The notes below the pieces were generated by a model. The model saw only the letters and a program-made list of their open reading frames with translations. It was not told the DNA's origin and searched no databases. Below, piece by piece: positions 1-64,000 of a stretch of 64,000 bases of DNA (position 1 is the stretch's first letter; each line of letters opens with the position of its first letter). Source of the DNA: the human T2T-CHM13v2.0 reference genome, Homo sapiens; assembly GCF_009914755.1 (NCBI RefSeq), contig NC_060926.1. One strand, written 5' to 3'. Position numbers and translations under genes: made by a program.

Positions 1-24
1 AGGTGTGAGCCACCACATCTGGCC
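1..24 (-). mobile_element. Alu 5' end (cut by window edge)
   Basis: aggtgtgagccaccacatctggcc is the reverse complement of the Alu head. Confidence 0.8.
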
Positions 25-872
25 TTGCAATGACTCTGCTTTAACTGCTCCAAACTAGTTACAAGAAGGCCTCTTTCAAAGATACACACTTCAATAAGCA
101 GACTAATAGTTCCCATCATTTCTTGAGTTTTCTTCCCTCAAAGTAGGGCAGACAGGAACGAGAAACTGAATTGGAATTGTATGGGTACCCACACAATGAG
201 AAAGATCACAAGGTAGAGAGATTAAAGGAAAATAATAATATATTAATATTAAGACTACCATTTATTTGTCAAAGAAACAGCTACTTCTTTGCAACCAAAA
301 TCTGTTGTAGTTTTCTAAGCATGTATAGCAAGACCACGAAAATCATAAGGTACCTAAACTGAAATTAACATTTTTGTTTTAGTAAGGGATAACAAAGAAA
401 AGAAATAAGAGAGCTACAGTGATTTAGCAGAGAAAAATTAACTCCTATTTAAATGCCCAAGGAATAAGTGTGTAGCTTTTTATTTAAAGATGGCATGAGA
501 AATGGGGACTATACTCCCCAGGAACAGTCATCCAGAGGTACTGGTTCTGAAGCTTTAGGGTGCATAACATTCCTGAGTCCCACTTCTAGACAGGGCACTT
601 AATGTGATTCTGATGCAGGGAGTCTCTGCCGAGCATACTTTGGCCATGTGTAAATAGTTCTATTTTTATAAGGTAACACATTTAGTACTCATTAAAACAA
701 ACAGAAATGAGAAGACAAGTGTGAGTATTAGAGAAATAGGGAAAAAAGATGGGTTTGTATCACCAGTTTCATTAGAGTATATATGTGTCATTTCCACAAA
801 TAATTAGCTAGTAAGTCTCTTTTCTCTTATTTAAAATGTTTTATTACTTACAAATTTTTTAAATTTAAAACA

Positions 873-1009
873 TTTTTTTAAATGAGTCAGGGTCTCACTT
901 TGTCACCTACGCTGGAGTGCAATGGTGCTTTCATAGCTCACTGCAGCCTTGAACTCCTGGGCTCAAGCGATTCTCCTGCCTCAGCCTTCAACTAGTTGGG
1001 ACTATAAGC
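873..1009 (-). mobile_element. Alu right-arm fragment (AluJ-like)
   Basis: ggtctcactttgtcacc..ctcactgcagccttgaactcctgggctcaagcgattctcctgcctcagcc. Confidence 0.85.
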
Positions 1010-1149
1010 TAAAACATTTTAAAAGTTAGTCTTCTTAGGTTTATCAAAAAGTGATCAAAGAACAGCTTATTAATTTTCCCCCATCCAATCTGGGAAAACT
1101 TTTCAGAACCTTATCCTTGAACCTTCATTTCACTGTATATTTATTTCTT

Positions 1150-1700
1150 TTAGTAACAAAACAAATACATATTCAAGGCTATGATGTACCAGGCATAGTT
1201 GCTCAAGTCTCTGGGGATACAAGGGTGTGAGAAACAGACACCAGCTCTGCCTAGTGAGAACTAGAAGAAGAGAATCAACAAACAATTTAAATAAATATTT
1301 TGAGTGATAAATACCATAAGTAAAACAGAATAACTGGATAGACAATGTGTGGTGGGGAGTGGGGTGGGGTTTTGCTTTACATGTAGTCAGCAGGTAAGAC
1401 ATTTCTGAGCTGAGACCTAAGGGAGAGCAAGAGCCAATCACCCAAGGACATAAGAGAAGAGCCTTTCAAGACGGGAAACAGCAAAGGAAAAAGCCACCAG
1501 CTAGAAGTGGGTTGAGTGTGTTCCAAAATGAAAAGGTCAGCAGACCAGTTAGAGCATAGTGAACCAGGGAGACAGTGATAGGAAATAAGCATGGATGAAC
1601 TGGTGGAGGTCAGATCACACAGCTCTTATAAGTCATGGCAAGGACTTTATTCCCACTGGGATAGAACACTAGTGGAGGGAGTGATGACATTTGATGTATA
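1150..1700 (-). mobile_element. L2 3' fragment
   Basis: aacaaatacatattcaag..tgtaccaggca..ctggggataca..tgagctgagacctaag resembles the antisense L2 3' end. Confidence 0.65.
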
Positions 1701-1709
1701 CTTCCCCCT

Positions 1710-2365
1710 CATTTTTTTATTGTGGTAAAATACACATAACATAAAATTTACTATCTTAACCATTTTAAAGTGTATGGTTCAGTGATATTAAATACATTCA
1801 TAATGTTGTGCAAACATCAGTGCTATCCATCCTATAAAACTGAAATTCTATACCTATTAAACACTAACTTCCCATCCCTCCTTCCATGCTAGCCACTGGC
1901 AACAATCATTCTACTTCGGTCTATAATTCTGATGAGTCTAAGTACCTCAAATAAGTGGAATCATACAGTACAGTATTTGTCCTTTTGCATCTGGTTTACT
2001 TCACTTTGTATAATAATGTCCTCAAGGTTCATCCATGCTGTAGCAAATATCAGAATTTCCTTCCTTTTTAAAGCTGGATAATACTAACATGTATTTATGT
2101 ATGTGTACACATGTGCCTCCCCATGTATTTTGCTTATCCAGTTATCTGTTGATAGACACTTTGGTTGTGTCTACATTTCAGCCATTGTGAACAATGCTGC
2201 TATGAGTATGGGTATACAGATACCTCTTTGAGACACTGCTTTCAATTTTGGGTGGTATATACCCAGAAGTAGAATTGCAGAATCAAATGGTAATTCAATT
2301 TTTAATTTTTTGAGGAACTGCCATACTGTTTTCCACAGTGGCAGTATCATTTACTATTCCCTAAC
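1710..2365 (-). mobile_element. L1M (L1MB-like) 3' end
   Basis: ttttttattgtggtaaaatacacataacataaaattt..agtggaatcatacagta..tttttgaggaactgccatactgttttccacagtggc. Confidence 0.85.
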
Positions 2366-3328
2366 ATGTGATACTTTCAAACCATAAAAAATCAGATATG
2401 TTTTTAAAGGCTATTTTGGTTGTTGTGGTAAGAATAACTTGTACGACAGTTGGGATAAAACTCATTCAACCTTGAATTGTTTTATTCTTTTCTTAACAGG
2501 CTGTATATTTTAGTCTTAGTTTAATTATTTAATTAAAATATCAATATTTATTCTAAATGTATATGCAGACTATATGAGGGGACTGGACTTAATCAATGAC
2601 TTTCAATGAGAATGGCTGAGATAAGTACCCCACCTCCCATGGGAGGTATCAAAATTAGCTGAACTTTTTTTTCAAACTACATGTGAAAAGAATGAATGAA
2701 GCAACTTTTTAAAAAAGTTTTGAAAACTGAAGAAATACTGGGTGAAAAAGTATAGGATTTTCTTCTTTAGTTCCAATGCCCTTTATCTCCATTTTACTTG
2801 AGCAACCCACTCCCACAAACCCATGCTGAACCACATATCATCTGAAAGTGCTGTTCTTTTGAAATCATAAGTTCTAGTATGCCTCACTTGAATAGACAAT
2901 CTCTCTATAATGTTATTTCTGCTTAGTTGCCTTAGACACTACTATGGTACCTCAGAATCTATCTCTAAAACTGGGTAGAAAGAGGTGCCTCTTTGAGTTT
3001 TCAGTATGTTCTCCTAGTAACAGTTTTTAGTATGACAGCACTGATTCTGTTTAGGAATGTCAATGTAGATTCCTCATTAGAACTAAGTACAGGAACTGTG
3101 TCATATTCATGCCTCCAAGATCTTGTACAATGCCTTACACATTGTAGAGGCAACAAAGATTTTACTTGATTTTAGCACTACTTCTTAAGAGGTAGGATAG
3201 CATAAGGGTTAAAAGCATGGGCATTTAACTTTTGGAAGCACATATAAAAATGCATCCAATGATATGATGTCTGGGATTTGGTTCAAAATAATATGGGAAT
3301 CAGAAATGGATGGTTTCAGTCAGTGTCT

Positions 3329-4161
3329 GGCATCAGAGAAACTGGCAGTAGCTCAGAGATAGGACCTTAGCGCTTACACCGAGACTGCCATTGAAACAAA
3401 TCCTATGGGAGAAGAGCCAAGAGCAGGTACAGAACAACAGGTGGAGAGTATGACACTGATACCTGTGTCCCTGGGAGGAAACAATTAAGAATCTTTTATC
3501 ATGTTTGCTTCAGTGCTCAGTGGTGTAGGTTGAAAGGGAAAGAAAATGGTTGTCTTGGGGCCTATGTACAGTACTTTTGCATTTTTGTGATGGGTACCGT
3601 CAAGCTTCTTAGCATTACCAGATGGCCTTCCCCCAAGTCTTCATATAAGCATGTTATACTCTGGAAAATGTTTTCTATTGAGAAGGAAATTTAAAGATTT
3701 ACAGGAAATATATCTATGAAATATGCTCAGCAAAAGAAAATAAATGTATTTGTTCAGTTCTGTTTCATTTGTTCCAGAAAATATATGGAGCTTGATGCTG
3801 TCTTGAAAAAGGATAAAGAAAGTTTGACAAAGTAGTTCTTAGGATTAAAAATTGGTGTATAAGAGGCAGTAGTTCAGATTTAAAGTTTGGATCAATGTCA
3901 TGTGCAGTCAGTGACTACCCATATCTTGCTATTCTTGTTGTGATGTATCAGAAGCTTCCTGTCACAATATTACAGCTGAGATGGTGAAGAACATCATGTG
4001 TGTAGGATCACAAACTTTTGACTCTCTTCCACTGGAAAACCAGGCCCTGAAAGCAGTTTTTATAAAACACAGAAGAGAAGACACAACTCTTATCTTTGTT
4101 TCCCAAATGTTTGCAGTTGATGACAAGGCTTTAACTGGGACCTCTCACTCAAGAAGAAATT
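3329..4161 (+). pseudogene. Degenerate intronless retrocopy of part of EFL1 (EFTUD1, elongation factor-like GTPase 1), circularly permuted
   Basis: 3329-3730 translates with frameshifts/stops to HxEKLAVAQ..GEEPRAGTEQQVESMT..ESFIMFASVLSGV..KKMVVLGPMYS..PDGLP..LEN..QEI..NML. 3731-4161 gives [86 protein letters not shown]. Both match the EFL1 protein as I recall it, but in swapped order. Confidence 0.85.
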
Positions 4162-4420
4162 AAAAATTGGAGCAGACTAAATCCACTGATAAGAGTGTTC
4201 TAATACATAATATGCTAGATCATATAGTTAGAGGCTTCTCAGCTTACTTAGTTAGATAAATGAAACCTGGACTCAATGATGACCTACATTTTATAAAATT
4301 GAGATGTCACAGCTTCTGACATAATGTGGAAGAGGGAATCCAAAAGTGCAGAGTGATCAGAATGTAGAAGTGAATTTACCACCTGCAAGCTGCATACCCA
4401 CCCTACTCCTGGAACCAATG
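4162..4420 (+). mobile_element. ERVL internal (gag) fragment
   Basis: gaaacctggac..cctaca..ttgagatg..ataatgtggaagagggaatccaaa..gaatgtagaagtgaattt resembles the ERVL gag motif ETW..WPT..EMP..W.NVEEGIQRL..GMLEWI. Confidence 0.7.
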
Positions 4421-4424
4421 ATAA

Positions 4425-5492
4425 GAGCCAACAAGATCTACTCAGGAGGAAGAAATCGCATTAACAATCTGAACAGGAAAAATTTAACATAAAGAATTAT
4501 TGATTAATAACAGAAGATTAACTACTAAGAGGAATAAAGTGACCTCTAAATAATACAGGAAAAGGAGATGTAGGGAATATGTACTTTTTGTAGGGCTAAG
4601 GTAGAGTAATGAAATAAAGATAACCTTTGAAAAGGGACTTTTTCCCCCAACCCCTTCATTCACCCAAGGCTAAGTTTCAGACTTTGTGGGAGAGGATGTG
4701 GCTATTGCCCACTGGATGGCAGAGAAACTCAATGAGGTATCACAGTCAAGGCTGACACACACAAAACACTGCTTGCTAAGATACCAGAAAAACATGGCTG
4801 GGAACCTGTCAGCTACAGTGGCAGTAAAATTAGTTTGAAAGCCACCTACTTTTCAAAACTTGCTAGTAAACTGCCTGCTGAGATGCCAATGAAACTCACT
4901 AGACAGTGTATACTACTGGGTCTCCTGACCACCACTGGATCTCCTGGATACCACCAGTAGAGAAGCTGTCAGCCAGCAAGCAAGCCACCCATTGGCAGCC
5001 ACAGCGTAAGAAAAAGAAGAAAACACTAGAACCAGAAAAAGAAGTCCCAGCCACATGTGGTGGTTCATGCCTGCAATCCCAGCACTTTGGGAGGCTGAGG
5101 CGGTGGATCCCTTGAGCTCAGGTGTTCAAGACCAGCCTTGGCAACATAGTGAGATCCCATCTCTGCAAAAAATGTAAAAATTACCTCGGTGTGGTAGCAT
5201 GCACCTGTAGTCCCAGCTTCTAGGGAAGCTAAGGTGGGAGGATAACTTAAGCCCGGGAGGTGGAAGTTGCAGTGAGCTGAGATTCTGCCACTACACTCCA
5301 GCCAGTGCAACAGAGCCAGACTCTGTCAAAGGAGAAGAAGAAAGAAAAAAGAAGAAAGAAGAAGAAAAAGAAGTAACATCTTCTTCCAGTGTTCTTCCAG
5401 GACCTTCTACTAACAAGGACTAACACTGCAAGAAGTGGCAAAGAAGAAAAGAGTGATTGAGAGCTGAGAGGCAATAAATTGATAACTTGCAA
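4425..5492 (-). mobile_element. ERVL-class LTR (LTR33/LTR41-like), interrupted by an Alu
   Basis: Right end gagctgagaggcaataaattgataacttgca is the reverse complement of an LTR33-type 5' start; left end aacaggaaaaatttaacataaagaattatt resembles its 3' end. Confidence 0.6.
5048..5373 (+). mobile_element. Alu (J/S) with GAA-rich tail, inserted in the LTR
   Basis: Dimeric Alu; agaaaaagaagt is repeated on both sides (TSD-like). Confidence 0.9.
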
Positions 5493-5494
5493 AG

Positions 5495-5615
5495 TTGGGG
5501 ATATACATGAAATAAAACTGGCCATGATGCGACAACTGTTGAAGCTGAATAATAGGTACAAATGGTCATTCTGTCTACTTTGTATATTTGAAAGTTTCCA
5601 TAATAAAAGGTTTTC
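5495..5615 (+). mobile_element. L1M (L1MD/ME-like) 3' end; probable partner fragment at ~3250-3315
   Basis: gatatacatgaaataaaactggccatga..gttgaagctg..tttccataataaaa; the upstream piece is tgatatgatgtctgggatttggttcaaaataat. Confidence 0.6.
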
Positions 5616-5639
5616 TTATTCACTCTTTTCTAATGCACA

Positions 5640-5832
5640 GGAGTTAACCCACTTGCTTTCAAATCCTGGCTCAGTCACTTAGTGGCTAATTATTTTGGTG
5701 CTTTGCTTCTCCATTTGTAATAACAGTAGCTACTTCATTTCGGATACAGGGAAGAGTTAAAAGTTATATGAAAAGCAATTAGAGCAGAGCTGATATGCAG
5801 TGAATTCTCAATACATTTTATCTATTATTACT
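5640..5832 (+). mobile_element. MIR (head fragment at ~3190-3224)
   Basis: ttcaaatcctggctcagtcacttag..ttctccatttgtaa..ctcaatacattttatctattattact. Confidence 0.65.
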
Positions 5833-5997
5833 ATTTGTATTATTTATACTGGTACTGACACCATAAATCACGTATCTATAAAAATAAAAGTTGGTAATTC
5901 ATAAGAAATTAAACCATAGATTCTGTTGATTTGACCTTCAGAATGCTCATCTTATATATAGATCTGTTATATATTAGTCCTTCCAAGTACAACTTAC

Positions 5998-6191
5998 CTT
6001 ATCTTTGATTTTGTCAACTCTAGCATCCAAAGGCTGGTTTTTGCTTTGTTCCTGATTACATTTTCGATTTCCTCCACCTGAGCTTGTACTTTTAGTTTGT
6101 CCCATGGAACTTGAAGCAGTAGTGGATAGTACAGATGTGTTGATACCAATTACAGATGATGTATTACTTCCATTTATTGACCCATTTACAC
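5998..6191 (-). CDS. BAZ2B: BAZ2B coding exon (G)VNGSINGSNTSS...ARVDKIKDK, 194 nt, phase 1-0
   Basis: Acceptor ttttattttcaag|GTGTAAAT, donor GATAAG|gtaagt; lies in ORF 5974..6222. Confidence 0.95.
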
Positions 6192-6214
6192 CTTGAAAAT
6201 AAAAATAAACATGT

Positions 6215-6585
6215 TTATACAATGGAATATTATTGCATCATTTAAAAATGAAGTACAGATATATGTACAGTTGGATGAACTTGAAAATATGATAAGTGAA
6301 AGAAGACAGAAAAGGTCATGTTGTATGATTCCATCTACATGAAATATTCAGAGCAGGTAAACCTACAGGGACAAAGTGAAAACTGATCGCTTCCAGGGCT
6401 GAGAGAGAGGGGAATGGGAGGCAACTGCTTAATGGGTACAAAGTTTCCTTTTGCAGTGATAAAAATGTTTCAGAACAAGATAGAGGTGGTGGTTGTACAA
6501 CACTGCAAATGCATTAAATACCAGTAAATTATTCACTTTAAGATGGTTAATATTATGTTAAGTGAATTTCACCTCAATTAAACAA
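6215..6585 (+). mobile_element. L1MB/MC 3' end
   Basis: tatacaatggaatattatt..ggatgaacttgaaaat..aatgggtacaaagtttccttttg..gaatttcacctcaattaaa. Confidence 0.8.
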
Positions 6586-7046
6586 AATGTTTAGAAAGAT
6601 AATGAAATGCAAAACTTTGTGTTTTAATTGTAAAACACATTAGAGAACTTTGTAAAACACTTCAGTGAAAAGAAAGATAGTAAATCATCTAAAATGTTGT
6701 TATAATTTTCAAATTATATTCTAACAAGTTATTAATTGCAGAAATATTAGTGATCATTTAAAAAAGTACTAGGTTATTAATTTTAATGAAGTTAATACTT
6801 AATTACAAAAGAAGTAACACACTATATTGGGTTACATATAGGGAGGTAATGAAATACAGAGGAAAAAACAGTAGAATTGGGCTAAAATCCTGACTAGGCC
6901 ACATCCATATGTAAGTAGTATTTTCTTGAACAACTTATTTGACCTTGGCTGTAAAATTAAAATACTTCTAATCTCAAAGAATTATTTTAAGAATTAAGCA
7001 AGAAAATGTGAAAAGGTCTAGCATAACACTATAAAACTGTTATTAA

Positions 7047-7380
7047 GGCCGGGTGTGGTGGCCTACGCTTGTGATCCCAGCGCTTTTGGAGGCTGAGGTG
7101 TGAGTATTGCTTGAGGCCAGAAGGTGGCCAGAAGTTTGAGACTGCTGGAAACACAGAGACCCTGTTGCTACAAAAAATAAAAATAAAATTTAAACACGTA
7201 GCTGGGCATAGTGGTACATGACTGTAGTCCTTGGGAGGCTGAGGCAGGAGGATTGCTTGAGCCCAGGAGGACGAGGCTACAGTAAGCTATGATCATACAA
7301 CTGTACTCCAGCCTGGGCAAAAGAGTGAGACCTTGTCTCTATTAAAACAAACAAACAAACAAAAACAAAAAACAAAAAAA
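7047..7380 (+). mobile_element. AluJ-like
   Basis: ggccgggtgtggtggc..A-rich tail. Confidence 0.9.
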
Positions 7381-7457
7381 GGTATTAAACCTGAACATTA
7401 TGAAAATAATATTAGAATGGAAGATTTATAGTACTTCACTTATGTAAATGTGGATAC

Positions 7458-7625
7458 CTTTTTCGGGACCATTTCGATTACTTTTTCCCGAAGTCCTTGA
7501 ATGGAATGAAGAAGAATCATGATTCTGGGCTGGGGGAGCAAATAGTGGTGGAATTCCCAGTAATGGTGGAAAGAAGGTTGCTCCTGTACGAGTATGAGCA
7601 TCAGTTGTTCGCCACCATTCTGCAC
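7458..7625 (-). CDS. BAZ2B: BAZ2B coding exon (G)AEWWRTTDAH...SNRNGPEK, 168 nt, phase 1-1
   Basis: Acceptor tttggttttgag|GTGCAGAATGGTGG, donor AAAG|gtatcc; open frame continuous with both neighbouring exons. Confidence 0.92.
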
Positions 7626-9103
7626 CTCAAAACCAAACAAACCAACCAAACAAAAATATATAAATTAACTTTCCAGTTAACGTCACAATGGCTTTCTATG
7701 TTTTATTTAAAAAAATTTCAAGTTTCATCTTGGAACAAAACTGAATTACTCATACTTCTGATCATTTTCCTAATTCTAAACAGTAGAACTTGTACACTTA
7801 TCACTCTTCTCATTAGGTCAGTATCTAAGGATCTTCACTTGGCAGCTTTGTAGAGTTCAAACTTGTAAAGGACAAAGGTAGTCCATAGTTTAAAAAATGA
7901 AAGTGAAAACTTGGAATATAAAAGAAGTATTTCACTCTTTGATGACTTATCCCATAACTTTTCTCATCTGTTTCAAACCCTTAGAATTTAAGTTTACATC
8001 TACAACCTATGTTAAGACTTTCCTCAAATTACATACAATATAAATCTGGCTCTGATAAATCAGTTAGTCTAAATAATAATATAAGACTACTGTAATCCAC
8101 TATATCTCAAGTACATTTATGGAAGAAAACTTCTATACTTAAAGATAACCATAAATATAGCAAAATCAGTAGGCCTTTTTATGTTCTAAAAAATAAGTTC
8201 TCAAAGGAGATTTCAAAAACAAGTAATTTCACATTAAAATATTAAAGATTTATAAAGCCTCTCCCCTTAAAGTTAATGATGAAAGCCTGAATTTTGTTTT
8301 TACTTCCACTCATTAATTACAGATAACAATGATTGTTTTATTGATATAAAATGACCAGTGGTAGAAAATCATTCAATAAAAGGTAAATACTTAAATAGTG
8401 TCTCTTAAAGTTTTAGAAAAGGAAATAAGCCAAATTTTATACATTTTTCAAGGAAGGATGAAGTAATCTTATATTGACCCATCTAAAATCTCAAAAACAA
8501 TCTTCTCCAACTGGCTAGTCTGCTAGATTACCAAATCAGTTATTATCTTTCAGACCAATCTCCCAAAAGATATGGGGTATTTTTCATTGACTGTGACAAC
8601 CATAAGAACATTAGAGGAAAAAAACCCACAACAATACAGTATGGGAGAAACTCAAAATTGTCAGTCTTTATATTATATAATATTAAAAACTTTTCTAGGA
8701 ATATCCTTCATTAAAAATAGAATGTAAAATGGTATGCACCTTCATTATCTAATGGCAAAATCTGGTTTAAAAGAAAAGTGAAATTTTCATGGTAGCTGCC
8801 AGTCTCAAAGGTCTAAAAAACAGTATAAGTAGAAAACTGCAAAAGCTATTCTTCTGCACTGCAGGAAGGCATTACTAGTAAAATGACACCAATGTATATT
8901 CAGCCATGCCTGAACAATGGGAACTGAACCAAGAATAACTATACAAAAGCATTGATCATTTATCCACTGTTTAGATGAAAGATGTACATTTAGATAGGAA
9001 GAAAAAGTATGTGTTTTGGGCTTGTATCAGCACAGTCACAATCTTGTTATTTATAAGTTTGAAAGCTAAGTTCTACCTAGCTGATAAAAAGTTACTGTAC
9101 TGA

Positions 9104-9239
9104 GGACCAGGCACAGTGGTTCACACTTGTAATCCCAGAGCTTTGGGAGGCTGAGGTGAAAGGTTCATTTGAGGCCAGGAATTTGAGATCAGCCTTGGGC
9201 AACAGAGAGAGACCCTGTTGCTATAAAAAATTTTAAAAA
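9104..9239 (+). mobile_element. Alu left monomer/FLAM
   Basis: ccaggcacagtggttcacacttgtaatcccag..gaccctgttgctataaaaaa. Confidence 0.8.
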
Positions 9240-9427
9240 GCAGGGAGGGACTGAGGTTTCCCAAAGATATTTATATAATTTAACACAGAGTCTGTAATTA
9301 AAGTGGAATTCATAGACTTTGTAAACAACCAAAAAATTGCTAAGGTAATCAAAGTGTAATAAGACTCAAATATTTTAGACATAATCAAACTCAGAAAAAA
9401 AATTTTAAAAAGTATTGGAGAATGTCA

Positions 9428-9706
<279 letters not shown>

Positions 9707-9943
9707 TTAAATAAAAAGATGTGAATGGTAGAGCTTCTGACTATAAACTTTACAAATGTCTGATACTATTTCATAGGAAATAATTTTTGTTAAGTGACAA
9801 GCTTGTCTTCTAAATTTAGGAAAATAAACAAAATTTAGTCACAAACCAGCTTGTTGACAAAATGAAAAATACAAAATAAGGATTATATAAATCAGCATAT
9901 GGTAAATTTCTAAGTATATTCAAAAGAAAGAACAGCATAGTAG

Positions 9944-10288
<345 letters not shown>

Positions 10289-11519
10289 TAACAGATCTCA
10301 ATTTGAACCTAGAAGATTTAGCAGAATTTAAAAATCGTTCATACTTGATAGAGCCAAAAATACTTCGCAAAAATTCATGGTAATTTAATATGAAAATTAA
10401 CTACAAAAAAGTACAAATATTTTTTAAATTATCATGAAATACTATTTCAATATAAAATGGAAATAATTTTATTATGCTAATACCCATTAAATAAATTTAC
10501 ATTTATTGATTTAATCTGAAATGCATAATACTTTAGAAAGTGCATAAAATATAAAAAATTATTCCTCATTAAAAACTCCTAGTAATATCTTCCTGTTGTG
10601 TCCTCATTTATTTACTGGGCAATTTAAAAGTCTGGCAATTTGGTTACCCTTCTGAATAAAGCCAATTATAGAAAATTTATATTTAAGTTACTGTAGGAAA
10701 TCTGCAAATTAAACAAAATGAATCTTTGAAAACTAGGCATAGTCTCTGCCCATTTGGCAAAAAGTATGCTCATCTAGGCATACTTTTATCACTAAAGACT
10801 CTGTCTTGTAATTGTCTGTTCATCTATCTCCTAAAAACTGTAAGCAACATATAATATACTATGTTTATTCTTCTGTTTCTGGCCTTGTGTGCAGAGCATA
10901 GTAGATGTCCAAAGAATTTTGTACCTTAAATGAATAAGTGAATACTTTATTTTGGCTGGGGGAGCTATCAAATTTTTTTCTATATAGTAGAAGTATCAAC
11001 ATTATTGAACTCCAGATGAGTAATTTTTTAAATGTGTTAACCATCATTCTAGTACAAAAGACATTTGATTTTAATAATATAGTATTTACATTGTGGCTTA
11101 GAAATGTTCAAAAGCAACAGTGTAATAAAGCATGATAAAACAATAAAAATATTTAAGATATCACTATCTATATTGTTTTTATCTATTTTGATATTTATTC
11201 AGCAATCTTGTATTTCAGTAAATATCTGTGGAATGCTCATCTTGCTAAACAACCATGCTAGAAACTGAATAAATTCCTATTAATATTTTTGAAGGAAATG
11301 TTAAAACTTGGTTTAAGACTTCTTTAACTGTCCACTCACATTACTCCTCCTTAGCATCCCTGCTTCCCAGACAACTGAATTAAAGAAGTAATATGACTCA
11401 AGAAACAGTACTTGAAACACACATTTAACCATCTATCCTTTCTACACGTAGTTTTAAAAACACTTCTTTCCTTTTAAGGAAGGATTTGATAAATTATTAA
11501 CCATTAAAGTGGGCAAAAT

Positions 11520-11770
11520 GAAATAATAATGATAGTTACCAATTATGGACTAATTATGTGCACCAGATACTGTACTCAGCACTACATATGACTTAACTCC
11601 TTTAATCCTCACAAGAACCCTGTAAGTCAGATACTATTATTATGATTCTCGTTTTTCAGATGAGAAAACTGAGGCTAAGAGGTCAGATAATTTGTTCAAG
11701 GTCACACAGCTATGAACTAACAAAGCCAGATTTAAATTCAGGCCTATTTGTCTCTAGAATTATGCTATAA
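11520..11770 (-). mobile_element. MIR
   Basis: tttaatcctcacaagaaccctgtaag..tttttcagatgagaaaactgaggct..aaggtcacacagcta. Confidence 0.85.
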
Positions 11771-11953
11771 CGTTTTAAATTATCTTACATACACTAAAAC
11801 ATGCAGACCTCACTAAAATTTATTAAAGCCAAATTAATCTATAGAAAATACATACAAATTTAGGCTTTCAAGATAATATAACAAATTGAAGCATGTTTGT
11901 TGAAAGTTTTAATTAACTGATGTCTTACTGAACTACTAAATCCTCATTATCTA

Positions 11954-12358
<405 letters not shown>

Positions 12359-12827
12359 TTAAGAGTCTAGCTCATTTTCCTTACAGTGAAGAAAAGTAAG
12401 ACCTTGAAATAGGAGTGTAAAAATACTCATAAAACCTGAACTTTAGTTTCACACTAAATAATTTTTTAAAAAATCAAATAAGGCTGAGAAAAATTAATTC
12501 AACTCTACATTTACACTATGTATACTTTTCTGTATATTATACTTCAACAAAAAAACATGAGAAAAACTTGCCTGAATTACTCTCTCCTGTGACAGACACC
12601 TATTTCTCTAGTTAAATACCTGGATATCTAATTAACTGCTCTGCCACCTAACACACTTAGGGTGTTTAATTTTTTGCACATGATAAATAGGATTAAGCCA
12701 ATTCTTGCACCAAAGTTTTAAATATACCAGGCATTAGACTATTCCTTTTGTTCAATAGACAAATTATTGCTTGAACATTCTCAAGCTTTCCTCCTTCCCT
12801 TGAACACTGTTTGTAACAGATGTTTAC

Positions 12828-13016
12828 CTGGAAAAGATGCTAGTTGGGGATGTGCGGCTAAGGCTGTGGGTGTACCAAGTGTCCCCAAACCACCAAATTC
12901 TGAATGCCCTGAGCTGGCTGAATGTAGACCAAAGACTGGGTGGCTGACCATTGGGAAGGCACTCGACACTGTGGACAGGTTAAACGGTTGATCCCCAGCT
13001 GTTCTGAATAAATGTC
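12828..13016 (-). CDS. BAZ2B: BAZ2B coding exon (G)HLFRTAGDQPF...HPQLASFP, 189 nt, phase 1-1
   Basis: Acceptor ttttttccctcccag|GACAT, donor CCAG|gtaaac; lies in ORF 12781..13035. Confidence 0.95.
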
Positions 13017-13521
13017 CTGGGAGGGAAAAAAACACACTTAAAGTTGTACTATAAAAAACAGATGAGACTTATCTGATTTCAGTGTTTATAGTTAAAATTT
13101 ATAATAATTTACCTATTACATTTTTATTTTACCCTTTTCCTGCTGCATTTTCTACTCTTCAAACCCTATAAAATGTTTCTAGAAACATGAAGACATGCTA
13201 AAAATCATTAAAATAAATGGCATAAATTAACTTTTGAATTTGAGATTTGAGAACCAATGTTTTAAGTAGATAATTTTCACTAATTAAAATTGTCTGACCT
13301 GAGGAAGTGAGGCCAATTTTCTGTTAATATATATACATTAATATATTTTCAATATATTTTACTCATAAGAAGGGAAATAAAAAACATCCTATTAATCTAA
13401 GGTTGAAAGCCACTGAAATAAGTCCAGGATCTGTCACCAGGTCAATACTCAAATTATTATACACTCTAAGCAAGGCCATCCCAGTTTCAACATGCCAGAG
13501 TTGAAGCTCTGTTCTCTAACA

Positions 13522-13868
13522 CAGTCATGAGTTGTTTAATGATGGGGATGCATTCTAAGAAATGCATTGTTAGGTGATTCTGTCATCATGCAAACATTGT
13601 ACAGTGTACTTACACAACCTAGGTGGTACAGTCTACCACACACCTAGGCTATAGGATACAGCCTATTGCTACTAGGCTACAAACCTGTTCAGGATGTTAC
13701 TGAACTGAATACTTCAGGCAGTTGTAACACAGTGGTAAATATTTGTATATCTAGACATATCTCAACCTAAGAAAGGTACAGTAAAAATATGGCATTATAA
13801 TCTTAAGGGGCTACTGTCATATATGTGGTCAGGCATTGACCAAAATGTCATTATGCAGTGTATGACTA
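13522..13868 (-). mobile_element. Tigger3a-like DNA transposon (MITE)
   Basis: Inverted ends cagtcatg.../...tatgact; internal cacacctaggctata..gcctattgctactaggctacaaacctg. Confidence 0.85.
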
Positions 13869-15439
13869 TACTTCTTAGGTGAGAAGAGTATCTTGATACC
13901 AAAAAGGGAATATATTCTAGTCTAATAAAACAATGCACAAGACAACATAAGTACTTAATAAACTTACAAAGATATTTCTAAATGTGTTCACAAGTGGTTA
14001 CCAATATAAAAATCATTTTTAGCTTTCTCTGAGTAAGACAATGTTCAATTCAAATGAGTCTGACATTTTAATTCTATTTTTAAAGGTAAGTGTTATAACT
14101 CCAGGTTGGAATGTTATATGATAAAAACATGACTTATTTTTCATACTTTGTAGTAATTTGGCAGAAAACTTTTCTAATACTTGGAAATCTTCCCTTTACT
14201 TCCAGGAAATAATTAAGGTACCCTGTCTTGCTACTGTGAAAAGAGAATACTCTAGGTTATCTTAAGAATTTACTGTGTGAACAGTATTGTGCTCTGTGTT
14301 AATATTAGAATAAAGCTTCCTTATTATCTCTTGTTTATATTATATCAGTCCTGACTGTGCACTGCAATTTAATTAGTTTTAACATAGTATGTTTGAAATT
14401 TACAAATGTAAGTTAAAAATAGTATACTTATTATTATTTAGTTATCAACCAAATCTCTTCTCTTTGCTTTCTTGCTCCCTGAAAACCAAGGGAAAGTCCT
14501 AAAAAACGGTCAGTGTACCCTCTAAAGTCTGATATAAAACCTATATTCTTTATTAAAATAATGCTATATTCTTTACTGAAACAAGAAGATCTGAATGACT
14601 TTTAAAAATAAGATTTAAATAAATTGCATTAAGTATGTTTTGTATCAGGCTATATAAGGAAAAAGTTCTGATTCAGGATAGTGCTCCACTACAACAAAGC
14701 AGTAACTAGATCTCACAGGGAAGATCCTCAAAGTATCTTTACAAGGAAGGCCCACAAGGATACTGTGAGGTAAGAGGACAAGGAAAGGGCATAAACTTGG
14801 GTGTCTCTTCTAAATCAGCTAATCATTGTTTTTGTTGAATTGGTTCTTCTGTTTTATCAGAGTGGACTGCATTAGCACTGAAGATGAGTCAAAATAAAAC
14901 AGAGTATGCTACTGCCAAAAAAGCTACCCAAATGTCATTATCTTTAAGACCAGTGATAGGTTACCAGAAATATTGTGGTTTTTTTTTTTTTTTTTTTTTT
15001 TTGGCAAATTCTCAGAAACCCAGCTAGTTTCTCAAAAAAATGAGCTTGTAACTATAAAAACCAGTTTTTACTTTCATTTGTTATTACATATAAAATCTCT
15101 GGTTCTCACCAGTCAATTCAACTTCCTGACTCAAATGTTGTTAAATGTTTTATTTATAAACATACTATGATCAGTTCTTTTCTTTCTCCATCAATTTGTG
15201 TGGTAAGCAAGTTGAACTGAACATTGCAGTTTTGGAGAATTTGGGGTCATCTGTAATTTATGTTTTACAAATAACAATTCCTAAATTATATCAATTACAT
15301 GTATGTAGTTGTGATTTAATACAAAGAAATTTGAGGGAAGTAACCTCAAAATTACAAAAGCTATATTAAATATTACAAAAATCCAGAATAATTGAAATTA
15401 TCAAGGATTAGAAACTGATAGAAACACTTCTGCAATAAC

Positions 15440-15545
15440 TAACTGTAATTACAATTAGTTGTAATAACTAATTGGTAATAATTGGTAGTAAGTAATAAAT
15501 AATTGGTAGTAATAAATAATAAGTAATACATAATTGGTAGTAAGC
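15440..15545. repeat. Degenerate AT-rich tandem repeat (taattggtagta-like units)
   Basis: aattggtaata/aattggtagta recurs four times. Confidence 0.6.
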
Positions 15546-17156
15546 AGCATTCTTAGATGCATAGTTACAGCATTAATTTCATTATTGGGAAGAAGCAAAC
15601 AAGCTAAACTTTGTAGTCTCACAAGCAGAAAACATAAGCAGTAAATAAATGAAGTTATCACTCTTGTGGCAACAATGAAGAACCAATGATACATACTTTG
15701 ACAACAAAAAGTTCTTTTTTAACTCTAAAAGGAATGACATGTGGAAGCAACTGAGTAGAAAATTTCAGCAAAATGAGCTGTATACATCACAGATTCAAAT
15801 GAAAAAAATATAGATCTGTACACAAGAATGACATCTATGCCTGGCAAGAATGCAGAGATGGGAGTTCAGATCAAGGCTACTTCAACTCTACTTCCTAATT
15901 CTTTCTTCTAAAATTCTTGGTTAAAATAGTTAAAGCATGGAAAGCATCCTTAGTGACGACTGAGTCTTACAGGTCCATTCCTTGCTGGTGAGAAAAAGAT
16001 TCACGTCTATATTTAGTAAAGTATACTAAGATCACTTATCATAATTGTAGTAATACCATGCACTAAAAAAATACCCACGTGAAAGACTTCCTGTTTCATG
16101 CGGGAAAGGTTATACTAGAGAAGGGAAATAATTTAAGAATACATTTCACAATTTTACTATATTTTGCCTTTATAGCAAGAATTTAGAACTCAGTGATATT
16201 TTTAAAAAAGTAATCTTTTTCATTAAAAAGTTCTGTAATGCTATATATATAATTTTAATACTGTTTTTCTTCCATCTTTTACAAAACACAGATAGTAATT
16301 CCATGTAAAAATCTTACAGAATTATTCTGTTATTTAACAGTTTCAGTAATTCAAACATTTCATGAACATACCTATTAAACATCAGGTGCTATGCTTAAGT
16401 AACTGGCCTACAAGGATGAGTAAGACAATCTCTGACCTCAAGGAACTCATGTTTTGAGCATAATTTAAACAGTGCAAGACTATTTTTATACCATAATGTA
16501 TAAAACAAGTTTGTTAATATTTCAGTATTACAAATTGGTACTGTCATATACAGGACTCAGTAATACAACCCAAACACCTAAAACAGTGTCTAGTACATAA
16601 CGGACATAAAATAAATGTTTTTAATGAATTAATTCACTACTCATTTAAAGCAGAAGAGGCCTATCCATGGGACTCATTCCAAAGGCTTTCAATCAGAACA
16701 AAAAGCTGTCTTGAGTCTTTAGGCAAACTTGCAGTTATGGTTCCTAGATTCCTTTGCCTTATTTCCTCAACCCCTGGTCCTAATTTGTTAACATTAACAC
16801 TGGCCCTTTATTCCTCCTTGATTCCATTTAGGTCACATGTTGGATTTGATCACACAGAATCCTACCACCTCCAGGATCTTAAACTCTTAAAGTTTCACCC
16901 TTGAACCACAATTTTCACATTTCCATTCCCTTATTTCTCAGCACCACCTCCAGCCCCTCCCAGGGCCACTCCTTTACCCTGTCTGTCTCTTTCCCTCTCA
17001 ATACATCAATACCTCTCCTGTGTTAACCTTAAAGGAAACGTCCTATACCTGCTATGTCTACTTCCTCCTCACTTCTCAGAATCTTTCAACATTTGTGCCA
17101 AGCCCCAAGCCTCCCTTCCACTTGGTCTGTAAAAGGAAAGTTTTCATAATTCCTAG

Positions 17157-17838
<682 letters not shown>

Positions 17839-20140
17839 TGGTCCTTTCTTTTCAAAACCCATTATCATCCTTAAGATCTAGGTCGTGGAACCCTCTTGAT
17901 CCTCTTCTTAACTATACATCTTTCAATAATACTATCTCCTTTATTGGATTTTCTTTTGCTTTTTTCCCCCTAAATGTAAAAGATTCCTAAAGATTTTGTC
18001 CAGCTATCTCTTTCCTTCTCTTATGCTTTCTCCTTCAGTATTTCACATGCTTATACTGTTTAAACTATCACCTCTATGCAAATGAATTATAAGCCAGGAT
18101 TTTAGATCTTTGAGGCAAAAACTGCATCTTATTTAGCTCAGGATTTCCAATAATCTGAAACACAATAAGAATTTAATAAATTGTTTCTCACTGCTGTATT
18201 TTTGGTCACATTATTTCTTCCACTTGAGAACCTCCAAAGCCTATATAACATGCTCTTTGATTTCTGCCCTTTATAATTATATTCTTTACTAACTATTTCA
18301 AGAACCTATTGCTCAAGAAGTATTCCTGAATCTCCAGACAGTTATATTTGGGGCCTCTTTTCATTGTTCATGATAGATTATTGGCAATTTGTCCTTTATC
18401 AGACCATTACTAGGGTATAAAAGTTATGAAGGAAACAGCCATTTTTACTCTTTACAAAACATTGCACAAAGCAAACTGTTATCAGTTGGCAGAGGCAACA
18501 CTTCATAATACCTGCTATAGGCATCTTCAAAACAGTACTTTTCAATTCTTTGTTTCACTCTTCTTTTAAAAGGCTAGAATAACCGGAAATTATTCTTTAA
18601 ATGATTAAAATATAACATGTCACTTTGCTCCAATTGCAAAAGTCACTCACAAGGTTAGTAAAAGCTCACTAGGTATTTAGAATGATGTCACTTTGTGGCT
18701 TTAATCTTTTTATACAGCAGGGATTGCTGTTTTGTTTACACCCTTGGCTCCATTGCCAGGACAATGCCTTTAGTCTTCAACTATCTTAACATTTCAAACT
18801 ACTGTTCACTAGGAAAATTTTGATCATAGACTGATGATGGCTCAGTCAATCCTATAATTACATTTAAAACAAAGCATATTCAGTATTAATAAAAAAGCAG
18901 AAAGATACTTTCACAAAATGAAATACAGCTCAAGTCAAATAGGCTCTATTAACCTTATAAGTACAAAACAAAATTACCTGGATAGTAGAATGTTTCACTT
19001 TTAGAAAAGAAAATGTTTCTTACATTAATATACTTAATATCAACAGATGTATTGCTCACAAAACCTGTCTTGATGAAAACTTTTGAGTTCTGCTCAGAGA
19101 AAACATTTGCAAGCTGATGAATTATACCATAAAATAATATTTTTAGAAGACCACAATTTTTTGCAGATATTAACATTCAAACATAGTTTCAATATTATTA
19201 ATGTAAATATTATTTTAGTTTCTATTTTAAGATAGGTAACTGTATACATTTTACATAATAAAAATTAATACACATCTGCAATGCCTATGTTCTCAAATTA
19301 CAATGAGCTGAATATTTTTCAGCAAAGCTTTTCAAATTCTACTAGCCAAATCAAATCACTACATATAAAAGTGATTAAAATCAGTACACAAATGCTGGTG
19401 TGTGTCAGTAACAAGGCATGGTAACTACAAATGCCTTTATTAATATTAAAGAATAATTCAACAAGGTTTTCCCCCTATCAGAATGAAATTGTACTGAACT
19501 AATGCCTTGACTCTAAACTACCAGTGAACAAAATCTCCCATCACTAAGGAAAAGTCCAGAAAGCAAATAAAACAAAATAATTGTAAGAACTAAGTATGTT
19601 AAAGCACTCAATCTTTTTAAAAGTCAAGAAAATTGCTTACCATGACATAACTTCACGTTTTTCTGTGTGCTAAAAGTGTCTTTTAATCTTTCAATGCTAC
19701 ACAAAATTGTTATATCATGTCTTCAAATTTTGTCTCCAGTTGTTCAAAATGGTAAGCATAAATTTGCAACATTAAAAATCAGGATCTAATGCACATCTTG
19801 CAAAGTATGGCTATTCATTAAAAATGGTGGTATATTCAAATAAAGTTGTTATGAGGACTTTAATTAATATCAGTAATAACTTAGTGTAATAGCAAAAAGA
19901 ACATCATCAAAATTACTGTAAATCAAAGCAATATTCAAATTACTGGCTCACATATTAAAATTCTTAAGTATATTAATGTTTAAATATTTCTGAACTCAAA
20001 ATGTCCAAATTCTGTAAACTTGAACTTTGATTAAGAACAGAAAGAAGTCTACAGTTACTGGTGACAAAACATTTCTCTCCAAGTAATTCTCATTTCACTC
20101 TTGCATTCTAAAAATGCTTTGAGCCAGTTAACCTTTATAT

Positions 20141-22484
<2,344 letters not shown>

Positions 22485-22524
22485 AACATTTATATTTTGA
22501 CACTTAAAAAAGACGATTCCTTAA

Positions 22525-23217
<693 letters not shown>

Positions 23218-23219
23218 TA

Positions 23220-23790
23220 TTTTTATTTTTAAGTAGTTATTTTGAGATTATTTTGACTCACAAGAGTTGCAAAAATAGTACACAGAGTTCCTATATACTG
23301 TCTACCCAACCTTACTTCTCCTTATGTTATCATCTTACATGACTAAAGAACAACTTTCCAAACTAAGAAATTAACCTTGATTAACTAATTAAAATAAAGA
23401 ATTTATTCAGATTTAATTAGTTTTCCCACCAATGTCACTTCTCTGTCCCAAGATCCAATCCAGGATCTCATATTACATTTAGGTGTTGTGTCTCCCTAGT
23501 TTTGTACAGTCGTGTTATTTCCTCAGTCTTGTTTGTTATGACTTTAATACACTGAAGTGTACTGGTCAGAGGTATTCTGTAAAATGTCCCTCTGGTTGAG
23601 TTTGTCTGATGTGTTCTCATGATTAGAAGAGGTGATGCATTATTAGAAAAGATGGTCAATGTGCCCTTCTCAGAGCAATTTATCTAGGGCCCATAATGTT
23701 GCTATGTAGTTCTGGTGACATTAACTTCGATCACTTGGTTAAGCTGGTATCTGCCAGGACTCGCCACTGTAAAACTACCATTTTCTCTTC
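23220..23790 (-). mobile_element. L1MC/MD 3' end
   Basis: gactcacaagagttgcaaaaatagtacacagagttcc..ggtgacattaacttcgatcacttggttaag. Confidence 0.75.
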
Positions 23791-24227
23791 AAAAGGCATT
23801 TTTATTAGAAAACAAGTCACTGGGAGCCGCGGTAGCTTTGGGAAGAAAAGCTGCCATTTAATAACATCAAACATGCCGAATAAGCTTTGTTCAAGAAATG
23901 ATGCACCAATACTCAGGCAAATGACTATTCTTAAAAGATAAGGACAGTTCCTCTTCTGTGATAATTTTTGTTGGATCTAATGAAAATAATTAGAGTTCAT
24001 AGATTAAAATGCTAAAAATACGGAATATTTTATATACATTTCTATATTCAAATATAGCTGTACTTCTAGTAAGGAAACAGAAAAAACTAAAAGTAATATA
24101 ATTCTTGTTTTACTTTACTTACCTTAACCTAAATCTTGTTCTACTTATGTTTCAATACATAAGAAAGTCTTAGTTTTCCCATAATGAACATAAATTATTA
24201 CAATCAGCTTTGAAAGTATAGACTGGG

Positions 24228-24650
24228 TGTATTAGTTTGCTAGAGCTGCCATAACAAAGTACCACAACTGTGTGACTTAGAACAACAGAAATTTATTGTC
24301 TCATAGTTCTGGAGGTTAGAAGTCTGAAATCAAGGTGTCAACAAGGCCATGTTCCTTCTGAAGGCACTAGGAAACATGAGTTCCATGCTTGTCTCCTAGT
24401 TTCTTATAACCTTGGGTATGCTTCCTGTGTCTTCACATGTGCTTCCTGCTGTGCATGTCTCTGTGTCTACATTTCTCCTTTGATAAAAATGCTGGATATG
24501 TATTGGATTAAGGCCCAACCTAATGATCTCATTTTAATTTGACTAGCTCTGTAAGGTATCTATATCTAAGTAAGGTCACATTCTGAAGTATTAAGGGGTT
24601 AGGATTTTAACCTATGTCTTTTGAGGGGGAGGATACAATTTAACCTATAG
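24228..24650 (-). mobile_element. MaLR LTR (MLT1A-C-like)
   Basis: tgtattagtttgctagagctgccataacaaagtaccac..ttctggaggttagaagtctgaaatcaaggtgtc..aaggtcacattctga. Confidence 0.85.
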
Positions 24651-24857
24651 TATTTGCTTTATTTTTAAGAGAACTTAATTGACTTGAACATATTAACTTT
24701 CTCAAGTAACCTACTACTAAAATCCCAAATTAAAACTACAAAGTTCTACTAAAAAGTGAAGTAAAATAATATTCTGAAAATACTTGTGATCAAACCTTTC
24801 ATTAAATAAACCCCACTGCAAAAAAGGCTAGACAGTTGAAAATTCAACAGCCTGAAC

Positions 24858-25156
<299 letters not shown>

Positions 25157-25812
25157 TTAGGATGTATAGATGCCTACAACATTAACACATCAACTAAAAG
25201 AGAAAATCATGCTGTAATAGTTCAGAGTATAACATAAATACTCAAAGAAACTTTGGCTTTATCCACAAACCATCAAGAGCAGGCCTATCTCATTCCCTGA
25301 TGATTCTCTACTAAGTATAAACTTAAGTCTTGGCTGTCTCTTAAGTTCTAGTTAAACCATAATTTTGACTTTCAGGTTTGTTTTTCATACATTGCCTCTT
25401 CAGTAATCTCAACTGATCTTTTAAATTCCTTATCCTGTAGCTTATGATGCCCATCCCCAACTAAAATCTGCATAGTCACTTGATTATTACCAGAGCAATG
25501 CACAGCACAGCTCAGAAAACTTATTAATCAGAGTTAATTATCATTTAAGTTTTAAGTCTTAGTCCTGTAAATTCATCTCTCCTTCCCTTCCTTTCTTCAA
25601 TAATTGTTTCTTATTATTATATATTTTGTGTCAGGCACTGACTGGATACATATTGGTAAAACAGATAAAGTCCTTGCCCTTTAAATGCAGAAGAATTGAC
25701 AAATAAGTAAAACAACACCAAATGTCCAATTCTAAATTGTGAATAGTGCTATGGAGGAAATTATAGCTGCAGCAATTACCTAGAGACTATAATTAGAGGT
25801 CTAATTAAGGTC

Positions 25813-26215
25813 TGTATTAGTCAAGATTCTTCACAAAACAGAACCAACAGGATACACTAATTTATTATATATGATTTATTATAAGGAATCGAGATTATGG
25901 AGGCTGACCCAGGAAAGCTGGTGGTATAATTCTGAGAACCGAAGGGCTGATGGTGTTAAGTCCCAGCCACGGAAGAAGACTGATGTCCTAGATCAATCAG
26001 TCAGGCAAAGAGAACTACTCCCCTCTTCCTCCATTTTTTTTCTTCTCTGCAGGTCCTCAATGGATTAGATGATGCCCACCTACACTGGGGAGGACAATGT
26101 GCTCTACTCACTCCACTGATTCAATTGCTAAACACCCTTACAGACACACCCAGAAATAATGTTTTACCTGAGTACCCACGAGCCAGTCAAGGGGACACAT
26201 CAAATTAATTATTAT
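25813..26215 (-). mobile_element. MLT2 (ERVL) LTR, within L2 remnants
   Basis: tgtattagtcaagattct..cagaaccaacagga..ggattagatgatgcccacc..cagacacacccagaaataatgttt..acacatcaaattaa. Confidence 0.8.
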
Positions 26216-27980
26216 AATATCTCAGGATATCTAACCTGAGACAAAGCATGAGGAAGAATCAGCTTTATGAAGATTTTCCAGACAGAGGGACAGCGTATTT
26301 GAAATTCTGAGTTGGGAAAGGATGTTTTGTATCTAAGAAGTAAAAGGTCAGGGAGGCTGAAAGATAAGGGGTCAGAATGAGAACAGTGCCAGACAAATTT
26401 GAGAAGGCAGGCAGGATTAGGTCATGGAGGATGTGCAGCCTTATGTAAAAATTAAGTTGAAAGTACAAAATATCCAGCTCGATATGGCTAGGTGAAAAAG
26501 TTAATCTAATGACTCACAAAACTCAAAAGCTTTTGGAAAAGGCTCATTGTAGAGATGAAGAAGCTAGACTGAAGGTTTACCAAGACCTAATTTATCTCTC
26601 CTCTTCTGGTTCTGCCTCCCTCAGACGGGCCTTTCCCCCGCAGGTTTCTGGAGCAGGAAGCTGCGGGGGCCAGTGCAAGGGGAGGTATTTTTCCTCCCCC
26701 AGCACCAATAAAAATCCCAGAATGGAATCTCTTTGCTTTGATTAATTGACTTATGTTGTGTCCATTCCTTAACCAATCATTCTTGTCTAGGAAAGATGAT
26801 ATTTGGATTGGCTAGGCTGGGTCACATGCCACACATCTGTAGTGTCTTAGGAAAAAATTTTTTTAAATTAAGTGATTTATTTTGGGGTCAAAGACAACTG
26901 CTGGTAATGGTGGAGGAGTGAGGTGGTCGTATAAATCCTCCACAGAGAATAATTACTAAAATTGGGCTTTAAAAAGCCCCCTGAAGATACTGGAAAGCAT
27001 CCAAAAGCAGAAGAATGGCAGAGGAGAGTTTAGTCTGGACCAATGGTTAACAAGAAGTAAAAAGTATGACTTTGTAGCTTTCTGGTCTGCTGCCTAAATC
27101 ACATAGTTATAACTACAGATGATGGTCAAATAAAAAACAGCAGGCTTATCAACTAAAGGTGCACGAGGTCAGAATTCAGAGCTAAGGCAGCATCTCAAAA
27201 TGTAAAGGGGAAATCTTGGTAGTGAGCAAACCACAGAAAGTATGAGACCCAAATTCAATTTAAACTATCCAAACGCCTAGCTGCAAGTATACTGTGCATG
27301 AATGAAAAAGGACTCCAGGGTCAGCACAAACTAGCTGGCAGAGAATGAAGATAAATCTACTCTTGAAAAGCAGAGCTGTATATAGCAGATCTGCTGGGTT
27401 TGATGTATTTATTTACTAAGTGCACTCCCTCATCATGATTATCTCAGGCGGCAGGAAGTACGAAGTGTCACAGCACTGAGCCCAAAGCAGGCAGAGCAAC
27501 TGAAAATTAGGGGGTAATCTTAGAAGAAAAACAACAACAACAACAACAACAAAAACAAAACCCAAAAAAGAAACAGAGGAAAGGAGACCCATCTCTGCCT
27601 AAATACTTTGCCAATCAAGAATTTTCACAGGTACAGAGGAGACCCAGAGGAGTCTAGCATGAAAAAGCAGAAGTGGGAAGCCAAAAGAATCATAGCACAA
27701 ATATTATCAGTACATTTTCTAACCACAGTAAAACTAAAATGGATATCGATTTTAAAAACTAAATGTTAATGACTTCCAAACTACCCATCAGCCAAAGAAG
27801 AATTAACAAAGGAAAATAGAAAATGTTTTTACTGGAATGGTAAGAAAATGACACATAAAACTTATGTGCCGCAGCTACAGCAGTAATTACAAGGGAAATT
27901 CATAGCATTAAATACATATATAAGAAAAGGACAAAGGTGCTAGATAAACGATCTAAGCTTCCCTCTAGAAAGTAGGAAAA

Positions 27981-28285
<305 letters not shown>

Positions 28286-28446
28286 GTAGGGAAAAAGAGA
28301 AAATCATACCCATAGAAAAACAGAAGGAAATAATTAATGAGAGAAAAAAAACAGAAAATTGAGAAAACTCAATGAAACCAAAAGCTTGTTCTTAAAAAAA
28401 TCTGTAAAGTTGAAAAACCTCTAGTCACTAAAAAGAAAAGACATAA

Positions 28447-28971
<525 letters not shown>

Positions 28972-29749
28972 TAAAAGGTGAATTCATGATTTAGTATCTT
29001 ACAACAACAACAACAACTTAAACAAACAAACAACCAAAACTCTCCAGGCCCAGATGTTTCACCAGTGAATTCTACCAAACATTTAGAGAAAAAATAATAT
29101 CATTATATATTCTTTGAAAAACACAAGAGAGGCAGGAATCTTACCCACTCATTTCCAACAAATCAACTGCAAGAAAACTATAGACCAATAACCCTCATGA
29201 ATACAGGTGCAAAATTCCTTAAGAAAATTTTAGCAAATCAAATTCAACAGTGCTTTATTTCTATACTTGCTTTCTGCATGACCAACACTATTCTGAAAGG
29301 ATAACCCATCATAACCAAGTGGGATTAATCCTTGAAATGCAAGATTGGCTTAACTATAAAAAAATTAATCAATGTAATTTGCCAAAATAGCAAGTTAAAA
29401 GGAAAAAGCCATATAATCATTTCAAAAAGTGCAGAAAATGCATGTGACAATATTTAATACCAATTCATAATAAAAAACTCTCAGCAAAGAACGAATAGAA
29501 GGGAACTGTCTCAGTAATTGCCAGGGCAGGGATGGAGGGAGGAATTTAACTTCAAAAAGATACAAGGCAACTTCCTGGAGTAATAAAATTGTCCTACAGC
29601 CTGGAGGTTACATGAATATATACATTTGTCAAAATTCATTAAAGTATACATTTAAAATGGTGAATTATATTGTACATAAATCACACCAAAATAAAGAAAC
29701 TAAAAGTAGGAGGGTTTGCATGTGCAGCTTCACTCTGTTCTGAGAGGAA

Positions 29750-30950
<1,201 letters not shown>

Positions 30951-31303
30951 AAAAGTCCTTTATAATCTTTAATAAAAAACCAATAGATATTTGCTATTGT
31001 CTGTGAAAGTTAAGAGCCATATCACTTTGAGTTGAGCATTTATTCTATTTGGCTTAATTTATATTCTTACATAGAACAGGATTTCAAAGGAGATTTGTAA
31101 TAAATATACATAAGCTACTAGATGCACTACTGAAATAGATTTTAAAGAAATGGGCTGTTGAAATGGGAATAAAGTTCATACACATGTATCAGAAAAGTTT
31201 ATTACAATACAGAGCTGGGGAGATATGGCAGAGGAGCTATAATCAGATGAGTTCAAATGGGTAGATAATTGGTTCATTCAAGATTTGTTTCAACTTCTTT
31301 TTA

Positions 31304-35433
<4,130 letters not shown>

Positions 35434-36241
35434 TAAAAGGCTTTATTTTAAACATGGACTACAACACTGTGAAAGTTAAAAAAAAATTATTTTACCTACA
35501 AAATGAAAAAAACTCATGTTTTAGGTACTAAAAATATGTGTTAATAAATGACACATTTCTGGATAAATGGAATTATACTTTCATTCAATGTAAGCATCTC
35601 AATATAAATACTCTATACTCTTTTTTACTAGTAGCAAATAATGATTAAAAAAACGCATCCCTTTCTAGACAAGGTTTCTAATGTTATTCAGCAACTCGGC
35701 ATACTCCATCCCTTCTGCAGCTTCCAACCATCCACTAACAAACAAAAAATAGTGCCCAACATATGACTCATGAGAACTGCAAGCAAATTCCAATGTCACT
35801 AATTCAGAAAACCAAGTGAGAAAAAAGTGTTCAGAAAACTCAGAATCTGTACTCAAGGATGCTATTGAAGCCTTCAAATAAGAAAATACATTTCTTTAGG
35901 AATACTATGTATGTTAAAGACTAATTCAGAAATAAATAAGACAGCAGATTAGAATACACTGAAAGCTCACAACAAGGGTAAGAGAAAGAAGAATTACAAA
36001 AACAGGAAAATATAACTACACAAGTACAATTGTGTGCAATCATTTACACAAATTTATCTAAGGTAAAAAGTCAATCATAGCATCGCTATTTTTGAGCACA
36101 GTATATCATCAGAGGCTTGGACACTTACAGTCCAGCCATCATTTTGCGTATAAGGGAAATGTGAACAAACTTGTTAATTACTTGATGAAGACTGTACACA
36201 AGGTGGAGAAGTTATATTGATTTTTAAAAAATATATAGTGC

Positions 36242-36600
36242 GGCTGGGCGCGGTGGCTCACGCCTGTAATCCCAGCACTTTAGGAGGCCGAGGAGGGCGG
36301 ATCATGAGGTCAGGACATCAAGACCATCCTGGCTAACACGGTGAAACCCCGTCTCTACTAAAAATACAAAAAATTGGCTAGGTGTGGTGGTGGGCACCTG
36401 CGGTCCCAGCTACTCGGGAGGCTGAGGCACAAGAATGGCGTGAACCCAGGTGGTGGAGCTTGCAGTGAGCCAAGATTGTGCCACTGCACTCCTGACTGGG
36501 TGACAGTGCAAGACTCTGTCTCAAAAAAATAAAAAAATTAAAAAATATATATATATGTGTATATATACATACATATATACACACATACACACACATATAG
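36242..36600 (+). mobile_element. AluY/Sc with (TA)n(CA)n microsatellite in the tail
   Basis: accatcctggctaacacgg and ggagcttgcagtgag; atatagtgc on both flanks. Confidence 0.92.
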
Positions 36601-37017
36601 TGCTATTTTAGTTATTTTGTAATCCCTAAGAATATATTAGAAAATGGTTTGATCATAATATAATGACAGAATGACATCCTTTTTGTCATTCCATTGATTG
36701 GAAAAACAAAAATAAATGAAAACATTTATTTGACAATTTGCTAAGGTATTTTGTAAGCAAATATTATATATTTATGCATCACATTTATGCAAAAGTTTCC
36801 ATTTTAATTCTGAATAAGAAAAATATCATTTAGTTTACTGCTTATAAACATGAAATAATGTATAAGATAAGAAATAGTTAAAATTAAAATGTTTCCTACC
36901 GATAAATAAATGAGTTAATTAACTTTAGGTATTTAATAAAAGGAATGTATTCTACCACACCTTTGTAAAAGAACCAAGAGTGATTTTGGGAGGTGCTTAA
37001 AGATATCTTCTACCTAA

Positions 37018-37320
<303 letters not shown>

Positions 37321-37792
37321 AAATTTTATTCATGTTTAAGAAACTTGTTATGCTCTAAACTTTAAAAATATTTTCCATCAAGTAAATGATCTGCCTTAGT
37401 ATACATCTGTGAACTGGAGTAGCTGGAGCTTACAAGGTCATTTCAAATACTGGAAGGAAATCTAGGGCAAAGTGTCTACCAAGGACTTCCTTCTATTTCT
37501 TTCCCTCTTGGGCCTATTGTTTTAAAAGACTTCATTAATTTATTAATTAAAATGATAAAACAAATTAAGATATCAAGATTTAACTCTCAAAGACAATTCC
37601 TAGGAAGTATAGAATAACCAGTGCTATCCCAGCGTAAAATCCTGAAAAAGCAAAAAGACTAGGTGTTTAACCTAGCCTTTATTCAACAGGTCAATGCAAG
37701 TCATGAGAATATTTTATTCAGTGCTCAATAAAATATTATGCAAATTATTAAAAGAATGGCATTCTAAAATTGAGTTAAAAAAGGGTATTCAC

Positions 37793-37937
37793 CACATGGG
37801 TTGATTGTAGAGCTAAGTGAAGCAACTCCAGTGGAAAGGCCACCTTTTGAAACTACTGAAGCCACAGAAGGTGTCGAAGATGAAGTTGGTGTAGTAGAGG
37901 AGGCTGCTGAGGATGGTAACCGTTCTCCAGACTCCAT
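37793..37937 (-). CDS. BAZ2B: BAZ2B first coding exon (exon 37793-37939 including 2 nt of 5'UTR); encodes MESGERLPSS...SSTINPC + G (phase 1)
   Basis: Minus strand reads ttctcatag|AT ATG GAG TCT GGA GAA CGG...AAC CCA TGT G|gtgaat; 145 coding nt; the peptide matches the BAZ2B N-terminus as I recall it and splices in frame to the exon at 13016. Confidence 0.93.
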
Positions 37938-39787
37938 ATCTATGAGAAGGGAAAATGTTAATTCTCAGTATCAGATAAAAAATTTTTTCAAAAGAATTCA
38001 ACATAAACTTTTTGTATACTTTTAAAAATATAAAATAAATTTCTAAATACATGTTCTTTGGAAAGAGAAAATATGGAGTAGATAAAAACAATATAATTTA
38101 AAATACCAACTTATGGAATAAGTTTAAGTATACCAAATCCTCTTGAGTTTTCTTATACCCCCCAAATTAATAGTGGTTTGAATATAGTAATTTCACACAA
38201 AATGTGTATTGCCACAACCATAAATTAACATGTTATATTCGTCTTATTCATCCCAAATTACCTCACATCAGTTCACTTGCAACAGAATTCCTATGTTACC
38301 TTAATGAATAATTAAAAAAAAACACCACCACATTTGAATGGTCTGCCCCCTTATCTTCTAAATACAGATAGCAATATACTTGTAGCTCTTAAGTGTCCAA
38401 GAATCTGGCCTGGGAATCCCCCCCATACCCCTCAAAACAGGCAAATACATTTCAGAGTTTAACTTGAGGCAAGTTTAAACTATGATTTCAAAATGGCCTT
38501 AGTTGTGACCCATTTAAAATGACAAAAGCACTTCTAATCATCTTTATTAATTTGTTGGGCTTTATGGTTGTAGCCTTGCATTGGTTTTATTGCAATAACT
38601 AATGCTGATATTAAAAATTTGGAATATAATGGGCATTTTATATTCATTTTAATACTCTATGCATGCACTGATCCCACAATCAAGCAAGAAAGTCATTAAA
38701 TTCACAGATGCTTTAAAGAGAACACGATCTACAATAAGAAAAAAGATACTGCTTGCCTATAAATGAATTTATGATCAGCCACATGAAAACTCTTACCATT
38801 TAAATAATCTAACTATAGAAAGATTTCTGTATTGAATTCTACAGGCAACTCACAGAAGAACTGTATCTTTACTAAGAAAAATAGTTGGATTTCATTTAAA
38901 AAATTGACTAATTAAAATAATGCAAGGCTAGTGTTTGCCTAATTGTTGATTGAATCCATAAAGTATGTAGATAATTTTTCTCATAAGATAAGATATATAT
39001 GGGGAAGGTAATCTTAAATTGACATGCAACATCATTAGAAAGACCATTTCAATGAGCCTTCTAATCATATAGAATTCAAAAACTTCTCTTCATATTCTAG
39101 TATTGCTGTAAATCACTTCCATAAATGACAGTACTGCTATGATGAGTCTGTCCATATTCTTACAGAATTTGTATTTCTCTTTATCAGCATTCATCATGGG
39201 AAAGGCATAGTTGCTACTGATGGCTGCATGCAACTAATGTTTAAAGAGTAGGTTTTGGGTCAGCAACAGTAACTAATGAACTCTGAGACATGTGGCTGTC
39301 TGATGGTAAGGCCCATAAAAATTATTTTTACCAAGTCTAATTTTCACTAAATACAAAAAATATGGACTCTTTACCTAGAAGTGAGTTTAGGAAAAAGCTA
39401 TTTTTTCTTTATAGCTGGTAACCTCATTGTCTTCAAGAATTCTATCTGCTACGTAAATATACTATGTAAAAAAAATAATGGAAGGGGTTTAAAAAAATTT
39501 GCCTTTGTACTCCACAGCAGAAGTAATTTGGTGACATAATAAGATAAGCACTTTAGCTGAGTACTTGGCATATAAGAGATCAATATAAAATAGTCATTAA
39601 CTTTTTATAGGATAATATGCTATGAAGTATAGGTATTTCTTATTGTTGATAAAACCTGATTCAGGACTAAAGTAAGGAAAATCAAGAAGGCAAAAGAAGT
39701 AGTCTTGTATACATACTGCTTAATGGATATTACTTTCCCTGAAGAATTAATCTGAATAATTATTTAAATAAACGCACATGCACAAAT

Positions 39788-39822
39788 ATGTGTGCGCGTG
39801 CACACACACACACACACTCACA
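39788..39822. repeat. (TG)/(CG)/(CA)n microsatellite
   Basis: atgtgtgcgcgtgcacacacacacacacactcaca. Confidence 0.8.
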
Positions 39823-40584
39823 GATAAAGTATCATTAGGTAAAGTGATATATACAACGTTGTTTGCTACAGTACTGCTTAAAAATAAAATTTAAAACTGG
39901 CAATGAGAGTAGAACTAGAGCTAGTAGTATAGGCTGGGGCCTTTTTTAGTTTCAGTAAAGGTGTAATTTTTTTTCTTCTATATCTGGTTCTTTTTGCTCA
40001 TTTAAGTAAGAAGGGGCTTAACTTCTTAAAAACATATGCTTATGTAACCATTTTCCTTAGAAGCTCTATTATAGACATTATTCATGTATTATTTTATTTC
40101 AACTATATTTATACTAGGTATTTTTAGCCTAAGATTTATTAGCTGGCTGAGTAGTCTTCTTGCATGTAAAGTACTAATTCTCTCATACTGGTCTTAAGTA
40201 GTTGTTGTTTTTAATAGGCATTTCTTAGTTCTAATAACCAAAAATTGGGTCAACTACTGCAAGTTCATCTTACACATACCCTTTTTTTGTCATTTTATAG
40301 AAATTTAACAAATCCACTCTAGCCTTTGCACTCTAGAATGAAGATTGTCTTATGCCTGAATTTACAAGGTTTAGTTTTAAGTCTTCTTTTTAAGTTAAAT
40401 ATTATTCTTTCAGTTTTATTTACTATCATCCCCTCTAAAGCACAAGAAATCCTGGCCATCAACTTGATAGTTAAAAGGTGAGAAGGCAATGCCTTTGTAA
40501 TTGTGAAATTGTATAACTGTGAAAAATCCACAAAACAATCATTGGCTTACCATATCGTAAGAACTAGTCAAAGAACAGGTATAG

Positions 40585-41345
40585 ATATGTAACAAACCTG
40601 CATGTTGTGCACATCTACCCTAGAACTTAAAGTATAATAAAAAATATATATATAAATAATAAAAACAAAATAAAATAATATGCACCAAAGGTTACTAAAA
40701 GCAGTGGGTCAAAATTTGAGGAGAAACAGGATATTTGCATAGTCTCAAAGTATCTCCTCCAAAATATCAATTAAATGAAAAGATGAAAAGAATAGTTTCA
40801 CAGTGGAGAAACAACATTACCTATAACAAAATATCAACATCATGTATTTTCTGATGCCCCAGAAGAGTCCATCACTTCTGTGGTATTCTTCCCAAAACTA
40901 CACAAACTCAGCTGAACCATGAGACACCACACAGACCCAAATTGAAAAACCATATACAAAATAACTGACTGGTATTCATCAAAAGTGTCACAGTCATGAA
41001 AGAAAGAAAAAAAAAAAGACTGTGGAATTGCCATAGGTTGGAGACTAAGGAGACTAGGAATTCCTTAGTGTGAGACCTAGGATCCCACAACTAAATGTGA
41101 TGTGGGATCCTAAGTTGGATTTTAGAACAAGAAAAGGATATTAATGGCAAAACTAGTGAAAATCACATAAGGTCTGTAGTTTAGTTAATAGTATTCTATC
41201 AATGTTAATTTCCTGATGTTTATAATTTTGATAATTGCACTCTGGTTATACAACTTATTAACATTAGGGGAAGCTGGATGAAAAATATATGTGAACTCTG
41301 TTTTTTATTTTTAGGTCTAAAATTATTTCAAAATAAAAAGTAAAA
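40585..41345 (+). mobile_element. Short L1PA 3' tail (40585-40680) followed by an L1MC/ME 3' fragment
   Basis: aacaaacctgcatgttgtgcacatctaccctagaacttaaagtataataaaa; then aaggtctgtagtttagttaatagt..aaattatttcaaaataaaa. Confidence 0.75.
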
Positions 41346-41499
41346 AAACAAACAAAAAAAAAAACCCACAAAGTCTTCCATATAGTAAGCACTAAAAAAA
41401 AAATACATATGCATTGAAGTTAAAGAGTATAAAAAACTAAACCTTGAAGGAATGAAGAACAGACTACATTGTGTCACTGAGATATTTGCTAATAAACAT

Positions 41500-41680
41500 T
41501 ATCTGGGTTCAAACACTGTGCCTGAAGTTTATTAGTTGTGATTTTGTAAAAATTATGTAATTTCTCTCAGTTCTCAATTTCCTCATGAGTGATTTCAAGA
41601 AGATGTAGTTGGGAGGATTAAATGAGATAATGCATGTAAAGGGTAGAGTACCTAGCATTTAATACTTGTTAGCTATTGTT
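41500..41680 (+). mobile_element. MIR
   Basis: ctgggttcaaa..ctcaatttcctcat..gaggattaaatgagataatgcatgtaaa. Confidence 0.75.
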
Positions 41681-42423
41681 TTTAATGAGTGAGCATCTAT
41701 GTATATAATTACCCATGTGTATATGTGGCAAGAAAAGAAACCTCAAGGTATTCTAAATTATTCATGTTAAAGTGAATATTTAAGAGTTATACTATTTATA
41801 GATTATGTATATCCTTACCATGGAATTATATTTTTAGCCAGATAGATTACGTGCTAAGAATTTAAAATAAATGTCTCATAATTGTACCGATATCAATGTG
41901 GTAAGGTACGTTATCTTAAAATTTTCCAAATAAGCTGATTTTTCATCTATAATACAAATACAGATGAAAAATTAATACATTCATTTTGTTGACAAAATAT
42001 GTTATCATGAGTTACTATTTATAATTCAAGCATAGTACATAAAAATCTGCAGAAACTCATTTATTCATATCTTTTTAGAAAAATATATTCATTAAAATAA
42101 AAACAGTTCAGGTATCCAAGAACCATCTATTCCTAGATTTCTGTTAGGGCCAGAGCATCCACATCTGACACCTACGCTCCTATAATGGCCTCTCGTTCTG
42201 ACCCTTTGTGTTAAGAATACTCCTTTCATCTTGGGTTCCAAATGATCACGAACTAACCCATTCTTTGTGTTCAAAACCAGCCTAGATATCACAGGATCAC
42301 AACAAATGGAGTATAATAACATGACCTCCCGTCTATAATTCAACAATGGAAGAATATCTAGTAGGTACATCTTTTAACTTAAGGCCATTCAAGAGATTAT
42401 AGTTTCTAATGTATAACTTGGTC

Positions 42424-42692
<269 letters not shown>

Positions 42693-42709
42693 CCTTATTT
42701 CAAAATTTA

Positions 42710-43037
<328 letters not shown>

Positions 43038-43211
43038 TGAGAAGAAAAGAAAAAAGAAGGTTAACTAGTTAAAAGACGACTATAACCACAAATTAACGCA
43101 AAACACTATAGTAAAAAAAAAAAAATGTTGTGAACCATGGGAGAAATATGTGCAAAAGATGAAGGGACTACAAATGATTTGATACATTATAGATGTTTCC
43201 TGTAGCCTAAA

Positions 43212-43430
43212 GCAGTGATTTTGGTTTTCTGACACACCATCTCCCCCACCAGGGAACATATGGGTGACATTTTCGGTTGTCACAACTGGAAAAGTGCTAA
43301 TGGCATTGAGTGGAGATAGAGGCCAGGGATGCTGTTAAATACCCTAAAATGGACAAGAAGAACAGTCTTCCCCTACAGAATTATCCAAACTAAGTTGTTA
43401 GTGTTGCTATGGATGAAAAACTCTGATCTA
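43212..43430 (+). mobile_element. MER20 (hAT-Charlie)
   Basis: gacattttcggttgtcacaactgg..gtgctaatggcat..gaggccagggatgctgttaaa. Confidence 0.8.
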
Positions 43431-46400
43431 AAATATCAAAAAGGGTATTATTTGAAATTCAACTAGCTAAAACTTTAATAGTAATTCTATATAACTATAA
43501 TAGTAAGGTGAGTCAAGCTGATTTTGATGACCCAAAGCTACTGTAATAAGTGATAAAATTATACTCAACATCTTTTGTGTCAGCATCCTTCTAAGAGTCT
43601 AATATTTCACATTTTATCCAAATGTTTAAACACTGATAATGTATCACATGTAATTAACACACATCACAATGCTCACTCATACTGGGTAACATACATTTGC
43701 TGTATTTTACTAAAATGACATTTATCTATAACAATTCTGAGCGCAAATAAAAATCCAAATTTATGAAAATGACAGACCACAACTTCTTCCCTGCATGATG
43801 ATTTTATGTACTATAAAAGGATTCAATGATCAGTTGTTAATGATAATATTGTTCAAGTTTATGTATCTCAAGTATTCCTGTTTTGTGTAATCATAGAGTT
43901 CATGAACACTGACAGCTGGTAGGTGTAAACCTGAACAGGTGCTAACAGGGAGACCAAGACACGTTGCCTGAGATATGTAAACATGATTAGTTCCCTGTGT
44001 TTCAGGTGCACTGATACTTTAGTGTTGCCATATACCGTCAAGAAAAGCAAGGTAATAAAAAAAAAAGTATAGCCACAGATTAAAGATGCAGAAATTACAA
44101 ATAAAAATAGACTTAGATATTTTTCCTGAAAGGACTTTTTTTAAAGAATGATTTTATTTGTACTAACAGTAGCAAAAGTTATCTGTGGGAGTTCAAAACA
44201 CAGCAGATTCAGTGAGTCCTTACTTTTCCTTTATAATGTAACCTCAGAGAAATATGATAATTAGGAAGAATATCAGGAGGTAGTCACTATGCTACTTCTT
44301 TTGGTTTATCAGAACCACTAAGAGTAGAGTTTTATTATACAAGTTCAATATTTTCTAAAAATTCTGAGAAAGGTTTACATATAATTATTTGTTTAGACAA
44401 CTTCCAGGCAACTGAACATTTGAACATATAAAACTTCAAGATATTAAATAGCAAAACAGAAACAAAAACCAGGCAACAAATGAAAAATCTTCTGTTAAAG
44501 GACATTCAGAAATAGGGGATGTGGCCGAAATACCTTATCAGACAGCAGACAAAATTATTCTTTGAAAATAATATGTTCATAGGAAAAAGATTCTATTCAT
44601 AAAATTTTTATTTACCTAAATTTTCTGAAACAGAATTTCAAAGAATTAAGTATGGTATACAGTGGTTTAAAATGTGAATATGTAAAATGAATTGCTTTTT
44701 TTGTCATTTGACACATTTTACCACTATAAACAAACAATTTATTACATCCTCAAACAGAACTGGCTGGCAACCAGGTGTTCTGTGTGTTAACCTGTGATAT
44801 TCAGCAAGTTTCAGACTCCCCTAAATACTAGTTTCCTTACCTAAAAAATTATGAGATTGAATTAAACCAGCTCTCAAGTTTCTATCAGAGTTTTACAAAA
44901 TTGGTGGTTAAAAAACAACTGACCCCCAAAACCAACAAAAAACACACACAAAATTAATACTGCATTGAAATATTTAACAATTTAATTCCATTTTGTCCTT
45001 ATCATTCTTTTCATTGGCAGTCTTGATTCTATCTCCAAATGTGTATCATGTTAAATTATAGATTTCTGTTAAATCTTTTAAAGATTTACTCTTGTTGTAC
45101 TTCTATCTCAAAAGACCTGATGGTGAGAAATTATCCAAGGGTAAAAGCAGTGGTTTTCATATTGCTCAGCGAATAATCTATTCAGAGAGTATCCCTTTCC
45201 ATCCAAAGGATTAAATATTCCTTTGCAATGAGCTATCTGTGGGGAAGACGTTATCCTAAGACTTATGAAAAAGATATAAAAGATAATAAGAGTTAAGAAA
45301 GATTTAATATCTCTATATCAACTAAATTGTAGGTATAGTCTGTGAATTTAAATACTAACTAGACTTAGAAATGTCTAACAAGGAAACGAAGGTTAGAAAG
45401 ATAAAGAGAGATATGGTGTATGGTTAGCTGATCCTTTCATCTACAAATCCAAGGGGCTCCAAAGAACAAGCAAAAGACCTAAAACTTTGCTTAACTAAGA
45501 AACACAATTAAAATTTTAATTAGAATATTTAAGATAGTTCTGGAAAGCAACTGAAACCAATGCATGAGATGAAAAAATAAAGCAGAGAATCAAACAGAAA
45601 TCATATTACTCTATATAAAATATCCATGTATACTCAGAAGCCCAGGAAGCAAAGTCTAAGTACTACATGTCTGATGAACTAAAATAAAAAGTCCCTTTTA
45701 ATAGGAAAGATGCAGAACCATATAACAGGAACAATATACCTCTTAAAGAACAAAGTGGGGATAACAGGTTGTGAATACCGTGCAAAAAATGTGGGCTTTT
45801 CTTTTTCTTCTTCTTTTTTTTTTTTCTTTTGTGCTGGTCACCCTCACATTAGGTTTGTCTTTTTAGTATTACCACTTTCCTACTCAAAAGTCTTCAAAGG
45901 AATATATATCCTAGAAATATACTCAAACACATTGGTAAATGTATACATAAAGGATATTTATTACACCACTATAATGGCAAAAGACTTTTAAAAACACATT
46001 TCCATCAATAAAGAATTGTTAAATTAGATTTTAAAAATCTTTACTAGATTACTATGCAGGTGTTCAAAAAGAAAGAGGTAGACCTATACTAGCTAATATG
46101 TTAAATATAAAGAGCAAGGTGGTGGAGACTATAAATAGCAAGATCTCATTTGTGATAAAGAAAAATAAGAGGAAGATATATTCATATACTTGTATGCTCA
46201 TAGACTATTTCTAGAAAAACATGTAAGAAATTTGTAACTGTATTTACTTCTAGGCAATGGGGAAACTGGATTCTAGGATGGGATAATTATTTTTCACCAC
46301 ATATTTTTTCTGCTTGAATGTTTTACCATGTGATTGTATTAATGACAGTTAAGTCAACAAAAAGAGAAAGATTTCTAAAGGTTTGTTATTGCTAGAAATT

Positions 46401-46919
46401 ACCTTTCAAAATGCTCCAGAGTCTTATGCTACCTTTAAGTCTTAGGAAGCAGGGAACCTACTCCCAGTAACCTTGAAATAGAGGCTCTAGCTCTGGCCCA
46501 CATACCAACTACTTGTGTCAAGGATCTTCTTTTGTATGTTTTGTACATTGTGATTCTATGTGAGATTTTGTTTAAAGAAAAGGTCCCAGTGCTTTTTTAA
46601 AAAGGTGGTAAACCATTGGTTTAATGAATATCAGTTCTCACTCCAGTTCTTAATAACATGGGTATCTTTCTAATCCTACTCACTGTGATGTCAGAGTCTG
46701 AATCCTCACCTTCAAGTAGGAGGCACTTTCACTGTTCCCTGGTCTTTAATTTCTAATTTCAAACCACTGCCCACGGTATCTTAAATCTTATTTCCTCATG
46801 GTGATCATATTCCTAGTTCTGCATCCTAAACATCTAGACTCTGACCTGTTGAGTCAATCACCTACTTGGGGAGGTTTTAAGTGATTTATTTTGTTATCTA
46901 TCCACTATTCCCTTTCCAA

Positions 46920-47232
46920 GTTTCAACAAGAGAAGCAAACAACCAGAAGAAAGAACTTCAGAGCTTGAAGACAAGGCTTTTGAATTAATCCAATCAGATA
47001 AAGAAAAAAAAAAAGAATTTAAAAAAATGAACAAAGCTTCCGAGGAGTCTGGGATTATGTTAAATGACCAAAGATAAGAATAATAGTGTTCCTGAGAAAG
47101 AGGAAAAATCTAAGTTTGGAAAACTTATTTGAAAGAATAATCAAGAAAAACTTCCCTGGCCTCGCTAGAGATCTAGACATCCAAATACAAGAAGCTCAAA
47201 GGACAGCTGGAAAATTAATCACAAAACGATCA
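46920..47232 (+). mobile_element. L1 ORF1 fragment
   Basis: ORF 47086..47313 contains ENLFERII..NFPGLARDLDIQIQEAQRT (ORF1p-like). Confidence 0.85.
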
Positions 47233-47284
47233 GGATTACAGGCCACAGCCCAATTGGATTTTTTTTTTAACACAAAGAATTGGA

Positions 47285-47590
47285 TTTTTTATTTTTATTT
47301 TTTAATTTTTTAGACAGAGTCTCACTCTGTTGCTCAGGCTGGAGTATAGCAGTGCAATCTCGGCTACTGCAATCTCCACCTCCTGGGTTCCAGTAATTCT
47401 TCCGCTTCAGCCTCCCAAGTAGCTGGGACTACAGGTGCCTGCCATCACTCCTGGCTAATTTTTGTATTTTTAATAGACACAGGATTTCACCATGTTGCCC
47501 AGGCTGGTCTTGAACTCCTGACCTTAAGTGATCCACCCGCCTCGGCCTCCCAAAGTGCTGGGATTACAGGTGTTAGCTACCGCACCCACC
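47285..47590 (-). mobile_element. AluS
   Basis: Antisense dimer. Confidence 0.9.
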
Positions 47591-47594
47591 AATA

Positions 47595-47765
47595 ATTGGA
47601 TTGCTTTTAACACAAAGAAAGGATAAACACTTCAGGTGATGGATATCCCATTTACCCTGATGTGATTATAATGCATTGTATGCCTGTATCAAAATATCTC
47701 ATGTATCACATAATATATGCCATGTACCCACAACATTTGAAAATAAAAAAGAACAAAAAAAAGAA
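47595..47765 (+). mobile_element. L1MA-like 3' end
   Basis: aacacaaagaaaggataaa..ggtgatggatatcccatttaccctgatgtgatt..A-rich tail. Confidence 0.8.
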
Positions 47766-48399
47766 ATACACCAAAATGTTAACGATGGTTCTCAGAATGG
47801 TGAAATTATAAATGACTAATTTGTTTTTATACTTTTCATTGGTTTTTTATATGTTTCAGTCTATTTCAATTTTCCACATTAAAAAATATTACACAAAAAT
47901 GAAACACACCCATTTTCTGTTTTTTTAGGGGGAAGAACTAACCTTAAAATTTATATTTAGCATAGGAAAAACTACTGATCACAAGGTGATCAACAATGAA
48001 ATGAGCTATTTTACAGAGGTAAAATCTATCCTTGATGATACTTTAGGAAGCTGATTAATAGTCATTTCTCCAGGATGGTCCAGAAGAAGTGAATTAGTCA
48101 CAAACTCTGGAGCTTCATTTCCAGGTACCATTAACCTAAAGAGTCACAAAATTTCAGTAACACTAAAAAGAAATAATTTTACATTAAAAAGCCACATGTA
48201 TTTTGAGAACCAACCTATCAGTGTTACTGGCCTATTCACTAACCAAAAAGCAAGATTCTAGATTAACTCATAAAGCCTATTTCCTCTCATTTACGCTCTT
48301 CCCCTAATAATGAAGAGACAGCATACTATCCATGGATAGGTATTTCTTGATGTCCAATATGTTACACCACTGAGTCGCTGATTATTCAAGTTATCAAGA

Positions 48400-48840
48400 A
48401 CAAACTTGATAGAAATGGAAAAACAGCAATGAAATAGAAGACATAAAGAAAACTAATAGAAACTTTAGAACTGACAACAGTAATCTGAATAAAAAACTCA
48501 CGAATGGACTCAATAGCAAAATGAAGATGATAAAAAAAAAGAGCCAATGAACTCAAAGGTAGATCAATAGAAATTATCCAGTCTGAACAACAGACAAAAT
48601 AAGCATTGAAAAACAGTTAAAACTGACCCAGGGACCTGTGAGACGATAACAAAATGTCTGAGATTCATGTCAACAGAATCTTAGGGGAGGAAAAATGGTG
48701 TAGAGTTGAAAAATTATTTGAAGAGGTGGTGGCTAAAAACTTTTCATTTTTGGTTAAAGACATAAAAACCTAAAGATTCAAGAAGATGAGCAAACCCCAA
48801 ACCGGATAAACCGAAAAAGAAATTGAAATCTAGACTGAAA
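48400..48840 (+). mobile_element. Old L1M ORF1-region fragment
   Basis: aaggtagatcaatagaaattatccagtctgaacaacag..cagggacctgtgagac..agattcaagaagatgagcaaacccca. Confidence 0.65.
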
Positions 48841-48841
48841 T

Positions 48842-49136
<295 letters not shown>

Positions 49137-49730
49137 TTAGAAAAAGAAATCTAGACAGAAATGAACAAAATGGACAATTTTCAACTATACAGCTTTCATC
49201 AATTTATTCCTTGAAAGTAAGCTGAAGCTTGGAATTACATTATATTGGTTTTCACCTATTCTTTCTTAGTCAATGTCAAAAACTAACTTCTTATAATGTT
49301 AATTTTTTCCTACATTTATGACAAAATTTCATAAATGCTAGCGTCTAAAAGAATACATAGCAAAATCATGCTTTAATTCTTTTTGTAAATACTAAATTTA
49401 CTTATAATTAATAATTCTTAATCGAGAAACCATACATCAAACAGATATGAAATATATAGATGAAACATGTAAGATAGTCAAATCTCCCCTTGTTACACTT
49501 TTCAATCCAAGCTTTAAAAAACGGTCCAATTATTTTAAACAAAATTTTATAATGCAGAAGTCCAAAATAGCAATAGAATCTACGCGACCTCCTAGAAGTT
49601 TACTAGCATGGGTATGACCCATCTAACCTAAACCAAATCTTAGTATTATGGTTTCATATTAACATTTCACGTTAACTCTTTCCAGATTGATAATATCAAA
49701 AGTAAACCTTGACGTTTTGGGTTTTAGAGT

Positions 49731-49963
49731 TTTTTTGTTTGTTTGTTTGCTTTGAGACATGGTCTCACTCTGTCTCCCAGCCTGGAGTGCAGTGGCGTGA
49801 TCACAGCTTACTGACTGCAGCCTCGATCTTCCCTGCTCAAGCAGTCCTCCCACCTGAGCCTCCTGAGTAGCTAGGAGACCACAGGCTCATGCCAGCACAC
49901 CTGGCTATTTTTTTTTTATTTTTATTTTTGAAGAGATGGGATCTCCCTATGTTGCTCAGGCTA
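49731..49963 (-). mobile_element. AluJ-like partial
   Basis: gtgatcacagcttactg..ctcaagcagtcctcccacc. Confidence 0.85.
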
Positions 49964-50638
49964 GTAACTTGAAGGTTTTAAAGGGGATATAAATGCTATA
50001 GACACATAAAGAAATTAACATTTAACACACACTGTGCTTTGGTTAGCACATTGCAAACCTCTGGAGCTCCAGCATGCATCCCTGGTCAGCTTCCATTTTT
50101 CTCAGAGGTCTCCATTAACGTAGGCAAGATTGACAACAAAATGCACCTATAACATGCTTTCTGACATTACTGGTCTTGTCTAGAATGCATGAAAACTTCC
50201 CCCAAAAACAGCTTTTTCAGAACCTATTATAAAGATCTGCAAAAACCCAGAAGTTTGCAGGAGTCTATTTTATGGCTACTATTAAGTTTATATAAATTTT
50301 ACCTGTTTAATATGTCTGAGGGTCATATTAACCTTAAAACAAAATTTTTAAAGCAGGCTCACAAAAATTTATTCTAGTCCTATCAACACTCACTAATGTA
50401 TGTCCTCCCTCCTTTAGTTGGCTATTGATATCAATAACAAGGCTTAGAAATATGCAACAACCAAATTGCTTATAGATTTAAAAGGTAATTTCAAACATTC
50501 CCAATTTAAGTAATGTGCACTTCTGATGTTTAATGGTTTCTAAACTAATGATTGCTAGTTTAACACGTGCCTATCTGCTAGAAAGGAGGTATATAATAAT
50601 ACTAGTGTTTGGGAGAAAATTAACTCTCTAATTGATGA

Positions 50639-50989
<351 letters not shown>

Positions 50990-52417
50990 TTAGAGCTCTA
51001 AACTGATATTCAAATTTTTAGCAATCATATTACTTTAAAACTTCCCATAGGCTATAATAGAAGTCAAAATTCTCCTATTAATAATTAACTATTATAGCCA
51101 ACTGTTGCTGAAGATAGTCATTATTACCATCCTAATTCTTCTTTTTATTTCTCTGACCTGAACTGTCATCTAATTCATTCCTCTTTCCCCATGAACCAAT
51201 TCATTGACAAAAGTCATGTGGCAGCACATATCTATTCTCCCATTCGTATTAACAACAAAATTATACTGAAACTCCTTAGGCTTGACCTTATAGGCTTACT
51301 TATTTCTCAAAACTTACTTTCTCTGTATTTCCAATCAAACTTAATTAGTCACCATCACCTGGTTCTTGCACCATACTTTCCCAAATCCTTAATTCCAACT
51401 GCATCCCTCTCCTTAACATGTTCTTCATCCCTTGCCCCATAATTGCATATCAAATCCTTCCTATGCTTTAAACCCCAGGTCAAAGTGACACCATGAATGA
51501 CACCCCTGACAAGGATACCCATAAATTACCTAAGCTGAAAGTCAGATATCCCAAACCCTTAGCACTGTTGACTGCTGACAATTTGGAGAAGTCAAAGTTC
51601 TAAATCCATAATAAAGTATTTTATCACTGTCTCTTTCACTGCACTTACCATATTTTATCCTGTATTACAACTATGAACTTGCATACATTTGCCTAAGAAT
51701 TAGTAAGCTTATGGGAGTAGAAATCATGTTTTTAGTATCTTACATTTCCCAGAGCCTTAGAGGAATACTTTGCTTAAAACAGTTGCTTATTGAATGTTTG
51801 TTGAATAAATGAAAATGTGTCTTCATTATTTATGTGCCTTAAATTAATACTTCATATTTTAAAACAAAAATATGACAAGAAAAACAGCAACACTGTAACT
51901 ATTAAGTTATAAAATCTGGATATTGGAGCTAGTATTTTATCAAGTCTGTTTCAAAATTATCACAGATTTTAAAATTCAAAGAAAATAATTGATTAAAAAT
52001 AATTGTATTTCATACTTCAATGACAGAAGTCATTATCAACACTTCCAATTCAAACTCAGAATTATAGTATTTTTGTTGTTATCTGTTTTTACATTTGTAG
52101 TCCTTGCTTTTAACATGTCAAAAATCTCAGTTAATGTGCCAACAACCTCTGTTTTTGACACTTTCGGCACCAACACTAACATAATAATACAATTACTGAA
52201 AACACAGTTCTTTTGATCCTCAAAATACAGTAAACTAGTAAAACTAAAATATCTAAAAGTCACTTTAAACAGTTCTTTTGTGTGGTTATACCTTCAACTA
52301 GACACAAAATCAGGTCCACTCATTACATTTCATTGCAATTTTTAAGGACAGCATTCAACCATACAGCAAGCAATTCAGATGAACCCAAAATCAATGTATC
52401 AAAAGTAATATCTAAAA

Positions 52418-52567
52418 GTGCACTGTCCAATAGGACAGCCATTAACCACATGCAGAAAATTACATTTAAATTAATTAAAATTAAATAAAATTTAAAAGTC
52501 ACACTAGCCATATTTTAAGTGCTCAACAGCTATCACATCATTATAGAAAGTTTTATGGCACAGTGTC
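52418..52567. mobile_element. MER33/MER3-like hAT fragment
   Basis: gcactgtccaatag..aaattaattaaaattaaataaaattt..cactagccatattttaagtgctcaa..atagaaagttttat. Confidence 0.7.
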
Positions 52568-53215
52568 TATCTAAATGATAATATTCTTCCCTCAGACCTG
52601 AAATCCTCTCACTTAGTGAGGAAGCCTGTTTCATACTGAGTAACTCGACTATTAAAACTGTTAAAACATGAGTTGGCAGCTTTAGGGCAGATACTACCTT
52701 ATTAAAGTTTTCTTCAGAAAGATGGATGTGCAGTATTAGATACAAATCAGCAGTTAGCTCTATGAAGAAACTTAAACTAATATCATGTTACCATGTTTTC
52801 TTCACAGGGTATACTTACCATTACTAAAATGTTGGAATTTCATTAAAATCAGTGGTAGATTACTTGAGGTGGAGTTTAGCTTATTTATATTCACTTAAAA
52901 GCTTAAACTATTCACTCAGAAGATAACCTGAAATAACTCTCATTACATCTTTCATTACTTCTCAAATGTTTCCACTGAAATATCCCTAGCACAAATTGGA
53001 AGAATTTTGTTCTATTTGCAATATTGTAGGTCCAGGTTTTACTGGCAGAAGAGGCCATAAACATATACCTGATATAAGTGCTCAATGTATTAGTTAAAAA
53101 GAACTGAACAGAAAAAAAGCAGAAACAGGTTATGTGTGCATGGGTTTCCCTTTGCCCTTCCACTGATGCTGATGACACTCTCCGTACAGGGAGGGTCTTC
53201 AAGAGCTGGTAAGAA

Positions 53216-53283
53216 ACTAAAGCCTAGGTATTCCACTGCCCTTTTATACACTAAAGCCGAGGTATTCCACTGCCCTTTTATAC
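53216..53283. repeat. 34-bp tandem duplication
   Basis: actaaagcc(t/g)aggtattccactgcccttttatac twice, one mismatch. Confidence 0.9.
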
Positions 53284-54418
53284 TAGCACTTGCATTAGAA
53301 TTCCAGAAGGGCCTATTACTAGGTAGGCAAAGCAAACATAAATAATATACAGGTAATGCTGGCTACCAACTCTAAAATTTTAAGTCATTTCTATTGACTG
53401 AACTCTTTAGTCCCAGTTACAGCAATATTTTTAAAACTTCGGGTCATAACCCATTCAAGGTCATGAAATCCACATAGTAGAATCATAAAAAAATGAAATA
53501 TTCTGGGTCACTCTCAGAGATATTTGAAAAACACATATATATTTGGTTTCCCAGTAATGTATGGTTTCTACAGGGAAGCACAGAAGGATTTTACAATCCC
53601 TAATCATACTAGCTGCTATATTAAAATGATTACTACTATATAAATATATAAACTACTATTTATACATATAAGTACATTTATATAAACATACACACTCACA
53701 TATACATGCACATACTACTACTACTACACTAGCAGAATTCAGGCTTTCTGTACACAATTCACTGATGAGAGCAGCTGTACAAAATTCTAAGAATTCCTCT
53801 AGGGCTCAGTGGCATATACTCTTAACCTTCCAGTCTATGACAAAGAAATATGGAGTATTTAATTTGGCTGGGCACCTGGAATGCCACCTAAATACTAGTC
53901 TTTTATTCTATATACTCAACTAATTAAAGATACATCAAAGTTATTTCACCCAGATGCTCTAAGTGATAATTATACAAACTTTAACCATTTATGAAAACAT
54001 CTGATGTTCAACCTTTCAGAAAGCATTTGCCACACCATGAAGCATGCTAGGCGCTCAGGATATAATGAATAAGTCAATTAGGTCAAATACACTACCTCAA
54101 GGGTTTATACTCTAGTAGGTTGGAGCAATAGTGGACCTAATCAATGCTGAGTTAAACAGATTCTTACTAGTAAGAAATTGAGCTAAGTGATAGTACCTGG
54201 GTACTAGGCATTAGAAGATGGTATTATATAAATTTAGGAAATGGGGTGGCCTTTTCAGGGGCCATATGTGTAGATGAGCAAACAAATTAAGAAAATAAGT
54301 AAGATATGCAGTTGGAAGATATTATATTTATTCTTAATTTTGTTAATAATTAGGGATATCTATATTAAAAGTTATGCATTTTCTCATGCTCCAAAAAATA
54401 TAAAAACATTTAATATGA

Positions 54419-54775
<357 letters not shown>

Positions 54776-54977
54776 TTAATTATAGATTTAGAATAGTTTT
54801 TATAATATATAGGACATTATATAATTTTAATTATTTGCTAATTATCAAATTTATGATTCATCTTTACTTATAAATTTTAGTATCTACAAAGACCACATGG
54901 TAGTGTTGGAGTAAAATAGGAGAAACAGATATGAGTATCTAAAACTATATATACATTTTAATCGAAGAAGAAATACT

Positions 54978-55271
54978 TTTTTTTTTTTTTGAGACAGAGT
55001 CTCGCTCTGTTGCCCAGGCTGCAGTGCAGTGGGTCATTCGGCTCACTGGAAGCTCTGCCTCCCGGGTTCTCACCATTCTCCTGCCTCAGCCTCCCAAGGA
55101 CCTGGGACTACAGGCATGCATCATCCCGCCCAGCCAATTTTTTTTTTGTATTTTAGTAAAGATGGGGTTTCACGTGTTAGCCAGGATGGTCTCGATCTCC
55201 TGACCTCATGATCCGCCTGCCTCGGCCTCCCAAAGTGCTGGGATTACAGGCATGAGCCACCGCGCCCAGCC
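54978..55271 (-). mobile_element. AluY/Sc
   Basis: gtgttagccaggatggtctcgatctcctgacctc; agaagaaatacttt on both flanks. Confidence 0.9.
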
Positions 55272-55297
55272 AGAAGAAATACTTTTTAAAAAATTAG

Positions 55298-56019
<722 letters not shown>

Positions 56020-58206
56020 GCTACCATAGTTAAAGAAGAGAATTTTGAGAATTCTGATAAAAATTCAAGAAAAAATTGTTACACATTAAGGATTTATTCC
56101 TTTTTTGCCTCTTGTGTTGAAATAGGTGGTGTATTATTTATTTAACAACTATTTTTGAGCATTAACTACAAATCTCTATGCTGGTTTAGTCGTTAGAAAA
56201 TAAAGATAAAATCATAGTCCTTACCTTATAAAAGTTCATCATTTAATAATTCTCACTACTCAATTTTCTCTAAATTTCTTTTCATTTAATACTGTTATCT
56301 CCATAATTCAACCTAAATCTCAATTACTATAATTTTTTTATTTTTCTGATAAACAGAAATGTATGTGCTCACTTCACTAAATTCGGAGTAGTGAGAGGGG
56401 TACAAAGGAGATGCAAACACAAAGATTTTGGAGACAGGCAGTTTCACTCATGAACTACCAGGAAGAAAAAAGATCTTTTGCCTTGATGTAATTTTTAAAT
56501 GATGACAGTTTTCATAAAAGTTCCACCCTCCACCTCCATCCAGGAAGTAGGAAGGTCCATGACTCATTATGCTTTCCCTGTGCTTGACTCAGGCTTCCTC
56601 TTTACAGACTGCCTAATTCAGCAGATAGGACTTCCTGATGTTGAGGAAATCCTTGTCTCTTAACAGTGGGCCACATGGTCCCATTCCTGTGGTCAAAGCT
56701 GTCTGAAACAGATATAACCCAAGGAGACAAGAGTTGGCCAGAAATCTATGTGTCAGTGGTCTCTAAAAGATTCTATACTCTAATCAGATTCTTTCTGATA
56801 TAAACATTTTCAATGATAGAAACAGGGAAAGTGGTTGCTGAGATTAAGAGATCCTTAAGGCTGGGGGCCTAAGTATACAAGTTTAAAAAAGTGGGTTGGA
56901 AAAAAATAATGGAAGAGTAAATGTACAGAGAAGTTGAGTGGCCTTGAGAGAGAGAGAAGATACTCTTCTGTTACTGTTCCCTGCCAACGAAAGAGCCTAG
57001 TAGAAAACTTCCTAACAAATATGATGCTTGTCTTTTCTCATGTTCACTCATGCTACTTACACCACTGAGACATATTCTGGTTTTCACTTCCAATAATCCA
57101 AACAATATACTCCTTTAAATATACGCCCTAGTGTTCCTTTATCCATAAAGCTGGATGTGACTAACCTTGGGTCCCAACTTCCCATCTTTGAATTATGGAG
57201 CACTTTAGCTTCTACCCAGGAAGCTGCTAATTGCATGACTTTTTTACAGCTCTGTATTTGTTTTATGAATACACTGTATTATTCAGCACACAACTAGTAT
57301 GTCTGTTGAGCTTTGGTTGCTGAATCAGTACAATGAAACTAATTATGCTTACTTCAAAGAGTTATAAAGAGAGGGCCTAGTACACTTCCTGCCAGGTATT
57401 TTGTTCTTACGTGTTTGGCCAGGAGAATACAAAGAAGAAAATATTTTCTTTAAACTTATGATATAAGGGTAAAAAAAAGCTCAATAAAAGTCAACATTAT
57501 TTATTTTATAAGTTAAATGTAAGCAAACATGTTGAAATGTCAAGATAATTTTCAATTCCAAGCCGATTTAGTTCACAGGTAAACCTAAAGAGGTGTTCAA
57601 GAGTATATTAGGCGATCCCCTGTCAATCTAGCTTTCAAAAATGCCATCTTTACCTTAGCTTTAGATAATAGTATAATTTGAAATTTTGTTTTAGATAATA
57701 GTGACATTTTTATTTTAGTTCTTAGATAACTAAAATAGTAAAACTGCTTTTCCCTGAGAAGTTAATATGTAATTTTATAACCTTCATTATACACAAAATT
57801 AATTTTGTTCAGACTATAACAGTGCATTTTTCAGTAATCTAGGGACCAAGTTTTCTCCTTTTGACATTAATAATCTCCAAATATACACAAAAAGTTATTA
57901 TTATAATTCCCCCTACCATTCTCTTAAGTATACCATTTGGTCAAATTATGTATTAACTTATTGTTTCAATTATGCTTCATCCATTTCCCTCATAATTTTT
58001 ATTATTTTCTGAATTGCATACACTTGTCCATGTCTTACTGTACTTACTGTATTGGCAATACCCAAATATTAACATAAATAACGTTGACTTTTATTAAGCT
58101 GTTTTTCTACCCATGTATCTTAAGTTGGAGAAAATATTTTCTTTCTGTATTCTCCTGGCCAAATACATAACAAAATACCTAACAGGAGGCATGCTACACC
58201 CTCTCT

Positions 58207-59705
58207 TTATTATTATTTTTTTCTTCTACTTTTAAGTTCAGGGGTACAGGTACAGGATGTGCAGGTTTGTTATACAGGTAAACACGTGCCATGGTGGTCT
58301 GCTGCACAGATCAACCCATCACCTAGGTATTAAGCCCAACATCCATTAGCTATTCTTCCTGATGCTCTCTCTCACCCCCGTCCCCGCCACTCCGACATGC
58401 ACCAGTGTGTGTATATCTCCTCTTTGTGTTCACATGTTCTCATTATTCAGTTCCACTTACACGTGAAAACATGCCATGTTTGATTTTCTGTTCTTGTGTT
58501 AGAATGCTCGGGATAATGGCTTCGAACTCCATCCATGTCCCTGCAAAGGACATGATCTCATTCCTTTTATGGCTGCATAGTATTCCATGGTGTATGTACC
58601 ACATTTTCTTTATCCAGTCTATCATTGATGGGCATTAAAGTTGAGTCCATATCTCTGCAATTCTGAATAGTGCTGCAATGAACATACACGTGTATGTATC
58701 TTTATACTAGAATGATTTATATTCCTATGGGTATACACCCAGTTATGGGATTGCTGGGTCAAATGGTATTTCAGCTTCTAGATCTTTGAGGAATCGCCAT
58801 ACTGTCTTCCACATGGCTGAACTAATTTACACTCCCATCAACAGTGTAAAAGCATTCCTTTTCCCCTGCAACCTCACCAGCATCTGTTGTTTTTGACTTT
58901 TTAATAATAGCCATTCTGATTGGTGTGAGATGGTATCTCGTTGCGGTTTTGATCAGCATTTCTCTAATGATCAGTGATGTTGAGCTTTTTTTCATATGTT
59001 TGTTGGCCACATGTATGTCTTCTTTTGAGAAGTGTCTGTTCATGTCCTTTGCCCACTTTTTGATGGGGTTGTTTGTTTCTTATAAATTTGTTTAAGTTCC
59101 TTGTAGACTCTGGATATTAGACCCTTGTCAGTTGGATAGATTACAAAGTTTTCTCCCATTTTGTAGGCTGTCTGTTCACTCTGATGATAGTTTCTTTTAC
59201 TGTGCAGAAGCTCTTTGGTTTAATTAGGTCCCATTTATCAGTATTTGCTTTTGTTGCAACTGCTTTTGGCATTTTCATCATAAAATCTTTGCCCATGCCT
59301 ATGTCCTGAATGGTACTACCTAGATTTTCTTCTAGGGTTTTTATAGTTTTGGGTTTTACATTTAAGTCTTTAATCCATCTTGAGTTAATTTTTGTATATG
59401 GTGTAAGAAGTGGATCCAGTTTCAGTTTTCTGCATATGGCTAGCCAGCTCTCCCAGCACCCTCTGTTAAATAGGGAGTCCTTTTCCCATTGCTTGTTTTT
59501 GTCAGGTTTCTTGAAGATCAGATGATTGTAGGTGTGTGATCTTATTTCTGAGTTCTCTATTCTGTTCTATTGATCTCTGTGTTTGTTCTTATACCTGCAC
59601 CATGCTGTTTTGGTTACTGTAGCCTTGTAGTATAGTTTGAAGTTGGGGAGCCTCCCGTGATGTTCTCTTTGAAGTGATGCCTCCAGCTTTGTTCTTTTTG
59701 CTTAT
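58207..59705 (-). mobile_element. L1PA (older primate, roughly PA8-13-like) 3' ~1.5 kb
   Basis: ttttaagttcaggggtaca..gtgcaggtttgtta..; ORF2 C-terminal fragments [16 protein letters not shown] and WIKKMWYI. Confidence 0.92.
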
Positions 59706-59873
59706 TGTATTGGCCTTCTCTTTATTATAATATTCCTAGTTTTTATATGGAAGAATGAAGACCCTCTGTGACAATGCTCAGAGAAAATAAATTCCTTCAT
59801 AGTACAAGGCCCTAAGTATACATCCTAAACATGTCTTAATATCACCTGCATTAAAATATGAAAACAGCTGGGA

Positions 59874-60590
<717 letters not shown>

Positions 60591-60939
60591 AAATTCATAT
60601 GCTGTACACATACACACACACTGTGTGTGTGTGTTTGTGTGTGAAAACATTCAATGGTTAAACACAGTGATATCATGAATAAAACTATGAGCCAAAAATT
60701 TTTTAGTATTTCTACAAAGTAAAACAAAGTACAAACTCAGTAATAAAATTATTCTAAAAATGACCATTACCATGATTTTACACTTTTTAAAGTATCCTTT
60801 ATAAACATAGTTTTCTGATTACTAAAATTAATGTAGTCTTATGATAAAACCATATATACCTAATTTAACCACAAAACTGTCTGTACTTTAAATGATCATC
60901 TAAATATTCTACTTCAAATGTTGAAAAGTTAAGAATATC

Positions 60940-61539
60940 TGAGTTCCTCAAAAGGCTAAACATTAAGAGTTACTGTATGACCCAGCAATTCAACTCTTAG
61001 GTAGAATTCTACTCCTATTCTTGGACATATAACCTAAAGAAATGAAAATATATGTCTATACAAAAACTGGTACCTGAATGTTCATAGCTATTGTTCATAA
61101 TAGCCCCAAAGCAAATAACCCAAATGGCTATCAACTGATGAATGAATAAATGTGGTATATCCATACAATGAAATATTATTCAACAATAAAAAGGAATAAA
61201 GTGATACATGAAGCAACATGGAAGAACCTTGAAAACACCGAGCTAAGTAAAAGAAGCCAGTCACAAATGACCATGGGTTACATGATTCCATTTAAATGAA
61301 ACATCCAGAAAAGGATACTCTGTAGAGACAGAAAATATAGAACTATGGGTAGGTTGGGGGAAAATGAAGAGTGACTGCTAATGGATATTGGGTCTCTTTG
61401 GGGGATTATGAAATGTTTTAACTGATTGTGGTGATGGTTGCACAACTCTGTGAATACACTAAAAACTGAATTGTATACTTTAAATGGACAAATTGTATGA
61501 TATATGAATTATATCTCCATAAAGCTGTTAAAAAAAAAA
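60940..61539 (+). mobile_element. L1MB/MC 3' end
   Basis: tatgacccagcaattcaactc..aatgtggtatatccatacaatg..ggttgcacaactctgtgaatacactaaaa..ataaagctgttaaaaa. Confidence 0.85.
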
Positions 61540-61836
61540 GGCTGGCAAGGTAATTTACACCTGCAGTCCCAGCACTTTAGGAGGCCTAGGTGAGAGGATC
61601 CCTTGAGCTCAGGAATTCAAGACCAGCCTGGGCAACATGGCAAGACTCCATCTCTCAAAAAGGAAAAAAAAAAAAAAAATTAGCCAAGCATGGTGGCACG
61701 TGCTTGTGGTCCCAGATTCTTGGGAGGCTGAGACAAGAGGACTGCCTGAGCCTGGGAGACTGAGGCTGCAGTTAGCTGTGATCGTGACACTGTACTCCAG
61801 CCTAGGCAATAGAGCAAGACCGTCTCCAAAATAAAA
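61540..61836 (+). mobile_element. AluJ-like
   Basis: Diverged sense dimer. Confidence 0.87.
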
Positions 61837-62199
61837 GAATATCTGCATCTCTCAATGGTACTCAATGACAGAATGCCATTTGACTTATTGAATTCTCTAT
61901 GGGAATTTTAAATTCAATATTCTTGATTCTAGACTCTATATCCAAGACCAAATGTAGAATGTCTCTAATATGATTTTTCATGTGCTATAATGAATGATAT
62001 GCTGAGACAGAAAATCAAGTCACATACTCTTACCAAACTCTCTCAGGTGCTCGTCCATTTAGTAATCTTGCACCTCCACATTACATATACTTTTTAAAAA
62101 CTTGGTAAAGCTATATTAATTCAGTTTGGGGACTAACAAGTTTATCCAATATTAAAAGTATATATATCTTCTCTCTATTCCCACCATCATCTTAATACA

Positions 62200-63075
<876 letters not shown>

Positions 63076-63326
63076 GATATCTGGCTTCTTCTGGCAAATC
63101 AGAAAATCTCTTCAAAAGTTCCCACAAAGTAGTGAATTGAATAAAATATGCCAAACATCTATATTTTGCTTTAATGTTTTCTGAATATACTGTAAACTTA
63201 GTAAGGCAAAAGCATAAATGTTGATTAGTATATTTATCCTAACATTAAATAAACATGACTTGCAAAGAATATTATACAAATTCTTCTGATAAGAGATGCA
63301 TGTTGGCACTTAGGCCTCTTAATTTT

Positions 63327-63494
63327 TTTTTTGTAATACTTCTTTATTTTATTTTTTTAATTTATTATTATTATACTTTAAGTTTTAGGGTACATGTGCA
63401 CAATGTGCAGGTTAGTTACATATGTATACATGTGCCATGCTGGTGTGCTGCACCCACTAACTCGTCATCTAGCATTAGGTATATCTCCCAATGG
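63327..63494 (-). mobile_element. Young L1PA (PA2/3-like) 3' tail, heavily 5'-truncated
   Basis: tatactttaagttttagggtacatgtgcacaatgtgcagg..cccactaactcgtcatctagcattagg; TSD ggcctcttaatttt at ~63313 and ~63493. Confidence 0.9.
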
Positions 63495-63529
63495 CCTCTT
63501 AATTTTAATAAAGTGTTGAAACCTTAAAA

Positions 63530-63700
63530 ATTTTTTTTAAGAGATGAGGGTCTTACCATGTTGCCCAGGCCCAAGTGCAGTGGATATTCACAGGCAGACC
63601 CTAGTGCACTTTAGCCTCTAACTCCTGGCCTCAAGCAATCCTCCTGCCTCAGCTTCCTGCGTAGTTGAGACTACAGGCACATAGCACTCTGTCCAGATTG
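63530..63700 (-). mobile_element. Old Alu monomer (FRAM/AluJ-like)
   Basis: gagatgagggtcttaccatgttgcccaggc..ctcaagcaatcctcctgcctcagc. Confidence 0.8.
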
Positions 63701-64000
63701 AACCTTAAAATTTAACTTGCCAACCAAGAAATCTATTTGTGCCAATAAACTCTGCTTTTCCATATTTATATCAAACTTCTCAAATTCACTAAAGGCAGGG
63801 AGTTAGGCACCACTAGTTTATTTGTGTAAGCTAATTTTATTTTACTAAAAACACATCAATACCTTGGGATTAATCCAGTCACATTTGGTTTATCAGTCCC
63901 ATATTGAATATCCTTCTCTCTTAAGACATATATTGGAATCTCATAAAAGGCAAATAGGGTTCTACTCAGCTTAAACCGTAAGATAATTTTTATATAAATA

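What the first reader, a model, noticed from the sequence alone, without database searches (positions are those of the whole stretch)
3329..4161. Circularly permuted EFL1 retrocopy: candidate circRNA-derived pseudogene
Seen: an intronless, decayed coding stretch in two halves. The first (3329-3730) is H.EKLA.AQ..GEEPR..QQVESMT..ESFI.FA.V.SGV..KK..VLGP.YS..PDGLP..LEN..E....N.L. The second (3731-4161) is K..K.LFVQ..ENIWS..DAVLKKDK..LGLKIG..GSQTFDS.P.E.QALKA.F..IFVS.MFAVD.KAL..PLTQEEI. Recalled knowledge: in EFL1 the second block comes before the first (AKGKKPLFVQ...[22 protein letters not shown]...EEVPPGNVL). So the copy starts mid-region, runs to ..GNVL, jumps back to AKGKKPLFVQ at aatatgctcag|caaaagaaaa (~3730/3731), and ends about 9 codons short of its start: almost exactly one turn of a circle. 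As I recall the EFL1 gene structure, both sides of the jump are exon ends (roughly exon 15 donor to exon 9 acceptor, a circle of about 0.9 kb). There is no poly(A) tail. Inference: reverse transcription of a back-spliced circEFL1. circRNA-derived pseudogenes are a known but rare class, and the heavy divergence suggests a very old example.
Basis: partly seen in the sequence, partly recalled or inferred. Interest (0 to 1): 0.9.

Follow-up and report, generated by a model that had tools for sequence, protein, structure and literature searches.

The report
Ancient circular-RNA-derived EFL1 pseudogene fragment
A decayed, intron-free copy of seven EFL1 exons sits in a BAZ2B intron in circularly rotated order, with the last exon joined exactly to the first, which is the signature of a reverse-transcribed circular RNA: a rare, old and functionless genomic fossil.

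Summary

**What is there.** Window 3329-4161 (+) is an intronless, dead copy of seven consecutive EFL1 coding exons (residues 286-583, 895 nt in the parent). The order is exon 13 (nt 51-152), 14, 15 | 9, 10, 11, 12, 13 (nt 1-22).

**The jump.** It lies at window 3729|3730. It joins the last base of exon 15 to the first base of exon 9 in an ungapped alignment. I checked both exon ends independently against the genome and the solved human EFL1 chain.

**Extent.** The copy covers 867 of 895 nt, or 97% of one turn. It lacks 28 nt and repeats nothing. No exon outside 9-15 was found in the window.

**State and age.** Identity to EFL1 is 78.6%, with 22 indels and about 13 stops. This suggests an insertion roughly 80-110 million years ago (inference).

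**What is missing.** There is no poly(A) tail, no significant target-site duplication and no sibling copy. The only other retrocopy, on chr4, is an ordinary colinear one.

**Not testable here.** RNA evidence for this back-splice, presence in other mammals, and the supplementary tables of Dong et al. 2016.

**Verdict.** A new member of a known, rare class (circRNA-derived pseudogenes). It is probably far older than the published human examples.

The parts
3329..3426 (+). EFL1 exon 13 (my label E), nt 51-152 of 152; this is the 5' end of the copy
   Evidence: 95 aligned positions, 77.9% identity
3427..3593 (+). EFL1 exon 14 (F), complete, 167 nt
   Evidence: 167 aligned, 74.9% identity; E=2.6e-25 to chr15:80083765-80083937
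3594..3729 (+). EFL1 exon 15 (G), complete, 139 nt; it ends at the donor-side base of the non-colinear junction
   Evidence: 134 aligned, 73.1% identity; donor verified
3729..3730 (+). Non-colinear junction: last base of exon 15 joined to first base of exon 9 (back-splice signature)
   Evidence: ungapped alignment across the junction; exon 9 acceptor verified
3730..3810 (+). EFL1 exon 9 (A), complete, 77 nt, carrying an 11-nt insertion at about 3758
   Evidence: 70 aligned, 87.1% identity
3811..3937 (+). EFL1 exon 10 (B), 137 nt
   Evidence: 127 aligned, 81.1% identity
3938..4056 (+). EFL1 exon 11 (C), 123 nt
   Evidence: 119 aligned, 79.8% identity; E=3.8e-15 to EFL1 residues 365-426
4057..4140 (+). 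EFL1 exon 12 (D), nt 1-90 of 100; the last 10-11 nt are deleted
   Evidence: 84 aligned, 77.4% identity
4141..4161 (+). EFL1 exon 13 (E), nt 2-22; this is the 3' end of the copy, 28 nt short of where it began
   Evidence: 21 of 21 identical

Best explanation
This is a processed pseudogene made from a circular RNA, not from the EFL1 mRNA.

Proposed sequence of events:
1. In a germ-line cell of an early placental-mammal ancestor, the EFL1 pre-mRNA was back-spliced from the exon 15 donor to the exon 9 acceptor. This gave an 895-nt exonic circle (exons 9-15).
2. A cellular reverse transcriptase began cDNA synthesis inside exon 13. It was most likely LINE-1 ORF2p acting at a nicked target site, but the enzyme is inferred, not shown.
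3. It copied backwards through exons 12, 11, 10 and 9, crossed the back-splice junction into exons 15 and 14, and re-entered exon 13.
4. It stopped 28 nt before its own starting point. A polymerase that runs into the duplex it started from would be expected to stop there.
5. The 867-nt cDNA was integrated antisense in a BAZ2B intron.
6. It has since decayed neutrally and has no function.

Shown: the permuted exon order, splice-exact junctions, restriction to the seven exons, coverage of just under one turn, and neutral decay.
Inferred: the circular template, the enzyme, the stopping mechanism and the age.
For: (1) Permuted order with two colinear blocks: (EFL1 450-584, then 293-426).

(2) The non-colinear junction maps to exon ends on both sides in an ungapped alignment.
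- The exon 15 donor (AG|GTAGGG) is confirmed because the next exon, 50.8 kb downstream, begins with residue 585 and completes the split codon 584.
- The exon 9 acceptor is confirmed because the preceding exon ends with residue 285 at a GT donor.
- By my own estimate, two random breakpoints would both land within 2 nt of exon ends with probability about (7x3/895)^2, or 5e-4.

(3) All six colinear exon junctions inside the copy (13-14, 14-15, 9-10, 10-11, 11-12, 12-13) lack introns.

(4) Only circle exons are present.
- The flanks 3100-3328 and 4162-4400 score no better than shuffles against the circle (the fraction of shuffles reaching the observed score was 0.22-0.56).
- Of 1811 HSPs between the whole window and 150 kb of EFL1, the 6 that overlap exons 2-16 by 20 nt or more all lie in 3329-4132.

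(5) Coverage is 867 of 895 nt with nothing represented twice.

(6) The 3' end is internal to exon 13, with no downstream exons and no poly(A). This is unlike a copy primed on an mRNA tail.

(7) Decay is neutral.
- Differences by codon position are 55/275, 49/271 and 71/271.
- There are 22 indel events and 13 stops in the main frame.

(8) The class is established. Dong et al. 2016 (PMC4897178, main text read in full) define circRNA-derived pseudogenes by exactly this reversed exon-exon junction, and note that they have few 3' adenosines.
Against: - No RNA evidence for a circEFL1 (exons 9-15) could be consulted. No paper in the library names circEFL1 or circEFTUD1. The 10 papers that mention the gene together with circRNA gave only one EFL1 circRNA, a chicken one whose exon content is not stated.
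- In today's human gene, introns 8 and 15 share no repeat that could pair them (0 hits at E<1e-10). This says little about an ancestor of about 100 million years ago.
- There is no significant target-site duplication. The best flank match is 12 of 14, and 22% of shuffles reached its score. There is no clear endonuclease site, so the integration mechanism is unproven.
- The two bases at the very end of exon 15 are mismatched in the copy (CA against AG). The junction is therefore placed to within 1-2 nt, not to the base.
- There is no sibling copy that would show the same circle inserted twice.
- The exon boundaries are my own inference from splice signals and the solved protein's sequence, not from an annotation file.
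Confidence: 0.8

Rival explanations
1. The template was a linear EFL1 transcript with exon repetition (...9-15-9-15...). Such a transcript could come from trans-splicing or from a transient tandem duplication in the ancestral gene. It would have to be primed internally and truncated at both ends.
For: A linear transcript of this kind would also give a splice-exact exon 15 to exon 9 junction. It cannot be told apart from a circle by the junction alone.
Against: - A copy primed on the mRNA tail should carry exons 16-20 and a poly(A). It has neither.
- The fragment would have to span 97% of one repeat unit by chance, with no overlap and no outside exon.
- No tandem duplication of these exons exists at the EFL1 locus or at its chr15 duplicate today. 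Each exon hits once per locus.
Confidence: 0.07
2. An ordinary colinear EFL1 retrocopy was rearranged at the DNA level after insertion, by tandem duplication followed by deletions or by a local transposition.
For: The copy is old and has suffered 22 indels, so structural change after insertion is possible in principle. An ordinary colinear EFL1 retrocopy does exist elsewhere, on chr4.
Against: - A DNA breakpoint has no reason to fall on a splice donor and a splice acceptor at once.
- A tandem-duplication route would need an original copy that began exactly at exon 9 and ended exactly at exon 15.
- No leftover EFL1 sequence lies in the flanks or elsewhere in the window.
Confidence: 0.06
3. Reverse transcriptase jumped templates on a non-circular RNA whose two ends lay close together. 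Dong et al. raise this caveat themselves for open-ended, highly structured RNAs.
For: Dong et al. 2016 name this as an alternative source of non-colinear junctions (PMC4897178, main text).
Against: It would need a linear RNA that starts precisely at the first base of exon 9 and ends precisely at the last base of exon 15. No known processing step makes such a molecule, other than opening of the circle itself.
Confidence: 0.04

Closest known systems
High-confidence circRNA-derived pseudogenes of Dong et al. 2016 (mouse circRFWD2 exon 6-exon 2 copies; human circPRKDC- and circCAMSAP1-derived copies)
   Same: Both are intronless copies restricted to the exons of one circle, with a reversed exon-exon junction at splice sites and little or no 3' poly(A) (PMC4897178, main text; here).
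   Different: - The published human cases are reported in gorilla and chimpanzee but not in rhesus, so they are recent. This copy is about 21% diverged (K2P 0.26) and probably dates from early placental mammals.
- It is a single copy, whereas circRFWD2 has 33.
- The parent circRNA is not documented in anything I could read.
- Their pipeline maps known back-splice junction sequences to the genome. My inference is that it would probably miss a junction this decayed.
- Their supplementary tables could not be opened, so I cannot say that EFL1 is absent from them.
Ordinary EFL1 processed pseudogene on chr4 (T2T chr4:68579885-68582732, minus strand)
   Same: It has the same parent gene, is intronless and has a similar level of decay (76.3% identity, K2P 0.29).
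   Different: - It is colinear, running from exon 2 to exon 14, and includes exons outside the circle.
- It has no 15-to-9 junction.
- It is interrupted by a 1.3-kb interspersed repeat.
- On 555 shared sites the two copies are less alike (70.5%) than either is to EFL1, which points to independent insertions.
Chimeric LINE-1-mediated retrocopies made by template switching
   Same: Both have a non-colinear cDNA structure made during reverse transcription.
   Different: Those chimeras join two different RNAs at arbitrary points. Here a single gene is joined to itself, exactly at splice sites.

Membership tests
circRNA-derived pseudogene (high-confidence sense of Dong et al. 2016) | Intronless homology to exons of a parent gene | tested here: met
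   8 exon-wise HSPs; all six colinear junctions are intron-free; 78.6% identity
circRNA-derived pseudogene (high-confidence sense of Dong et al. 2016) | Exon-exon junction in reversed (non-colinear) order, lying at real splice sites | tested here: met
   exon 15 end joined to exon 9 start, ungapped. Donor checked, acceptor. Placement is good to 1-2 nt.
circRNA-derived pseudogene (high-confidence sense of Dong et al. 2016) | Only sequence from circle-residing exons | tested here: met
   flanks are no better than shuffles.: 6 of 6 exon-overlapping HSPs lie inside 3329-4132. Exons 17-20 were covered only indirectly, because their positions were not mapped.
circRNA-derived pseudogene (high-confidence sense of Dong et al. 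2016) | A parent circRNA with the same back-splice has been observed in RNA data | not testable with these tools
   No circRNA database is on hand. Searches found no human circEFL1 in print.
circRNA-derived pseudogene (high-confidence sense of Dong et al. 2016) | Few or no adenosines at the 3' end | tested here: met
   the copy ends inside exon 13 and is followed by five A only. This is weak evidence, because tails erode in copies this old.
Ordinary (linear mRNA-derived) processed pseudogene | Exons colinear with the mRNA | tested here: not met
   the order is 13-14-15-9-10-11-12-13
Ordinary (linear mRNA-derived) processed pseudogene | 3' end at the mRNA 3' UTR with a poly(A) tail | tested here: not met
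   the 3' end is at nt 22 of exon 13
LINE-1 target-primed insertion | Target-site duplication flanking the insert | tested here: inconclusive
   the best flank repeat is 12 of 14 (3254-3267 against 4181-4194), and 22% of shuffles reached its score. A duplication of this age would be expected to be unrecognisable.

The most novel reading that the evidence does not exclude
This could be the oldest molecular fossil of a specific back-splicing event. It would be direct genomic proof that EFL1 exons 9-15 were circularised, and that circRNAs were reverse-transcribed into the germ line, around or before the radiation of placental mammals. Its length of 'one turn minus 28 nt' would record how the polymerase behaves on a closed template with no poly(A): it stops when it meets its own start rather than rolling on. 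If orthologs in other mammals carry the same junction, ancient permuted retrocopies like this could be mined systematically as a dated record of circRNA biogenesis.
Probability: 0.55. Interest if true: 0.65.

Novelty: new member of a known kind. Interest (0 to 1): 0.58.

Why it matters
CircRNA-derived pseudogenes are a recognised class, but very few are known in human. Dong et al. 2016 report 'a few' high-confidence cases, and the ones they describe are recent.

- **Age.** A splice-exact, nearly full-turn copy that is about 21% diverged pushes the class back by roughly an order of magnitude in age.
- **Time stamp.** It gives a dated record for back-splicing of a housekeeping gene.
- **Method gap.** It suggests that pipelines seeded with present-day junction sequences overlook old members.
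- **Mechanism.** Initiation inside an exon without a poly(A), followed by termination just short of a full turn, bears on an open question. Dong et al. call the mechanism by which circRNAs are retrotransposed 'mysterious'.

The element itself is a dead fragment with no sign of function.

Tried and rejected
- **Target-site duplication.** A local alignment of the two flanks gave only a 12 of 14 match, not above shuffles.
- **Defining the empty site through a repeat split by the insertion.**
  - The upstream flank 3225-3313 belongs to an interspersed repeat (24 genome matches listed; 12 copies fetched and compared).
  - None of the 12 copies' downstream sequence aligns with window 4141-4520 clearly above shuffles or at a consistent place.
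  - The repeat therefore does not resume after the insert, and the insertion site could not be refined.
  - The downstream repeats at 4236-4403 and 4433-4608 are unrelated to it.
- **More than one turn of the circle.** No EFL1 similarity was found in either flank.
- **Protein domains and RNA families in the flanks.** Pfam found nothing (one chance hit at E=0.1). Rfam found only the Alu at about 5050-5329.
- **chr4 copy as a sibling.** Rejected, because it is colinear and includes exons 2-8.
- **The 1.3-kb interruption in the chr4 copy as a retained intron 8.** Rejected. It is a repeat with 1098 first-look candidates in the genome. It also sits 34 nt inside exon 8, not at the junction.
- **Window 11563-11716 as a possible further EFL1 exon.** Rejected. 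It matches chr15:80024856-80025009, but the sequence is a non-coding interspersed repeat of MIR type (name recalled) and is not an exon.
- **Pairing repeats between today's introns 8 and 15.** None found.
- **Literature on a human circEFL1.** Nothing found. The CIRCpseudo search listed only Dong et al. together with review or overview papers, seen as listing only.

Full report

Yes.

Protein level:
- The 82-residue ORF at 3915-4160 matches PDB chain 5anb_K (human EFL1, 1120 aa) at E=3.8e-15, residues 365-426.
- The 41-residue ORF at 3363-3485 matches residues 469-500 at E=3.4e-4.
- I read the main frame through with X at each stop (13 stops in 278 codons). It matches EFL1 at E=1.4e-49 in two stretches in swapped order. 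Query 2-134 matches residues 450-584, and query 144-269 matches residues 293-426.
- The other two frames gave no significant EFL1 match (E=0.71, none).

Genome level:
- The human genome is held. A search with window 3300-4200 gave 9 matches:
  - the window itself;
  - four exon-sized hits at chr15:80.08-80.09 Mb (minus strand), which is the EFL1 gene;
  - three at chr15:81.98 Mb (plus strand), a duplicate of part of the gene;
  - one on chr4.

**2. Anatomy**

I fetched 150 kb of the EFL1 locus. I set exon borders from AG/GT signals and an open frame. The frame reproduces the stretches of the solved chain printed, apart from one residue (see section 7).

| Exon | My label | T2T chr15 (minus strand) | Length (nt) |
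|---|---|---|---|
| 9 | A | 80093225-80093149 | 77 |
| 10 | B | 80092442-80092306 | 137 |
| 11 | C | 80091687-80091565 | 123 |
| 12 | D | 80089379-80089280 | 100 |
| 13 | E | 80084345-80084194 | 152 |
| 14 | F | 80083934-80083768 | 167 |
| 15 | G | 80078967-80078829 | 139 |

Together these make 895 nt, encoding residues 286-583 plus one base of codon 584.

A local alignment of window 3250-4260 to two turns of this circle picks out exactly 3329-4161. It has 642 matches, 175 mismatches and 66 gap columns, or 78.6% identity.

The window order is as follows:
- exon 13 nt 51-152 (3329-3426)
- exon 14 (3427-3593)
- exon 15 (3594-3729)
- exon 9 (3730-3810)
- exon 10 (3811-3937)
- exon 11 (3938-4056)
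- exon 12 (4057-4140)
- exon 13 nt 2-22 (4141-4161)

No intron sequence is present at any of the six colinear junctions. The copy lacks exon 13 nt 23-50 (28 nt) and repeats nothing, so it holds 867 of 895 nt, or 97% of one turn.

**3. The junction**

Across 3717-3741 the window aligns without a gap to the end of exon 15 followed by the start of exon 9. The last two bases of exon 15 are mismatched (CA in the window, AG in the gene). The junction is therefore fixed to within 1-2 nt at 3729|3730.

Both exon ends were checked independently of the copy.
- **Exon 15 donor.** Exon 15 is followed by GTAGGG. The next coding exon lies 50,778 nt downstream at 80028050, behind a pyrimidine tract and AG. 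It completes codon 584, and its translation is residues 585-627 of the solved chain, 43 of 43 identical.
- **Exon 9 acceptor.** The exon before exon 9 ends with a GT donor at 80094963. Its translation is residues 245-285, 41 of 41 identical. Exon 9 therefore begins at residue 286, directly behind its AG.

By my own estimate, two random breakpoints would both fall within 2 nt of exon ends with probability about 5e-4.

On numbering:
- The chr4 retrocopy shows seven exons upstream of my exon A.
- The one with the ATG has an acceptor 19 nt before the ATG, so it is probably exon 2.
- A case report states that EFL1 has 20 exons and 1120 residues (PMC13260665, passages only).

**4. What is not there**

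- **Further EFL1 sequence in the flanks.** None. Windows 3100-3328 and 4162-4400 score like shuffles against the circle.
- **Other EFL1 exons in the window.** Of 1811 HSPs between the 64-kb window and the 150-kb locus, only 6 overlap exons 2-16 by 20 nt or more, and all 6 lie in 3329-4132. One low-copy hit at 11563-11716 proved to be a non-coding interspersed repeat, not an exon. The positions of exons 17-20 were not mapped, so they are covered only by the absence of unexplained low-copy hits.
- **Poly(A).** None. Five A follow the copy.
- **Target-site duplication.** None convincing.
- **Sibling copies.** None.
  - Searches with the window copy, the parental exon 15 (2 hits, both on chr15) and the parental exon 9 (3 hits: two on chr15 and one on chr4) found nothing more.
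  - The short parental queries did not even recover the window's own copy, so old siblings could be missed.

**5. Age and decay**

- Against EFL1, the Kimura two-parameter distance is 0.259 over 817 sites, and 0.249 without CpG sites.
- Differences are spread over codon positions as 55/275, 49/271 and 71/271.
- There are 22 indel events, with 50 nt lost and 16 nt gained.

This is neutral decay of a dead sequence.

On the 555 sites shared with the chr4 retrocopy, the three pairwise distances are 0.224 (chr2-EFL1), 0.280 (chr4-EFL1) and 0.387 (chr2-chr4). On a three-branch tree these give about 0.17 for the chr2 copy, 0.22 for the chr4 copy and 0.06 for EFL1 itself.

I recall that the human lineage has accumulated about 0.17 neutral substitutions per site since the split from mouse. 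On that basis the insertion dates from roughly that time, about 80-110 million years ago. This is an inference and needs other genomes to confirm.

**6. Explanation**

The splice-exact reversed junction means the rearrangement was made by the spliceosome, not by DNA breakage. Three features fit reverse transcription of a closed 895-nt exonic circle:
- the copy is restricted to the seven exons;
- its 3' end lies inside exon 13;
- it covers just under one turn.

The rivals are all less economical. They are a linear exon-repetition transcript, rearrangement of a colinear retrocopy after insertion, and a template jump on an open RNA. Each has to explain why no outside exon, no poly(A) and no overlap are present, or why DNA breaks fell on splice sites.

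I put the circRNA origin at 0.8. The enzyme (LINE-1 ORF2p) and the reason for stopping 28 nt short (collision with the nascent duplex) are inferences.

Two facts about the present gene are neutral for an event this old:
- Intron 15 is very long (50.8 kb), while intron 8 is 1.7 kb.
- The two introns share no repeat today.

**7. Comparison with what is known**

Dong et al. 2016 (PMC4897178; main text read in full) established the class and its defining feature, a reversed exon-exon junction. They reported the following:
- 33 high-confidence circRFWD2 copies in mouse.
- 'A few' high-confidence human cases. The two they describe, circPRKDC- and circCAMSAP1-derived, are shared with gorilla and chimpanzee but not rhesus.
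- Few 3' adenosines in such copies.
- An unknown retrotransposition mechanism.

The present copy meets every structural criterion I could test. The one criterion I could not test is the existence of the parent circRNA in RNA data.

State of the literature and annotation:
- No paper in the library names circEFL1 or circEFTUD1.
- The gene-plus-circRNA searches gave only a chicken EFL1 circRNA listed by coordinates (PMC9521048, passage only).
- The supplementary tables of Dong et al. were closed, so an earlier listing of this locus cannot be excluded.
- The RefSeq table supplied with the finding lists no EFL1 pseudogene in this window.
- The named pseudogenes EFL1P1 and EFL1P2 are mentioned in PMC13260665. 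Their locations are not given there.

One minor difference from the solved chain: the T2T translation reads D at residue 478, where the chain reads E.

**8. Verdict**

This is a new member of a known but rare class, notable for its age and its near-exact single-turn geometry. It has no sign of function. Interest is moderate.

Noticed in passing
L015 (T2T chr4:68579885-68582732, minus strand): An ordinary colinear EFL1 processed pseudogene covering exon 2 to exon 14, about 76% identical to the gene. It is interrupted at chr4:68580529-68581841 by a 1.3-kb interspersed repeat that has 1098 first-look candidates in the genome. No homology to exons 15 onward was found in the 10 kb fetched.
   Followed up: yes
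T2T chr15:81977982-81992539 (loci L003, L006, L008): A second, plus-strand copy of EFL1 exons with introns. Exon 15 is 100% identical and exon 9 is 96% identical. This is a recent segmental duplicate of part of the gene, presumably one of the named EFL1 pseudogenes.
   Followed up: partly
window 3225-3313: A fragment of an interspersed repeat lies directly upstream of the EFL1 copy. Genome copies are 77-97% identical over 33-78 nt. The family was not identified, and it does not resume downstream of the insert.
   Followed up: yes
window 4236-4403 and 4433-4608: Two further old repeat fragments lie downstream of the copy (66-83% identity to scattered genome places). The second looked to me like decayed LINE ORF2 coding sequence, but Pfam found nothing.
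   Followed up: partly
window 5050-5329: An Alu element, seen as two partial matches to the signal recognition particle RNA family, both below the gathering score.
   Followed up: no
window 11563-11716: A non-coding interspersed repeat of MIR type (name recalled). It matches a similar copy in EFL1 intron 16 (chr15:80024856-80025009) and is not an EFL1 exon.
   Followed up: yes
L011 (chr15:80084194-80084345, exon 13): The T2T genome encodes Asp at EFL1 residue 478, where the solved human chain 5anb_K has Glu. The old chr2 copy also reads Glu at that codon.
   Followed up: no
T2T chr15:80028051-80078828: The EFL1 intron after exon 15 is 50.8 kb, while the intron before exon 9 is only 1.7 kb. The two share no repeat at E<1e-10.
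   Followed up: yes
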